Assembly: GCA_964471635.1 (NCBI GenBank)
Contig: CAYYGO010000013.1
Coordinates: 10,594 to 74,593 of the forward strand
DNA from: an uncultured Hyphomicrobium sp.
GTDB lineage: Bacteria; Pseudomonadota; Alphaproteobacteria; Rhizobiales; Hyphomicrobiaceae
Direction of reading: 5' to 3'
Length of the DNA stretch: 64,000 nucleotides
Part shown: positions 1 through 64,000 of the stretch, one piece after another
Layout: each line of letters starts with the position of its first letter
Position numbering within the stretch: position 1 is the first letter of the stretch
The notes under the pieces: model-generated
Seen by the model: only the letters and a program-made list of their open reading frames with translations
Told to the model about the DNA's origin: nothing
Databases searched by the model: none
Position numbers and translations under genes: made by a program

Positions 1-117
1 ATCGAGATCGACGCCACGGTCGAGCCGATCGGCGCCAAGGGGCCGCATGGCATGGATCACCAGCCGGGGCACGAGTCGCAGCATGATCCGAAGCACGGTG
101 GCGGACACAAGCACTAG
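1..117 (+). CDS. 3' end of an unidentified CDS cut by the window edge, with a periodic His-rich C-terminal tail
   Basis: Frame 1 is open from base 1 to TAG at 115-117 and reads IEIDATVEPIGAKGPHGMDHQPGHESQHDPKHGGGHKH*. There are 7 His in the last 23 residues, mostly spaced H-x3-H. The family cannot be identified from 38 aa. Confidence 0.3.
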   Translation: MEIDATVEPIGAKGPHGMDHQPGHESQHDPKHGGGHKH

Positions 118-393
118 CCGGCGTAGGTCCGGCCCTATTCCCGTGCGGTGGGTCTGGTGTGGCCGCTTTGGATGTTCCGACCGGCGTGCGGCGGCCGCTC
201 ATGTCGGCATATGGTTCGGAATGCGAACTTCGCTGCAATGCAAAACGTTAACGACGGTATTCAGCGCTCTGAAATCGTCGTTCGCTCGTCCTTGACACCC
301 TGCGACAACTCGGACATTTTGCGCTCGCTGCGACGGTGGGCCACGGCACCAAGCCATAGTTAAAAAAAAAGGTCCAAGTCTAGGGACGAAACG

Positions 394-433
394 AACGGGA
401 TGGCGCCTCGGCGCCGTCCCGTTTCCGCTTTGT
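394..433 (+). terminator. Intrinsic-terminator-like hairpin
   Basis: AACGGGATGGCGCC / GGCGCCGTCCCGTT forms a 13-14 bp stem with one G-U pair, followed by TCCGCTTTGTG. It lies about 280 nt after the stop of the truncated upstream CDS. Confidence 0.45.
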
Positions 434-616
434 GAGGACCCCATCCGAGGCTCTCCTCCGCGATCCCTCGAACTTCAAGCTGTCGTCTTGTCACCGCTCT
501 CAACACGCGGTTGAATGGGGGTTCGCGTCGACCGCGACGAAGGGCCGCTGCACCAGCGGTCCCCGCCGCGGTTTGTGCCCTTCGTGTGCCGCTCTTTCCA
601 GGGACCTCGTCAGGCC

Positions 617-1528
617 GTGCAAGACGAGCCGGTCCAGCGTCTGGATTTGAACCTGCTTGCTATCTTCGACATGGTGATGTCGGAGCGTAGCCTGACCAGG
701 GCAGGGAAACGGCTGGGCATGACACAGTCGGCCGTGAGCCACGCCCTGTCCCGCCTGCGCGATGCCGCCGGCGATCCGCTGTTCGAGCGCACCGGCCGCG
801 GCGTTCGGCCCACAGCCCGCGCCGTCGAAATGTCGGGCGAGATCCGGGAGGCGCTCGACAGGCTCCGCGCGACCATGCGCCAGCGTGGCGACGGGTTCTG
901 CTGTCACTCCGCCGAGCGCACGTTCCTGCTCGATATTCCGGCCGGTATCGAGGCGATCCTGGTGCCGGAGATCGCCAGGCGCACCGCGGGAGCCGCCGGT
1001 CTCCGGTTCCGCATCTCGGGCAGCCGCGCGCAAAGCATCATGCACGAGCTGCGCTCCGGCGAGACCTGGCTTGCGCTCGACTACGAGCCGCCTCAGTTGC
1101 CAGGCTACCGTTCCGAGCTGCTCGCCGAGGACACATTCGTCGTCATGGCGCGGCGGGGCAATCCGCTCTACGGGTCCGGCATGCCGCTTGCTGACTTCGA
1201 GGCCATTCCCCAGGTGGCGTTCGCTTTCCGCCGGGAGCTTTCGCCGGTGTCCCAAAGGTACGAGGCCTGCGGCGTTAGGCGAACCATCAAATACTCGCTG
1301 CCCAGTGTCGTTTCGGTCGCGATGCTGGTGGAAGCCACGGACATGATCAGCGTCATGCCGTCCAAGATCGCACGAAGTCTCGCACGGTGCTTCGCGTTGG
1401 AGCTCCACCCCTGCCCGGTCGTGTTCGCGCCGATGCCGATCTACATGGTGTGGCACGACGGCTTCGACCGAGACGAGGGCCATGTCTGGCTCCGCGGCGT
1501 GCTGAAGGATGTGTGCGAGGCTCTGTGA
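617..1528 (+). CDS. LysR-family transcriptional regulator
   Basis: N-terminal HTH signature LDLNLLAIFDMVMSERSLTRAGKRLGMTQSAVSHALSRLRD followed by a substrate-binding-type domain. The ORF is open from 515, but an in-frame GTG at 617 gives the usual roughly 300 aa length. The start is uncertain. Confidence 0.85.
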   Translation: MQDEPVQRLDLNLLAIFDMVMSERSLTRAGKRLGMTQSAVSHALSRLRDAAGDPLFERTGRGVRPTARAVEMSGEIREALDRLRATMRQRGDGFCCHSAERTFLLDIPAGIEAILVPEIARRTAGAAGLRFRISGSRAQSIMHELRSGETWLALDYEPPQLPGYRSELLAEDTFVVMARRGNPLYGSGMPLADFEAIPQVAFAFRRELSPVSQRYEACGVRRTIKYSLPSVVSVAMLVEATDMISVMPSKIARSLARCFALELHPCPVVFAPMPIYMVWHDGFDRDEGHVWLRGVLKDVCEAL

Positions 1529-1578
1529 CGCGGCCCTCCGCATGACGGACCTGACCGAGCCGGGCGTTGCGGGGGCGG

Positions 1579-3684
1579 CTAAATCCGCCCCTCGCCGACC
1601 AGGTCGACGATCAACTTGACCTTGCTCACCGCGTCCGTGATGAGGCCCTTCCGGATCTTGCGGAAGCGGTCAGGCTCGACGCGCGTCGACAACGGAATGC
1701 CCTGCTCGCTGTCGGCCAGCTGCTGGTCAAGCATCGCCCCGAGGATGACCTTGTGGGCGTCGATGACGGTGTCGATGTCCTTCTGTGGAGCGTGCCCCCG
1801 CGACGCCACCTCCGTCAGCCGCTCGGGCGTCGAGCGCAGCCGCGCATCGTGCCGGATCGCCAGCGCGCGGGCGCCACTGAAGATCGGCATCAGACCGCCC
1901 TTCTTCAGATCGACGCGCTTCTGCTCGTCGACACGAAGGCTGCCGAACAGCGTGAACGGCGCCGTCCACTGGCGGGCGCGCTCCTCGAGGAGCTTGACGA
2001 AGTCCGGCGAGCGATGGCCGACCTCGAACGCATAGGACCATACGCTTTCGCCGAGCGCCACGTCGCCGTGAACAGGGATGCTGTCGAAGAAGATGTCGAC
2101 GTTGAGAAGATCCTCCGGCCGCTGCCGCCGGACCCAGCCGCGGATCGTGTCCTGCCAGGCCTCGAGGCTCATGCGCCACTGCGGGTTCTTGGCCATCACG
2201 CCGCCCTTGCAGAGCGGAATGCCGACCTCGTCGAGGATCGCGCACATGATCTCGGCCATCTCGGCGAACCAGGCGTCGGTCGTGCCGCCCGCCTCGCCGT
2301 GCTCGTACACGATCGCATTGTCCTGGTCGGCTGCGAGCAGGCTCTCGCCGCGACCGGCGGATCCGAGTACCAGCACGGCGTAGCGGACGGGCGGCAGGCC
2401 CTTGCCTGCGGCCGACATTTGCGCTTCTGCAAGCTGTGCCGCGCGCCGCGTGAACACCTGGATCTCGGAGCTGATGATGGCCGAGATGGTGCGCGGATCG
2501 ATGTCCTCGTCCTTGAGGTTTTTGGCCATCAGCGGCAGCCGCGCCCAGGCCGCACCGAGCGCCGCGGCGTCCTGCGCGCTCTCGATCTCGTCGCCGAGCA
2601 TGATGGCCGCCGACGCCCGATGGCGGAGCAGGTTGCGCGTCGTCACGGCGCCGACGATGTTGCCCATCGCGTCGCGCACGCCGAGGTGGCGGAACCCGAG
2701 CCGGTCCATACGGCCGATGGCGCGGTAGACGAAGGCCTGCGCGTTGACGGCGTTGAGCGGCTTGCTCATGACCTCCACCGCGCGCATGCCGAGCGCGTCC
2801 CCGCCGCTCTTGTGGATCGCGCGGAGCGCGTCGCCCTGGGTCAGGATGCCGGTCACGCGCTCGCCTTCCTTGATGAAGACCGAGCTGATCTTGCGCGCCA
2901 TCATGGTGTCGATGGCGTCCTTCAGCGAGGCCTCCCCCGGCAGGGTGATCGGTGGGGCACTCATGACCTCGGCGACGCGGTGCCGGTAGGGGAAGCTGTC
3001 GAGCTTCGTCAGCGCCCGCGGGGTCTCGATGCTAATTGGGCCGGCCACGTCCGACATGAGTCCGCCGGCCGCGCGTGCCTCCTGCTCCTGCAATTGCCGC
3101 GTCGCAGCCTCCGCTTCGGCAAGCGTGCGGATGTTGCGTGCGCGCAGCAGCGGCACGAGCGCGGCATAGATGCGCGCGGTCGCTTCCGCGTCGCCCATCG
3201 CCGTGTGCCTGCCGACGATCTCGATGTTGAGCCAGGCAGCCAGCCGCGACAGCTCGTAGTCGGCGAGCGTCGGCGCGGCGAGGCGGGCCAGCTGGCGGAT
3301 ATCGAGCGCGCGCCGTTGACGCCATACCCCGCGCGACAGCTCGACCTCGCGCTTCAGGATGTTGATGTCGAACGCGATGGTGTGTCCGATCAGGATCGAG
3401 CGGCCGAGGTACTGGTCGAAGTCGGGCCAGACGGCGGCGAAGCGGGGCTTGCCTCGCACGTCCGCGTCCGCGAGGCCATGGACCGCGCTGGAGGCCGCCG
3501 GGATCGGCACGCCCGGATCGACGATCTGCTCGAAGCGCTCGCCTCCGGCGATCTTGCCGCCCTTGAGCCGCAGGGCGCCGATCTGGATCAGACGTGCCGT
3601 CCGCGCATCGAGACCGGTCGTCTCGGTATCGAGCACGACGGCATCGAGGCTAACAAGGGGCGTCGAGTGGGTGGCGAAGGACAT
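1579..3684 (-). CDS. Fusion protein: DEDDh 3'-5' exonuclease (DnaQ/epsilon-like) + tandem CBS domains + DUF294-type nucleotidyltransferase
   Basis: Exonuclease motifs are LDTETTGLD (Exo I), GHTIAFDINIL (Exo II) and HTAMGDAEAT (Exo III, H-x4-D). Two CBS-like repeats follow (VAEVMSAPP...GILTQGD and AVEVMSKPL...GAVTTRNLL). The pol-beta-type NTase motif is LGSAGRGESLLAADQDNAIVY, followed by a DUF294_C-like helical tail. Confidence 0.85.
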   Translation of the reverse strand: MSFATHSTPLVSLDAVVLDTETTGLDARTARLIQIGALRLKGGKIAGGERFEQIVDPGVPIPAASSAVHGLADADVRGKPRFAAVWPDFDQYLGRSILIGHTIAFDINILKREVELSRGVWRQRRALDIRQLARLAAPTLADYELSRLAAWLNIEIVGRHTAMGDAEATARIYAALVPLLRARNIRTLAEAEAATRQLQEQEARAAGGLMSDVAGPISIETPRALTKLDSFPYRHRVAEVMSAPPITLPGEASLKDAIDTMMARKISSVFIKEGERVTGILTQGDALRAIHKSGGDALGMRAVEVMSKPLNAVNAQAFVYRAIGRMDRLGFRHLGVRDAMGNIVGAVTTRNLLRHRASAAIMLGDEIESAQDAAALGAAWARLPLMAKNLKDEDIDPRTISAIISSEIQVFTRRAAQLAEAQMSAAGKGLPPVRYAVLVLGSAGRGESLLAADQDNAIVYEHGEAGGTTDAWFAEMAEIMCAILDEVGIPLCKGGVMAKNPQWRMSLEAWQDTIRGWVRRQRPEDLLNVDIFFDSIPVHGDVALGESVWSYAFEVGHRSPDFVKLLEERARQWTAPFTLFGSLRVDEQKRVDLKKGGLMPIFSGARALAIRHDARLRSTPERLTEVASRGHAPQKDIDTVIDAHKVILGAMLDQQLADSEQGIPLSTRVEPDRFRKIRKGLITDAVSKVKLIVDLVGEGRI

Positions 3685-3969
3685 GGTTCTCGCAGTTCTC
3701 GCACAATCGATGAGAGGCGCAGATGACTGCTGGCCTCTGGGTGCCGGCTTCGTGCTCGGGCGCCGGCATGTTGCCCGCGGTCCGGGTCGTGCGGCCGGGC
3801 CGGTTGCGTGGCTGTTCCAGTCTCTTGGCTTGCTCTGTCGCGTGGCCGCGCCGCGACCTCAGGACGCCATCTCGCTCCGATGTTATGAACACCGTACACG
3901 CCACTTTATCCGCTGACTTTTGCGCACCGCACTGCGCCCTTCAAGATGCCGCAAAAAACGCGGAGCTTG

Positions 3970-3983
3970 TTGATCAATATCAA
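3970..3983. promoter_or_regulatory. Perfect FNR/FixK/CRP-family binding-site consensus TTGAT-N4-ATCAA
   Basis: The sequence TTGATCAATATCAA is read directly. It sits in the AT-richer divergent intergenic region between the exonuclease-DUF294 gene and the DUF4212/symporter operon. Confidence 0.55.
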
Positions 3984-4242
3984 TTCTTGAAAAGGCGCAG
4001 CCGCAGCAAATTGCTGCAACGCACGCGTCTGTTTCCCGTGGAATCTCAAAGATTTTTGCTGCACGTGCACAGTCGGGAATGCGTCGAAAGTTTGGCTTTC
4101 CGGACTGCTAACAAGCCACTAACTTGCTAATTTGGGGGAAGAGCCATGTGCCAATTGCATAGCTCGCTATGCGGCGCTCAGCAAACCAGATCAACCCCGG
4201 CCAGCGGCGTCGAAAGGCGCTCACTTGTGGGAGAGACGACCA

Positions 4243-4497
4243 ATGCAACCAAACATCGAGAGGCACTGGTCTAGAACCAGTGGGCTCATGTGGATCATGT
4301 TGATCCTGTGGGCCATTTTCAGCTTCTTCATTCACATGTTCGTGGACACGCTCAATACTATCAAGGTCGCGGGCTTTCCGCTCGGCTTCTACATGGCCTC
4401 GCAAGGCTCACTCATTGCGTTCGTCGTGATGCTGTTCATTTTCGCATCGCGCCAGGACGCCATCGACCGTCAAGAAGGCGTGGCTGAGGAAGATTGA
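4243..4497 (+). CDS. DUF4212 small membrane protein (putative solute symporter small subunit)
   Basis: MQPNIERHWSRTSGLMWIMLILWAIFSFFIHMF...GFPLGFYMASQGSLIAFVVMLFIF has two TM segments and lies immediately upstream of an SSS permease. The ATG at 4243 is preceded by GGGAGAG. The listed ORF start at 4132 is probably too far upstream. Confidence 0.85.
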   Translation: MQPNIERHWSRTSGLMWIMLILWAIFSFFIHMFVDTLNTIKVAGFPLGFYMASQGSLIAFVVMLFIFASRQDAIDRQEGVAEED

Positions 4498-4506
4498 GGA
4501 TCCAAA

Positions 4507-6519
4507 ATGGCAAATCAGGCAAAGGCAGGAAGCAATAGCTTCCTCGACAACCTCGGCAAGATCTACCTGATGTATACGGGTGGCTTCTTCGGGTTCGTCG
4601 CAATTCTTGCAGTTCTCGAGCAGTTGGGCGTGCCCAACAAGTGGATCGGCTACGGCTTCGTGTTCTTGACGATCGCCGTTTACGCCCTCATCGGTGTTCT
4701 GTCGCGCACGTCCGAGGTCGGCGAATACTACGTCGCCGGCCGCACCGTGCCGTCGTTCTACAACGGCATGGCCACGGGCGCCGACTGGATGTCGGGCGCA
4801 TCGTTCGTCGGCATGGCCGGCACGCTGTTCCTGCTCGGCTACGACGGCCTGACCTTCGTGCTCGGCTGGACGGGCGGCTATGTGCTCGTCGCCGTGCTCA
4901 TCGCTCCGTTCCTCAGGAAGTTCGGCGCCTACACGGTTCCCGACTTCTTCTCCGAGCGGTACGGCGGCGGTTTCGCCCGCTTCCTCGCGGTGATCGTGCT
5001 CATCTCGTGCTCGTTCACCTACGTGGTCGCGCAGATCTACGCCACGGGTCTCATCGCCTCCCGCTTCCTCGACATGGACTTCACGATTGCGGTCTATGCG
5101 GGTCTCGTCGGCATCCTGCTCTGCTCGATGCTCGGCGGCATGAAGGCCGTGACGTGGACGCAGGTCGCTCAGTACATCGTGCTGATCGTCGCCTACCTGC
5201 TCCCCGTCGTCATCCTGTCTGCCAAGAAGTTCGGCATTCCGCTGCCGCAGTTCACCTACGGTGCGGCGATCGAGCAGATCACGCAGCTCGAGCAGAGCAT
5301 GATCACGAAGGGCCTCGCCGACGCCAAGTCGTTGAAGCCGCATGTCAAGCCGTTCACGACCTATGATCCGCTGAACTTCTTCGCGCTGATCCTCTGCTTG
5401 ATGGTCGGCACGGCGTCGCTTCCCCACATCCTGATGCGCTACTTCACGACGCCGACCATTCGTGAAGCCCGCTCGTCGGTGGCGTGGTCGCTGTTCTTCA
5501 TCTTCCTGCTCTACTTCACGGCGCCTGCTTACGCCGCGTTCTCGAAGCTCGAGGTGTTCAGCCTCATCGAGAAGGGCACGAAGCTGACCGACCTGCCGGT
5601 CTGGATGTTCACCTACGGCAAGATCGGCCTCGTCAAGGTCTGCGGCGTGGACGTCAAGGCGGTCCAGGACGTGATTGCGGCTTGCGGCAAGATCGCCAAC
5701 CATCCCGGCCTGCTGCGCTGGCAGGATCTCAACATCAACACCGACGTGATCGTGCTCTCGACGCCCGAGATCGCCGGTATGCCGTACGTCATCGCCGGCC
5801 TCGTCGCCGCCGGTGGCCTCGCGGCTGCGCTCTCGACGGCGGACGGACTTCTGCTTGCCATCGCCAACGCGCTGTCGCACGACATCTATTACAAGATGAT
5901 CAACCCGAACGCGCCGACGGCGACCCGTCTCATCGTCTCGCGCATCCTGCTGCTCGTCGTGGCTGTCGCAGCCGCCTACACAGCGTCGACAAAACCAGCG
6001 GACATCCTGTCGATGGTGGCCTGGGCGTTCTCGCTGGCGGCGGCGGGTATCTTCCCGGCGCTGGTGCTGGGCGTCTGGTGGAAGCGGGCGAACACGCCGG
6101 GCGCGGTGCTCGGCATGATCCTCGGATTTGCCACCTGCGCCTACTATCTGGTCGGCACGCGCTACTTCGCGGTCTCGTTCCACGAGATGTGGAGCTGGCT
6201 CGGCACGGCGTCTCCGGCGGCAGCGGCCAAGTTCACGGAGCTCAAGGCGGCCTGGGTCGCTGCGGCACCGGGTGCTGCCAAGGACGCGGCCTATCTGGCG
6301 CTCGACAAGCACGCTCAGACGATCGCGAGCTGGTGGGGCGTTCGCAACATCTCCGCGGCCCTGTTCGGCCTGCCGGTCGGCTTCCTGACGATCTTCATCG
6401 TCTCGCTGCTGACGCCGGCTCCGTCGAAGGCGGTCCAGGACATGGTCGACGCAACCCGCCAGCCGGCCGGCGACCTGATCATGAAGGACAAGGCGTCCGG
6501 CATGGCTGGCGGCCACTAA
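4507..6519 (+). CDS. Sodium:solute symporter family permease (cation/acetate symporter ActP-like, DUF4212-associated subfamily)
   Basis: 670 aa polytopic protein with EYYVAGRTVPSFYNGMATGADWMSGASFVGMAG and other SSF-type segments. It starts 9 nt after the DUF4212 stop. Confidence 0.9.
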   Translation: MANQAKAGSNSFLDNLGKIYLMYTGGFFGFVAILAVLEQLGVPNKWIGYGFVFLTIAVYALIGVLSRTSEVGEYYVAGRTVPSFYNGMATGADWMSGASFVGMAGTLFLLGYDGLTFVLGWTGGYVLVAVLIAPFLRKFGAYTVPDFFSERYGGGFARFLAVIVLISCSFTYVVAQIYATGLIASRFLDMDFTIAVYAGLVGILLCSMLGGMKAVTWTQVAQYIVLIVAYLLPVVILSAKKFGIPLPQFTYGAAIEQITQLEQSMITKGLADAKSLKPHVKPFTTYDPLNFFALILCLMVGTASLPHILMRYFTTPTIREARSSVAWSLFFIFLLYFTAPAYAAFSKLEVFSLIEKGTKLTDLPVWMFTYGKIGLVKVCGVDVKAVQDVIAACGKIANHPGLLRWQDLNINTDVIVLSTPEIAGMPYVIAGLVAAGGLAAALSTADGLLLAIANALSHDIYYKMINPNAPTATRLIVSRILLLVVAVAAAYTASTKPADILSMVAWAFSLAAAGIFPALVLGVWWKRANTPGAVLGMILGFATCAYYLVGTRYFAVSFHEMWSWLGTASPAAAAKFTELKAAWVAAAPGAAKDAAYLALDKHAQTIASWWGVRNISAALFGLPVGFLTIFIVSLLTPAPSKAVQDMVDATRQPAGDLIMKDKASGMAGGH

Positions 6520-6553
6520 GGCCGGCGGTTTCTGCCTGAGGTCGAAGATTGAG

Positions 6554-6587
6554 GAGGGCGGGGCCTTGCGTCCCGCCCTCTTTCTCT
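6554..6587 (+). terminator. Intrinsic terminator after the symporter gene
   Basis: GAGGGCGGG-(9 nt loop)-CCCGCCCTC followed by TTTCTCT, 35 nt after the stop at 6519. Confidence 0.55.
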
Positions 6588-6599
6588 GAGGCAAGTGTC

Positions 6600-6723
6600 C
6601 CCTCTCCCCACTCCTTCAGTGGGGAGAGGGTTAGGGTGAGGGGTGGCGGCCCCGCGGTCGGAGCAAGTGGTCGCCCCTCACCCCGACCCTCTCCCCATGC
6701 GAGTGCCGAGTATGGGGAGAGGG
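6600..6723. repeat. REP-like composite of three G/C-rich hairpins built on GGGGAGAGGG / GGGTGAGGGG motifs
   Basis: IR1 is CCTCTCCCCAC..GTGGGGAGAGG (6601-6629). IR2 is GGGTGAGGGG..CCCCTCACCC (6634-6683). IR3 is CCCTCTCCCCA..TGGGGAGAGGG (6687-6723). This motif type is a common intergenic repeat in proteobacteria. Confidence 0.7.
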
Positions 6724-6731
6724 AGAATCGC

Positions 6732-7046
6732 GTGACCGCATCCGACAGCTTTCTGCAGTACTGGTGGTTTCATCTGCCGAACCTGCTTCTGGCCGCGATG
6801 ATCTACACCCTGATCGGGCGCTACCTGCTCGAGCTCGTGTTTGCGCGCCGCAACCAGGACGCCGTGATCCTCAAGGTGTTCCGCACCGTCACCGACCCGG
6901 TCGTCGGCCTGGTGCGGTTCATAACGCCGGCGGTCGTGCCGGATGGCGTGGTGGTCGTGTTCTCGGTCTTGTGGCTGTTCGCGCTGAGGATGTTCTGGTT
7001 CCTCACCGCCGTCGCCATGGGCATGCGGATCGGCGGAGGAGCTTGA
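6732..7046 (+). CDS. YggT-family small membrane protein
   Basis: LPNLLLAAMIYTLIGRYLLELVF...VFRTVTDPVVGLVRFITP matches the YGGT pattern (TxP..P.R..iP). An in-frame GTG at 6732 is preceded by GGGAGA. The upstream part of ORF 6549-7046 runs through the REP element and is probably not coding. Confidence 0.6.
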   Translation: MTASDSFLQYWWFHLPNLLLAAMIYTLIGRYLLELVFARRNQDAVILKVFRTVTDPVVGLVRFITPAVVPDGVVVVFSVLWLFALRMFWFLTAVAMGMRIGGGA

Positions 7047-7049
7047 GCC

Positions 7050-7406
7050 ATGCAGCATGACATGAACAACCGCGAGCAGGTGATGAAGCGCGACGTGCTC
7101 CTCGTCGCAACGGCGGGGCTGTCGCTGGTCAACGGCATGCACTTCTCGCCTTGGTTCGATCCCGTGGCGATCCTCATGAAGCCGTTCATTGCCGGGACGT
7201 TCTTCGCAACGCCGCTGGTCTTCCTCTACATCGTGTCGATCTTCGTCTCCGCCATGACGCTGCTGATCGCCGGTGTCCCCGCCGCTCTCTATGAGCGCTT
7301 CCGGGGCCTCACGGAGACCGACCCGAACGCGCTCTACATCTGGTTCGTCTGCGTGTTGCTGCTCTCGACGCAAGCCCTCCTCGCAGCCTCTGGAGCCGGC
7401 GGCTGA
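7050..7406 (+). CDS. Hypothetical membrane protein (about 3 TM segments)
   Basis: The ATG lies 3 nt after the preceding stop. Hydrophobic segments include LLVATAGLSLV, FIAGTFFATPLVFLYIVSIFVSAMTLLIAGV and LYIWFVCVLLLS. No family was recognised. Confidence 0.55.
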   Translation: MQHDMNNREQVMKRDVLLVATAGLSLVNGMHFSPWFDPVAILMKPFIAGTFFATPLVFLYIVSIFVSAMTLLIAGVPAALYERFRGLTETDPNALYIWFVCVLLLSTQALLAASGAGG

Positions 7407-7537
7407 GGTGCAGCCGGCCCGTGCCGCGTCCGCTCGCTGGACCGCAGCCCGAGGCTTGCGCCGCGCCGGCCGCTGAGCCAAAATTTCCACCCATCTAGGC
7501 CGCGAGAGGTCGGAGCGACCACAAGGGAGGTCATCGC

Positions 7538-7921
7538 GTGCTGCAGCGAATCGAGGATCTGGCCCATCTCAGTGTTGGACGGGCATGCGGCTTTGCCGCT
7601 TTGGCGATCCTCACATTTGTCGTCGGACTGTCGGACAACATGGAGCTTGCGCTCCGCTCGGGCGGCTTCTTGACCATGCTGGTCTGCCTCGTCCTGGTGC
7701 TCTATGCGCGCAGCGCCGAGCGCACGCCCTACAAGCACACCGAGCTCTGGCTCATGCTCCCGAAGGGTCAGCGGCCGACGGCGGCAGTGGCGCAGCAGAT
7801 CATCTCGCGCTCGCTGCGGCAGGCGTACGTTTATTTTGCACTGCACGCCGCCGTGCTGTCGGTGGGGATGCTTGCCTTGTCGGTGCTGGTGGGTCTGCTG
7901 CCACCGGGCCGCAACGGCTGA
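7538..7921 (+). CDS. Hypothetical membrane protein
   Basis: The GTG start is preceded by GGGAGG. It has three or four hydrophobic helices (FAALAILTFVVGL, FLTMLVCLVLVLY, ALHAAVLSVGMLALSVLVGLL). No family was recognised. Confidence 0.5.
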   Translation: MLQRIEDLAHLSVGRACGFAALAILTFVVGLSDNMELALRSGGFLTMLVCLVLVLYARSAERTPYKHTELWLMLPKGQRPTAAVAQQIISRSLRQAYVYFALHAAVLSVGMLALSVLVGLLPPGRNG

Positions 7922-8455
7922 TCCTCCCACGCCTCCGGATCGCACGGCGGCGGCGGCGGCAGATGCGCGGATCATCCCCCAGTACGTCCCACATCTACCC
8001 TGGCGCAGCGTGTGTTCAACGTCAGTCTCGAACTGACCAAACGCAGTCGTCGCGTGAGCAGTCGGTGCTGCTGGTCACAGCGTCGAGTATTCCGCCATGG
8101 CCCCACGAGCGGCGGGGATCGTGATTTTGTGATGCATTCTGGGCGGTTGCAGTCGCCGCGTCCGTGATTCGCGCGGAGGTGCCCTTGTTTAAACTTGCGC
8201 TGGCGCCCGGATATTCAAAAGTATTCTTGGATTTTCAGAATAGCTGCATAAGCGACAAGCTCATCTCAAGAAGCGCAGCCTGCGAACTATTCATGGTTAA
8301 CCAAATTGGTCAAAAGCCGGGGACATAATGACATCTTTATGTAGCTGTCTCGGTCGCGACGTGCTTGTGCGCCGCAACGTAACGAACGGGTTCTGCACCC
8401 AAAAGCAGGTGCAGCGAGGGTGCCCGGTTCGAGGCCACGTTTGGGGAGTCGGAGA

Positions 8456-9043
8456 ATGTTGTATTCGTTCACGCGTCTGGCGGCCATGCTGGTCGTCGCT
8501 GTCGTCGCGGCTGGCGGCCTGTCCGCTACGGCATCCGCACAATCCACCTACAAGCCGATTTATGCCGGCAACGCGGACTACGATTCGGGAAGCTACTCGG
8601 CCGCGCCCATCTATCCGCAGCAGAAGAGCAAGAAAACAGCTTCGACAGGCAAGAAGTACTCGGGCGTCAAGGTCGCGGCTCTCAACAAGGACGAGAGCTA
8701 TGGCTACAAGCCCTCGAAGCCCAGCATCACCGGTGGCGGGGGCGTGAAGTGGGTTGCCTCGTCGGGTTGCCTAGACGGCAGTCTGAAAAGCGTGATCTAT
8801 CAGGTGGCAGCGAACTACGGACCGGTGACCGTAAGCTCGACGTGCCGCAGCAAGTCGCACAACGCCAGGGTCGGCGGTGCGCCAAGATCCAAACATCTCT
8901 CGGGCGAAGCGGCCGACTTCCGCGTGCACAGCAACGTGTCGGCCGCCTACGCCTATTTGCGGAGTAGCGGTTCCGTCGGCGGCCTGAAGCACTACGGCGG
9001 CGGCCTTTTCCACATCGACACCGGACCGCGCCGTAGCTGGTGA
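8456..9043 (+). CDS. Peptidase M15A / DUF882 family (MepK/YcbK-like murein endopeptidase), secreted
   Basis: Signal peptide MLYSFTRLAAMLVVAVVAAGGLSATASAQ. The C-terminal signature is CRSKSHNARVGGAPRSKHLSGEAADFRV...GGLKHYGGGLFHIDTGPRRSW (H..D..H zinc site). The ATG at 8456 is preceded by GGAG. Confidence 0.8.
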   Translation: MLYSFTRLAAMLVVAVVAAGGLSATASAQSTYKPIYAGNADYDSGSYSAAPIYPQQKSKKTASTGKKYSGVKVAALNKDESYGYKPSKPSITGGGGVKWVASSGCLDGSLKSVIYQVAANYGPVTVSSTCRSKSHNARVGGAPRSKHLSGEAADFRVHSNVSAAYAYLRSSGSVGGLKHYGGGLFHIDTGPRRSW

Positions 9044-9158
9044 TGCCGTCAGGTCGCGTCCTGGTGCGATAGGCGGTTTCCGCCATTTCCGCCACATCGC
9101 GTCGGGCCGGCCGGCATTGCGACGGTGGTTCGGATTGGGCGCGGCCCGAACGGCGCGA

Positions 9159-11042
9159 TCATGTCCGCGGGGGCGGGCTGGCGCCGTCAGCCGGCTTCCC
9201 GTTGAAGGTAGGCGCCGTCGACGACCGCGCAGGACGGGTAGAGTAGCGAAAGGCGGGTGAGGCCCACGGGCCGCGGGCGGTGAGAAGCTCGACCCGTTCG
9301 GCGGCCACGTCGCGAGCTCCGACCGCGGACGCAGCCGGCGAAGGCAAGCGCACAAGAGAGAAATCCGCGTTGACTGATCTGGCGCGGTTGTCGAGCGTGC
9401 CGACCGCTGTCAGCAAACGGTCGGCAAACTCGACGCGTACGGCGTCGGCCAGCGCAACACCCGAATTCAGCGTCATTCGCGCGCTGAGCGACTTGAAGGG
9501 AGTGCTGCCGCGCGCTGAGGGCCCCCAGCCCTCGCCATCTGCAACTTTGGCTAAGCCTGAGAACAACTGCAAGACATCAAGGCCGAGGGAGCCACCCTCG
9601 GTCATCTCAACGCCGATCTTGCCGCTGACGCGACCTGCGACCTGCTCCGCGGTCTCGCCGTTGCTCGTCAAATCGAACACGACGTTGGACCGGCCGGAAG
9701 CGACCGGATGATCGACCAGCGCCTTGGCGAATGCCGAGGCGTCGATGGCCTCGAACTTGCCGCGCACGCCGTAGCGCGGCACTGCGCTCCCCATGTCGAT
9801 CATGACCTGACCGCGTGCGCTGGCGTCGTCGCCGACGTCGATCTCGGCGATATCGGCCAGCAGCTTGCCGCCTTTTACGGATAGCGATGCAGCGCTGCGG
9901 CCAAAGCTCGCCCGTCCGGCCAGGAGCCGCTCGGCGGAGATGCGCACATCGGCGTCGACATGCTTGATTAGCGGCACGCCGAAGGCAGCAGAATCGGCAG
10001 AGCCGCCAGGCCACAACCAGCCCAGATGGAGCAGGGCGGCGGATTTTGAGGCGGGTGGAGCACTTTCAAGGTAGGGCGCGAGGTCAAGCCGCTTCAAGGC
10101 GAGCGTTCCGCCAACCTCGGGGTTTTGCTGTCCCCATTTCAGCACCATCGTGCCCGTAGCCTCGTTGCCATCCATAGCGAACGCGGCATCCTGGAACGTC
10201 ACCATCCGGTCGACCCAGTCCAGACGACCCTTTGCGCGGAAGGGGCCAAACCCGCGCTCGCCGGGCCACGCCGTTCCAAGCCATTGCGCGAGACTGCGGA
10301 TGCTCGGCGATGTGACCTCCGCCTGGGGCGCCATCAGCTTCAGCGTCTTCCCGACGAGCAGCCGACCATCGGTGATGCTGGCCTCGACGAGCGAGCCCTT
10401 GACCGATACTTTGAGCGGGAGCCGCACGGCATCCTTCTGGTCGCTCTGCAAGCCCAGTGTCGCATCGAGCGCCAACTGCCGGCCCTGCAACTCGAACGAG
10501 CCGTTGACCGTCACGGCAGTGCCGCGCTTCAGGCCCACATCGACACGAACGTCGCTCAGGATCTCGCTCGTGCCGCTGCTGCGGCGCAGCACAATGACGC
10601 CGCGTCGGATGGCCACAGACTCGAACTCGAGGCGCCGGAGCGCAGCTATGAGCGGCGCGGCGAGCAGTGCAACGTCCGCATCCGGAGCTGCCCTGCTCTC
10701 GCCGTCTATATCGAGCACCAGCGTGGCATCCTCAAGCGTCAGGCGCGCGCTGTTGGAAGCAAGCAGGCGGGTAACCATATCGCCGGTAAGTGGACGGCCG
10801 GTCTTGTCACGAGTGATCGACAACTGGCCGCGCTCGAGCGTCAGGCCCGGCTCGGACGAGAGCGTGATCGGGGAGGTAATGGCCAGCACATCGCGCGCTG
10901 CAGCCTGCACCGTCGCGTTCTGGATGGTGAGGGACTGCGTTCGTCCACCGACAAATATGGGGACGCTGAGCCCAAGCGTGACGAACGCCAGCACAGCGGT
11001 GACCGCAACAAGATAGCGCTGACTGGGTCGCACCTGCGTCAT
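9159..11042 (-). CDS. AsmA-family outer-membrane biogenesis protein
   Basis: N-terminal anchor MTQVRPSQRYLVAVTAVLAFVTLGLSV followed by about 600 aa of beta-rich repetitive sequence typical of AsmA-like proteins. The start at M49 of the listed ORF is assumed. Confidence 0.7.
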   Translation of the reverse strand: MTQVRPSQRYLVAVTAVLAFVTLGLSVPIFVGGRTQSLTIQNATVQAAARDVLAITSPITLSSEPGLTLERGQLSITRDKTGRPLTGDMVTRLLASNSARLTLEDATLVLDIDGESRAAPDADVALLAAPLIAALRRLEFESVAIRRGVIVLRRSSGTSEILSDVRVDVGLKRGTAVTVNGSFELQGRQLALDATLGLQSDQKDAVRLPLKVSVKGSLVEASITDGRLLVGKTLKLMAPQAEVTSPSIRSLAQWLGTAWPGERGFGPFRAKGRLDWVDRMVTFQDAAFAMDGNEATGTMVLKWGQQNPEVGGTLALKRLDLAPYLESAPPASKSAALLHLGWLWPGGSADSAAFGVPLIKHVDADVRISAERLLAGRASFGRSAASLSVKGGKLLADIAEIDVGDDASARGQVMIDMGSAVPRYGVRGKFEAIDASAFAKALVDHPVASGRSNVVFDLTSNGETAEQVAGRVSGKIGVEMTEGGSLGLDVLQLFSGLAKVADGEGWGPSARGSTPFKSLSARMTLNSGVALADAVRVEFADRLLTAVGTLDNRARSVNADFSLVRLPSPAASAVGARDVAAERVELLTARGPWASPAFRYSTRPARSSTAPTFNGKPADGASPPPRT

Positions 11043-11420
11043 AAGCCGGACTGTCCTGCAAGATCGACGGCTGCCGCCGGAAGGGCCATGGTCCGGGCGT
11101 GGTGCCCGCAAGTTGCCAGGCACCACCTCCGTGCTGCACTGCATTTTGGTTGTAACGAACGCCGCGCCGCCGGCGCAAGACCTCATTGCGGATTGCGCGC
11201 GTGATTCTGAATTTACGCGCTACAACTTCACTTTACCGTAGGAGCGCCGGCCGCACTTTGCGTAGACGCAAATCTCACGCACCTCGTGCATATTATGCGA
11301 CGCGGATCCCGCGGCGCGCGGGTCTGCCGCGTCAGGCCTGCTCTGCGGTGGCCGCTGCACCGGGAGGTATGCGCCGATCGCGGGGGATCAAATCCTGAGG
11401 GAAGCGCGCTGTGGCGCGCG

Positions 11421-12488
11421 GTGGTGCTCGTGAGACAGCCCTTTACAATCGGAGGCACGACGATTGCCAGCGGGGAGCGCCAGCTTGTCGATTTGCCCGT
11501 CTCGAAGCTCTCCAATCACACCCCTGTAACGCTTCCGGTGCATGTTCTGCACGGGCCGCGAGCAGGCCCGACGATGTTCCTCACAGCGGCCGTCCACGGC
11601 GACGAGCTCAACGGCGTCGAGATCATTCGCCGTGTCCTGCGCACGCTGCAGCCCGGCAACCTGTCCGGAACGCTGCTGGCGGTGCCGGTGGTCAATGCCT
11701 ATGGATTTATCGGCCGGTCGCGCTATTTGCCCGACCGGCGGGACCTCAACCGATCGTTCCCGGGCTCGGCGAACGGATCGCTCGCCGCGCGGCTGGCGCA
11801 CATCCTGCTGACCGAGGTCGTCAAGCGGTCGCATATCGGTATCGACCTGCACACGGCGGCGATCCATCGCGTGAACCTGCCGCAGATCCGCTGCGAGTAC
11901 TCGCGCCGTCCCCGCGCCCGCGAGCTTTCGGAGGCGTTCGGTACCGAGGTCGTTCTGGACAGCCCTGAGCGCCCCGGCTCGCTGAGAAAGTCGGCGCGCG
12001 AGCTCGGCGTCGATGTTCTCGTCTACGAAGGCGGAGAAGGGCTGCGGTTCGACGAGTTCGCGATCAAGGCCGCGGTCGACGGCATCGCGGGCGTTATGCT
12101 CAAGATCGGCATGCTCGAGCTGCCGGACGGTGTCGACACCGCATCCGATCCGGCAGCGCGGCGCCTGCAGCTCTTCGCAAACGCGTCAAAATGGGTGCGT
12201 GCGCCCGAGGGAGGCGTGCTGCGGACGTCGAAACGCATTGGCGATGCCGTCTCGGAGAACGAGATTATCGGCTACATCGCCAACCCCTACGAGGAAGGTG
12301 ACGTCGAGGTGCGCTCGCCGAAGCGCGGGCTCATCATCGGCCGCACCACACTGCCGATTATCAACATGGGCGACGCGCTGTTCCACATCGCGTGGTCGGA
12401 GGAAATCGAGCGCTCGAAGCCGCGACTGAAGGATTTGGCGAAAGAGCCTGTTGCCGAGCCGCTGATGGACGAGGACGAGATTATCTGA
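11421..12488 (+). CDS. Succinylglutamate desuccinylase/aspartoacylase (AstE/AspA) family zinc hydrolase
   Basis: PFTIGGTTIASGERQLVDLPVSKL...VHVLHGPRAGPTMFLTAAVHGDELNGVEIIRRV and RDLNRSFPGS are family hallmarks. The ORF is open from 11286. In-frame GTGs at 11421, 11424 and 11430 give the normal length, so the start is uncertain. Confidence 0.8.
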   Translation: MVLVRQPFTIGGTTIASGERQLVDLPVSKLSNHTPVTLPVHVLHGPRAGPTMFLTAAVHGDELNGVEIIRRVLRTLQPGNLSGTLLAVPVVNAYGFIGRSRYLPDRRDLNRSFPGSANGSLAARLAHILLTEVVKRSHIGIDLHTAAIHRVNLPQIRCEYSRRPRARELSEAFGTEVVLDSPERPGSLRKSARELGVDVLVYEGGEGLRFDEFAIKAAVDGIAGVMLKIGMLELPDGVDTASDPAARRLQLFANASKWVRAPEGGVLRTSKRIGDAVSENEIIGYIANPYEEGDVEVRSPKRGLIIGRTTLPIINMGDALFHIAWSEEIERSKPRLKDLAKEPVAEPLMDEDEII

Positions 12489-12526
12489 CGCCCTGGCTCG
12501 GCGGCGTGCGGGGTGCAGCCAGGCGC

Positions 12527-14272
12527 TCAGCCCGCGCCACCGCCCGCACGGCCTCCGGCAACCGCCTTGTGCAGCAACAGCACTGGCACGAGGCCCACCG
12601 CGACAATGGTCAGGGCGCCGAGTGCGGCGTCCTCGAACTGCTCGAGCGCCGCGAAACCATAGACGTGGGTCGCCAGAGTCTCGAAGTTGAACGGGCGCAG
12701 CAGCAACGTCGCCGGCAGCTCCTTCATGGCGTCGACGAACACCAGTAGGCCCGCCGCCCCCACCGCCGGCAGCAGCATCGGCAAATGGACGCGCAACAGC
12801 GTCGACAGGGCCGTCTCTCCGAGCGCACGCGCCGCAGCGTCGAGGCTCGGCGAGATCCGGCCCAGCCCCGACTCGATTGTGCCGAGCGCGACGGCCATGA
12901 AGCGGATCACGAGCGCCAGCGCGAGCGCGAACAGCGAGCCCGACAGAACAAGTCCCGTCGAGACGCCGAGCGTAGCGCGGAACCAGGCGTCGACTGCGTT
13001 GTCGAAGGCGGCGAGCGGTACCATGAGGCCAATCGCCATTACCGTGCCGGGCACCGCATAGCCGAGGCCTGCGACGCGGATCGCAGGCCGGGTGAAGCCG
13101 TTGGTCGCGGCTCGGTTGGCATAGGCGAGCACGGTAGCAAGCACGACCGCGACCGCACCGGCCACCGTCGCTAGCAGCAGGCTGTTGCCAATTGCAGGCA
13201 TCAGGCCGCCGTCAAGCGAGGATTCTCCGTGCAGCAGCGCGTGGCGTACGAGCACCAGCGCCGGCACGAGGAAACCGACGACGAATGGCAGGGTGCACAA
13301 AATGCACGCGGCAACGCCCCGCCAACCCTCGAGGTCCTTGAACGGTATCGACCGGTAGCGCCCCGACGTATTGTGGCTCTCTGCGCCGCCGCGCGCCAGT
13401 CGCTCGATCAGAAACAGCAGCAGGACGAGGGCCAGCAATACCGCCGAGATCTGCGCCGCCCCGGCGAGGCTCGAGCGCTGCAGCCATGTGGCGTAGATGC
13501 TGGCCGACAGCGTTTCGACGCCAAGGTATTGGACCGCTCCGAGATCGTTGACGCTCTCCATCAGCGCGAGCGCCACGCCGGCGGCCAGTGCAGGCCTCGC
13601 AAGCGGCAGCGCAACGGAGCGAAACGCGCCGAGCGGCGTGCGGCCGAGCGTTCGGGCGACCTCGAGCGCACAGACCGACTGCTGCACGAAGCTCGCCCGC
13701 GCCGAGAGATATACATATGGATAGAGAACGGCCGAAAAAATGAGGATCGTGCCCGGAAGGGAACGGATGTCGGGGAACCAGTAGTCCTGAGGACCGCGCG
13801 CGCCGATGATCTGGCGAAGTCCCGTCTGAACCGGCCCTGCATAGTCGAGCAGCTCGACGTAGCAATAAGCCACGATGTACGTCGGCATCGCCAGAGGGAT
13901 CACGAGCAGCCGGTCGGCCAGTGCGCGTCCCGGGAAGCGGTGCATCGTGACGAGCCATGCCGTGCCTGTGCCGACGATCAGCACCAGAACGCCGACGCCC
14001 GAGAGCAATAGCGCGGTGTTGAGGAGTGCACCGGGCAGCACGGTGGCGACGAGGTGCGGCCACACGCCGTCGGCCGGGCGCATGGCAAGCGCCAGGATTG
14101 CGGCAACGGGCAGCAACATGCCGGCGACGATCAACGCGACCGTAACCGTCCAGCCCGGCGACGAGCGGCGGCGCAAACGCCACTTTTCCAGGCGACGGCG
14201 CGCGTGACCCGCCAGCGCCAGGAGCGACGCTCCAGCGGCCGCGGGTGAGAACGGTTCGCGCGAGGTTGTCAT
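12527..14272 (-). CDS. Iron(III) ABC transporter permease (FbpB/AfuB-like, duplicated permease domain)
   Basis: 581 aa with about 12 TM segments and two internal permease repeats. It lies directly downstream of an Fe3+-type periplasmic binding protein. Confidence 0.85.
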   Translation of the reverse strand: MTTSREPFSPAAAGASLLALAGHARRRLEKWRLRRRSSPGWTVTVALIVAGMLLPVAAILALAMRPADGVWPHLVATVLPGALLNTALLLSGVGVLVLIVGTGTAWLVTMHRFPGRALADRLLVIPLAMPTYIVAYCYVELLDYAGPVQTGLRQIIGARGPQDYWFPDIRSLPGTILIFSAVLYPYVYLSARASFVQQSVCALEVARTLGRTPLGAFRSVALPLARPALAAGVALALMESVNDLGAVQYLGVETLSASIYATWLQRSSLAGAAQISAVLLALVLLLFLIERLARGGAESHNTSGRYRSIPFKDLEGWRGVAACILCTLPFVVGFLVPALVLVRHALLHGESSLDGGLMPAIGNSLLLATVAGAVAVVLATVLAYANRAATNGFTRPAIRVAGLGYAVPGTVMAIGLMVPLAAFDNAVDAWFRATLGVSTGLVLSGSLFALALALVIRFMAVALGTIESGLGRISPSLDAAARALGETALSTLLRVHLPMLLPAVGAAGLLVFVDAMKELPATLLLRPFNFETLATHVYGFAALEQFEDAALGALTIVAVGLVPVLLLHKAVAGGRAGGGAG

Positions 14273-14423
14273 AGGACGACCCAGTCATGTGACGACGCCG
14301 TCAAGGGGCGCTTGCGACCGTCGCCGGACGCGCGACGCACGGGGCTGACGAATACCGAGGATCGTGCCGGACGGTAGGGCAAAAGCGGACGGCGACATCC
14401 GCGGTGGCAGGCGATACGCGGCA

Positions 14424-14452
14424 CGCGGCGCCGGCTTTTGGCCGACGCCGCG
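14424..14452 (-). other. Intercistronic stem-loop between the binding-protein and permease genes
   Basis: 12 bp stem with one mismatch (CGCGGCGCCGGC / GCCGACGCCGCG) and a TTTTG loop, inside the 195 nt gap between the two ABC genes. Confidence 0.35.
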
Positions 14453-14467
14453 CGTCGCATGCTGAGA

Positions 14468-15523
14468 TCAGGAGCTTGGACCAGAATCGAACTTCACCTT
14501 GTCGACCATCTCCGAGGCCTTGCGGCGGAACCCGGCGATAGTCGCGAGCGGCAGCGTGTCAGCTTTGAGCGCACCCCAGCTCTTCAGCAGTGCGCTTTCC
14601 GCCACGCCGGCGACGACCGGGTATTCGCTATTCGCCTCGGCGTAGATGGCCTGAGCGACGGGCGAGGCGAGGAACGTGACCAGCTTCACGGCGTTGGCCT
14701 TGTTCGGTGCGTTTGCCGCGAGTGCCACGCCGGAGATGTTGACGTGCGTGCCCTTGCCAGCCGCGCTCGGGAACACGAGGCGCACGGCGTCGGCCCATGC
14801 CTTCTGCTCAGGGTTCTTGAGCATGGCCGCCATGTAGTAGGTATTGCCGACTGCGATATCACATAGTCCGGCCTGCACGTCGCGCACCGCTTCGCGGTCG
14901 CCACCGGCGGGCTTGCGTGCCAGATTGTCCTTGAGGCCCTTCAGCCATGTCTCGGCTTTCTCCTCGCCGAGATGCGCGATCATCGCCGCGACCAGCGCGA
15001 CGTTGTAGGTGTGCTGACCCGAGCGGATGCAGATCTTGCCCTTCCATTTGGGGTCGGCCAGCTCCTCGTAGGACACTGGGGCGTCCTTGACGCGATCCCG
15101 CGAAACGTAGAGCACGCGTGCGCGCTGGGTCAGAGCGTACCAGTGCCCCTCTGGGTCGCGCAGATGCGCGGGGATCGCCATGTCGAGGTCCTTCGAGGCG
15201 ATCGGCTGCGTGGCTGCCTGCGCCTTGGCCTGTATGAGAATGCCGGACTCGTTCGTCAGAAGCACGTCGGCCGGGCTGTTCTTGCCCTCCGAGACCAGCC
15301 GCTCGACGAGCCCGTCCTTGGCGAAGATGACATTGGTCTTGATGCCGGTCTGTTCGGTGAACGCCTTCAAGAGCGGCTCGATCAGCTTCGGTTCGCGATA
15401 GGAGTAGATGTTGATCTCGTCGGCCGCGGTGGCGGGGCCCGCGAGGACTGTTGCGAGCACAAGGGTCGCCGCCACGCCGGCGGACTTGATCGGCTGAGTG
15501 AGCTTCGGGTGAGATCTCGTCAT
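14468..15523 (-). CDS. Fe(3+) ABC transporter periplasmic substrate-binding protein (FbpA/AfuA-like)
   Basis: Signal peptide ...AGVAATLVLATVLAGPATAADEINIYSYREPKLIEPLLKAFTEQTGIKTNV matches the FbpA-type N-terminus. An alternative ATG at 15535 is possible. Confidence 0.85.
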   Translation of the reverse strand: MTRSHPKLTQPIKSAGVAATLVLATVLAGPATAADEINIYSYREPKLIEPLLKAFTEQTGIKTNVIFAKDGLVERLVSEGKNSPADVLLTNESGILIQAKAQAATQPIASKDLDMAIPAHLRDPEGHWYALTQRARVLYVSRDRVKDAPVSYEELADPKWKGKICIRSGQHTYNVALVAAMIAHLGEEKAETWLKGLKDNLARKPAGGDREAVRDVQAGLCDIAVGNTYYMAAMLKNPEQKAWADAVRLVFPSAAGKGTHVNISGVALAANAPNKANAVKLVTFLASPVAQAIYAEANSEYPVVAGVAESALLKSWGALKADTLPLATIAGFRRKASEMVDKVKFDSGPSS

Positions 15524-15669
15524 TGCTTGCTCCAATAGTCGGGGTTCAAGGCCCCGGTATCGGTTGCCGGTCCGCTGGACCGGACGCGGCGGAACATCCG
15601 CCGCGCGAGACGAAGTAAGCAGCGCGTCCGCAAGCGGTCAATGCTGCTTTATGGTTCAATGACTTGATT

Positions 15670-15686
15670 GGAATTACTCTAATTCC
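15670..15686. promoter_or_regulatory. Perfect 7-3-7 AT-rich palindrome GGAATTA-CTC-TAATTCC upstream of the Fe3+ ABC operon
   Basis: Read directly. It lies about 140 nt upstream of the fbpA-like start and 32 nt downstream of the histidine-kinase stop. The architecture (7-N3-7) is the same as iron-control-element-type operators, but the sequence differs. Confidence 0.3.
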
Positions 15687-15717
15687 AGGGAGCCATCTCG
15701 GCGGTGGGCCGTCGGCC

Positions 15718-17208
15718 TCAAACCGGCACCACGCGATCCTCGCCGAAGGTCACGATGGCGGCGGTGCCCCGGCCCGGCTCGCTCTCCAGATGCAGGGCGG
15801 CGCCATTGGCCAGCGCCAGCGTTCGCACGAGCGGCAGGCCGATTCCGAGACCGCCGCCAAAGCGCGCCGAGGGAGCAGTATCTTCGGTCTGTGCCATGAC
15901 GCGCGCGATCTCCGCCCTGCCCATGCCGCGGCCGCTGTCGCGGATCTCGAGTGACACCGCGCCGCACGAGTGGTGGCGGGTGACGACCTCGATCCGACCG
16001 CCTGGCTCGGTGAAGCGGATCGCATTGGTGAGGAGGTTGAGGGCGATCTGACGCACGGCGGTTCGGTCGGCGATGAGGTGCGGCAGGCGCGGAGCCAACT
16101 CGCCTGTCAGCAAGAGACCGGCGGCCTCCGCAAGCGGCTTAAGCGACGACACGCAGCTTTCGGCGGTCGCATTGAGATCGACCTCGGTGAAGGCCATGGA
16201 CTGGCGGGTGCCTTGCGTGTCGTGGGCGACCGCCTCTAACCCGCCATCGCCAGACATGCCCGTGTCCGACTGGCTTGCGCCGGTGCGTGCTTCGAGCAGG
16301 CTCGAGATGACCGCCAGCGCGTGGCGCGCCGTCTCGTAGATGTCGCCTGCATAGCCGAGGTAGCGGCTGTTGCCGATCGGGCCGAGGCGCTCGTCGCGCA
16401 TGATTTCGGCTGCGGCAACGATGGCGCTGAGCGGCGTCTTGAGCTCGTGGGCCAGTTTGGCGACCGCGTCGCGGGGCAGCATTCCGGACCGACCGGTGTG
16501 CATGGCTGAGGGCAGTCCGTCGGGGTTCTGCAAGCTCTGATCGAGGCTGATTCCGGTTGCAGCGGAGACAGCTGACGGGGGGGCAGCCACGCCAGCGGCT
16601 ACTGCCTCGTCACCAGGGGCGACGACGTGAGCCGCGTCCGACACCGCCGCCGCGCGTTCAGCGAGCGCCTCGCGGATGCGCAGGGCGATTGCCGCGAGCG
16701 TTGACGCGTCGTCGGCCGGGCGTGCCGGGTCCGTGGCCTGCCCGACGGTGGCGGGCGAGGTCGGCTCGCCTGCGGGCACCGCCCGTTCCGGATCGATCGC
16801 AGCTGTCGCAGCGACGAGCGAGACAACCGCCAATTTGGAAGACAGACCGTGGTGGACGATCGCGACGCTGCACTCGAGCGTGCGCGGCCCGTCCGCCGAC
16901 AGGAAGACCAGCCGCGCGTGGCGGTCGTTGGTTTCGCGGCGCTCCGGGTCGCCCAGGGGGGCAGAGCGGGGACTGTCCGCCAGCTCGCACAGCTCCTTCA
17001 TGGCGGACTCGGCCACCTCCATCCAGTCCTCTATTCCGATGTCGAGGCCGAAGGCTGCGACGCCCGTCTCGTTGGCGCCGATCACAGTGCGGTGGACGGG
17101 ATCCAGCACGCACGCAGGGTCGCGCGCCGCCGCGAGCAGCTCGAGAGCAATCTGGTGAGCGGGGTTGTCCATCTCGGGACCTGCCGCATGCAGAGTGGCA
17201 AACACCAT
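15718..17208 (-). CDS. Soluble sensor histidine kinase (HisKA + HATPase_c), orphan
   Basis: H-box LAHELKTPLSAIVAAAEIM, N-box LLTNAIRFT, G1 DSGRGM and G2 GGLGIGLPLV. No TM segments. The start was chosen at the internal ATG at 17208 (MVFATLHAAG...); the ORF is open to 17439. Confidence 0.8.
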   Translation of the reverse strand: MVFATLHAAGPEMDNPAHQIALELLAAARDPACVLDPVHRTVIGANETGVAAFGLDIGIEDWMEVAESAMKELCELADSPRSAPLGDPERRETNDRHARLVFLSADGPRTLECSVAIVHHGLSSKLAVVSLVAATAAIDPERAVPAGEPTSPATVGQATDPARPADDASTLAAIALRIREALAERAAAVSDAAHVVAPGDEAVAAGVAAPPSAVSAATGISLDQSLQNPDGLPSAMHTGRSGMLPRDAVAKLAHELKTPLSAIVAAAEIMRDERLGPIGNSRYLGYAGDIYETARHALAVISSLLEARTGASQSDTGMSGDGGLEAVAHDTQGTRQSMAFTEVDLNATAESCVSSLKPLAEAAGLLLTGELAPRLPHLIADRTAVRQIALNLLTNAIRFTEPGGRIEVVTRHHSCGAVSLEIRDSGRGMGRAEIARVMAQTEDTAPSARFGGGLGIGLPLVRTLALANGAALHLESEPGRGTAAIVTFGEDRVVPV

Positions 17209-17489
17209 GGTCGTCCGACTGTTACTCGTATCAGTTCGCGCCGTCCATGAAGCCGGCCCGCTGCATCGGGGATTGTGAGGCGAATTGCTCATCGCCACCA
17301 GGGTTCCAGTGGCTATACTAGCGAACGCGACGTCGGCGCGCCTGCGGTACCCTGCGCCACGTCCGTGTGGGCCGGATGCGCCGCAGCTTTTTTGCTGTGC
17401 GGCCTCTCGAGGGGCGGTATCACGTTCGCACAATGTCACTAAGCTCGCCGAAGACGAAGCCGAGGAAACACAAGCCCAGGAGACTGGCG

Positions 17490-17864
17490 ATGTTCGAGAA
17501 GCCTTCGATGGAAATCCCCGAGTCGGTGCGCGAGATGGCGGAACGCAACGTCGAGCAGACGCGCATGGCCTACGGACAGTTCATGGACATGATGCGCCAG
17601 GCGCAGAGCATGATGACCAAGTCGCAGGGCGCGATGGCGGTCGGAGCGCTCGAGGTGCAGGCGCGCGCCATGCGATTTGCGGAGCAGAACGTCGAGGCGG
17701 GTTTCAATCTCGCTGCCGAGCTCGCGCGTGCCAAGGACGTCAAGGAGTACCTCGAGATCCAGGCGCGCCACGCACAGTCTCAGGTGCAGACCTACAGCCA
17801 GCAGGCCCAGGAGTTGGGCCGCTTGATCACCGAGGCGGCGCAGAAGGCTCAGCCGAAGCCTTGA
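17490..17864 (+). CDS. Phasin (PHA granule-associated protein, Phasin_2-like)
   Basis: MFEKPSMEIPESVREMAERNVEQTRMAYGQFMDMMRQAQ... is helical, about 124 aa, Ala/Gln/Glu-rich. AGGAGA lies 6 nt upstream of the ATG at 17490. Confidence 0.85.
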   Translation: MFEKPSMEIPESVREMAERNVEQTRMAYGQFMDMMRQAQSMMTKSQGAMAVGALEVQARAMRFAEQNVEAGFNLAAELARAKDVKEYLEIQARHAQSQVQTYSQQAQELGRLITEAAQKAQPKP

Positions 17865-18144
17865 CCATCGCTGGTTGATCGGCCGATTGCTCGAACGAGG
17901 GCCTGTCCGGGCGCCGCGGTGGTAGGGCGGCGACCGGAATTCGGACGCCGAAGGGATTGCGGCTCGCCCGATGAGATCGAGCTACTGGCTTTTCCGTGGG
18001 CGACGGCAGACCAAGCTTGGCTCGAGCGTTGCCGGCGCGTCATTTCGCGAGACCGAACCGTTTTGACTTGACGGGCGCGGCCGCTCGGCGTTTTAGATCA
18101 GGTCCGCTGTCGACCGCGCCTCCCGGCGCGCTCGCGGAGCGTTT

Positions 18145-18221
18145 GCCGCCTTAGCTCAGCTGGTTAGAGCGCTAGATTGTGGATCTAGAGGTCCCCCGTT
18201 CGAGCCGGGGAGGCGGTACCA
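18145..18221 (+). tRNA. tRNA-His (anticodon GTG) with encoded CCA, A73, G1:U72 and no G-1
   Basis: Manual cloverleaf: acceptor GCCGCCT/AGGCGGT, D arm GCTC-AGCTGGTT-AGAGC, anticodon arm CTAGA-TTGTGGA-TCTAG, T arm CCCCG-TTCGAGC-CGGGG, then A-CCA. The base at -1 (18144) is T. Confidence 0.92.
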
Positions 18222-18574
18222 TTATCGATCTGACGATCGATCATCCGGCCGGACTTTCAACGTCCGCAGGATTGGCGTGTGCGCGGTTTCATGAGCGCCT
18301 TCGCTGTGCGTCACCAACTTCGGGACCAGCGCTCATGCGACCCTTCCGCCCTGGATGCGACGGCGGCGCAACTTTCGTCTGCCCGTGGTCCTAGGCGACG
18401 CATCGGCCATTAGTTTTCATTTGATCAATACAGTGGTCTGGGGAATATTTTCCGCACTGCGGGAGCCATTCGAGCACGACCACGGGTGCCCGTCAGTTCG
18501 CGTTTGTTCGGGTTGTAGGGTTTCCAGCCAGCGCTGCCTGTCTATTTTTTGGGGACAGGGCACCGGGGGGCGTC

Positions 18575-20263
18575 ATGAGCCAAGGTTCGTTTTGGCGGCG
18601 TGCGTTGATTTTAACCGCTCTGGCCGCGCAGCAAGTTGCAGCCTTGGTCAGTCCAGCTCGTGCTCAGATCGCTGCGCCACCGGCGTTTGCCACGGGTGAC
18701 GGCGACTACGATCCGGCCGAGCTTGCCGGGCTCGCGCTGGTGCCGCTGACGCGCACCTTCAGCCCCGAGGCGGTGAGCCTCAAGGACCGTTTTCCGAAGC
18801 CCGGCAATCAGAAGGACCTTGGCGCCTGCGTCGCCTGGTCGGTCGGCTACGCGGCGCGCAGCTACTACGAGATTGCCACGACCGGGTCCGCCGTCGACGA
18901 CATGAGCCGCATCGTCAGTCCGGCGGCACTGCACGCTCAGCTTCTTGCCGCCGGCGGCACCTGCGAGGCTCCGCAAACGAACATCTACCGGGGATTGCAG
19001 GAGCTTCATTCGCGCGGGGCACCGTCGATCCTGCGCCATCCAGCCTCCTATCCGGATGGGTTCTGCGGTCGTACCGACCGAGCGTCCGCCTCATTCCGCA
19101 TCCGAGATGTGAAATTGGTCGGAAGGCCGTTGCCGCGCTTCGGCAGCGGCAAGCGACAGTCGGGCCTCTCGCCCGATTCGCTCGATCGCATGCGCCTCGA
19201 GCTCGCCGCCGGTCACCCCGTGCTCATCGGAATGCTGGTCGGAAAAAGCTTCATGGGCTGGCCTGCCGGGAGTGTTTATTCCGGCAGCATCCACCAGCGG
19301 CACGGCGACTATCTGCCGGAGCAGGCGGGGCACGCGATGGTGATCGTGGGCTACGACGATTCCCGCCGGGCATTTCAGATCATGAACTCGTGGGGAGAGG
19401 GCTGGGGCGAGGGTGGCTTCATCTGGATCGACTACGACACGATGCTCTCCGATGCCAGGCAGGGTTTTGTGATGAGAACGGATGTCGATCCGCCGCGGCC
19501 GTCGCAGGGTCAATCGGGTGCGCCAAGGGTACAGCTCTCCGGCCTCGAGGCCGAGCACTTGGCCTGCGCCAGCATCACGGTCGAGGGGGGCGCAGCCAAG
19601 GGCTACGTCGCCACGGAGGCAGCCAGGCTCGCTGTGCAGCAGCTCGCGAGCACCAAAGGGCTCAACAGCGAGGTCGTGCTGCGGCCTTGGCCGGTTTGCG
19701 AGGTGCTGCAGACGCTTCGGGCCCCGCTCGCCGCTGCTCGGCGCCCGCGCGTCACGCTGGTCGGCGGCGACAGGACGCTTCGGGTCGGCGAGGCTTTTGC
19801 CATCCAGGTGACGCCACCGACGGTGAGATCATACCTCTATGTGATCTATATCGAGGATGACGGGACGGTGGTCAATCTGCTGCCGAAGCGAGGCGTTCTC
19901 CGGGCTCAGGTCGACATCGATAGCCCACCCCTAATCTTCGGGGACGGCGTCGGCGGCCGGCCGCGGTTCAGGGTCACCCCGCTGCGCTCGGTGGATGCTC
20001 ACGGCAGGGCCCGCGCACCCGGCGATCCCGAGCGCGGCCACGAGGCCATCATCGTCATCGCGGCGCAGGCGCCGATCGAGGAGCTAGAGGACGGCAGTCC
20101 GGTCTATGCGAAGGCCGTCGCTGCCGGAGTAGCGAGCGACGCCGGGCCGCCCGATCGCCTGCTGCTGTCGAAGTTGCGCGACATCACGACCAGAGTAGCC
20201 CAGGGGGCGGAGAAGCCCCGCGAGGTTGCCGCGGACGTGCTCCACCTGCGGATCGTCGACTGA
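18575..20263 (+). CDS. Secreted papain-like (C1 family) cysteine peptidase with C-terminal DUF4384-like domain
   Basis: Signal peptide MSQGSFWRRALILTALAAQQVAALVSPARAQ. The catalytic pattern is NQKDLGACVAWS (Gln-x5-Cys, Cys85 at 18827-18829), GHAMVIVGYDD (His) and NSWGEGWGEGGFIWIDYD (Asn/Trp). The C-terminal LRVGEAFAIQVTPPTVRSYLYVIYIEDDGTVVNLLP resembles DUF4384. Confidence 0.8.
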   Translation: MSQGSFWRRALILTALAAQQVAALVSPARAQIAAPPAFATGDGDYDPAELAGLALVPLTRTFSPEAVSLKDRFPKPGNQKDLGACVAWSVGYAARSYYEIATTGSAVDDMSRIVSPAALHAQLLAAGGTCEAPQTNIYRGLQELHSRGAPSILRHPASYPDGFCGRTDRASASFRIRDVKLVGRPLPRFGSGKRQSGLSPDSLDRMRLELAAGHPVLIGMLVGKSFMGWPAGSVYSGSIHQRHGDYLPEQAGHAMVIVGYDDSRRAFQIMNSWGEGWGEGGFIWIDYDTMLSDARQGFVMRTDVDPPRPSQGQSGAPRVQLSGLEAEHLACASITVEGGAAKGYVATEAARLAVQQLASTKGLNSEVVLRPWPVCEVLQTLRAPLAAARRPRVTLVGGDRTLRVGEAFAIQVTPPTVRSYLYVIYIEDDGTVVNLLPKRGVLRAQVDIDSPPLIFGDGVGGRPRFRVTPLRSVDAHGRARAPGDPERGHEAIIVIAAQAPIEELEDGSPVYAKAVAAGVASDAGPPDRLLLSKLRDITTRVAQGAEKPREVAADVLHLRIVD

Positions 20264-20338
20264 GCGGATCTGCGCGGCAAACATGGTGTGGGGCAGGGTC
20301 GGAGAAGTGCACGACCAGAGTAAGGCTGGAGTGAGACG

Positions 20339-22060
20339 ATGCGAACCATTGTGGTGACGTTGACACGGACACTCGCGTTGACACTCGCCCTGTGTGGGGC
20401 CAATGCGGCGCGTGCCGAGACGCCCGAGGAGATCGTACGCGCCCTCCTGCCCAAGGCGAGCCAGCCGTTGACGCGAAGCTTCAAGCCCCCGGCGCCCGCT
20501 CCTGCCCCAGGCGGATTGTCGCGCAGCTTCCGTCCGGCCGAGCCGGGGGCGCAGGGCCTCACGCGCGGCGTTGCTGTAGAGGGCGGGGATTCGGAGCCAG
20601 AGCCGGAGGGTCCGCCGAAGATCGATCTCTATGTCAACTTCGAGTTCAACAACTCGGCACTGACCCTGAGCGATGCCCGAATCGCACTCGACGCGCTTGG
20701 CAAGGCGCTGACGGATCCGCGCCTTGCCGGCATGCGGTTCGCGATCATCGGGCACACCGATGCGGTCGGGACAGACGCCTATAACATGGACCTCTCGCGT
20801 CGACGTGCCGACTCCGTGCGGCAATATCTCGTTCAGTTCCATCGCGTCGACGCCGGTCGGCTCGAGGCCGAGGGCCGCGGCATGCGCGAACTGAAGATCG
20901 CCACCGACCCGACCAGCAGCATCAATCGCCGCGTCGAGGTCAGAAACCTGATCGGGTCATCGCCGCCGAGGCCGATGCCGGCGCCACCGCCGCAAATTTC
21001 GGCGCCGCCGGTGCCCGCTCCCCGGGTGGCGAGCAACGATCCGGCGCTGCCGCTGCCCGCCTCGCCTCCGCGACCCGTGGTGCGATGGTCGGAGCGAGTG
21101 GATTTCGGGTTGGGTGACCGGCGGCGTGAGCACATCGACCGGTTGCCCGACCGGCCTGCCGCATGGACTGCCGCCCCGGCGCCGAGCGCGCCGCTCGAGA
21201 TTGCGCAGCGGGCTCAAGCATTCACCAGCCGCGGCGAAGCTGCCGCCCGTGCCTTCATTGGCTTGTTCGAGCAGCGCTTCGGCAGGAAGGGCGCCCCGAC
21301 GGACGCCGCCGATGTCGTGGGCCGGGCAGGAGTAGCGCTCGCCGCAGATGCGGGCGTTGCTCAGCTGTCCGTGCTGCAATTGCTCAATCGGCACAACATC
21401 CGCGATGCCGTGGCCGAGGCCCTGGTCATCGCGCAGGCATGGCGAAATCTCGAGCAGAGCTCAGAGCTGGCCGCAGCGGACGAGGGACTGCGCGCTGACA
21501 TTCTCCAGCGGGCATTCGCCTCGGCCGGGCAGACCGTCATGCTGCAGACACGCGCCGTGGCCGAGGCCGCGCGCCTCAAGCGGAGCGCCGAGAGCCTTGT
21601 CACCGCGGTGTCGGATCTGCGCGTCAGAGGTGTGTCGAACGGGGATCTCGACGCGCTGGCCGTTGATCATGGCCGCGCCCTCCTGCAGATGCTCGAGGAG
21701 CAGATTCCGGCGCTTCGCCAGGAAGCGGGCGAAGCCGGTACGGTGGCCAATCTGGAGATGCGTCGCAAGCTGCTCGACTGCGTCGCCATTCGGCTCGATA
21801 CGGTGATCGACGTGGCGGGGCGCGCCGCTCCGCCAGCGAGCGCGCCGGTTCGCGACGTGGCGATGTCGATGCCTCCACTCTTGGTCTCGATCGCGGCGGA
21901 TTCGCTTGTCAACTGCCAGCCGTTATTGTTGCCGTCCGATCCGCAGCGAGGAGCTCCCCCCGTGCCGGTCGACGCCGCGCCGCCGACGAATTTGAGGCCG
22001 CGCAAGGCCGACAACGGCCATGTCCCGCCGGCCCGCTTGGCCGGTCAACCGCTCGAGTAA
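20339..22060 (+). CDS. Secreted OmpA-domain protein with Pro-rich linker and about 320-aa unknown helical C-terminal domain
   Basis: Signal peptide MRTIVVTLTRTLALTLALCGANAARAE. The OmpA_C-like block is VNFEFNNSALTLSDARIALDALGKAL...FAIIGHTDAVGTDAYNMDLSRRRADSVRQYL...NRRVEVRNL. A PPRPMPAPPPQISAPPVPAP linker and an Ala/Leu/Arg-rich domain follow. Confidence 0.8.
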   Translation: MRTIVVTLTRTLALTLALCGANAARAETPEEIVRALLPKASQPLTRSFKPPAPAPAPGGLSRSFRPAEPGAQGLTRGVAVEGGDSEPEPEGPPKIDLYVNFEFNNSALTLSDARIALDALGKALTDPRLAGMRFAIIGHTDAVGTDAYNMDLSRRRADSVRQYLVQFHRVDAGRLEAEGRGMRELKIATDPTSSINRRVEVRNLIGSSPPRPMPAPPPQISAPPVPAPRVASNDPALPLPASPPRPVVRWSERVDFGLGDRRREHIDRLPDRPAAWTAAPAPSAPLEIAQRAQAFTSRGEAAARAFIGLFEQRFGRKGAPTDAADVVGRAGVALAADAGVAQLSVLQLLNRHNIRDAVAEALVIAQAWRNLEQSSELAAADEGLRADILQRAFASAGQTVMLQTRAVAEAARLKRSAESLVTAVSDLRVRGVSNGDLDALAVDHGRALLQMLEEQIPALRQEAGEAGTVANLEMRRKLLDCVAIRLDTVIDVAGRAAPPASAPVRDVAMSMPPLLVSIAADSLVNCQPLLLPSDPQRGAPPVPVDAAPPTNLRPRKADNGHVPPARLAGQPLE

Positions 22061-22085
22061 CTCGGTAGAAGGGGAGCGGCGCGAG

Positions 22086-23753
22086 ATGACGTGGTGGTGG
22101 CCGTGGCTCTTGGGAACGCTGATTCTCGCAGCCTTCGCCGGGCCGGCATTGGCTGCGGCAGAGCCACGCATCGCTCTCGTCATCGCCAATCAGGCCTACG
22201 TCATGCCCGGCGCCGCGCTCACCAACACCCACCAGGACGGCGATCTGATCAAGGCCGCACTCGAGAAGGTCGGCTTCAAGGTCTGGCTCGAGCGCGACAC
22301 ACCCAATGAGGGTCGCATGTTGCAGGCACTGAGCGACCACCAGAAGCGCTTGATCCAGGCTGGCCCCGACGCCGTGGGCTTCATCTACTACACCGGGCAT
22401 GGCGCTGCGGATCGGCCCAATGGCAGCAACTATCTGCTCCCGACCGGCATGCCGGAGTCGGATGCCAGCGTTCTGTCGCTCTATGCGGTGCCTCTCGACA
22501 AGATCACCTCGGCGCTCGCGACGGTCGGCAATCTCAACATCGTCGTCTTCGACGCCTGCCGGAACGTTCCACTGAAGCGGTCCGGGAAAGATTTCGGCTT
22601 CAAGGGTTTCGTTCCGCAACGGGACCAGAGCGGGTTGCTGATCGCCTTCGCGACGGAGGCCGGCAATACGGCCGTCGATCAGAGCCTCTATGCCCGTGCA
22701 CTTGCCGAAGAGCTGCTGAGGCCGGGTCAGGATGCCGGCACAGCATTTCGCGCGGTCGCCCGCCGCGTCAAGGAGGAGACAGGCGGCAGGCAGCATCCCC
22801 AGATCCTCGACGCGCGCACCCGCGATTTCGTGTTCGCCGCCGGGCCGACGGCCCCGGCCGCGGGATCCGCCACGTCGGCCGTTCCCCCGCAGGGCTCGCC
22901 CGTTTCGGCAACGGCTGCGCCGCCACCGCCCCAACCGTCGCCGCAAGCCGCCGCCGAGCCGGGCCCGCCGCGGCCTTCCCGGCAAGGCACCACGCTGCCG
23001 CCTTCGGCTGCCGCCGGGCGCCCCTTGGTGGCCGACCTGCAGCCGCCTTCCGGTACCAACTGTGTTCTTGAGGCGCGACAGGTGGCGACGGACCATGCGG
23101 CGCGCGCCACGTTCCTGCTGTCCTCGTCATGCGGACCGGTGTCCGAGGTCGTCGTCCGCTATCTCGGCGTCAGCCAGCGTCGCCGCGTGACCGGCGGGCG
23201 AGTCACGGTCGATCTGTTCGGCGGTCCGGGACCCGTCTCGTTCGAGCTCGCCAGCGGCCGCTCGGCCGTCGCGGCGGCGCAGGTGCAGCGCGGCGACGAC
23301 GTTCTCAAGGTGGCGCTGGTGTGGAGCGGAGCCGTCAACCTCGACTTGTTCGCTTTGCAGGACGGGGCCCGCATCGGCGAGGCCAGCGCACTTTTTGCCG
23401 ACAACCCCCGCAGTCTGGCCGAGGCACAGACAGGGCAGAGCGGCTTCATCTCGAGCGCCGACGACGGTGCGCTCGAGGGCGACCACGTCGAGGTTTACAC
23501 CTTTCTGAAGACGATCAATCACCGGCGCGGCGCAGTCGAGCTGCGGGTCGATCACCGCTCGCGCGGCGAGGTGGCGACCGGCGACTACTGCGGCTCGGAG
23601 GCGAAGGCTCGCATAGATTTCAAGATCCTGCGCTATGCCGCCGGCAGACTAGAGCAGCACGCGCGCAGCTTTATTCCGCCCGCTCCTTGCGGCTCCCGCC
23701 TCGACGAGCGGTCACGCTATCAGCTTATTCCAAAACCCATCCGGTTCGACTAG
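22086..23753 (+). CDS. Secreted caspase-like (peptidase C14) protein with unknown C-terminal domain
   Basis: Signal peptide MTWWWPWLLGTLILAAFAGPALAAAEP (ATG at 22086 after GGGGAG). The His/Cys dyad motifs are FIYYTGHGAA (His at 22398-22400) and IVVFDACRNVP (Cys at 22557-22559). A Pro-rich linker follows, then about 240 aa of unknown, beta-rich-looking sequence. Confidence 0.85.
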   Translation: MTWWWPWLLGTLILAAFAGPALAAAEPRIALVIANQAYVMPGAALTNTHQDGDLIKAALEKVGFKVWLERDTPNEGRMLQALSDHQKRLIQAGPDAVGFIYYTGHGAADRPNGSNYLLPTGMPESDASVLSLYAVPLDKITSALATVGNLNIVVFDACRNVPLKRSGKDFGFKGFVPQRDQSGLLIAFATEAGNTAVDQSLYARALAEELLRPGQDAGTAFRAVARRVKEETGGRQHPQILDARTRDFVFAAGPTAPAAGSATSAVPPQGSPVSATAAPPPPQPSPQAAAEPGPPRPSRQGTTLPPSAAAGRPLVADLQPPSGTNCVLEARQVATDHAARATFLLSSSCGPVSEVVVRYLGVSQRRRVTGGRVTVDLFGGPGPVSFELASGRSAVAAAQVQRGDDVLKVALVWSGAVNLDLFALQDGARIGEASALFADNPRSLAEAQTGQSGFISSADDGALEGDHVEVYTFLKTINHRRGAVELRVDHRSRGEVATGDYCGSEAKARIDFKILRYAAGRLEQHARSFIPPAPCGSRLDERSRYQLIPKPIRFD

Positions 23754-23772
23754 TCAGGGAGGCCCGTACGCC

Positions 23773-25458
23773 ATGATCTCGGTTCAAAGGCTCGCGCAAG
23801 GCGGCGGCTGTCGTCGCGTCACGCGGGCAACGACCTCCCTCCTGCTCGTGCTAGTCGCGTCGACGACCGCGGCCGCGCAGAGCCGCATCGGCCTCGAAAT
23901 CGATCGGGTGCACGTCATCGACGCCGAGCGAGTGACTCCCACCCCAACCGGCGACAACCTCGACATCGTCCTGACGCACGCGCCCGGTCGCACAATCCGC
24001 CTTCCCATAGAGCGCGTCGCCTGCACTGATCCGAACGCTGCGGGCTGTCCCCAGAAGGTAGCGGAGGTTGCCCAGGCGGTCGCCGCCGGCCGCCTTCCCA
24101 AAGGTGTGGCTGGCTTCGAGATCCACGGTTCGAACACCGTCGGTGCCGAGCTCATGCCGAAGTTGCTCGAAGGGATGTTGTCGGCGCGGCTGGCCGACCC
24201 CGTGACGTCGACCCAGGAGACGAGCGAGGGCAAGCGCCACACGGTCGAGTTCGAGACAGAGGGCGGGGTGCGCCAGAAGGTCGACATTCACGCCTTCGGG
24301 TCCTCGACGGGGTTCAAGGGTCTGCTTGCCGGCACGGCCCAGCTCTGGATGTCGTCGCGACCGGCCAAGGACGGCGAGGTCAAGGAGATCCGCGGCAGCC
24401 GGCAGGTGGAGCTTCTTGCTCCCGAGAGCGAGCACGTCATCGCGCTCGACGGTCTCGCCGTCATCGTCAACAAGAGCAATCCGCTCGGAGCGCTTTCGAT
24501 CAAGGAAATCGCCGACGTCTTCTCAGGCCGCATCAAGGATTGGCAAGACATAAAGGACAGCAATCGCCGCGGGCCGATCAAGGTCTACCGTCGTGACGAC
24601 AACTCCGGAACCGCATCGACGTTCAAGGATCTCGTACTCGAGCCGAACAAGGTCGGCTGGACGCCCGCGGCGGTCCCGCACTCCGACAGCGTCGCGCTCG
24701 AGCAGGCCGTTACGCGCGAGGCGGATGCCATCGGATTCGTCGGCATGGGCTACGTGCAGAACGCCAAGGCGCTGGCGATCAAGGCCGATTGCGGTATGGC
24801 ATTCCGCCCCGACGCGTTCAACGTCAAGACCGAGGAATACCCGCTGTCCCGCCGTCTGTTCGTCTACAGCCTCGGCAAACCGAGCAACCCGCTCGCAACG
24901 GACTTGCTCGAATTCGCGGCGTCCAACGACGGCCAGACATTGATCCGCGAGCAACGATTCGTCGACCTGCTGATGGACTCCAACGGCCTTGACTTCGACA
25001 ACCAGGGAGCGCGGCTGGCCAATATGCTGGTCGCCGGCGCCCAGGATCAGGCAGCGACGACGGCGTTCATCGACGCCGTCCGCTTCGCCCGCCGCGTCTC
25101 GACCACGCTGCGTTTCAGGTCCGACAGCAACGAGCTCGACAACAAGGCGGTTCGCGATCTGACCCAGCTTGCCGACGCCCTCAAGACCGGTCGCATCGAG
25201 GGCAGCAAAGAGTTCCTGCTGATCGGTTTCGCGGACGACCAGGAGGCGGCGCAGGGCAAAGCCAAGGACGTCGCCGAAGGCCGCGCCATCGCAGTTGCCA
25301 AGCTGTTGCAGCAGAAGCTCGACCAGCATCCGAACAAGGCGTTGGAGATCAAGGTGCACAACCAGAACGTCAAGGCGTTCGGCGCGGCAGCGCCAGCGGT
25401 TTGCAACGATGCTCGTGGTCGCACGCTGAACCGGCGTGTCGAAGTGTGGGTTCGTTGA
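23773..25458 (+). CDS. Secreted PstS-like (PBP_like_2) substrate-binding / OmpA-family fusion protein
   Basis: Signal-like N-terminus TSLLLVLVASTTAAAQS. PBP-type segments are IHGSNTVGAELMPKLL, AFGSSTGFKGLLAGTAQLWMSSRP, LDGLAVIVNKSNPL..LSIKEIADVFSGRIKDWQDI and RDDNSGTASTF. The C-terminal OmpA-like block is LRFRSDSNELDNKAVRDLTQLADAL...LIGFADD...GRAIAVAKLL...NRRVEVWVR. GGGAGG lies upstream of the ATG. Confidence 0.8.
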   Translation: MISVQRLAQGGGCRRVTRATTSLLLVLVASTTAAAQSRIGLEIDRVHVIDAERVTPTPTGDNLDIVLTHAPGRTIRLPIERVACTDPNAAGCPQKVAEVAQAVAAGRLPKGVAGFEIHGSNTVGAELMPKLLEGMLSARLADPVTSTQETSEGKRHTVEFETEGGVRQKVDIHAFGSSTGFKGLLAGTAQLWMSSRPAKDGEVKEIRGSRQVELLAPESEHVIALDGLAVIVNKSNPLGALSIKEIADVFSGRIKDWQDIKDSNRRGPIKVYRRDDNSGTASTFKDLVLEPNKVGWTPAAVPHSDSVALEQAVTREADAIGFVGMGYVQNAKALAIKADCGMAFRPDAFNVKTEEYPLSRRLFVYSLGKPSNPLATDLLEFAASNDGQTLIREQRFVDLLMDSNGLDFDNQGARLANMLVAGAQDQAATTAFIDAVRFARRVSTTLRFRSDSNELDNKAVRDLTQLADALKTGRIEGSKEFLLIGFADDQEAAQGKAKDVAEGRAIAVAKLLQQKLDQHPNKALEIKVHNQNVKAFGAAAPAVCNDARGRTLNRRVEVWVR

Positions 25459-25561
25459 TCAAAGGGTGGCCGCGCTGCGCCCGTGGTCGTGACGGATGAG
25501 GCGATCCGTGATAGTCTTAATAGGTGTTTCCGAGAAGATAAATCCATTGAGAGGTCCCGCA

Positions 25562-27007
25562 ATGCTCTTACGTGTCCTGCTCTCAACATTGGCACTTTTC
25601 ACGACGATCGCCGCCGCGCAGGCGGAGCGCCGCGTTGCGCTCGTCATCGGCAACAGCAATTACGCCAACGCAGTGCGACTGCCCAATCCGGAGGGCGACG
25701 CCGAGGCTATGGCCTCCATGCTGCGCGGGAACGGGTTCGAGACCGTGGTGCTCGGAACCAATCTCGGCCGCGACGCCATGATCGAGAAGATCGGGCAGTT
25801 CGCCGAGGTGGCCCGGATCGCCGACACGGCGCTGTTCTTCTACGCCGGCCACGGCATCCAGGTGGATGGGAAGAACTACCTCGTACCGGTGGACGCCGAG
25901 CTCAAGACCGAGTTGCACGCCAAGAACCGCACCATCGACATCGACGCTGTGATGCACGACGCCATGAGCGAGGCCAAGCGCAAGTTGGTGTTGCTGGACG
26001 CGTGCCGCGACAACCCTTTTGCCAAGCAGATCCAGTCGACTCTGCCCAAGACACGAAGCACGGCCGTGACCTCGGGTCTTGCCGAGATGCGCTCGGGCGA
26101 AGGCACACTCATTGCCTTCGCCACGGGCCCCGGCCAGGTCGCGCTCGACGGCGAGGGCACGCACAGCCCGTTCACGCGGGCCTTGCTTGCTCACCTGCCG
26201 ACACCGGGTCTCGAGATCCGCCTGGCGCTATCAAATGTACGCTCGCAGGTGCTGGACGACACCAAGAAGCAGCAGTCGCCGTGGGAGACCACGAACATGG
26301 TCGGCTTCTTCTACATGCAGCCGGGTTCTGCTCCCGTGACCGCAGCAGGTCCCGCGGCGTCGCTGCCTCCCCAAGTCGGATTCGATGCCCGCCAGATGGA
26401 AATGGAAATGTGGAGCTCGATCAAGACTTCGACCAATCCCGCCGAGTACGAGGCCTACCTCAAGTCCTATCCGCAGGGTACATTCGCCGATCTCGCGCGG
26501 ACCCGCATCGCAGCCGCCAAAGGAGGCTCCCAGCCCGGAGGCGCCGGCAACCCTGGCTCGGGCAACGTTGCGACGGGCGAGATCAAGACCGCCGAGGCCA
26601 GCCAGGCGACAGAGGACGCCCTCGGACTTGATCGTCCGAAATGGGCCGACATCCAGAAGCGACTGACCGGGCTCGGTTTCAGCACGCGCGGCGTCGACGG
26701 CGGCATCGGGCCCAACACGCGCAAGGGTATGCAGGCGTGGCAGGGTGCGCGCGGCTATCCTGCGACCGGCTACCTCAATCGTCTGCAGCACGACGCTCTG
26801 CTGCGTGAGGTGATGCCGGTTTCCACCTCGAGTTCCAACGACAGCGACGATACGCCGAAGACGCGCAGCTACGGCCGCAGTGGCGGCAGCAGCAACGGCG
26901 GCAGCGGGGGCGGTGGGGGATCGTCCGCCGGTCAGGCTGGCGAGTTCGTCGGCGGCGTCGCGCGTGGCCTCATCGGTCGCGGAGGTGGCGTGCGTCTGCC
27001 CTTCTGA
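25562..27007 (+). CDS. Secreted caspase-like (peptidase C14) protein with peptidoglycan-binding (PG_binding_1-like) domain and Gly-rich tail
   Basis: Signal peptide MLLRVLLSTLALFTTIAAAQAE. The dyad motifs are LFFYAGHGIQ (His at 25850-25852) and LVLLDACRDNPF (Cys at 26003-26005). The PG-binding-like segment is IQKRLTGLGFSTRGVDGGIGPNTRKGMQAWQGARGYPATGYL. The tail is GGSSNGGSGGGGGSSAG. Confidence 0.85.
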   Translation: MLLRVLLSTLALFTTIAAAQAERRVALVIGNSNYANAVRLPNPEGDAEAMASMLRGNGFETVVLGTNLGRDAMIEKIGQFAEVARIADTALFFYAGHGIQVDGKNYLVPVDAELKTELHAKNRTIDIDAVMHDAMSEAKRKLVLLDACRDNPFAKQIQSTLPKTRSTAVTSGLAEMRSGEGTLIAFATGPGQVALDGEGTHSPFTRALLAHLPTPGLEIRLALSNVRSQVLDDTKKQQSPWETTNMVGFFYMQPGSAPVTAAGPAASLPPQVGFDARQMEMEMWSSIKTSTNPAEYEAYLKSYPQGTFADLARTRIAAAKGGSQPGGAGNPGSGNVATGEIKTAEASQATEDALGLDRPKWADIQKRLTGLGFSTRGVDGGIGPNTRKGMQAWQGARGYPATGYLNRLQHDALLREVMPVSTSSSNDSDDTPKTRSYGRSGGSSNGGSGGGGGSSAGQAGEFVGGVARGLIGRGGGVRLPF

Positions 27008-27043
27008 CGGACGCGGGAGTAGCTGGCAATGGTATTATGGGTC

Positions 27044-27065
27044 GGCGCCGGGTTCGGCCGGCGCC
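27044..27065 (+). terminator. GC-rich hairpin after the last gene of the peptidase cluster (terminator-like, no U tract)
   Basis: GGCGCCGG-GTTCGG-CCGGCGCC lies 37 nt after the stop at 27007. It is followed by C-rich rather than T-rich sequence, so terminator function is uncertain. Confidence 0.35.
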
Positions 27066-27579
27066 CCCCCCTCTTCGCGATCAGTGCGCGTGGCGTGCGT
27101 CGCCTCGGTGCCGAAGTGGCTATTTGACGGGCGCCCCCGCGAGCAGCGGTTTCCGAGATCAAGCGGAAGCCACGGACTGCGATCCGCATGCGGATGACGC
27201 AGTTGGTGCATACATAACTATATGATATAAAACAATTTTGTGTTCTTGGTTCTGGGCGCCCCAGACGGGAGTGCAGCACCCGTGTTCGGGGGGTGGGGCA
27301 CTCGGAGTTCGTTTGCAACCGCCAAGCAGCCCAGCTTCACAATTCTTTACCATCCCGGCTGACGCCGCTTTACACATTTCCTGTTCAATCTGTGGTCAAG
27401 GGGAACCGGCACGATCCGCGTCCCGTTTACCAAAGAGCCCGTTGGCCGACTATGCGGGCCGACCGGCGAATGTGTACGCTGGCGGCAAGTGCCCGCCATC
27501 GCTCGGACATGGTTGCCGCCGATGGTTGGCAACGCGTTTCCGAGCGGTAACGTTCGCTCCGAGGACAGGAAGGTATAGG

Positions 27580-28962
27580 GTGTCGAGCTTCGCAAAGCCG
27601 CTGTTGGCCGTCGTGGTGATCGCCCTGTCGACGGCAGCGGTGATCCACTACACCGGCGGCCTGCCAGGCAGTGACGGCGGCAAAGGCGGTCACACTGCGG
27701 GGACCGGCCCCGGGGGGGGTGACGGCACCAGTGGCGGCCGGCGACGTGGTGGGCGTGGTGGGGATGGTCCAGCGGCGGTCGTTGTTGCGCCTGCTCGCGT
27801 GACCGACGTCCCGGTGCATCTCGAGGGCGTCGGCACCGTCAAAGCACGCAACACCGTGACGGTTCGGCCCCAGGTCGACGGCCGTATCATGTCGGTTGAG
27901 TTCCAGGAGGGTCAGGACGTCCGCAAAGGCGACGTGCTGGTCCGCATCGATCCGGCCACTTACCAGGCGGCGTTCGATCAGGCCGTCGCGCGCAAACGTC
28001 TCACCGAGGTACAACTCGACAACGCAATGCGCGATCTGGCGCGTTTCATGCGGCTGACGACGAGTGCGGTGTCCGAGAAGACTGTCGACACGCAGCGCGC
28101 CCAGGTCGCCCAGCTCGAGGCCCAGGTCAAAGCCGACGACGCGGCGATCGCCAGTGCCCGCGCGCTCCTGGACTACACGGTCGTCACAGCTCCAATGAAC
28201 GGACGCACCGGCATCCGCATGGTCGACGAGGGCAACCTGGTTCGCGCCGCCGACGCAGGCGTCGTGGTCATTACAGAGGTGCAGCCGATCGCCGCGACGT
28301 TCAATCTGCCCCAACAGCATCTCATACGCGTGCAGCGCGCCGCCGAGAGGGGTGTGCTGCGGGCCGAGGCGGTGGAGGCGACGACCCGGGCGATCGTCGA
28401 CATCGGAGCGCTGACCGTCGTCGACAACCAGGTCGATTCGCAAACCGGCACGGTGCGCATGAAGGCCGAGTTTCCCAATGCCCGAATGCAACTCTGGCCG
28501 GGCCAGTTCGTCAACGTGCGCCTGCTCGTCGAGACGCTGGAGAAGGTCGTTGTGGTGCCGGCTGCCGCCGTGCAGCGCGGACCGGGCGGTGCTTTCGTCT
28601 ATGTGCTTGATGCAGACGGTGCCAAGGTTGGGGCGCGTCAGGTCGCGCTCGGGCCGGTCGGGGATCGCGAGGCCGTGGTGCAAACGGGGGTCGCAGCGGG
28701 CGATCTGGTCGTCACGTCGGGATTTGGCCGCCTTGCGGACGGTGCCGCGGTTACGGCAACGCCGGCTGCAGAAGACCGGCCGGTCGATCCCGGCGCCGCT
28801 TCGGCTGAGACCGGTTCGGTTGTGGCCGCGCCGCCGAGTGGTACTGCACAAGCCGCTCAGGGTGAGCCCGCAGCTGGTGGCGACAGGCCACCGGTGCAAG
28901 GCGAGGGCCGCCGCGGCCGGCGCAAGGATGCTCGTGCCGGGACGCCCATGCCGACGCCGTGA
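27580..28962 (+). CDS. mdtA: RND efflux periplasmic adaptor subunit (MdtA/MuxA-like)
   Basis: The membrane anchor VSSFAKPLLAVVVIALSTAAV is followed by lipoyl, hairpin and beta-barrel segments (VEFQEGQDVRKGDVLVRIDP, ARALLDYTVVTAPMNGRTGIR). The GTG at 27580 is preceded by AGGAAGG. It is followed by two RND permeases. Confidence 0.85.
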   Translation: MSSFAKPLLAVVVIALSTAAVIHYTGGLPGSDGGKGGHTAGTGPGGGDGTSGGRRRGGRGGDGPAAVVVAPARVTDVPVHLEGVGTVKARNTVTVRPQVDGRIMSVEFQEGQDVRKGDVLVRIDPATYQAAFDQAVARKRLTEVQLDNAMRDLARFMRLTTSAVSEKTVDTQRAQVAQLEAQVKADDAAIASARALLDYTVVTAPMNGRTGIRMVDEGNLVRAADAGVVVITEVQPIAATFNLPQQHLIRVQRAAERGVLRAEAVEATTRAIVDIGALTVVDNQVDSQTGTVRMKAEFPNARMQLWPGQFVNVRLLVETLEKVVVVPAAAVQRGPGGAFVYVLDADGAKVGARQVALGPVGDREAVVQTGVAAGDLVVTSGFGRLADGAAVTATPAAEDRPVDPGAASAETGSVVAAPPSGTAQAAQGEPAAGGDRPPVQGEGRRGRRKDARAGTPMPTP

Positions 28963-29145
28963 GCGAACTCCGGAGAACGGTGGCGGGGCGACCTGCGGTA
29001 CGACTGACGACCCATGCCACGACCCGTGCGGCAGTCGCGCGGCGGATATCGAGTGCGCGCTCGGAAATCCTTGACCTGGCGTCGCGTGAAGCCCGCACGG
29101 AACGAGCCTTACGACATCGGCGACTGTCCGAGGAGACCTGTTACG

Positions 29146-32100
29146 ATGAGCGTCTCGTCCCCCTTCATACGACGGCCGATCGCCACCTCCCTGCTCGGCG
29201 TCGCGACACTGCTGGCCGGTGCGCTGGGCTACCTGATACTGCCGGTAGCCTCGCTGCCGCAGGTCGAGTTCCCGACGGTTCAGGTGACCACGCAGCTGCC
29301 GGGCGCGAGCCCCGATACAATGTCGACGCTGGTGACGGCCTCGCTCGAGCGGCAGCTGGGCCAGATCCCGGCCCTCGAGACGATGACCTCGTCGAGCTCG
29401 TTCGGATGGAGCCGCATCACGCTGCAGTTCAAGCTCGGTCGCGACATCGACGCGGCTGCCCAGGATGTGCAGGCGGCCATCAATGCGGCCGGCTCGACGC
29501 TGCCGCGCGACCTGCCGTATCCACCGACCTACGCCAAGGTCAATCCGGCCGATGCGCCGATCGTCACGCTGGCCCTGACCTCCGAGACGCTGTCGCTGCG
29601 CCAGCTTTCGGATCTCGCCGATACGCTCATAGCGCAACGTCTCGCGTCGATCTCCGGCGTCGGTAACGTGTCGGTGGAAGGCGGCATTCGGCCGGCCGTG
29701 CGCATCAAGGCCGACATTTCTCGCCTTGCAGCCTACGGACTGTCGATGACCGATCTCTCGGCGGCCATCAGTGGCGCCAACGTCTCAGGCCCCAAGGGCT
29801 CGCTCGACGGAACGTTCCAGTCCTACTCGATTGCCGCCAACGACCAGCTCGCCTCCGCCGCCGACTATCGTGCAGTCGTCGTCGCCTATCGCAACGGCGC
29901 CCCGGTGCGCCTCGAGGACGTGGCCGAGGTGGTCGACGGGCTCGAGAACAACAAGGTCGGCGGCTGGTATGGGCAAAAGCCGGCCGTCGTCGTCAACGTT
30001 CAACGCCAGCCGGGGGCCAACGTTATCTCGACGGTGACGCGGCTCGGCGCCGAGCTGCCACGCATCGAGCGTGCGCTTCCCGAGGGCGCTCGGCTCGAGG
30101 TGGTGCACGACCGGACGGAGACCATCCGCGCCTCGATCCACGACGTCCAGTTCACACTGGTGCTTTCGATCGCGCTCGTGGTGCTGGTTGTGCTCCTGTT
30201 CCTCCGATCCGCTCGCGCCACGTTCATCGCCGGCGTGACGCTGCCGATGTCGCTCGTCGCCACGTTCGGCGTCATGTGGCTGGCGGGCTTCAGCCTCAAC
30301 AACCTGTCGCTGATGGCGCTCACCATCGGGACTGGATTCGTCGTCGACGATGCGATCGTGATGATCGAGAACATCGTGCGCCATATCGAGAAGGGCGAGC
30401 GGCCGCACAAGGCGGCAATCGAGGGCGCGCGAGAGATCGGCTTCACGGTGATCTCGCTGACGTTATCGCTGGTTGCCGTGTTCATACCGCTGCTGTTCAT
30501 GACCGGTCTGGTTGGTCGCATGTTCCGCGAATTCGCGCTGACTCTGACCATTGCGGTGGTCGTGTCGATGGTGGTGTCGCTCACGCTGACACCGATGATG
30601 TGCGCGAAGCTCTTGAAGCACAATCCGGCGGGTGCGGCGTCCGAAGGATCGCGTGCACGCATCGGTCGCTTCTTCGCTGCCGGGCTCGACGCCGTGGTGG
30701 CAGGCTACGGGCGCAGCCTTGCGTGGGTGCTGCGCCGCCGCGCGGCGACGCTGGCCGTCACGGCGATGACCGCGCTGCTCACGGTCTGGATGTACGTGGC
30801 GGCCCCTAAGGGCTTCCTGCCGCAGCAGGATACCGGTCTTGTCGAGGCGGTGCTCGAGGCGGGTCCCGAGGTCTCGTTCGCAGAGATGACCCGACTGCAG
30901 GACCAGGTCGCCGCTCTGTTCCGCAAAGAGCCGGAGGTGGCGGGCGTGGTTTCAGTGGCGGGGGTGGGCAGCGCCAACGCCACGCCGAATGTTGCGAGCC
31001 TCAAGGTGACGCTCAAGCCGCGCCCTGCTCGCAAGGCGAACGCCTCACAGGTGGTCGACCGGCTGAAGGCTGCCACCGCCGCTCTGCCCGGACTTACGCT
31101 GCACTTCCGCGTGGTGCAGGACATCCAGATCTCGACGCGTCCAAGCCGCGCGCAGTACCAGTACACGCTCTCGGGTACCGACACGGCGCAGGTCTCGCTG
31201 TGGGCCGAGCGGCTGCGTGACGCACTGAGCGAGGAGCCGGAGCTGCGCGAGATCGCATCCGAATCCCAGAAGGGCGGGCTGCGCGCCGTGGTGCGCGTCG
31301 ATCGCGATCTCGCTGGCAGGCTCGGCGTGACGCTGCAGGCCGTCAACAGCGCGCTCAACGATGCCTTCGGTCAGCGCCAGGTTTCGACCATCTATGCGCA
31401 GGCCAACCAGTATCGCGTCGTGCTCGAGGCGATGGCCCAATACCAGACCGATCCCTCGCGGCTGGCTCGCCTCTTTGTTCCCTCGACGTCCGGGGCGCAG
31501 GTGCCGCTCGGCTCGGTGGCGCGGATCGAGTACACGACCGTGCCGCTCGCGATCCATCACCAGGATCAGCTGCCGGCCGAGGTTCTGAGCTTCAATCTGG
31601 CGCCGGGAGCCTCGCTGTCCGACGCCGTCGCTGCCGTGAGCCGGGCGGAGCGGCGCATCGGGCTGCCGCCTGCCGTCGTGGGCAGCTACTCGGGCGACGC
31701 GCTCGAGTTCGCGAAGTCGCTCGAGGGTCAGCCGTGGCTGATACTGGCGGCTGTCGTCGCCATCTATATCGTGCTCGGTGTACTTTACGAGAGCTTCATA
31801 CATCCGTTCACGATCCTGACCACGCTGCCCTCGGCCGGCATCGGCGCGATGCTCGCCCTGAACCTTGCCGGCATGGATCTGTCGGTCGTGGCGCTCATCG
31901 GCATCGTTTTGCTGATGGGCATCGTGAAGAAGAACGCCATCATGATGATCGACTTTGCGCTCGAGGCCGAGCGCGAGCGCGGCCTCGATCCTGAGAGGGC
32001 GATTGTCGAGGCGGCTCTGCTGCGCTTCCGCCCGATCATGATGACGACGCTCGCGGCGCTGCTCGGCGCACTGCCGCTGGCGCTTGAGAGCGGCGTCGGC

Positions 32101-32343
32101 TCCGAGCTCCGGAATCCGCTCGGCGTGTCGATCGTCGGCGGCTTGATCCTGTCGCAACTGCTGACGCTCTACACGACGCCGGTGATCTACCTCGCGATGG
32201 ATGGTCTACGTGCCCGCATCGGATCGCCGTTTGCCGATATTCGCGAAGACGTCGCGCCGCCCGCGAGCCCTGCTGCCGCCACCGGGCTCGGGAGCGTAGC
32301 AGCGCCTGCCGACGTGCGTGCCGGGGAGGGGACGCGGCCATGA
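29146..32343 (+). CDS. mdtB: RND multidrug efflux permease (MdtB/MuxB-like)
   Basis: MSVSSPFIRRPIATSLLGVATLLAG... is the typical AcrB-family N-terminus. The protein is about 1065 aa with 12 TM segments. The ATG at 29146 is preceded by GAGGAG. Confidence 0.9.
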   Translation: MSVSSPFIRRPIATSLLGVATLLAGALGYLILPVASLPQVEFPTVQVTTQLPGASPDTMSTLVTASLERQLGQIPALETMTSSSSFGWSRITLQFKLGRDIDAAAQDVQAAINAAGSTLPRDLPYPPTYAKVNPADAPIVTLALTSETLSLRQLSDLADTLIAQRLASISGVGNVSVEGGIRPAVRIKADISRLAAYGLSMTDLSAAISGANVSGPKGSLDGTFQSYSIAANDQLASAADYRAVVVAYRNGAPVRLEDVAEVVDGLENNKVGGWYGQKPAVVVNVQRQPGANVISTVTRLGAELPRIERALPEGARLEVVHDRTETIRASIHDVQFTLVLSIALVVLVVLLFLRSARATFIAGVTLPMSLVATFGVMWLAGFSLNNLSLMALTIGTGFVVDDAIVMIENIVRHIEKGERPHKAAIEGAREIGFTVISLTLSLVAVFIPLLFMTGLVGRMFREFALTLTIAVVVSMVVSLTLTPMMCAKLLKHNPAGAASEGSRARIGRFFAAGLDAVVAGYGRSLAWVLRRRAATLAVTAMTALLTVWMYVAAPKGFLPQQDTGLVEAVLEAGPEVSFAEMTRLQDQVAALFRKEPEVAGVVSVAGVGSANATPNVASLKVTLKPRPARKANASQVVDRLKAATAALPGLTLHFRVVQDIQISTRPSRAQYQYTLSGTDTAQVSLWAERLRDALSEEPELREIASESQKGGLRAVVRVDRDLAGRLGVTLQAVNSALNDAFGQRQVSTIYAQANQYRVVLEAMAQYQTDPSRLARLFVPSTSGAQVPLGSVARIEYTTVPLAIHHQDQLPAEVLSFNLAPGASLSDAVAAVSRAERRIGLPPAVVGSYSGDALEFAKSLEGQPWLILAAVVAIYIVLGVLYESFIHPFTILTTLPSAGIGAMLALNLAGMDLSVVALIGIVLLMGIVKKNAIMMIDFALEAERERGLDPERAIVEAALLRFRPIMMTTLAALLGALPLALESGVGSELRNPLGVSIVGGLILSQLLTLYTTPVIYLAMDGLRARIGSPFADIREDVAPPASPAAATGLGSVAAPADVRAGEGTRP

Positions 32344-35300
32344 GCATCTCGCGGCCCTTCATTCTGCGGCCCGTCGGCACGATCCTCATGGCGGTCGGCC
32401 TGTTCCTGGTCGGTCTCGTCGCCTACCGTGCGTTGCCGGTCGCGAGCCTGCCGGTTGTCGAGTTCCCGACGATCTCCGTCTCGGCGTCGCGGCCTGGTGC
32501 CGATCCGGAGACGATGGCCGCCACCATCGCCGCGCCGCTCGAGCGGCGGCTCGGCGCCATCGCTGGCGTCAACGAGATGACGTCGGTGTCCTCGATGGGC
32601 AACACGCGCATCACGATTCAATTCGACATCTCGCGCAACATCGACGGCGCCGCTCGAGACGTGCAAGCTGCGCTGAACGCAGCCATGAGCGACCTGCCCG
32701 GCGATCTGCCGCAGACGCCCAGGTTCCGCAAGCTGAACCCGTCCGCGGCGCCGATCCTCATCCTTGCCGTCACGTCCGATACGCAGTCGATCGGCGCCGT
32801 ATACGATGCGGTCGACACGGTGCTCGCGCAACGCATCATGCAGGTACCCGGCGTGGCCGAGGTGCAGGTGGCCGGTGCGGCCCAGCCGGCGATACGGGTC
32901 AAAGCCGATCCTTCGATGCTGGCGTCGGTCGGGCTCAGCATGGAGGATGTCCGCCAGGCGATCGTCGCTGCCAACTCCGTGACGCCGATCGGCCAGATCG
33001 ACGGCGACCGTCAGGCCATCACGCTCGGCACCAACGAGCAGATGCGCTCCCCCGACGATTACCGGACGCTGGTGGTGAAGAACCGCAACGGCGAGGTCGT
33101 GAGGCTGTCGTCGGTGGCCAGCATCGAGCAGGGCCCCGTGAATACGCGGTCGGCCGCGCTGTTCAATCTGAAGCCCGCCGTACTGATGCCCATCACCAAG
33201 CAGGCCGACGCCAACGTGGTCGAGACGGTCGACGCCATCAAGGCGCTGATCCCGCAGCTTCGACAGCTGGTCCCCGCCGGTATCGAAATCTCTGTCCTGT
33301 CCGACCGCACGACGACGCTGCGCGCAGGTATCCACGAGATGCTTTTCACGCTGGCGATTTCGATCGTTCTGGTCATGCTTGTCGTCTACGTGTTCCTCCG
33401 ACGCGCCCCGCCGACGATTGCCGCGGGCATCACAGTGCCGCTGTCGCTCGCCGGGACGTGCGGGCTGATGTGGGTCTCCGGCTTCTCGATCAACAATTTG
33501 ACGCTCATGGCGATCATCGTCTCGGTCGGCTTCGTCGTCGACGATGCCATCGTCATGATCGAGAACATCCATCGTCGCCTCGACGCAGGCGAGCCTCCGC
33601 TGCGTGCGGCAATGGTGGGTTCGCGCGAGATCGGCTTCACCGTCGTCTCGATCAGCGTCTCCCTGGTCGCGGCCTTCATCCCTCTGCTGTTCATGGGTGG
33701 CATCTTCGGGAGGCTGCTGCATGAATTCGCGGTGACGCTGGTGTTCGCGATCGTCGTCTCGACGGTGGTGTCGCTGACCGTGACGCCGATGATTACCGCG
33801 CATTTCCTGACGGCCGAGGCGCACCGAACGCCGCGGCTCTTCGACCGCGTTGTCGAGGGCGCACTCGGCGCCATGGTGCGGGGGTACGGGCGCACGGTCC
33901 GGATCGCGATCGACAACCAGATCGTCATGCTGGCCACGTTGGCCGCGACCGTGGTGCTGACGGTACATTTCTTTATCGTCACGCCGAAGGCACTTCTGCC
34001 GCAGGACGACACCGGACTGATGTTCGTGGCGATGGAGGCCCCGCCGCAGACCTCGTTCGAGGTCATGGCCAACTTGCAGCGCCGCGCCGTCGAGATCGTG
34101 CTGGCTGATCCTGCGGTGGCGCGTCTCGGATCGACCATCGGCACCGGCGGCTTCAACGCATCTGCCAACCAGGGCCGTATATTCGTAGCACTGAAGCCGC
34201 TCGCGGAACGGGGCGGGCTCACCACGAGCCAGGTGGGCGATCGGCTGCGCACCGCGCTTCAGGCGGTACAGGGACTGAAGATTTTCTTGACGGCGGCACA
34301 GGACGTGCGTGTCGGCGCACGCTCCAGCAAGTCGAGCTATCAGCTCACACTGTGGAGCCTCGACTTCGACGATCTCTACGATGCGGTCCCACGCGTTGCA
34401 GCGAAACTTGCCACGCTGCCGGAGCTGGTCGACGTCGCGACCGATCGCGAGCAGGGCGGTTTTCAGCTCGACGTGACCATAGATCGCGACGCCGCGTCTC
34501 GCGTCGGCGTGTCGATGGCCGATATCGAAGCGGCGCTATCGAACGCCTTCAGCCAGCGCCAGGTCGCCACGCTCTATACCGCGCGCAATCAGTATCGCGT
34601 CGTGCTCGAGGTCGACCCTGCGCTGCAACGTGCACCGGAGCACCTGGCTCGTATACATGTGCCAAGTCGGTCGGGTGTTCAGGTGCCCCTCTCGACGCTC
34701 ATTCGCATTAAGGACGGAACGGCGCCGCTGGTCGTCAATCACCAGGGTCCGTTTCCGGCCGTGACGATATCCTACAATGTCAGGACGGGTGTTCCGCTGC
34801 AGACCGCGACCCGGGCCATAGACCGGGCGGTCGCAGAGTTGGCTCTTCCCGAGAACATCCGCGTCGAATCGGCAGGCGATGCCAAGGCGGCGGCCGCCCA
34901 GGCATCGGCCCAGCCGCTGCTGCTCATCGCCGCGCTGGTTGCCGTCTACATCGTGCTCGGCGTTCTCTACGAAAGCCTCGCACATCCGCTGACGATCATA
35001 TCGACCTTGCCTTCGGCCGGTCTCGGTGCGCTCCTGGCGTTGCAGGTCACGGGTCGATCGATCGACATGATCGCGCTGATCGGGCTCATTCTGCTGATCG
35101 GCATCGTGAAGAAGAACGGAATCATGCTCGTCGATTTCGCACTTGCTGCCGAGCGCGAGCGCGGCCTCACGCCGCGCGAGGCGATCTACGAGGCTTGTCT
35201 CGAGCGGTTCCGCCCGATCCTGATGACGACGCTGGCGGCGGTGCTGGGCGCCGTGCCGCTCGCTGTCGCGACAGGCCCGGGGTCCGAGTACCGACTGCCG

Positions 35301-35501
35301 CTCGGCATCACGATCATCGGCGGCTTGCTGGTGTCGCAGGTGCTGACCCTCTACACCACGCCGGCGATCTACCTGCTGCTCGACCGGCTGCACAACAGGC
35401 TGTGGGGCCGGTCGCGGGCTGACGAACTCGAGCGACCCTTGGGCACCGCCGCAGCCACCGCTGCCCCGGTCGATGGCAGGCGCGCGACGGCCCGCCCGTG
35501 A
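32340..35501 (+). CDS. mdtC: RND multidrug efflux permease (MdtC/MuxC-like)
   Basis: MSISRPFILRPVGTILMAVGLFLVG... is a paralogue of the preceding gene. Its start overlaps the upstream stop (ATGA). Tandem RND permeases are the MdtABC/MuxABC hallmark. Confidence 0.9.
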   Translation: MSISRPFILRPVGTILMAVGLFLVGLVAYRALPVASLPVVEFPTISVSASRPGADPETMAATIAAPLERRLGAIAGVNEMTSVSSMGNTRITIQFDISRNIDGAARDVQAALNAAMSDLPGDLPQTPRFRKLNPSAAPILILAVTSDTQSIGAVYDAVDTVLAQRIMQVPGVAEVQVAGAAQPAIRVKADPSMLASVGLSMEDVRQAIVAANSVTPIGQIDGDRQAITLGTNEQMRSPDDYRTLVVKNRNGEVVRLSSVASIEQGPVNTRSAALFNLKPAVLMPITKQADANVVETVDAIKALIPQLRQLVPAGIEISVLSDRTTTLRAGIHEMLFTLAISIVLVMLVVYVFLRRAPPTIAAGITVPLSLAGTCGLMWVSGFSINNLTLMAIIVSVGFVVDDAIVMIENIHRRLDAGEPPLRAAMVGSREIGFTVVSISVSLVAAFIPLLFMGGIFGRLLHEFAVTLVFAIVVSTVVSLTVTPMITAHFLTAEAHRTPRLFDRVVEGALGAMVRGYGRTVRIAIDNQIVMLATLAATVVLTVHFFIVTPKALLPQDDTGLMFVAMEAPPQTSFEVMANLQRRAVEIVLADPAVARLGSTIGTGGFNASANQGRIFVALKPLAERGGLTTSQVGDRLRTALQAVQGLKIFLTAAQDVRVGARSSKSSYQLTLWSLDFDDLYDAVPRVAAKLATLPELVDVATDREQGGFQLDVTIDRDAASRVGVSMADIEAALSNAFSQRQVATLYTARNQYRVVLEVDPALQRAPEHLARIHVPSRSGVQVPLSTLIRIKDGTAPLVVNHQGPFPAVTISYNVRTGVPLQTATRAIDRAVAELALPENIRVESAGDAKAAAAQASAQPLLLIAALVAVYIVLGVLYESLAHPLTIISTLPSAGLGALLALQVTGRSIDMIALIGLILLIGIVKKNGIMLVDFALAAERERGLTPREAIYEACLERFRPILMTTLAAVLGAVPLAVATGPGSEYRLPLGITIIGGLLVSQVLTLYTTPAIYLLLDRLHNRLWGRSRADELERPLGTAAATAAPVDGRRATARP

Positions 35502-35538
35502 GCGCCGGTTTCATCGCATTGCCCCGGTCGCGAGCCGC

Positions 35539-36282
35539 CTACGCCCAGATCTCCATGCGAAGACCCTTCGCGTCAAATTGCGGAGCGGCGGGGAAACGCC
35601 GCGCGACACCCGCTGCGATGCGCGCCGCACTCCAGGCGCAGGCCGCCGCATCGAGCAGATCGTCGGCACCGGCGTCGGCCGAACGCCAGGGGACGGCCGC
35701 GAGCAATCGACCATCGAACCCCTGCGCCTCGAGCAGCGCCCGGCGCAGAGCCAGCCCCGGCGGGTAGGGCCTCGATTTGACCTTCTTCGGCAGATCGAGC
35801 GGTCGCTCGCCGTTCATGGCCCAGAACGCGGCCTCGGGATGGCACTCGATGACGCGCGCCTGCAGTGCCGGCGACATGAGTGCATCCACCTCGCGGATCT
35901 TGGGGAACAGGTTGTAGGTCTGCTTCGAGACCCGACGCGGGGGGGCGGAGGCCGCGAGCGAGACGAGACAAGCGTCGACATAGTTGATCTGCTCGACGGC
36001 CGCGCGGGCTGGCACGGCGAAAACCGAGGATTGACGTGTGCCGAGGTTGGCCCGCGCCGCTGCGTCGCAGGCCCGACCGCCGATGGAGCCGCGCTCCGGT
36101 AGGCCGATCGGGATGTCGATTGCGACCGCCGCCGCGTCGGCGGTCACCTCCAGTACGGCGGCGAAATCGCGAACGAGCTCGGCTCGAGCGGTGCCGGTTC
36201 CGCCGCGTCCGATGCACACGACAAGCCAGCCCCCGCGGCAGCCGTCGACGCCCGCAACCGGAAACGGCGGTCTCGGGCTCAT
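35539..36282 (-). CDS. DUF429 domain-containing protein
   Basis: VAGVDGCRGGWLVV...AIDIPIGLPERGSIGGRACDAAARANLGTRQSSVFAVPAR matches the DUF429 N-terminal pattern. Its start codon overlaps the pdxY stop (ATGA). Confidence 0.75.
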   Translation of the reverse strand: MSPRPPFPVAGVDGCRGGWLVVCIGRGGTGTARAELVRDFAAVLEVTADAAAVAIDIPIGLPERGSIGGRACDAAARANLGTRQSSVFAVPARAAVEQINYVDACLVSLAASAPPRRVSKQTYNLFPKIREVDALMSPALQARVIECHPEAAFWAMNGERPLDLPKKVKSRPYPPGLALRRALLEAQGFDGRLLAAVPWRSADAGADDLLDAAACAWSAARIAAGVARRFPAAPQFDAKGLRMEIWA

Positions 36283-37136
36283 GGAGCCTCAGAGGCAGGC
36301 GCCAGCACCGCGACCAACGGGATCGCCTCGGGTGGCGGCGAGGCCCAGGCATCGCGACTGGCGGCCAGCTGCAACTCGTCAGCGCCGGCGCTTGCGGAGA
36401 TCGCGGCTTCGACCCCGGCCACGGCCATTGCAAGCGCGGTGCCGTCGTCGGCGCCCGTGACCAGGCGGCCAACGAGCAGCGCCGCGATGAGGTCTCCGGT
36501 CCCGTGTGGCACGCCCCTGCGTTTCGCGACCGAGCAACAGAGATCACCCTCCGGGCGGGCCGGCCGGCGCACTAGGACGTTCGCAAGACGCTGGACGTCT
36601 GCGCCCGGCACCGAAGTTGCGATGACGGACCCCGTCGGCAATACCCCGGCGGCCGTCCTCGCATCGGCGGGGCTCGCCACGGAGCGCCCTGCCAGCCAGC
36701 CGAGCTCGAACGCATTGGGCGTGGTGTGCGAGGCCAGCGGAAGCAGACGGTCGCGAATTGCGATGGCGACCGGTTGGGGCACGTAGAGCCCCTTCGGCTC
36801 ATCGCCGATGACTGGATCGCACAAGTAGAGCCACTGGTCCGGGCCACGGACGGCCGCAAGTCGCATCGCGAGGGTCGCGGCGACCTCGACGTGCTCGGGC
36901 GACGGCAGGTAGCCGGTGATGAGCGCGTCGGCTTCGGCGAGCCAGCCGTTGGCATCGACCGCATCGACCATGGCGTGCAGCGTAGCAGGTGGGATGACGA
37001 CGCCCTCGACCGACCGGTGGCCGGGGTGGCTCGACAACAGGATGGTCGGAAAGGCGGTGACCTCGTGGCCAAGGCCCTCGAGTGCCGGCACGATGGCGCT
37101 GAGCCCGACATGGCCCCGCACAACCTGGCTCGACAT
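36279..37136 (-). CDS. pdxY: Pyridoxal/pyridoxamine kinase
   Basis: MSSQVVRGHVGLSAIVPALEGLGHEV...ALITGYLPS...LYLCDPVIGD...TPNAFELGWL...GVPHGTGDLIAALLVG is the ribokinase-fold PdxK/PdxY signature. The listed 639-aa ORF (36279-38198) is a read-through artefact antisense to the next gene. Confidence 0.85.
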   Translation of the reverse strand: MSSQVVRGHVGLSAIVPALEGLGHEVTAFPTILLSSHPGHRSVEGVVIPPATLHAMVDAVDANGWLAEADALITGYLPSPEHVEVAATLAMRLAAVRGPDQWLYLCDPVIGDEPKGLYVPQPVAIAIRDRLLPLASHTTPNAFELGWLAGRSVASPADARTAAGVLPTGSVIATSVPGADVQRLANVLVRRPARPEGDLCCSVAKRRGVPHGTGDLIAALLVGRLVTGADDGTALAMAVAGVEAAISASAGADELQLAASRDAWASPPPEAIPLVAVLAPASEAP

Positions 37137-37298
37137 GGCTATGATGCGTGCCAACGGCGGGTTCCCTCGTGACTTTCCAGCCAGTCTTAGCGCGCCGTGG
37201 CATCGGGTGAAGGGTCTTCGCCAAATGTCGGTTTGTCGCAGCGCCGCAGTCCGACTAGTCTCGCGCCGCACAATAGCAATGTCGCCGAGAGGTTCCGA

Positions 37299-38186
37299 AT
37301 GCCGATCCGCCCCCGCCGCAGCGTGCTGTACATGCCCGGTTCCAACGAGCGTGCGCTCGAGAAGGCGAAGACCATAGCCGCCGACGCGCTGATCCTCGAC
37401 CTCGAGGACGCGGTTGCCCCCGATGCCAAGGTTGCCGCACGCGAGAACGTCTGCCGGGCGGTGAAGGGTGGCGGCTACGGGCGGCGAGAGATCATCATAC
37501 GTGTCAACGCCCTCGAGACGCCGTGGGGCGCGGAGGATCTGGTCGCGGCCTGCGCCGCCCGTCCCGACGCGATCCTTGTGCCGAAAGTTGCCCGGCCAGG
37601 CGACATCATCAGCGCGGCCAAGATGTTGCAGGCCCAGCATGCCCCGGACTCGATCAAGCTGTGGGCGATGATGGAAACTCCGATGTCGATCATCAACGTC
37701 CATGACATCGCCGCCGTTGGCACCGAGCCGACGCATCGCCTGTCGTGCCTCGTTATGGGCACCAACGACCTCGCCAAGGAGAGCCGGGCGCGGGTGCTCG
37801 CCAACCGATTCGCCGTCGTGCCTTGGCTTGCGATGACCATCGTTGCCGCTCGCGCCTACGGGCTGGATGTGCTCGATGGCGTGTACAACAACTTCAAGGA
37901 CGAGGCAGGGCTGCGCGAGGAATGCGAGCACGGACGCACGCTCGGCATGGATGGCAAGACGCTGATCCACCCATCGCAAGTGGGTCCCTGCAACGATATT
38001 TTCTCCCCGACGGACGACGAGGTCGCCTGGTCGCGCAAAATCATGGCGGCGTTCCAGCTGCCGGAGAACGCCCGCCGCGGCGTCATTACCGTCGAGGGAA
38101 AAATGGTGGAGCGGCTGCATCTGGTGCAGGCGCAACGCACCGTCTCGATCGCGGAGGCCATCAGCGAGATGCAGCAGGCCGCATAG
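37299..38186 (+). CDS. HpcH/HpaI-CitE family CoA-ester lyase (malyl-CoA / citramalyl-CoA lyase-like)
   Basis: MPIRPRRSVLYMPGSNERALEKAKTIAADALILDLEDAVAPDAKVAARE... and ...GMDGKTLIHPSQV are CitE-family hallmarks. GAGAGG lies upstream of the ATG at 37299. Confidence 0.85.
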   Translation: MPIRPRRSVLYMPGSNERALEKAKTIAADALILDLEDAVAPDAKVAARENVCRAVKGGGYGRREIIIRVNALETPWGAEDLVAACAARPDAILVPKVARPGDIISAAKMLQAQHAPDSIKLWAMMETPMSIINVHDIAAVGTEPTHRLSCLVMGTNDLAKESRARVLANRFAVVPWLAMTIVAARAYGLDVLDGVYNNFKDEAGLREECEHGRTLGMDGKTLIHPSQVGPCNDIFSPTDDEVAWSRKIMAAFQLPENARRGVITVEGKMVERLHLVQAQRTVSIAEAISEMQQAA

Positions 38187-38427
38187 GACAGCGACCACAG
38201 CGGCGGGCGGGCGGCCTGCGACGACGGGGGTGGTTGTCCGCGCTGCTCTGGTCGCCGAGAAGCACGGCGGTGGTCAGGCTCCGTCGCCGGCGCGGCGTGA
38301 GCCGCATACCCGGCGGAGGCAGGTCCGGCGCCCGGAGCGGGTAGCCGATCGCGCGAGAGAAGCTGCGATGATCGGGACGTCAGCACAGCGACCGCCGCGC
38401 CGCTGGCGTGGTGAGCGGGAGAGGGAA

Positions 38428-39486
38428 ATGATGGCGACGAAGACCAATCCGGGCAATTTCTTCGAGGATTTCCGCGTCGGGCAGGTCATCACGCATGCCA
38501 CGCCGCGCACCATAACGGACGGCGACGTGGCGCTCTACACGGCGCTCTATAGCCCCCGCTTCGCCGTGCAATCGTCGAGCGCATTTGCTCGCTCCATCGG
38601 CTATCCCGCCGCGCCCGTCGATGACTTTCTGGCGTTCCACGTGGTGTTCGGAAAGACCGTGCCGGACATCTCTCTCAATGCCGTCGCGAACCTCGGTTAT
38701 GCCGACTGCCGCGTTGTTCGCGCTGCCTACCCCGGGGACACGCTGGCGACCGTCTCCGAGGTGATCGGCCTAAAGGAGAACTCGAACCGCGAGACGGGCA
38801 CCGTGTACGTGCGCTCCACGGGCCGCAATCAGCGCGGCGAGGTGGTCATCGAGTATGTGCGCTGGGTGATGGTGCGCAAGCGCGACAAGTCTGCGCCGGC
38901 GCCCGACGCCGTCGTGCCAGCGCTGTCCGATCGGGTCGAGCCCGCGCGCCTCGGATCGGCCGTGCCGGTTCTGGTGTCGGCGGCTTACGACTGCGCCCTC
39001 TCCGGAGCCCCCCACGTCTGGAGCGACTATTCGGCCGGCGAGAAGATCGACCACGTCGACGGCATGACGGTCGAGGAGGCAGAGCACCAGATGGCGACGC
39101 GCCTCTATCAGAATACAGCCAAGGTCCACTTCAACCAGCACACTGAGGGCAAGGGGCGTTTCGGCAAGCGCCTCGTCTACGGCGGCGTCGTGATCTCCAT
39201 GGCTCGCGCGCTGTCCTTCAACGGACTTGCGAATGCGTTTCACGTGGCGGCGATCAATGGCGGTCGCCATGTCGCGCCGCTATTCGCAGGCGATACCGTC
39301 TATGCCTGGAGCGAGATCATAGAGACGGCGGAGATCCCCGGCCGGACGGACATCGGCGCTGTGCGAACACGCCTCGTTGCCTTGAAAAACCGCTCCGCTG
39401 CTGACCACCCGCTGAAAACCGCTTCGGGTGAGTACGAGGAGGGTGTGATCCTCGACCTCGATGCTTGGCTCGTATTGCCCAGGTGA
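38428..39486 (+). CDS. MaoC-family double-hotdog enoyl-CoA hydratase (mesaconyl-CoA / itaconyl-CoA hydratase-like)
   Basis: MMATKTNPGNFFEDFRVGQVITHATPRTITDGDVALYTAL... The protein is about 352 aa, which fits two hotdog halves. GGGAGAGGG lies upstream of the ATG at 38428. It sits adjacent to the CitE-like lyase. Confidence 0.8.
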   Translation: MMATKTNPGNFFEDFRVGQVITHATPRTITDGDVALYTALYSPRFAVQSSSAFARSIGYPAAPVDDFLAFHVVFGKTVPDISLNAVANLGYADCRVVRAAYPGDTLATVSEVIGLKENSNRETGTVYVRSTGRNQRGEVVIEYVRWVMVRKRDKSAPAPDAVVPALSDRVEPARLGSAVPVLVSAAYDCALSGAPHVWSDYSAGEKIDHVDGMTVEEAEHQMATRLYQNTAKVHFNQHTEGKGRFGKRLVYGGVVISMARALSFNGLANAFHVAAINGGRHVAPLFAGDTVYAWSEIIETAEIPGRTDIGAVRTRLVALKNRSAADHPLKTASGEYEEGVILDLDAWLVLPR

Positions 39487-39664
39487 TCCGGGGCGCGCGC
39501 CGTCGTAGCGCTGCGGCAACGGGGATGCGTGCATTCGCGGAGCGGCGGTGGGCGGGGTTCCGGCGAACGGCAACTTCGCTATAGTGCGGCCGCGACCAGG
39601 GAGGTTCCGGTGCGGGCAGGGCCCGGCCTCTGAGCCGTGCGCGAGCGAGGGAGACGGGTCGGTC

Positions 39665-40198
39665 ATGGTGCTAAGGAGTGCGGTTTCGCTACTCGGTGTC
39701 TGCTTGGCCGTGGCCGTCTGGAGCCCGCCGGCCGCGGCGCTCGGTGAGCAGGTGACCGTGGTCATCAAGGGTCGCGACGGTAAGGACCTCGGGACAGCAC
39801 GGCTGGTCGAGACCTTGGCCGGGGTGATCATCTCCGTGAAGCTCAAGGGTCTTGCTCCCGGACCGCATGGCTTCCATCTGCACGAGACGGGCAAGTGCGA
39901 GGGAGATTTCACCTCCGCGGGCGGCATCTACAATCCGCTTGGTGCAAAGCACGGTTTCCTCAACGAGGAAGGGCCGATGGCGGGCGATCTGACAAACCTC
40001 GTCGCGGGCGCCGACGGCACCGTCGAGAGCGAGCTCCTCAGCCCGTTCGTGACACTCAACAAGGCGGCCGAGGAATCGCTCTACGATGCCGACGGAGCGT
40101 CGCTCGTCGTGTTCGAGCGGGGCGACGACTACCAGTCCGAGCCAGAAGGTAACGCCGGCCAGCGTGTTGGCTGCGGCACCCTGCCGGCGGCAGGCTGA
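39665..40198 (+). CDS. Periplasmic Cu/Zn superoxide dismutase-like protein (divergent metal site)
   Basis: Signal peptide MVLRSAVSLLGVCLAVAVWSPPAAA. The SodC-type blocks are GPHGFHLHETGKC, SAGGIYNP, AKHGF, GDLTNL and GNAGQRVGCG. Three canonical His positions are substituted (see findings). Confidence 0.8.
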   Translation: MVLRSAVSLLGVCLAVAVWSPPAAALGEQVTVVIKGRDGKDLGTARLVETLAGVIISVKLKGLAPGPHGFHLHETGKCEGDFTSAGGIYNPLGAKHGFLNEEGPMAGDLTNLVAGADGTVESELLSPFVTLNKAAEESLYDADGASLVVFERGDDYQSEPEGNAGQRVGCGTLPAAG

Positions 40199-40442
40199 AC
40201 CGCCTCGGCGCTTCGGAATGCGGCACAATCGCCGATGACGTACGGACAGCGGCCAGCGGGCTGCACAATGTTTTGCGTGGCGGACATACCCAAATGCCGT
40301 CATCCTTTCCCTCGCGACGTGCGATTCGTCGGCCTCGGGCGGAGCAGCCGAGTGGCGGCCAAAAAGCAGCACACTGATAGTTAGACGACAGATTAATGAT
40401 CGCGTCGAAGCGAGCGCGTTGGTTTGTCGAGTGGGGTTCGCC

Positions 40443-41456
40443 ATGTCCTATGGCGGCCGGCGTCTCAACCGGAAGAGGACCTTGACCAAGCGTGCGGCTG
40501 TTATCGGAGCGGGCCTCGCGGGCATGTCGTGTGCCCGCGTGCTGCGCCGTGCCGGCCTTTTTGTCGAGGTTTTTGAGCAGGATCGCATCATTGGCGGGCG
40601 TACCGCCACCGTGCGCGTAGGGCTCGAGGGCTTCGATCACGGCGCCCAGTACCTGACGGCACGCTCGTCCCAGTTCCGAGCCTATCTCAACGAGCTCGAA
40701 GCCAGCGGGTACGCGGCGCGCTGGTCGCCGCGTGCAACGAGCGGTGAGCCGGGTGCAGGCCAGGTGCTGCCGTGGTTCGTCGGCACGCCGGGCATGTCGG
40801 CCATCGTCCGGCCGCTCGCCGAAAGCGTCCGGATCAATGCCGGCCGCAAGGTCCATACGATCGAGAGGACCGACAAGGGCTGGCAGGTCTGGATGGACGA
40901 CGAATCTGTCGCTGGCCCGTTCTCTGCCGTCGCGATTGCTGTACCCGCTCCTCAGGCCTTGCTCCTGCTCGGGCGTCTCGACGCACTGGCCGACGCGATC
41001 AGCCGGGTGCGCCTGTCGCCGTGCTGGGCGCTGATGGTCCGCCTGGACGACCGGACGCTTCCCGACCAGGACGTGTTCTCCGACATGTCGGAGGTCGTAC
41101 GCTGGATCGGCCGCAACAGCTCGAAGCCCGGTCGCAACGGGCGTGGTGAGAGCATCGTGATCCATGCCTCGCCCGCATGGAGCCGAGAGACCGAGGACAT
41201 CGAGCCAGAGGTCGTCGCCGACGAACTCTGGGGCGAGGTGAGACATGTGCTATCGCTGCCCGCGGTACGGCCGAATCACATGATTGCGCATTTGTGGAAG
41301 CACGGTCTGGTAGACAGCTCGCTTGGCGAATCCTACGTCTATTCCAGCGAGCACAACGTCGGGGTTGCCGGGGACTGGTGCCTTGGGCGCCTCGCCGAGC
41401 ACGCATTTGAGAGCGGAACGAGCCTCGGGCGTGCAATCGTGGCCTCCCTAGTCTAA
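40443..41456 (+). CDS. NAD(P)/FAD-dependent oxidoreductase (renalase/amine-oxidase-like)
   Basis: Rossmann dinucleotide motif AAVIGAGLAGMSCARVLRRAGLFVEVFEQDRIIGGR and C-terminal VGVAGDW. The start is uncertain (40419 or 40443). Confidence 0.75.
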   Translation: MSYGGRRLNRKRTLTKRAAVIGAGLAGMSCARVLRRAGLFVEVFEQDRIIGGRTATVRVGLEGFDHGAQYLTARSSQFRAYLNELEASGYAARWSPRATSGEPGAGQVLPWFVGTPGMSAIVRPLAESVRINAGRKVHTIERTDKGWQVWMDDESVAGPFSAVAIAVPAPQALLLLGRLDALADAISRVRLSPCWALMVRLDDRTLPDQDVFSDMSEVVRWIGRNSSKPGRNGRGESIVIHASPAWSRETEDIEPEVVADELWGEVRHVLSLPAVRPNHMIAHLWKHGLVDSSLGESYVYSSEHNVGVAGDWCLGRLAEHAFESGTSLGRAIVASLV

Positions 41457-41627
41457 CCCATGGGCCGGCCCCGGTTGGTTCGTCCGGTGCGGGCCGACCT
41501 CTCGCCCGCGCCCAGCCGATGGTCAAAGTGCGGATATTTCGGACAGCACCTCTGTCATTAGACGAATTGCGGCAACCGGAGGCCGCCCCTAAAAGTGCCG
41601 CAGCACAGTAATCGAGAGGTCTGGATC

Positions 41628-42038
41628 ATGGCCGAAGCCAGAGCCGCGCGGGGCGCGGCGGCGATCGAGCGACCGATGTCGCCGCATCTGCAAGTATATA
41701 AGCCGCTGATCAACATGGTGATGTCGATCCTGCACCGCATCACTGGCGCGGCCCTCTATTTCGGCGTGCTGCTGCTGGCCTGGTGGCTGGTGGCTGCTGC
41801 AACGGGCCCTGCATACTTCAAGTTCGTCAACGGAATCGCCGCAAGCCTGCCAGGCCGGGTGGTTTTGCTCGGACTGACCTGGGCACTGATCCACCACGCC
41901 CTGGGCGGCCTACGACATTTTGTCTGGGACACAGGCCGTGGCTACGATCTCAGGACCATCGACCTCATGTCGTGGGGAACGATCGTGCTGTCTGTCGTCC
42001 TCACGGCGCTCGTCTGGGCGGTCGTACTGTTCGTTTGA
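41628..42038 (+). CDS. sdhC: Succinate dehydrogenase cytochrome b556 subunit
   Basis: RPMSPHLQVYKPLINMVMSILHRITGAALYFG...HHALGGLRHFVWD. It is the first gene of the sdh cluster. GAGAGG lies upstream of the ATG at 41628. Confidence 0.9.
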   Translation: MAEARAARGAAAIERPMSPHLQVYKPLINMVMSILHRITGAALYFGVLLLAWWLVAAATGPAYFKFVNGIAASLPGRVVLLGLTWALIHHALGGLRHFVWDTGRGYDLRTIDLMSWGTIVLSVVLTALVWAVVLFV

Positions 42039-42051
42039 TGTGGAGCCCGAC

Positions 42052-42444
42052 ATGACGACCAACACCACCATGCGCACGCCGCTCAAGAACGTCCGCCGTC
42101 TGGGATCGGCAAAGGAAGGCGCCGATCACTTCTGGAAGCAACGCGTCACGGGCGTCGCAAACCTCGTCCTGTCCGTCTTCCTGGTCGCTCTCGTCGTTTC
42201 GCTGGTCGGCGCCGACCACGCCAGAGTGAAGGCTGCTCTGTCGAGCCCGCTGGTGGCTCTGCCCCTGCTGCTACTCATTCTGTCGGCGATGATCCACATG
42301 CGGCTCGGAATGCAGACGATCATCGAGGATTACGTGCACGGCGAGGGCGCAAAGATCGTGCTCTTGATGCTCAACACCTTCTTCACCATCGTCGTCGGCG
42401 CTGCGAGCGTTCTCGCGGTGTTGAAGCTTACTCTCGGAGCTTAG
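42052..42444 (+). CDS. sdhD: Succinate dehydrogenase hydrophobic membrane anchor subunit
   Basis: [24 protein letters not shown]...[16 protein letters not shown]. It lies between sdhC and sdhA. Confidence 0.9.
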
Positions 42445-42452
42445 GGACCGGC

Positions 42453-44291
42453 ATGGCTGCTCAATCCTCCAACAGTCGCACGGCCCCCGCCGTCAACGGC
42501 AAGGCCTATTCGATCGTCGACCATACCTACGATGTGGTCGTCGTCGGCGCCGGCGGCGCGGGTCTTCGCGCTACGCTCGGTGCGGCCGAAGCCGGGCTCA
42601 AGACCGCCTGCGTCACCAAAGTTTTCCCGACCCGCTCCCACACGGTCGCCGCCCAGGGTGGCGTCGCGGCCGCGCTCGGCAACATGGGACCCGACAATTG
42701 GCGCTGGCATATGTACGACACCGTCAAGGGCTCCGACTGGCTCGGCGACCAGGACGCCATCGAGTACCTGTGCCGCAACGCTCCCGATGCCGTCTACGAG
42801 CTCGAGCACTACGGCGTGCCGTTCTCGCGGACCGAGGACGGACGCATCTACCAGCGGCCGTTCGGGGGAATGACCACCGAGTTTGGCGAGGGCCCGCCCG
42901 CTCAGCGCACCTGCGCCGCTGCAGACCGCACCGGCCACGCCATGCTCCACACGCTATACGGTCAGTCGCTGCGCCACTCGGCCGAGTTCTTCATCGAGTA
43001 CTTCGCGCTCGACCTCATCATGGACCAGGAGGGCGCCTGCCGCGGCGTCATAGCCCTCTGCCTCGAGGACGGCACGATCCATCGTTTTCGCGCTCAGCGG
43101 ACGGTGTTGGCCACAGGCGGCTACGGTCGCGCCTACTTCTCGTGCACCTCGGCGCACACCTGCACAGGTGACGGCAACGCCATGGTGCTGCGCGCCGGAC
43201 TGCCGCTGCAGGACATGGAGTTCGTGCAATTCCATCCGACCGGCATTTACGGCGCGGGCGTGCTCATCACCGAAGGCGCGCGGGGCGAAGGCGGCTACCT
43301 GACCAACAGCCAGGGCGAGCGCTTCATGGAGCGCTATGCGCCGCACGCAAAGGATCTCGCCTCGCGTGACGTTGTATCCCGGTCGATGACGGTCGAGATC
43401 CGCGAAGGTCGCGGCGTCGGGCCCGACAAGGACCACATCTACCTCCATCTCGATCACCTCGACCCGAAGATCCTGGCCGAACGGCTGCCGGGCATCACCG
43501 AGAACGCCAAAGTGTTCGCCGGCGTCGATCTCCGCCGCCAGCCGATTCCCGTCATTCCGACGGTCCACTACAACATGGGTGGCATCCCCACGAACTATCA
43601 CGGCGAGGTTCTGACGCTGAAGGACGGCAATCCCGACACGATCGTGCCGGGGCTGATGGCGATCGGCGAGGCCGCATGCGTCTCGGTGCACGGGGCCAAC
43701 CGGCTTGGCTCCAACTCGCTCATCGATCTCGTCGTATTCGGCCGCGCCGCCGGCCTGCGCTGCTCGGAGAAGGTCGAGCAAGGTGCACGCCAGCCGGAGC
43801 TGCCGAAGGACGGCTCGGATCTCGCGCTCGGGCGCCTTGACCGCTTTCGCCATGCCTCGGGCAAGACGCCGACGTCCGTCTTGCGCCTCAGGATGCAGAA
43901 GGTCATGCAATCCAACTGTGCCGTGTTCCGCGACGGCTCCGTCCTCAAGGAGGGCGTCAAGAAGATCGGCGACATCTGGAGCGAGTCTGGCGACATCCGC
44001 GTCACCGACCGGTCGCTGATCTGGAACTCGGACCTGATCGAGACGCTCGAGTACGACAATCTGATCGCCCAGGCGGCCGTCACGGTCGTCAGTGCCGAGA
44101 ACCGCAAGGAGAGCCGCGGCGCCCATGCGCGCGAGGACTATCCGAAGCGGGACGACCAGAACTGGATGAAGCACACGCTGGCGTTCGCCGACGATGCGAG
44201 GCGCACGGTGCGGCTGGATGCCCGGCCGGTGCATACCACCACCCTCACCAACGAGGTGAAGTACATCGAGCCCAAGGCCCGCGTCTATTGA
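42453..44291 (+). CDS. sdhA: Succinate dehydrogenase flavoprotein subunit
   Basis: [29 protein letters not shown]-type [14 protein letters not shown] and [10 protein letters not shown]. 612 aa. Confidence 0.97.
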
Positions 44292-44678
44292 CGCGCGTGT
44301 ACTGAACGGCCGCGCAACGCTATGTTTTTCCTGGCCAGTGACGGGCACGGGTCAACGGGCACGGGGCAGCGGCATGACAGGTTCTAGACCGAAGGTCACG
44401 GTGCGCGGTACTGATAGCCGGACCGTCCCTCACTTGCGCCGTGCTGCCGTCTGCAAGCTTGCCCCGAAGGGCTTCGCACCGACGCCGGCCGATGTCGCGG
44501 AGGCCCTCTTGTTCCGTCATGGATCTACCATGGGCATCCGCCAGTCCTCTGATCGAATCGGCACGGCATCGCAGGTTGGGTCCTCCCGCGGGGCTGTGGC
44601 GCGCGGTCTGAGCACCAGACGTCTCCCGGTCGTCGCATCGTTCTTCGACATCTGGCTCGGCCGGCCAGGAGAGACGGC

Positions 44679-45527
44679 GTGACCGACGCTTCGGCCAAGC
44701 TCGTCCGCGGGGCCTGGGGCGAGCACCAGCCGGGCGCATTGGCGCGCACGCTCGTTTGGTTGTCTCGGACCACGCTGCTCGGACGCGGACCGGCGCGGAA
44801 GCTCCTCTACAGGCTGTTCCGGACCGTGCATTCGGGCCCCGTCGACGTCGAGGTGTTCGGGGCGCGTGTCAGGCTCTACCCCGCCAACAACGTCTCGGAA
44901 CGCAAGGCGCTGATGCGCCCCGACCGCATGGATGCCCGCGAGCACGCCGTGATCCGCGCGGCTATGGGGGCGCCGGGAGCCGTGTTTCTCGACGTTGGTG
45001 CCAACGCGGGGCTCTACAGTCTCGCCGCGGCGCTCGCCGCGGGGCCTGGCGCACGGATCGTTGCCATCGACCCCAATTCCGAGTTGCTCGACCGCTTGGC
45101 CTTCAACATCGCGCAGGCCCGTCGCGACGGGCGGATCCGCGACGACGCGATGGTCGACCGGGTGCCGGTCGCCATTAGTGCGGCCGACGGCACGGGCATC
45201 CTCGCGGGCGGCGCCGACGAGGGCTCGCGCTCGCTCGAGCGTAAGGGTGAGGGCCGTGAGGTGCCGCTGAAGGCCCTTGCCGGGCTGGTTGCCGCATCGC
45301 GGTTGGTGCGGATCGACGCCATGAAGATCGACGTCGAGGGGCACGAGGACAAAGTGCTGCCCCCGTTCCTGGCTACGGCGCCTCAGTCGCTGTGGCCGCG
45401 GCTCGTCGTGATCGAGCACCTGGCGCGCGACCGGTGGCGGCCCGATGTCATCTCGGACGCTGAGGCGCGAGGCTACAAGGTGCTGTTCACCACCCCGAAC
45501 AACACGGCGCTCGGCTTCCCCGTCTAG
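44679..45527 (+). CDS. FkbM-family SAM-dependent methyltransferase
   Basis: VFLDVGANAGLYSLAAAL...IVAIDPNSELLDRLAFNI...MKIDVEGHEDKVL are FkbM signatures. It has a GTG start. It is inserted between sdhA and sdhB. Confidence 0.75.
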   Translation: MTDASAKLVRGAWGEHQPGALARTLVWLSRTTLLGRGPARKLLYRLFRTVHSGPVDVEVFGARVRLYPANNVSERKALMRPDRMDAREHAVIRAAMGAPGAVFLDVGANAGLYSLAAALAAGPGARIVAIDPNSELLDRLAFNIAQARRDGRIRDDAMVDRVPVAISAADGTGILAGGADEGSRSLERKGEGREVPLKALAGLVAASRLVRIDAMKIDVEGHEDKVLPPFLATAPQSLWPRLVVIEHLARDRWRPDVISDAEARGYKVLFTTPNNTALGFPV

Positions 45528-45662
45528 CCATTCCGGCGCTTGGCCGCGCCGCGGTCACACTTCTCGTCTGCGGCGACGCTATATCTTTGACCATCGCGCC
45601 CGATTCGCCCAAGGCCATGCCCGCCCGGGCGTGCAGCCGGGCACGTCAGCGAGGAGCCGTGC

Positions 45663-46313
45663 ATGGCCAAGGATCCAAAGCGCGCCGAGCCTAAGCCGCC
45701 CGCAGCCGTCGCAAAGAGTGTGGCCAAGGCCGCGGCGTCGCCGCCGGACGCCGATATGCGGATCGCGCCCGATCCCTTTGCCGCGGTCCTCCCGGGGCTG
45801 GCAGCTTTGGGTGCCATCGCCTCGATTGCCGCCATCAACTGGGTAGGGCAGGAACGCACGCCCGACCGTGCGAAAGCGCGCCGCAAGGCGTCCGCGGCAC
45901 TGCGCGACCTCGAGAACTGCTGTCTCGGTCTCACCGAGATCTTTCGCCGCTTCCAGCGCAATCCACGCTTGTTCGCAGGTGAAGGCGCGCAGGGCGCCTC
46001 GCCTTTGAAGTTCGGCGTCTACGGGCCCCGCGCACCCGCCGACGACTGCCGCCTCTATCAGCAGCTCGTTAACGACGTCGCGTCCATGCTCGTGCTGGCC
46101 TCGCAGAACGCCTTCGACGTCATGTGCGCGGTGGAGGACGGCGAGATCGATGCTCCGGAGGAGCTGTTCTATGGCTTCGGCGAGGAGCAGGAGCGGCTCA
46201 ACAAGCTCATCCAGGAGCGCGCCACCCTCAGGCAGACCGTGGACACGTGTGCCAGCGTCGCCGAGCGGCTGACGGCGCTGGTGCGCGAGTTGAAGGCCCA
46301 TCGCGCCGAATAG
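45663..46313 (+). CDS. Hypothetical protein (Lys/Ala/Pro-rich N-terminus, one TM segment, helical C-terminal domain)
   Basis: 216-aa ORF with a plausible single TM segment (FAAVLPGLAALGAIASIAAINWV). No family was recognised. Coding status is inferred from length and composition only. Confidence 0.5.
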   Translation: MAKDPKRAEPKPPAAVAKSVAKAAASPPDADMRIAPDPFAAVLPGLAALGAIASIAAINWVGQERTPDRAKARRKASAALRDLENCCLGLTEIFRRFQRNPRLFAGEGAQGASPLKFGVYGPRAPADDCRLYQQLVNDVASMLVLASQNAFDVMCAVEDGEIDAPEELFYGFGEEQERLNKLIQERATLRQTVDTCASVAERLTALVRELKAHRAE

Positions 46314-46541
46314 CGTGAATTGGCGTGTGAAGCTGCTCTGGCGATTGTCTGGACCTCTCTAACGTAGCGTTGACAGCGGTGCTGCATCGCCGCATCTCAG
46401 AGTGTCGAGTGGGGCGCCAACGGTATCGCGGTCCGAGCTGTGCCGTCGTCAAGGGCACCGAAGGCCGCTATCGCCCTCACCGCCGAACGCGCATCGCTCT
46501 CTGCCTTAAGCCCCGCTCACGAACACCGCCGTCGAGGTCCC

Positions 46542-47321
46542 ATGGTACAGCTGACGCTTCCCAAGAACTCCCAGATCAAGAATGGCAAGATCTGGAACCG
46601 TCCCGAAGGCGAAGGCCGCTGGCGCAAGTTCGAGATCTATCGCTGGAGCCCGGACGACGGCGCCAATCCGCACATCGACACCTACTGGGTGAACCAGAGC
46701 CAGTGCGGACCGATGGTTCTCGACGCGCTGATGAAGATCAAGAACGAGATCGATCCGACGCTGACCTTCCGGCGCTCGTGCCGGGAGGGGATCTGCGGTT
46801 CGTGCGCGATGAACATCGACGGCACCAATACGCTGGCATGTCTGAAGGGGTGCGACGACGTCAAGGACACTGTGCGCATCTATCCGCTGCCGCACATGAA
46901 GGTGATCAAGGACCTTGTGCCCGACATGACAAATTTCTATGCGCAGCATCGGTCGATCGAGCCCTGGCTCAAGACCGATACGCCTGCGCCGCCCAAGGAA
47001 TGGAAGCAGAGCCGCCAAGACCGCGAGAAGCTGGATGGGCTCTACGAATGCATTCTCTGCGCCTGCTGCTCGACGTCCTGCCCGAGCTATTGGTGGAACT
47101 CGGACCGCTACCTGGGCCCCGCCGTTCTGCTGCAAGCATATCGGTGGGTGATCGACAGCCGGGACGAGGCGACCGGTGAGCGTCTCGACAACCTCGAGGA
47201 TCCGTTCCGGCTCTATCGCTGCCACACCATCATGAATTGCGCGAAGGCATGTCCGAAAGGGCTCTCGCCGGCCAAGGCCATCGCCGAGTTGAAGAAACTC
47301 ATGGTGGAACGCCGGGTCTGA
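46542..47321 (+). CDS. sdhB: Succinate dehydrogenase iron-sulfur subunit
   Basis: RKFEIYRW...[21 protein letters not shown]...[17 protein letters not shown]...[15 protein letters not shown]. All three Fe-S cluster Cys motifs are present. Confidence 0.95.
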
Positions 47322-47385
47322 CAGCAAAGGTGGCTACCATCGGTCGTAAGCCCCACTAAGAAGTCATTGCGGGCGCCAAAACAAC

Positions 47386-47419
47386 AAGGCCGATGGCGCA
47401 TGTCGCTGCCATCGGCCTT
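47386..47419. terminator. Bidirectional intrinsic terminator between convergent sdhB and the small Lys/Ala-rich gene
   Basis: 12 bp perfect stem AAGGCCGATGGC / GCCATCGGCCTT with a 10 nt loop. It is flanked by CAAAACAACA on the left (T-rich on the minus strand) and TGAGTTTCG on the right. Confidence 0.65.
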
Positions 47420-47494
47420 TGAGTTTCGCACTCCGGGTTCCGGTCGGCGGCGCTCCAGGTGCCCAATCCCTTGAGCGCGCGACGACGCGGATGC

Positions 47495-47644
47495 TCAGGC
47501 GGCCTTGCGCGTCTTGCGGGCGGCCTTCGGGGCAGCCTTCGGCTTGCGCACAACTTTCGCCTTTGCCTTTGCGGCAGGCTTGCGAGCGGTCGTCTTCTTG
47601 GCAGCGGCCTTTGCAGGGGCCTTCTTGGCAGCGGTCTTAGCCAT
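47495..47644 (-). CDS. 49-aa Lys/Ala-rich basic protein (histone H1-like / nucleoid-associated-type), absent from the ORF track
   Basis: Manual translation of the minus strand gives MAKTAAKKAPAKAAAKKTTARKPAAKAKAKVVRKPKAAPKAARKTRKAA*. The ATG is at 47644-47642 and the TGA at 47497-47495. A purine-rich leader lies upstream and a bidirectional terminator about 75 nt downstream. Confidence 0.6.
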   Translation of the reverse strand: MAKTAAKKAPAKAAAKKTTARKPAAKAKAKVVRKPKAAPKAARKTRKAA

Positions 47645-47652
47645 GGATCTTT

Positions 47653-47672
47653 CTCTCTCTCTCTCTCTCTCT
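47653..47672. repeat. (CT)10 / (AG)10 dinucleotide microsatellite
   Basis: Read directly as ctctctctctctctctctct within the polypyrimidine tract 47648-47676. On the minus strand it is (AG)10, ending 8 nt upstream of the small gene's ATG. Confidence 0.95.
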
Positions 47673-48252
47673 TTTCAGGTCATGCGCCCGAATCAATCCG
47701 GACACGAAAAAAAGATGAGCAAGTTCGACGAATTTGTTGACATGCAAAATCAATTGGCTTGCCCCAATCATGCGTCATTGCAGGCTGTGTGTTGCGTGAA
47801 ATCATCAATTTTTGTGTTTTTGCAGTCGACTAAGTCGTCTCAGCTCATTTGAGGCCGGAGGCAAGTCACCGGATTGACCGCCCGCTCACGACTTTCTTCG
47901 CTGGTGCTTGTCACGTCGCTGACATGCGTCCGTGGTTAGAAGGGACAACGAGTGAGAGACCCCTGCCAGTGGCGTACCGGTATTGCGTGGTCAGGCGAGG
48001 CGCTTTCACTCGGTCGGTTTGCAGGGGCTGCGGCTTGAGTGCTTGACGCACTTGCCAGCAGCCCTTCGCGCTTTCGGCGCCTTGCCTTGCGCCATCTCGC
48101 TCTCGCGATACTGTCTGCCGATCGAAATCCCTCCGAACGGTTCTCGCGCTACGCGGCGCGGCATTGCGCGACGTGGCGTGCCTCGGATCGCGATCGCGCG
48201 CCTGCACGAGGTGGTTATCGGCGGCGACGGCGGATATCACTCGCCGCATACG

Positions 48253-48296
48253 CGAACGGGCGCGTACTGCGCGCCCGTTCGGTTTGTGTTTCTCTT
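48253..48296 (+). terminator. Strong orphan intrinsic terminator
   Basis: 11-12 bp perfect GC-rich stem GAACGGGCGCG-TACTG-CGCGCCCGTTC followed by GGTTTGTGTTTCTCTT. No convincing plus-strand CDS ends upstream of it. Confidence 0.6.
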
Positions 48297-48485
48297 GGCC
48301 CCGGAAGGTGGCGTGGGCAGATCCCGGGTAGACGTCGCACGGGCGGAGGCGCCTCGACGGCTCGCGCAGGTTCGATCCTGACGGATGAGCTTCCAGCCTC
48401 GGTGGCCTGCTCCAAGTCTCTGCTTCAGAGCTTCAATCACGCCTTCGACGGCAGCGAAGCCGCTTCCATCTCAGTCGAGCAGGCT

Positions 48486-49091
48486 CTAGGCCGCAGAGCT
48501 CGATTGCGCCGATGTATCCGGGCGTTTGGCGGAGCGCTGCTTGAGGTCCAGCACGGCCATCATGTAGCCGACCCGATCCTCGACCGCCTCGGCCAGGATC
48601 GAGAAGTAGTTGGCCTCCTGCGGAACGATATCGCCGATCACCTCACCGTATTCGAACTTCAGCTCCGCCTCGTGCTTCCTGGCGATGGCCTGCATCTTCA
48701 CGTTCTCTGCGAGGCAACTCATGTAGAGGTGGTGCACTCCGCGATTGCGCGCCGCGCGGATGACGCGTCCCATGAGCTCGGACCCAAGGCCCCGCTCCTG
48801 GAACGCGCGCTCGACCGAGAACGCGGCCTCGGCCTCGTGACCCCAGGAGTCGCCAAGCTTTCGCAACTCGGCCACGGCGCGAACTTCGCCGTCCTCGATG
48901 TAGCCGTAGGCGATGGAGCCCATCTCGTTCATGCGCGCAGCATAATCCTCGATGAAGCTGTCGGAAACGGCATGCGCGAAGCGCATGCGGCGGCTGTCCT
49001 TGTCGAGCCGCAGTAGGTGGTCGCGGAACTTGTCCGTTTCCGACGGCCACAGCTTGCGGATCGTGCCGCCGGCCCGATGACGCTCGCTCAT
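48486..49091 (-). CDS. GNAT-family N-acetyltransferase
   Basis: The acetyl-CoA-binding-type block is FSVERAFQERGLGSELMGRVIRAARNRGVHHLYMSC. The ATG at 49091 is preceded by GGAGG. Confidence 0.75.
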   Translation of the reverse strand: MSERHRAGGTIRKLWPSETDKFRDHLLRLDKDSRRMRFAHAVSDSFIEDYAARMNEMGSIAYGYIEDGEVRAVAELRKLGDSWGHEAEAAFSVERAFQERGLGSELMGRVIRAARNRGVHHLYMSCLAENVKMQAIARKHEAELKFEYGEVIGDIVPQEANYFSILAEAVEDRVGYMMAVLDLKQRSAKRPDTSAQSSSAA

Positions 49092-49551
49092 GTCATGTAC
49101 CTCCGTGGAGGGTTGCTCCTGATCATTCCGGCGGTCCCGCCGGCCTGCTCTTCGGCAGGCTTGTCCGCGACCGCAACGCTCGCACCGATCGAGTGTCGGT
49201 TCGGCGCGTCGAGCCATTATAATGCATCGCACAATGGACCGGAATGATGACTGGATTGGAAAAATTGATTATGGCATGCGTTCGGCGCGGGTCAGCATTG
49301 TGCGCTGCGGCATAAATCCTGCCGGCTGTTGGCGATCCATGCGCCGGAGTGCCGCACGCGACCAGTGTCGCGTCAGAGCAGTGCCACGGCCGAACGCGGG
49401 CTTTCACAGTCGAGCAGTTCGCGCTTAGCGTTTGCCAAACGCGGTCCGGCTACGGCACCTATGGGGCCGGCCGGCTCCGACGCGAGCCCATCGCATCGGG
49501 TGCGAGGGCAGGCGGGCGAGGGCAGGCGGGCAGACGGAGCGGCGGAGCGGA

Positions 49552-50676
49552 ATGCGGGCCCGGGTCATCGAGCGATACCAGGAGCTGTTGCGGACGGGCG
49601 AGATCGAGCCCGATCCTGCGCAAGCGGCCGTGGTTGCCGAACTCGATCGCCTCGCCGTCGCGCTCGCCGGCTGGAAACCGCCGCGGCGGGGGCTGTTTTC
49701 CCGCTTCGCCCGCGAGCAGGGCGTTCGTCCGAAGGGGCTTTATCTTCACGGAGGTGTCGGCCGCGGCAAGACGATGCTGATGGACATCTTCTACGCCGCC
49801 GTCGAATTCCGGCCCAAGCGGCGTAGTCACTTCCACGCCTTCATGGCCGAGGCGCACGAGCGCATTGCAGTGGCCCGCAAAACCGTCGACGGAGACCCCA
49901 TTCCGATTGTGGCTCTCGAGATGGCTGGCGATCCGGGGCTGCTTTGCTTCGACGAGCTGCACGTCACCGACATCGCGGACGCGATGATCCTCGGGCGCTT
50001 CTTCAAAGTGGTCTTCGAGCGCGGCGTGGTGATCGTCTCGACCTCCAACGCGCATCCGTCCGAGCTTTACCGGAACGGCCTCAATCGACAGCTCTTTCTG
50101 CCGTTCATAGATCTTATCGAGGACAACCTCGACGTCCACGAGGTCCAGTCGGCCAAGGATTTCCGGCTCGACAAGCTGTCCGGCCATCCACTTTTTTTCA
50201 CGCCGGCCGATGCCTCGGCCCGCGCCGAGCTCGACCGTCACTGGCTTCGGCTTGCGGGCCCTGGAGCGCGCGGCGGCGTCGACCTTGAGATCAAGGGACG
50301 CAAGCTGCATGTGCCGCAGGCCTCGACCGCCATGGGCGTGGCGCGCTTTCGTTTCGAGGAACTGTGCGATCGTCCGCTCGGCTCAGGCGACTATCTCGGG
50401 CTCGCACAGACCTTCCACACCATCCTCATCGACGGTATTCCGAAGCTCGATCCCTCGCGCCGCGATGTTGCTCGGCGCTTTATCAATCTGATCGATACAC
50501 TTTATGACAACCGCATCTGCCTGATTGCGTCGGCAGAGGCCGAGCCCGACGACCTCTACACGCGCGGCGATGGCTCCGATCTTTTCCAACGCACCGCCTC
50601 GCGGCTGATGGAAATGCGCAGTGAGGGCTACTTGCTGGCCCGCTGGCAAGGCCGCGAGAGGGAGGCGGTTCTTTGA
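49552..50676 (+). CDS. zapE: AFG1/ZapE-family ATPase
   Basis: Walker A is GLYLHGGVGRGKTMLMD and Walker B is LLCFDELHVTDIADAM. It occupies the conserved position upstream of mdh seen in alphaproteobacteria. Confidence 0.85.
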   Translation: MRARVIERYQELLRTGEIEPDPAQAAVVAELDRLAVALAGWKPPRRGLFSRFAREQGVRPKGLYLHGGVGRGKTMLMDIFYAAVEFRPKRRSHFHAFMAEAHERIAVARKTVDGDPIPIVALEMAGDPGLLCFDELHVTDIADAMILGRFFKVVFERGVVIVSTSNAHPSELYRNGLNRQLFLPFIDLIEDNLDVHEVQSAKDFRLDKLSGHPLFFTPADASARAELDRHWLRLAGPGARGGVDLEIKGRKLHVPQASTAMGVARFRFEELCDRPLGSGDYLGLAQTFHTILIDGIPKLDPSRRDVARRFINLIDTLYDNRICLIASAEAEPDDLYTRGDGSDLFQRTASRLMEMRSEGYLLARWQGREREAVL

Positions 50677-50788
50677 CCGCGCTACTGACTCGCGGGGAGG
50701 GTCGCCTGGTCCGTCACACCGCTCCGTTTTCCAGACTTTGGTTCGAGAGCGGATGCATTAACTTGAGGTGCCCTGCTTTTCCCGCTAA

Positions 50789-51874
<1,086 letters not shown>

Positions 51875-52049
51875 CTCCGAGAGGCCCGCTGCGGCGCGCT
51901 CGGAACCGGACGCGCCGCCTCGGTAACTCGCTGCCGCAGGACAGTTCGCCGCAGATAGGCCGAGCGGATGGTCCAAGCGCTTGGTATACGGTATGCCAGA
52001 CTAAAGTCGAGGTTTCGCCGACGACGAGCCTCAGCATGGGAGCCCGAAT

Positions 52050-53246
52050 ATGAACATCCACGAGTACCAGGCCAAAGAGCTTTACCGGCAATACGGTGTG
52101 CCGACCGCACAGGGGTTTCCGGCATTCACCGTGGAGGAGGCGGTCGCGGCGGCGAAGAAGCTGCCGGGTCCGGTCTGGGTCGTGAAGGCACAGATCCATG
52201 CCGGCGGACGCGGAAAAGGCAAGTTCAAGGAAGCGGCGGCCGGCGCCGCAGGCGGCGTTCGCATCGCCAAGTCGATCGACGAGGTCAAGACCTACGCCGG
52301 TCAGATGCTGGGCAATACGCTCGTCACGCTTCAGACCGGTGATGCCGGTCGCCAGGTCAAGCGGCTCTACGTCGAGGATGGCTCGGCGATCGACCGCGAG
52401 CTCTATCTCTCGGCGCTGGTCGACCGCGCCACCTCGCGCGTTGCCTTCATCGTCAGCCAGGCCGGCGGCATGAACATCGAGGAGGTCGCCCACGACACGC
52501 CAGAGAAGATCATGACGATGTCGATCGATCCGGCCACGGGCTTCCAGCCGTTCCATGGCCGCAAGGTCGCGTTCGCGCTCGGCCTAACGGGCGAGGCTCA
52601 GAAGACGTGCGTAAAGATGGTCGGCGACCTCTACCGGATGGTGGTCGAGAAGGACATGAGCCTGCTCGAGATCAATCCGCTCGTCGTTACGAAGGACGGC
52701 AAGCTGGTCTGCCTCGACGGCAAGATGAATTTCGATTCGAACGCCCTCTACCGCCATCCCGAAATCGTCGCCATGCGCGACGAGGGCGAGGAGGACCCGA
52801 TGGAGATCGAGGCCTCGAAGTTTGACCTCTCGTTCATCAAGCTCGACGGCGAAATAGGCTGCATGGTCAACGGTGCCGGCCTAGCGATGGCGACCATGGA
52901 CATCATCAAGCTGTATGGCATGGAGCCCGCCAACTTCCTCGACGTGGGCGGCGGAGCCTCGAAGGAGAAGGTGCAGGCGGCCTTCAAGATCATTCTCGCC
53001 GATCCGTCGGTGAAGGGCATCCTGGTCAACATTTTCGGCGGCATCATGCGCTGCGACATCATCGCGGAGGGCATCATCGCCGCCGCCAAGGAGATGTCGA
53101 TCACAGTGCCGCTGGTGGTGCGCCTCGAAGGCACCAACGTCGAGCTTGGCAAAGAGATCCTCGGCGCTTCCGGGCTCAAGATCGTCGCTGCCGACAACCT
53201 TGCCGACGCGGCCAAGAAGATCACGGATGCCGTGAAGGCCGCCTGA
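52050..53246 (+). CDS. sucC: Succinyl-CoA synthetase beta subunit (ADP-forming)
   Basis: [19 protein letters not shown]...[16 protein letters not shown]...[10 protein letters not shown]. Confidence 0.97.
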
Positions 53247-53301
53247 GACCGGGCGTCAGCCGCATCGCATCGAAGTACGCTCCCATTCAGGAAGGCTCGC
53301 T

Positions 53302-54201
53302 ATGGCCATTCTCATCGACAACACCACCAAGATCATCGTTCAGGGCATCACCGGCGCCCAGGGAACGTTTCACACGAAACAAGCCAAAGCCTACGGCACT
53401 CCCTGCGCAGGCGGTGTGACGCCCGGCAAGGGCGGCACCAAGCACCCGGACGCGGATCTCGCCGATGTGCCGATGTTCGACACCGTGCTCGACGCCAAGA
53501 AGGCGACCGGGGCCACGGCAAGCGCCGTGTACGTCCCGCCGCCGTTCGCAGCCGACGCCATCCTCGAGGCGATCGACGCCGAGATCCCGCTCATCGTGTG
53601 CATCACCGAAGGTATCCCGGTGATGGACATGATCCGGGTCAAACGGGCGCTGGTTGCGTCCCGTTCGCGGCTGCTCGGACCCAACTGTCCGGGCATCTTG
53701 ACGCCCAATCAGTGCAAAATCGGCATCATGCCGGGCAATATCTTCAAGGCTGGCAACGTGGGCATCGTCTCGCGCTCTGGGACGCTCACGTACGAAGCGG
53801 TGAAGCAGACGACGGACGCGGGTCTCGGCCAGTCGACCGCGGTCGGCATCGGCGGCGATCCCGTGAAGGGCACCGAGTTCATTGACGTGCTCGAGATGTT
53901 TCTCGCCGACCCCGCCACCCACTCGATCATCATGATCGGTGAGATCGGCGGCTCAGCCGAGGAAGAGGCGGCCGAGTTCATCGCGCGCGAGGCGAAGAAG
54001 GGCCGCAAGAAGCCCATGGCCGGCTTCATCGCTGGGGCGTCGGCGCCTCCGGGCCGCCGCATGGGGCACGCGGGCGCAATCATCTCGGGTGGCAAGGGCA
54101 AGGCCGAAGACAAGATTGCGGCGATGCAGGCGGCCGGCATTGCCATGGCTGACAGTCCGGCCTCGCTTGGCACCACGCTGCTGGCGCGCCTGAAAGGTTG
54201 A
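53302..54201 (+). CDS. sucD: Succinyl-CoA synthetase alpha subunit
   Basis: [24 protein letters not shown]...[11 protein letters not shown]...[12 protein letters not shown] (phosphohistidine loop). Confidence 0.97.
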
Positions 54202-54208
54202 GCATCCG

Positions 54209-54231
54209 TCGGCCGCCCTGCGGGCGGCTGA
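54209..54231 (+). terminator. Short GC hairpin after sucD (weak terminator or attenuator)
   Basis: GCCGCCC-TGC-GGGCGGC extends to about 10 bp with one G-U pair. It begins 8 nt after the sucD stop and has no T tract. Confidence 0.3.
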
Positions 54232-54402
54232 TATGCGACGGATGGAGAGGGCCGCGCATCAGGTGCGTCCCGGATCGAGCTTCGAGCGGACGCGTCGCCC
54301 GCGCCTTTTCGGAGCCAGCCTTGTTGGCTAGGACAAGTGAGGGCTTGCCGCGCCAACGGCACACCGCCAGAGTATGGGCGGTGTCGGCAGGAGGCAGCCC
54401 GC

Positions 54403-54927
54403 ATGGCGCGGATGTTCCACGTTCGGGTCGCCGAAGGCGCCGACGATGCCGCCGTGGGTGCTCTGCTTCGCGCGTCCTATTCCACCTTGATGTCCGCGAG
54501 CTATCCAGCAGATGTGCTCGCCGCGGCATTGCCGCTCATGACGGTCGCACGACCTGAGCTGTTGATGTCGGGCACCTTTTTCGTCGCCGTTCCGGACGCG
54601 ACCGGCGCGGCAGCCCCCGCCACGCTCATCGGCTGCGGCGGCTGGACGCCCGAGCGGCCCGGCGCGGGCACCGTCGTGCCTGGCGTCGGTCATGTCCGTC
54701 ATTTCGCGACCCATCCGGCATGGATCAGGGCGGGTATCGGCCGCGCGATCATGAGCGTGATTGTCGACCAGGCCCGTTCCGCGGGATCTGCAACGCTCGA
54801 GGTTCTTTCGAGCCTTGGGGCAGAGCCGTTCTACGCGGCCCTGGGGTTCGAGCCGATTCGGGCCACGACCGTCGTGTTGGCTGGAACAACCCCCTTCCCG
54901 AGCGTCGAAATGCGGCGCAAAACATGA
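54403..54927 (+). CDS. GNAT-family N-acetyltransferase
   Basis: VRHFATHPAWIRAGIGRAIMSVIVDQARSAGSATLEVLSSLGAEPFYAALGFEP is a GNAT motif A/B-like block. AGGAGG lies upstream of the ATG at 54403. It sits between sucD and sucA. Confidence 0.7.
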   Translation: MARMFHVRVAEGADDAAVGALLRASYSTLMSASYPADVLAAALPLMTVARPELLMSGTFFVAVPDATGAAAPATLIGCGGWTPERPGAGTVVPGVGHVRHFATHPAWIRAGIGRAIMSVIVDQARSAGSATLEVLSSLGAEPFYAALGFEPIRATTVVLAGTTPFPSVEMRRKT

Positions 54928-55117
54928 CTGTGCCGAGGTCGTTCCTTGCCACTTTCGACGGTCTTATGAGCTACAGTCAAACGAGCTACATACTGCGGCA
55001 ATATCGCGCTGCGATCAGGTTTGACCGCCAGCGGCCGCCGGCAGAGGCGCGTTGCCTCGCGGCACCCTCGACGGCCGCACACTCCCCCATTGGCAGGCCA
55101 CAGAACAGGGATCTTGC

Positions 55118-58075
55118 ATGACACGCCAGCCGCTCAACGAGCAGTTCCTGCGCACGTCCTTCCTCGACGGCGCCAATGCCGCATACGTCGAGGAGATGCT
55201 GAACGTCTACCAGAAGAACCCCGGCTCAGTGACCGACGAGTGGCGGCACTTCTTCGAGAGCCTGCAGGACACTCAGAACATTCCTCAGGTCGACCACGGC
55301 AAGCCCGACTGGGGTCAGCCGCTGTCGTCGCTGGTGACCAACGGCGAGACCATCGCGGCGCTCACGGGCGACTACGACCAGCTCGAGAGCACGGTCCGCG
55401 AGCGGCTCTCGATGCGCTCGCACCAGCTCGGCTTCGACATGTCGCCGATCGCGAGTCTCAGGGCGACGCAGGACTCGATCCGCGCCCTGATGTTGATCCG
55501 CGCTTATCGCGTCATGGGGCATCTTGCAGCCGACCTCGACCCGCTCGACCTCGCCGACCGCAAAGTCCATCAAGAGCTCAAGCCCGAGACCTACGGCTTC
55601 ACAGAGGCTGACCTGGACAGGCCCATCTTCATCGATCGCTACCTCGGGCTCGAGACGGCAACCATCCGTCAGATGCTCAAAATCCTGCGCCGGACCTATT
55701 GCCGTCACATCGGCTACGAGTTCATGCACATTACGAGCCCGGCGCAGAAGTCCTGGATCCAGGAGCGCATCGAGGGCGAGGAGAAGGACATCCGCTTCAC
55801 TGTCGAGGGCAAGAAGGCGATCCTCAACAAGCTGATCGAGGCGGAGGCTTTCGAGAAGTTTTGCGACGTGAAGTACACCGGCACCAAGCGCTTTGGCCTC
55901 GACGGCGGCGAGGCGATGGCCCCGGCCCTCGAGCAGATCATCAAACGCGGCGGTCAGCTCGGCGTGCGCGAGATCGTGATCGGCATGGCGCATCGCGGGC
56001 GCCTCAACGTGCTCGCCAATGTGATGGGCAAGCCGCACCGCGCTATTTTCAAGGAGTTCAAGGGCGGATCCTACAAACCCGACGACGTCGAAGGCTCGGG
56101 CGACGTCAAGTACCACCTCGGCGCCTCGTCGGACCGCACCTTCGATGGAAACAACGTCCATGTTTCGCTGACCGCCAACCCGTCGCACCTCGAGATCGTC
56201 GATCCCGTAGTGTTGGGCAAGGTGCGCGCCAAGCAGGACCAGCACGGCTGCGAGCCGAACGAGCGCTGGCCGATCATGCCGCTGCTCATCCACGGCGACG
56301 CCGCGTTCGCGGGACAGGGCGTCGTCGCCGAGTGCCTTGGGCTTTCGGGCCTCAAAGGCCACCGCACCGGCGGCTCGATCCATTTCATCATCAACAATCA
56401 GATCGGGTTCACCACCAACCCGCGCTTCTCGCGCTCCTCGCCCTACTGCACCGACGTCGCCAAGATGGTCGAGGCGCCGATCTTTCATGTCAACGGCGAC
56501 GACCCAGAGGCGGTCGTCCACGTCGCCAAGATTGCCACCGAGTTCCGGCAGAAGTTCCAGAAGCCCGTGGTCATCGACATGGTGTGCTACCGCCGCTTCG
56601 GTCACAACGAGACCGACGAGCCGCTGTTCACTCAGCCGACTATGTACAAGGCCATCAAGGCCCATACCTCGGTGGTCGAACTCTACGCCAAGAAGCTCGT
56701 CGACGAGGGCACGATGACGCCCGAGTCCGTCGACCAGATGAAGGGCGCTTTCCGTGCTCACCTCGACGCGGAGTTCGCGGCCTCCGACGGCTTCAAGCCC
56801 AACAAGGCCGATTGGCTCGACGGCCGCTGGTCGGGCCTCGGCCTCGCCGACGACGAGGCGCGCCGCGGCAATACCGGGGTCGAGATCGATCTGCTGAAGG
56901 AGGTCGGCCGCCGCATCACCACGCTGCCCACCGACCTCAACGCGCACAAGACGGTGGCCAAGCTGCTCGAGAAGCGCCGCGAGATGATCGAGACCGGTGA
57001 GGGCGTAGACTGGGGCATGGCTGAGCACCTGGCATTCGGCACGCTCGTCAAGGAGCAGTTTCCGGTCCGGCTGTCGGGCCAGGACTGCGAGCGGGGTACC
57101 TTCTCGCACCGCCACTCTGTCGTGATCGACCAGGACAGTGAGCGCCGCTTCACGCCACTCAAGTACGTTGCCGCCGACCAGGCGCGTTTCGAGGTGATCA
57201 ACTCGATGCTGTCCGAGGAAGCCGTGCTCGGGTTCGAGTACGGTTACTCGCTGGCCGAGCCCAATGCACTCGTGTTGTGGGAGGCGCAGTTCGGCGATTT
57301 CGCCAACGGTGCGCAGGTTCTGTTCGACCAGTTCCTGTCCTCTGGCGAGCGGAAGTGGCTGCGCATGTCGGGGCTGGTCTGCCTGCTGCCGCACGGCTAC
57401 GAGGGCCAGGGCCCCGAGCATTCCTCGGCGCGTCTCGAGCGGTTCCTGCAGCTTTCTGCGGAGGACAACTGGCAGGTCGCGAACTGCACCACGCCCGCGA
57501 ACTACTTCCACATCCTGCGCCGCCAGATCCACCGCAAGTTCAGGAAGCCGCTCATCTTGATGACGCCGAAGTCGCTGCTGCGCCACAAGCGCGTGATTTC
57601 GCGGCTCGACGAGATGGGCCCTGGCACCACCTTCCATCGCGTGCTGTGGGATGACGCGCAGTCGCGCACCGGCGAGAAGATCAAGCTCAAGGAGGATCGC
57701 GCGATCCGTCGTGTCGTCTTGTGCTCCGGGAAGGTCTATTACGACCTCTACGAGGCCCGCGAGGCGGCTGGCATCGACGACGTCTATATTCTGCGCGTCG
57801 AGCAGCTCTACCCCTTCCCGGCCCGCACGCTGATCACAGAGTTGTCGCGGTTCCCCAACGCCGACGTAGTCTGGGCCCAGGAAGAGCCCAAGAACATGGG
57901 GTCCTGGACCTTCATCGAGCCTAACCTCGAGTGGGTGCTCGAGCATGCAGGCGGCAAGGTGAAGCGGGCGCGTTATGCTGGCCGGCCCGCCTCGGCCGCG
58001 ACCGCGACGGGGCTCGCCTCCAAGCATGCCTCCGAGCAGAAGTCGCTTGTCACGGAAGCGCTGACCGTAGCGTAA
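55118..58075 (+). CDS. sucA: 2-oxoglutarate dehydrogenase E1 component
   Basis: MTRQPLNEQFLRTSFLDGANAAYVEEM...HRGRLNVLANVMGKP...GDVKYHLG...LLPHGYEGQGPEHSSARLERFLQ. About 985 aa. Confidence 0.97.
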   Translation: MTRQPLNEQFLRTSFLDGANAAYVEEMLNVYQKNPGSVTDEWRHFFESLQDTQNIPQVDHGKPDWGQPLSSLVTNGETIAALTGDYDQLESTVRERLSMRSHQLGFDMSPIASLRATQDSIRALMLIRAYRVMGHLAADLDPLDLADRKVHQELKPETYGFTEADLDRPIFIDRYLGLETATIRQMLKILRRTYCRHIGYEFMHITSPAQKSWIQERIEGEEKDIRFTVEGKKAILNKLIEAEAFEKFCDVKYTGTKRFGLDGGEAMAPALEQIIKRGGQLGVREIVIGMAHRGRLNVLANVMGKPHRAIFKEFKGGSYKPDDVEGSGDVKYHLGASSDRTFDGNNVHVSLTANPSHLEIVDPVVLGKVRAKQDQHGCEPNERWPIMPLLIHGDAAFAGQGVVAECLGLSGLKGHRTGGSIHFIINNQIGFTTNPRFSRSSPYCTDVAKMVEAPIFHVNGDDPEAVVHVAKIATEFRQKFQKPVVIDMVCYRRFGHNETDEPLFTQPTMYKAIKAHTSVVELYAKKLVDEGTMTPESVDQMKGAFRAHLDAEFAASDGFKPNKADWLDGRWSGLGLADDEARRGNTGVEIDLLKEVGRRITTLPTDLNAHKTVAKLLEKRREMIETGEGVDWGMAEHLAFGTLVKEQFPVRLSGQDCERGTFSHRHSVVIDQDSERRFTPLKYVAADQARFEVINSMLSEEAVLGFEYGYSLAEPNALVLWEAQFGDFANGAQVLFDQFLSSGERKWLRMSGLVCLLPHGYEGQGPEHSSARLERFLQLSAEDNWQVANCTTPANYFHILRRQIHRKFRKPLILMTPKSLLRHKRVISRLDEMGPGTTFHRVLWDDAQSRTGEKIKLKEDRAIRRVVLCSGKVYYDLYEAREAAGIDDVYILRVEQLYPFPARTLITELSRFPNADVVWAQEEPKNMGSWTFIEPNLEWVLEHAGGKVKRARYAGRPASAATATGLASKHASEQKSLVTEALTVA

Positions 58076-58229
58076 CTGAACACAAGGGGTGGCCGGGGCA
58101 CGGGCTTCGGCCGACCCGGTTGCAGCACCCGGCGCCTTTCGGGGCAGCGGCTGGGCGCCGAAGCCGGATCGAGACACCCATCACGCATGCCGGCCGTTCG
58201 CGCCGGCGCATCAATCAGGGCAGGAAACC

Positions 58230-59498
<1,269 letters not shown>

Positions 59499-59527
59499 GC
59501 ACGCCGCGGGCCGAAAGGGCGACAGTC

Positions 59528-60715
59528 ATGCGGCACGGCAATCCGATGGCAGCTCCAGCGCTCCAGGACCGGTCGCGTAGACTGGCGTGGCTTGACTATT
59601 CAAAGGCTGTCGGCATCGCGCTCGTCGTTTTCGGCCACGCCAGCCTCTCCGTCGAGAGGACTCCGTCGCTCGTCTCGAGCGATGCGCTGGCCGCCCTGGT
59701 TCTGGTCATCTACGAATTCCACATGCCGCTATTTTTTGTTCTGGCGGGCTGTGCGGCGGCCCTCCAGGCCAGATCCGGGCGCGGCTCGTTCGCCGCCTCC
59801 CTCGCATGGGGTCTTGTCGTGCCCTACGTCATCTGGTCGGCGCTGTGGATTGCCACCAAGGCGGCGCTTCCGGGTTTTGCCAACACGCCCCTGGGGCTCG
59901 GCGCACTGATCCAGATCCTGTGGGTGCCGGTCGACCACTTCTGGTTTCTCTACGATCTCATCGTAATCCGCGTGCTGAGGCAAGGGATCGCCTTGGCCAT
60001 GCCTTGGCTGTTGGCGCGGGCGGCGCCGGCTCTGCAGCCGCCGGCGGCGACGCCCGTCCTTGCCATGCCGCCCCTCGCTACGCTGGCGATCGCGGGCGCA
60101 CTCGCGGCGATTTCCGTGCTTATCGGAGACAGCGGCAAGGATCCAGGAGCAGCGAGCCATATCGTGCGCAACGCAGCGCTCTACGGGCTTGGCCTGCTCC
60201 TGCCCGGCCGTATCGAGGCCGTCACCTCCACGTGGCGCTCGGCACTTGGCGCCGCTGCCGCTGCGGCGGCGCTGTTTGCGGTGGTGCTCGCAGGGGTGAC
60301 GCCGTCCGGATCGGCGCTCGCCGCGTTGCTGACGGCGGTGCTCGGTAGCCTCACAGTTCTTTGCCTCGCGCGTGCCTTGCCAGAGCCCGAGACACCGCTG
60401 TTACGCTTCATGGCGTTTGCCGGTGAGGCGACGCTGGCGCTCTACCTCATCCACCCCTTCCTGATCGGTCTTGTCCGCGCAGCCCTGGCCAAGGCCGGCA
60501 TGCTGAGCGAGGCCAACCTTGTTCTTATCGGCACGCTGGCCGGACTGCTCGGCTCGCTCGCGATCTACATGGGGCTCATGCTTCTGGCGGCCCGGAGCGG
60601 GCGACCGATGTTGCGGTGGCTCGGCCTCGGGTCGGCGACCGCGTCCCAGTATCTTGCGTTGCGCGGCGGCCTGTTGGGTCCGCCGGTGGCAGCGAATCCG
60701 TCAACCAAATCGTGA
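59528..60715 (+). CDS. Acyltransferase family 3 (OafA/YrhL-like) integral membrane protein
   Basis: [20 protein letters not shown]...[11 protein letters not shown] and about 10 TM segments. It sits between sucB and lpdA. Confidence 0.75.
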
Positions 60716-60725
60716 GGGCTTAAGA

Positions 60726-62120
60726 ATGTACGATCTCGTTGTCATCGGAACCGGCCCCGGCGGTTACGTCTGCGCTATCCGCGCCGCGCAGCTCGGGCTC
60801 AAGGTTGCGGTCGTCGAGAAGCGCGCGACGCACGGCGGCACCTGCCTCAACGTCGGCTGTATTCCGTCGAAAGCGCTTCTGCACGCCTCCGAGATGTACG
60901 AGGAGGCCGGTCACGGCTTCGCAGCGATGGGCATAGACGTGCAGCCGCGCCTCGACCTGGCTCGGATGCAGGCGTTCAAGAACGAGGGGATCAAGGGCAA
61001 CGTCGACGGCGTGGCTTTCCTGCTCAAAAAGAACAAGGTCGAGACGTTCCACGGCACCGGCCGCGTGCTGGGCACCGGGCGGGTAGAAGTTGCCGTCGCC
61101 GGCGGCGAAGCACGCGCGCTCGAGACAAAAGCCATCGTCATTGCCACGGGCTCCGACGTCGCCAAGCTGCCGGGCGTGGAGATCGACGAGACGCAGGTCG
61201 TATCGTCCACCGGCGGGCTCGAGCTGACGGTCGTGCCGAAGCGGATGATCGTCGTCGGTGCCGGCGTGATCGGCCTCGAGCTCGGTTCGGTGTGGCGACG
61301 GCTCGGTGCCGAGGTGCTGGTCGTCGAGTATCTCGACCGCATCCTGCCCGGGATGGACGCGGAGGTGGCGCGCCAGTTCCAGAAGATCCTGCAGAAGCAG
61401 GGGATGTCCTTCAAGCTCGCAACGAAGGTCACGGGTCTGACCAAGGATGCATCGGGTTGCACCGTCGTCCTCGAGCCGGCCCAAGGCGGCGCTGCCGAGA
61501 GCCAATTTGCCGACGTGGTGCTCGTAGCCATCGGCCGCGTGCCCTACACCGGAGGGCTCGGACTTGCCGAGGCGGGCGTGGCGCTAGACGCAAGAAAACG
61601 TATCGTCGTCGACGACCACTTCCAGACCAACGTCGCGGGCATCTACGCCATCGGCGACGTGATCGCTGGACCGATGCTGGCCCACAAGGCCGAGGACGAG
61701 GGTATGGCCGTGGCCGAGATCCTCGCCGGGCAAGCGGGCCACGTGAACTACGGCGTCATCCCCGGTGTCGTCTACACGTTCCCCGAGGTCGCCACCGTCG
61801 GCAAGACGGAGGAGGAGCTCAAAGCCGAAGGCGTGGCCTACAACGTCGGCAAGTTCCCGTTTACCGCCAACGGGCGCGCGAAGGTCAACCGTACCACCGA
61901 CGGTTTCGTCAAGGTCATCGCCGACGCGGCCACCGATCGCATCCTTGGCGTGCACATGATCGGCCCCCACGTCGGCGAGTTGATCGCGGAGGCGGCCGTC
62001 GTGATGGAGTTCGGCGGCTCGTCCGAGGATCTTGCCCGCACCTGCCATGCCCACCCGACGCTGACCGAGGCCGTCAAGGAGGCGGCTCTGGCGGTCGAAA
62101 AGCGCGCAGTGCACATGTAG
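60726..62120 (+). CDS. lpdA: Dihydrolipoyl dehydrogenase (E3)
   Basis: [24 protein letters not shown]...[16 protein letters not shown] (redox disulfide)...HAHPTLTEA. Confidence 0.95.
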
Positions 62121-62254
62121 AGCCCAACCGCCGCCGGCGATGGCCGCCCGCTTCTGGTTTCTGTCAACACCGATGGTCGGATCGGGCGGTCGCCACGTAG
62201 TTCATGGCGTCGAGTTCGCTCACGTCCGGGGACCCCGGCCAGCCGGAGACCGCC

Positions 62255-62650
62255 ATGCAGACCGCAGTGGCCTATATCGCGACGCTCGTCGCGTTCACGG
62301 TGATCGACTTCCTGTGGCTCGGTGTCGTGGCAAAGGATTTCTATCGGCGTGAGCTGGGGCCGCTCATGGCGGAAGAGATCAATCTGGCGGCTGGTGGACT
62401 GTTCTACTTGATGATGGCGGCCGGTATCGTGATCTTCGCCGTGCTGCCTGCATTGTCGTCGGGCGGGGTGACGAAGGCCGCGGCGCTTGGTTGCCTGCTC
62501 GGCCTGCTCGCCTACGCCACGTTCGATCTAACGAACCTTGCCATCATCAAGGGGTTCACTTGGCGGATGGCGGTCGTCGACATGGCGTGGGGCGCGGCAC
62601 TAACCGGCACGACCGCGGCGATTGCGACGTCGATCGCTCAGCGGTTCTGA
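62255..62650 (+). CDS. DUF2177-family membrane protein
   Basis: MQTAVAYIATLVAFTVIDFLWLGVVAKDFYRRELGPLM... has four TM segments. GGAGA lies upstream of the ATG at 62255. Confidence 0.7.
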   Translation: MQTAVAYIATLVAFTVIDFLWLGVVAKDFYRRELGPLMAEEINLAAGGLFYLMMAAGIVIFAVLPALSSGGVTKAAALGCLLGLLAYATFDLTNLAIIKGFTWRMAVVDMAWGAALTGTTAAIATSIAQRF

Positions 62651-62696
62651 CGAAGCGGCCGCATTGGACGCGCTCGCCGACCTCGATTGCCGACGC

Positions 62697-63683
62697 TCAG
62701 CCCCCGCCGGCGCGCGGGTGGGCCGCGTCGTAGACCTTGAGCAGGCGGTCGCGGTCCACCTCGGTATAGACCTGCGTGGTTGACAGCGAGGCGTGACCCA
62801 ACAACTCCTGGATCTGGCGAAGGTCGGCGCCCGCCGAGAGCAGGTGGGTCGCGAACGAGTGGCGCAGTGCGTGAGGCGTCGCCGTCGCGTGCAGGCCGAG
62901 CGCCCCGCGCAGCCGCTCCATCACGAGTTGCACGATCCGCGGCGACAACGGCCCTCCCTTGGCGCCGAGAAACAATGGCTCAGCCGGCGCTCGAGGATAA
63001 GGACACAGGTCGAGGTAGCGGGCCACTGCGTCCTGCACGACCGGCAGAACCGGCACCATTCGCTCCTTGCCGCCCTTTCCCTGGACGCGGAGCGTGTCGC
63101 GGCCTGGCAGCGGTGCGTCGCGCACCGCGATCGACAGCGCTTCCGAGATCCGCAGCCCGGCACCGTATAGCAGCAGCAGCACGGCCGTGTCGCGCGCGGC
63201 TATCCATTCCGGCGCCCCCTCGCCTCCTGCGCCGACCACGGCCAAAGCCCGATCGATCGTCAGAGGCTTCGGCACGCGGTGCGGAAGCTTTGGCAGCGCA
63301 ACCTGGAGGATCGCCCGGTTGCGTATGGCATCCCGCGCCTCGAGCCAGCGGAAGAACGTGCGCAAGGCCGACAGTGATCGGGCTAGCGACCGCGACTCGA
63401 CGCCCATACGGCGGCGATGTGTAAGGAAGGCCCTGATCGCGCGTACATCGAGGGTGGCCATATCGCCGAGGCACGGCGTGCGACCGAGACGTCCGGCGAG
63501 GAACACCACCAGTTGCCCGACGTCGCGGGCATACGCTTCGCGCGTCTTCGCCGAGTAGCCTTTGATCTCGGTGAGCTGGTCCAGCCAGCCAGCGACAGCC
63601 TGTTCGAGGTCGGCGCCGAGCGGAAGCTCCGGGTCGACGGCTGGCGAGGTACTTGGAGCGGTGACGTGTGGCGATGCAGTCAT
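62697..63683 (-). CDS. xerC: Site-specific tyrosine recombinase XerC
   Basis: R..GKG..R / HALRHSFATHLL / LLGHASLSTTQVYT catalytic motifs. The C-terminal VYDAAHPRA is XerC-like (XerD ends with a QQHHPRA-type sequence). Confidence 0.85.
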   Translation of the reverse strand: MTASPHVTAPSTSPAVDPELPLGADLEQAVAGWLDQLTEIKGYSAKTREAYARDVGQLVVFLAGRLGRTPCLGDMATLDVRAIRAFLTHRRRMGVESRSLARSLSALRTFFRWLEARDAIRNRAILQVALPKLPHRVPKPLTIDRALAVVGAGGEGAPEWIAARDTAVLLLLYGAGLRISEALSIAVRDAPLPGRDTLRVQGKGGKERMVPVLPVVQDAVARYLDLCPYPRAPAEPLFLGAKGGPLSPRIVQLVMERLRGALGLHATATPHALRHSFATHLLSAGADLRQIQELLGHASLSTTQVYTEVDRDRLLKVYDAAHPRAGGG

Positions 63684-63773
63684 CGGCGGACAGAGTGCCG
63701 GGCTATGGTTAACGAGACGTTAACACACGCCGCGGTCGCCTCCACACCTTCACTGGGGTGGGGTGCTGCCCGC

Positions 63774-64000
63774 TCACGCGATGGATTGGCCTGTTTTCTT
63801 CCAGTCCGTGACGAACGTGGCCAGTCCGCTGTCGGTCAGCGGATGCTTGACGAGCGCGTTGAGGATGGCTGGCGGCACAGTGGCCACATCGGCGCCGATC
63901 ATCGCGCAGTCCTTGACGTGGTTCACGGTTCTGATGGAGGCGGCCAGGATATCGGTCTGGAAATCCGGGTAGTTGTCGTAGATGACCCGGATCTCACGGA
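63774..64000 (-). CDS. Transaldolase / fructose-6-phosphate aldolase family protein, 3' part only (truncated by the window end)
   Basis: Manual minus-strand translation gives ...[74 protein letters not shown]. This matches the C-terminus of short (type 3B/Fsa-like) transaldolases. It is not in the ORF track because the start lies outside the window. Confidence 0.75.

Follow-up and report, generated by a model that had tools for sequence, protein, structure and literature searches.

Five clustered genes of an uncultured Hyphomicrobium look like a modular envelope sensing and effector system

Introduction

Why should genes for papain-like and caspase-like peptidases lie end to end with genes for peptidoglycan-associating proteins and a PstS-like protein, and do their products act together? 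The question is raised by five genes (g1 to g5) within a 64,000-nt stretch of DNA from an uncultured Hyphomicrobium sp., hereafter the window. A first-pass annotation, made from the letters alone, had proposed one dedicated envelope system and not a set of scattered genes, perhaps a protease cascade or a ligand-gated remodelling or death module. The observation behind that proposal is confirmed here and its interpretation is supported, with the amendment that the cluster is not one indivisible operon and is instead a composite of two recurrent, separable modules. The genes look like a real and undescribed envelope sensing and effector system, and we found no published account of it in the literature. 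Our favoured but tentative reading is that they constitute a single conserved and modular envelope system, with products that would sit together in the periplasm on peptidoglycan and work by a sensor-effector mechanism.

Results

The co-directional layout, short gaps and SD-like motifs described at first are confirmed by both reading frames and gene calls. In the ORF list of the window the five genes are separated by 75, 25, 19 and 103 nt, and a sequence scan placed a purine-rich GGAG/GAGG-like motif 6-13 nt upstream of all five starts, while finding neither a terminator-like intergenic site nor a sigma-70-like promoter within the cluster. The same five genes, and none on the minus strand, were called independently on Logan contigs from this organism. 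Longer frames exist for g3 (from 22020, overlapping the end of g2, an alternative start) and for g5 (from 25496). Each product begins with a hydrophobic segment (best 12-residue Kyte-Doolittle mean 1.6-2.2) and has an AxA-type site after it, which bears out the signal-peptide-like starts noted earlier; these calls were made by sequence inspection only, and all five products are accordingly described as predicted exports. The genes and their domains are as follows.

18575..20263, + strand: g1, predicted exported papain-like (C1) cysteine peptidase; middle region with a Cys pair, DUF4384-like domain at the C-terminus (Pfam, residues, orthologues)
18752..19474, + strand: g1 peptidase C1 domain, about aa 60-300 (Pfam, orthologue conservation)
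19757..20104, + strand: g1 DUF4384-like domain, about aa 395-510 (Pfam below cut-off, homologues)
20339..22060, + strand: g2, predicted exported long OmpA-family protein with OmpA-like domain, Pro-rich linker and helical C-terminal region (Pfam, alignment)
20639..20920, + strand: g2 OmpA-like domain, aa 101-194 (Pfam, subfamily alignment)
21194..21928, + strand: g2 helical C-terminal region, aa 286-530 (AlphaFold2 secondary structure only)
22086..23753, + strand: g3, predicted exported caspase-like (C14) peptidase with Pro/Ala-rich linker and X domain (Pfam, family search, model)
22167..22829, + strand: g3 caspase domain, aa 28-248, H105/C158 (Pfam, dyad positions)
23067..23750, + strand: X domain, aa 328-555, C-terminal in g3 (family search, AlphaFold2, neighbourhood)
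23773..25458, + strand: g4, predicted exported PstS-OmpA protein with N-terminal mini-domain, PstS-type fold and OmpA-like anchor (Pfam, PDB, alignment)
23878..24057, + strand: g4 N-terminal mini-domain, about aa 36-95, with a CxxxxxxxC pair, C84 and C92 (co-occurrence)
24115..24972, + strand: g4 PstS-like domain, about aa 115-400 (Pfam, PDB, alignment)
25114..25455, + strand: g4 OmpA-like domain, aa 448-561 (Pfam, alignment)
25562..27007, + strand: g5, predicted exported caspase-like peptidase with C-terminal PG_binding_1 domain (Pfam, orthologues)
25628..26299, + strand: g5 caspase domain, aa 23-246 (Pfam)
26636..26800, + strand: g5 PG_binding_1 domain, aa 359-413 (Pfam)

All three peptidases carry their catalytic residues where they had been placed. 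The papain set of g1 (Q79/C85/H253/N271) is intact, its Peptidase_C1 domain scores 34.8 bits against a Pfam cut-off of 20.7, and the same residues are conserved in two distant orthologues, from the metagenome contig L103 (32% identity over 544 aa) and from Ralstonia (27% over 537 aa). The DUF4384-like assignment of its C-terminus fares less well in Pfam, at only 18.9 bits against a cut-off of 27, but is backed by homologues, a Tateyamaria protein annotated as DUF4384 being 36% identical to this region and the Ralstonia orthologue reaching 24.7 bits. The caspase dyads are H105 and C158 in g3 (C158 codon at 22557; Peptidase_C14, 81.4 bits) and H97 and C148 in g5 (C148 codon at 26003; 132.9 bits). 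The claimed OmpA domains of g2 (64.1 bits) and g4 (30.6 bits, cut-off 27.2), the PG_binding_1 domain of g5 (34.5 bits) and the PstS-like fold of g4 (PBP_like_2, 100.6 bits) likewise all exceed their Pfam thresholds. In g2 the canonical GHTD...NRRVE residues of the OmpA domain are kept in a subfamily alignment, and the protein is 34% identical over 477 aa to a 531-aa OmpA protein of L103; the C-terminal halves alone are weakly conserved (28% over 167 aa, E 8e-6), and the single-sequence AlphaFold2 model of the C-terminal region, with a mean pLDDT of 43.7, is usable only for its all-helical secondary structure.

It is conceivable that unrelated secreted-protein genes have come to lie side by side with no joint function, as each of these domain families is individually common in Alphaproteobacteria and the 103-nt gap between g4 and g5 might house a promoter. 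The co-occurrence data make this very unlikely. The metagenome contigs L103-L105, which derive from a different organism, carry orthologues of all five window proteins at 32-56% identity, in the order caspase, PG_binding_1 protein, C1+DUF4384, long OmpA, TIR-TM-X and PstS-OmpA, with intergenic gaps of 9, -1, 5, 54 and 20 nt; this order is a cyclic permutation of that in the window. Their flanks (TrpB-like, CobT, Nudix) are unlike those of the window, and because all five orthologues cluster again amid different neighbours, the cluster is not a chance grouping. Moreover, sub-sets of the genes turn up on many plasmids and chromosomes, both sub-modules recur repeatedly, and fusions tie the domain families together. 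The complete five-protein set was seen in two lineages only, L005 and L006 being truncated contigs. With g5, the L103 caspase shares 56% identity and the adjoining PG_binding_1 protein 42%; since the g5 orthologue stands at the opposite end of the L103 cluster, g5 may be a separate transcription unit.

The two modules are Module A, comprising the DUF4384 protein, the OmpA protein and the caspase (g1, g2, g5), and Module B, comprising the C-terminus of g3 (X) and g4; g3 is the protein that joins them. Module A is found again on plasmids of Bradyrhizobium, Leisingera, Phaeobacter, Tateyamaria and Ralstonia. Six plasmids of Bradyrhizobium (where the caspases are 48-49% identical to g5 over 83% of its length) and one of Neorhizobium have a g5-type caspase adjoining a g2-type OmpA gene, a Mesorhizobium plasmid has them about 1.4 kb from each other, and on at least 8 Leisingera plasmids this caspase type adjoins a DUF4384 protein. 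The full triad occurs in Tateyamaria, Phaeobacter G2, Rhodobacteraceae SC52 and Ralstonia RRA.1, and one-protein fusions join caspase to OmpA (P0196) and caspase to DUF4384 (P0217). Module B recurs as an X gene adjoining PstS-OmpA in 18 other, distant loci from Hyphomicrobiaceae, Rhodomicrobium, Pontivivens and unclassified Proteobacteria. No X-domain match was found on plasmids, and none of the PstS-OmpA plasmid matches listed falls on a triad-carrying plasmid; the modules are therefore separable.

Some of these settings invite a different reading, namely that the proteases are exported as offensive factors towards competitors or a host, the anchors serving for transient retention only. Signal peptides are predicted on all products, and Module A occurs on symbiosis-type plasmids and, on some roseobacter plasmids, beside type VI secretion genes. 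We nonetheless consider this decidedly unlikely, as three peptidoglycan-binding domains point to retention in the producer's own periplasm, neither the window nor L103 holds secretion-system or immunity-like genes, and the TIR-TM-X variant is an inner-membrane protein.

The C-terminus of g3 had been set aside as unrecognised, and it indeed has no Pfam match and no PDB sequence match; it is, however, the key conserved element of the cluster and the partner of g4. AlphaFold2 models this X domain confidently (pLDDT about 90-98) as a tandem beta-sandwich, for which Foldseek returned generic Ig-like matches only, and the family shares three invariant Cys, an invariant Trp and an LDLH motif. It comprises 530 representative clusters (E<=1e-3), and X is C-terminal in 150/150 of the family matches listed. 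Its N-terminal partners, tallied over the 95 scanned members of at least 330 aa, are none/unknown, TPR, Big_9, DnaJ, caspase (2/95) and TIR_2 (2/95); 68 of the 141 Met-starting members have only a signal-like N-terminal segment, and 18 of the 141 a membrane helix before X. The g3 counterpart in L103-L105 has a cytoplasmic TIR domain, with a Glu-containing motif retained in L103, and a membrane helix where the window has its caspase. Such an exchange fits a sensor-effector logic better than a simple protease cascade.

The PstS-like domain of g4 matches solved PstS structures down to E 5e-21, and its phosphate-site motifs are invariant throughout the PstS-OmpA family alignment. One might accordingly suppose that the cluster serves phosphate-linked physiology, with g4 holding or sensing phosphate at the wall and the proteases acting as starvation-induced scavenging or regulatory enzymes; some short PstS-OmpA relatives do neighbour genes for a secreted Exo_endo_phos enzyme and for a member of the inositol monophosphatase family. 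This is unlikely, in that pstCAB, phoU, phoBR and phosphatase genes are absent in and next to the cluster in the window and L103 alike, a binding protein anchored to the wall would be unable to travel to a transporter, no PstS protein accompanies Module A where it recurs, and the TIR variant is left unexplained. The g4 product scores 152 bits against the NCBIfam PstS model TIGR02136, under its cut-off of 206.6, and the ligand is therefore not necessarily free phosphate. In some relatives (P0050, P0053, P0060) PstS-OmpA forms the ectodomain of Ser/Thr kinases, which fits a sensor role. The N-terminal mini-domain of g4 goes together with an adjacent X gene (counts of 15 for both, 5 for the mini-domain only, 3 for X only and 56 for neither; Fisher p = 2e-9), a co-occurrence that suggests it as a putative docking site for X.

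Discussion

In the sensor-effector reading that we favour, Module A would be a cysteine-protease set anchored to the wall, and Module B a wall-tethered periplasmic sensor pair. The OmpA domain of g4 would hold it on the wall, its PstS cleft would take a phosphate-containing ligand, and its mini-domain would dock the X domain, which in turn would bear an exchangeable effector, a periplasmic caspase in the window or, in the sister system (L103-L105), a cytoplasmic TIR set off by a membrane helix. Because caspase and TIR effectors are classically activated through induced proximity, our proposal is that X is clustered either by altered ligand occupancy or by the processing activity of partner proteases. 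Clustering would switch on the fused effector, leading to regulated proteolysis of envelope targets (window) or to NAD-directed TIR activity (sister system). As the window caspase lies on X's side of the membrane and the sister TIR on the opposite side, a single activation mechanism common to both is an assumption on our part. Most X and PstS-OmpA pairs carry no protease or TIR; the pair may thus serve an independent function with no bearing on effector control.

This last observation also suits a more conventional reading, in which wall-tethered cysteine peptidases maintain or remodel the envelope. Proteins of the outer membrane, or linked to peptidoglycan, would be processed or turned over as cells grow, divide, pass through stationary phase or live in symbiosis, with PstS-OmpA and X as structural or regulatory accessories and no conflict or death role. 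Every part is predicted to be periplasmic, and three of them have peptidoglycan-binding domains; the large replicons and chromids of rhizobia and roseobacters, on which Module A is common, are rich in housekeeping-like genes; and in roseobacters its DUF4384 protein ends an ExbB-ExbD-ExbD operon, an envelope energy-transduction context. Housekeeping genes, including tRNA-His and RND efflux, flank the window cluster, which therefore lies in no recognisable defence island. We regard such a maintenance role as somewhat unlikely. The caspase-to-TIR swap adds a cytoplasmic TIR that is hard to square with a purely proteolytic role, the distribution is patchy and cassette-like with flanks that differ per lineage, and the nearest relatives of the g3 caspase (59-65% identity) are solitary genes with other sensor-like fusions, mostly caspase-FGE-sulfatase proteins. 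In our view the genes are more likely to answer envelope stress or an invader than to do routine housekeeping.

To our knowledge, no periplasmic member of the prokaryotic caspase homologues has a known function. Like these homologues, g3 and g5 have a p20-type fold signature, an intact His/Cys dyad and N-terminal signal-like helices. A survey of prokaryotic caspase homologues (orthocaspases/metacaspase-like, MEROPS C14) lists PG_binding_1, FGE-sulfatase, Sel1 and TPR partners, and the caspase plus peptidoglycan-binding architecture of g5 appears in it (Asplund-Samuelsson et al. 2012, PMC3501461). In contrast, no Pfam model covers the caspase-X architecture of g3, and whereas caspase surveys treat single proteins, the caspases here stand in a setting of several genes, alongside a papain-like peptidase, OmpA anchors and PstS-OmpA. 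PstS itself is the periplasmic phosphate-binding protein of the PstSCAB transporter; g4 shares its fold, and the conserved motifs match the phosphate-binding residues, but g4 adds a C-terminal OmpA-like anchor and an N-terminal Cys-pair mini-domain, lacks pstCAB neighbours, and is paired with an X-domain protein in place of a transporter.

NTP-dependent conflict systems, which employ caspase, TIR and FGS effectors and peptidoglycan-binding domains, are described in an account with 0 occurrences of PstS (Kaur, Burroughs, Iyer and Aravind 2020, PMC7159879). They have in common with the X systems a caspase and TIR interchangeable on a constant partner domain, a patchy distribution, and peptidoglycan-associating domains (OmpA, Sel1) in membrane-proximal variants. 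Unlike them, g1-g5 include no NTPase (STAND, MoxR, GTPase) and no vWA, the parts are mostly periplasmic, and the constant domain is the new X domain. With the Zorya (ZorAB) anti-phage defence the cluster shares an OmpA/MotB-type peptidoglycan-binding anchor and a proposed relay of envelope sensing to an effector. A PADLOC run gave domain-level matches only, the OmpA domains of g2 and g4 matching ZorB models weakly; g1-g5 have no MotA/ZorA-like channel and no ZorC/D-type effector, and the only ExbB/ExbD motors seen adjoin Module A on plasmids of roseobacters. Last, the animal Toll/IL-1 receptor may be compared by analogy only: the topology of the sister protein is reversed (N-terminal TIR), its ectodomain has no detectable homology to that of the receptor, and the window cluster is without a TIR altogether, yet in the sister system an Ig-like ectodomain is joined by a single membrane helix to a cytoplasmic TIR, and extracytoplasmic proteases, a caspase homologue among them, are encoded alongside.

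Results

Organization of the cluster

The five genes follow one another in the window in the order given here.

Open reading frames of the cluster, with window coordinates
18575-20263, + strand: g1, 562 aa, papain-like peptidase with a DUF4384-like domain
20339-22060, + strand: g2, 573 aa, long OmpA protein
22086-23753, + strand: g3, 555 aa, caspase with a C-terminal domain termed X
23773-25458, + strand: g4, 561 aa, PstS-OmpA protein
25562-27007, + strand: g5, 481 aa, caspase with PG_binding_1

Gaps of 75, 25, 19 and 103 nt separate these genes, each start codon is preceded by a GGAG/GAGG-like motif, and neither terminator-like sites in the gaps nor sigma-70-like promoters within the cluster were found. 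On inspection, the N-terminus of every product is a hydrophobic segment that runs up to an AxA-like site, and export is predicted for each. The first-pass annotation, which had described closely spaced co-directional genes, an SD-like motif for every gene and signal-peptide-like starts throughout, was therefore borne out on these points. The same g1-g5 are obtained by independent gene calling on Logan contigs from this organism, which places no gene on the minus strand; long minus-strand ORFs were rejected as genes, being Arg/Gly-rich antisense frames of the kind typical for DNA at 65-69% G+C. A 32-aa ORF directly after g5 (window 27029-27127, + strand) is also called on the Logan contigs (L001, 8837-8935); it shows no homology evidence and is probably not a gene. 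An in-frame ATG upstream of the g3 start (window 22020-22085) would add 22 residues, MSRRPAWPVNRSSNSVEGERRE. The n-region of the signal segment would then be positively charged, and g3 would overlap the end of g2 by 41 nt; this longer start is used in one JGI gene call (P0134, 577 aa).

The cluster is flanked upstream by a histidine kinase gene and a tRNA-His gene (anticodon GTG; 18145-18221, + strand; about 350 nt from g1), and downstream by RND efflux genes. tRNA genes are frequent insertion sites of islands; we claim no island here, as neither an att-like repeat of the tRNA 3' end nor an integrase was found around the cluster.

Peptidase and wall-binding domains

The g1 peptidase domain scores 34.8 bits against Peptidase C1 (PF00112; gathering score 20.7), with only the C-terminal half of the model aligned, and the catalytic residues Q79, C85, H253 and N271 are all present where the first-pass annotation had read them. 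The same set is kept in the orthologues of Ralstonia, in which the Peptidase_C1 alignment spans model positions 14-204, and of L103, one of three metagenome contigs with a sister cluster. The DUF4384-like domain proposed for the g1 C-terminus fared less evenly: its Pfam match (PF14326) is sub-threshold at 18.9 bits against a gathering score of 27, but the region is 36% identical to a Tateyamaria protein annotated as DUF4384, and its orthologues give weak DUF4384 matches.

Against Peptidase C14 (PF00656; cut-off 21.4 bits) g3 scores 81.4 and g5 132.9 bits, and the His/Cys dyads claimed for both were confirmed as predicted catalytic pairs, YTGHG (H105) with FDACR (C158, codon 22557) in g3 and YAGHG (H97) with LDACR (C148, codon 26003) in g5. 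The PG_binding_1 domain (PF01471) expected in g5 is likewise there, at 34.5 bits (gathering score 23). The proteins closest to the g3 caspase domain (P0142-P0180, 59-65% identity) are mostly fused to FGE-sulfatase instead of X. Among close relatives, P0165, P0181 and P0141 are solitary or tandem caspases outside this gene context. P0141 is a tandem double caspase of 599 aa, whose neighbours on contig L087 are ParA-like, DnaB-like, Fic/DNA-ligase and guanylate-cyclase/AAA_16/TPR genes, in what looks like a mobile-element or defence-type setting. Remoter matches include the caspase-TIR_2 fusions P0215, P0216 and P0221.

Both OmpA_C-like domains foreseen by the annotation, those of g2 and g4, are recognized by PF00691. 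That of g2 (64.1 bits) carries canonical GHTD...R...NRRVE motifs, and the g2-type subfamily retains the canonical peptidoglycan-binding residues (alignment A6); that of g4 (30.6 bits against 27.2) keeps NRRVEVW, with the GFAD...GRA segment diverged. The g2 C-terminus is weakly conserved in its L103 counterpart (28% over 167 aa, E 8e-6), including a Cys that lies in LLDC in one protein and LLKC in the other, and is predicted to be all-helical; its single-sequence AlphaFold2 model is unreliable (mean pLDDT 43.7). A 342-aa ORF after the Ralstonia OmpA gene was considered as a homologue of this region and rejected as not homologous, and a metagenome scan with g2 returned zero relatives. Ahead of the OmpA domain, a segment I..AL.PKPK..TRS/TRG is semi-conserved among g2-type proteins (window 20339-20640; alignment A6), and the conserved Arg residues of this segment could mark candidate protease sites.

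The PstS-OmpA family and its X-domain partner

The PstS-type fold assigned to g4 finds support in an above-threshold PBP_like_2 match and in a match to solved PstS structures. The motifs GSNT, GSS, SSR, DG and SGT are invariant in a 28-member alignment of the g4 family, align with solved PstS proteins and would correspond to the PstS phosphate site. As a transporter component g4 falls below the curated NCBIfam cut-offs (TIGR02136, 152.4 against 206.6 bits; TIGR00975, 31.5 against 205), and neither its neighbourhood in the window nor that in L103 contains pstC, pstA or pstB. The family is large, bears the database name "phosphate ABC transporter substrate-binding/OmpA family", and gave 80 loci in a scan of species-representative genomes, the best of them 38% identical to g4 (the source genome is not among them); two closer contigs, L005 and L006, encode proteins 64% and 56% identical. 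In P0050, P0053 and P0060 an N-terminal Ser/Thr protein kinase precedes the PstS-OmpA part, the two being linked by a membrane helix, an architecture in which the module is predicted to double as the ectodomain of membrane kinases in some relatives. Short members of about 440-460 aa (L009, L020, L025 and other Pseudomonas/Marinobacter loci), which have neither the N-terminal mini-domain of g4 nor an X partner, neighbour genes for a secreted Exo_endo_phos enzyme, DUF3301, inositol monophosphatase-family, GGDEF-EAL and hybrid histidine kinase proteins.

Across the 80 loci together with L005 and L006, the sole protein of the window that recurs beside PstS-OmpA is the C-terminal part of g3, X (aa 328-555). 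An X HMM places it at 18 PstS-OmpA loci, directly upstream on the same strand in 16 and directly downstream in two. The X-bearing proteins at these loci and L005 are 248-1079 aa long and carry N-terminally nothing recognizable, TPR, Big_9 or a caspase, L005 having a caspase-X protein like g3 itself. Presence of the g4 mini-domain, which spans about 60 aa and contains two conserved, paired Cys residues, follows that of X: 15 loci have both, 5 only the mini-domain, 3 only the partner and 56 neither (Fisher p = 2e-9).

The first-pass annotation had recognized nothing in the g3 C-terminus, and indeed Pfam gives no match to X with the threshold relaxed to E<=10, nor does a PDB sequence profile search give a meaningful one. 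When 1.84 billion representatives were searched exhaustively by HMMER with the trimmed domain, X was found in 530 clusters at E<=1e-3 (195 at E<=1e-10), C-terminal in 150/150 among the matches listed, whereas a word-indexed search with the g3 C-terminus and its Pro/Ala-rich linker had returned nothing, not even the query. The domain, of about 220 aa, has three Cys, one Trp and an LDLH motif that are invariant or nearly so, and g3 shows all the family traits, namely the C-terminal position, the Cys/Trp/LDLH residues and an adjoining PstS-OmpA gene. A 15-sequence alignment of X was too diverse for search patterns, and a five-sequence one found only one short contig; the plasmid collection gave no X match. 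AlphaFold2 with the family alignment models X as two beta-sandwich halves (pLDDT ~90-98), for which Foldseek against PDB and viral models returned only generic Ig-like tandem or beta-sandwich matches with TM < 0.3. A presumed likeness of LDLH to DUF2135 was dropped since no search supported it.

A Pfam scan of 95 family members with 330 aa or more recognizes TPR in 6, caspase in 2, TIR_2 in 2, Big_9 in 2, DnaJ in 1 and nothing in the rest. Of 141 members with a Met start, 68 carry a lone signal-like segment at the N-terminus and 18 have a membrane helix within the chain, ahead of X; in P0262 and P0275 the order is TIR_2, membrane helix, X. Because of this variety of partners, the signal segments and the TIR_2-helix-X order, X is best read as an extracytoplasmic domain with variable N-terminal partners.

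Recurrence of the whole set

P0275 is encoded on L103, L104 and L105, contigs of 71% G+C from three samples, each with six co-directional genes at gaps of 9, -1, 5, 54 and 20 nt.

Products of the L103 cluster and their identity to g1-g5
Caspase, 298 aa: 56% to g5 aa 3-254
PG_binding_1 protein, 197 aa: 42% to g5 aa 300-413
C1 + DUF4384 protein, 556 aa: 32% to g1 over 544 aa
Long OmpA protein, 531 aa: 34% to g2 aa 29-484
TIR-TM-X protein (g3'), 473 aa: 32% to g3 aa 269-542
PstS-OmpA protein, 574 aa: 42% to g4

All five orthologues are thus clustered a second time, which is the co-occurrence elsewhere on which the first-pass annotation had staked its reading. The order g5-g1-g2-g3'-g4 is a cyclic permutation of that in the window, and in g3' a TIR domain, with its Glu-containing motif retained, and a membrane helix stand in for the caspase on X. 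The genes on either side, TrpB-like upstream and CobT, Nudix and EamA downstream, bear no relation to those that flank the cluster in the window.

From the absence of g5 downstream of g4 in L005 and L006 it could be argued that g5 is not conserved. We rejected this, as the L103 orthologue lies upstream of that of g1; the two contigs are uninformative on the point because both end where an L103-type g5 would sit. The g5 orthologue (L103, 787-2286; also in L104 and L105) is divided by an in-frame TAA into the caspase and the PG_binding_1 protein, the latter without a signal peptide. All three contigs, each from a different sample, have this split in identical form; it could reflect truncation, read-through or a population-wide pseudogene.

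Module A on plasmids

In tblastn searches against plasmids, genes of the g1, g2 and g5 types (Module A) travel together without X or PstS-OmpA, and no PstS-OmpA gene occurs on the triad-carrying plasmids among the matches listed. In Ralstonia sp. RRA.1 a caspase (+DUF3108-like) is followed by a C1 + DUF4384 protein (27% identical to g1 over 537 aa) and OmpA, with a caspase-Sel1 gene nearby; on Tateyamaria omphalii pDOK1-4-5 the order is DUF4384, OmpA, caspase (36%, 40% and 39% to g1, g2 and g5). Phaeobacter sp. G2 and Rhodobacteraceae SC52 have an ExbB-ExbD-ExbD-DUF4384 operon, then caspase and OmpA genes. A g5-type caspase adjoins a g2-type OmpA gene on six Bradyrhizobium plasmids (caspases 48-49% identical over 83% of g5) and in Neorhizobium, and lies about 1.4 kb from one in Mesorhizobium ciceri; on at least 8 Leisingera plasmids a DUF4384 gene is within 2 kb of a g5-type caspase. 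Single-protein fusions also occur (caspase-OmpA, P0196; caspase-DUF4384, P0217). As each recurs without the other, the five-gene cluster is a join of two independent envelope modules, Module A and the pair of X and g4 (Module B), and g3, with both caspase and X, is their physical link.

On the roseobacter-group plasmids L096-L099, DUF4384 proteins of 475-610 aa close ExbB-ExbD-ExbD operons in the usual TonB-like position. Three of the four operons have caspase/OmpA genes, the type VI secretion genes tssABC, or both as neighbours. This arrangement raises the possibility that a proton-driven motor of the envelope is coupled to DUF4384 proteins.

Discussion

Caspase homologues are plentiful in Alphaproteobacteria, and to our knowledge a role is known for almost none of them and for no periplasmic one. 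At the present locus two of them share a conserved context with a papain-like peptidase, with wall anchors and with a ligand-binding module, and in a sister system the same scaffold would drive a TIR domain. Given its domain content, intact catalytic motifs, conservation as a set, recurrent modules and exchanged effector, a mechanism can be postulated in which all five products are exported, g2, g4 and g5 hold peptidoglycan, and g4 docks X through its mini-domain while taking up a phosphate-bearing ligand. A changed state of the g4-X pair or its ligand, or cleavage by the partner peptidases, would then cluster X and render the fused effector active. Caspases and TIR domains are both activated by proximity, and for this reason the interchange of the two on X would be explained.

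We favour a role triggered by stress or an invader because a TIR variant exists, the distribution is patchy and resembles that of a cassette, and the g3 caspase is akin to caspase-FGE-sulfatase proteins. The main rival is that the cluster serves housekeeping envelope remodelling instead, and counted against the stress or invader role are the housekeeping genes that flank the window cluster, PADLOC matches at the domain level only, and the lack of an effector in most X/PstS-OmpA pairs. We also put forward, with considerable doubt, a new class of envelope surveillance: a wall-tethered co-receptor with a PstS cleft and the Ig-like X would sense a periplasmic phosphate-bearing signal, for which products of damage to wall or membrane, or foreign material coming in, are candidates, and with the papain/caspase set would switch on a proximity-activated effector that is swapped between periplasmic caspase and transmembrane TIR. 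Were this unlikely proposal true, the system would parallel, in bacteria, the signalling of protease-primed Ig-TM-TIR receptors. If the sensor-effector reading is right, caspase/TIR-based signalling or immunity would reach beyond the cytoplasm into the cell envelope. The locus yields testable hypotheses on the roles of exported orthocaspases, of the widespread PstS-OmpA proteins and of the large unannotated X-domain family with its 530 representative clusters.

No description of the five-gene set emerged from full-text literature searches on DUF4384, on PstS with OmpA and caspase, and on periplasmic orthocaspases. The caspase and PG_binding architecture of g5 appears in a 2012 survey of prokaryotic caspase homologues (PMC3501461). 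PADLOC-DB 2.0 gave no system architecture, only generic domain matches (ZorB-type OmpA, caspase, TIR/ThsB-like) at E 1e-4 to 1e-14, and Zorya shares with the cluster only an OmpA/MotB-type anchor. Kaur et al. 2020 (PMC7159879) describe conflict systems that have in common with the cluster both caspase/TIR interchange and wall-binding domains; however, they are NTPase-based and without PstS, whereas no core NTPase (STAND/MoxR/GTPase), with or without a vWA component, is found among g1-g5 or in the L103 cluster. Set beside these, the cluster is best seen as a caspase/TIR effector system of several components, wall-binding ones among them. Its individual domains are already known, while X founds a new domain family and the putative sensor pair is undescribed.
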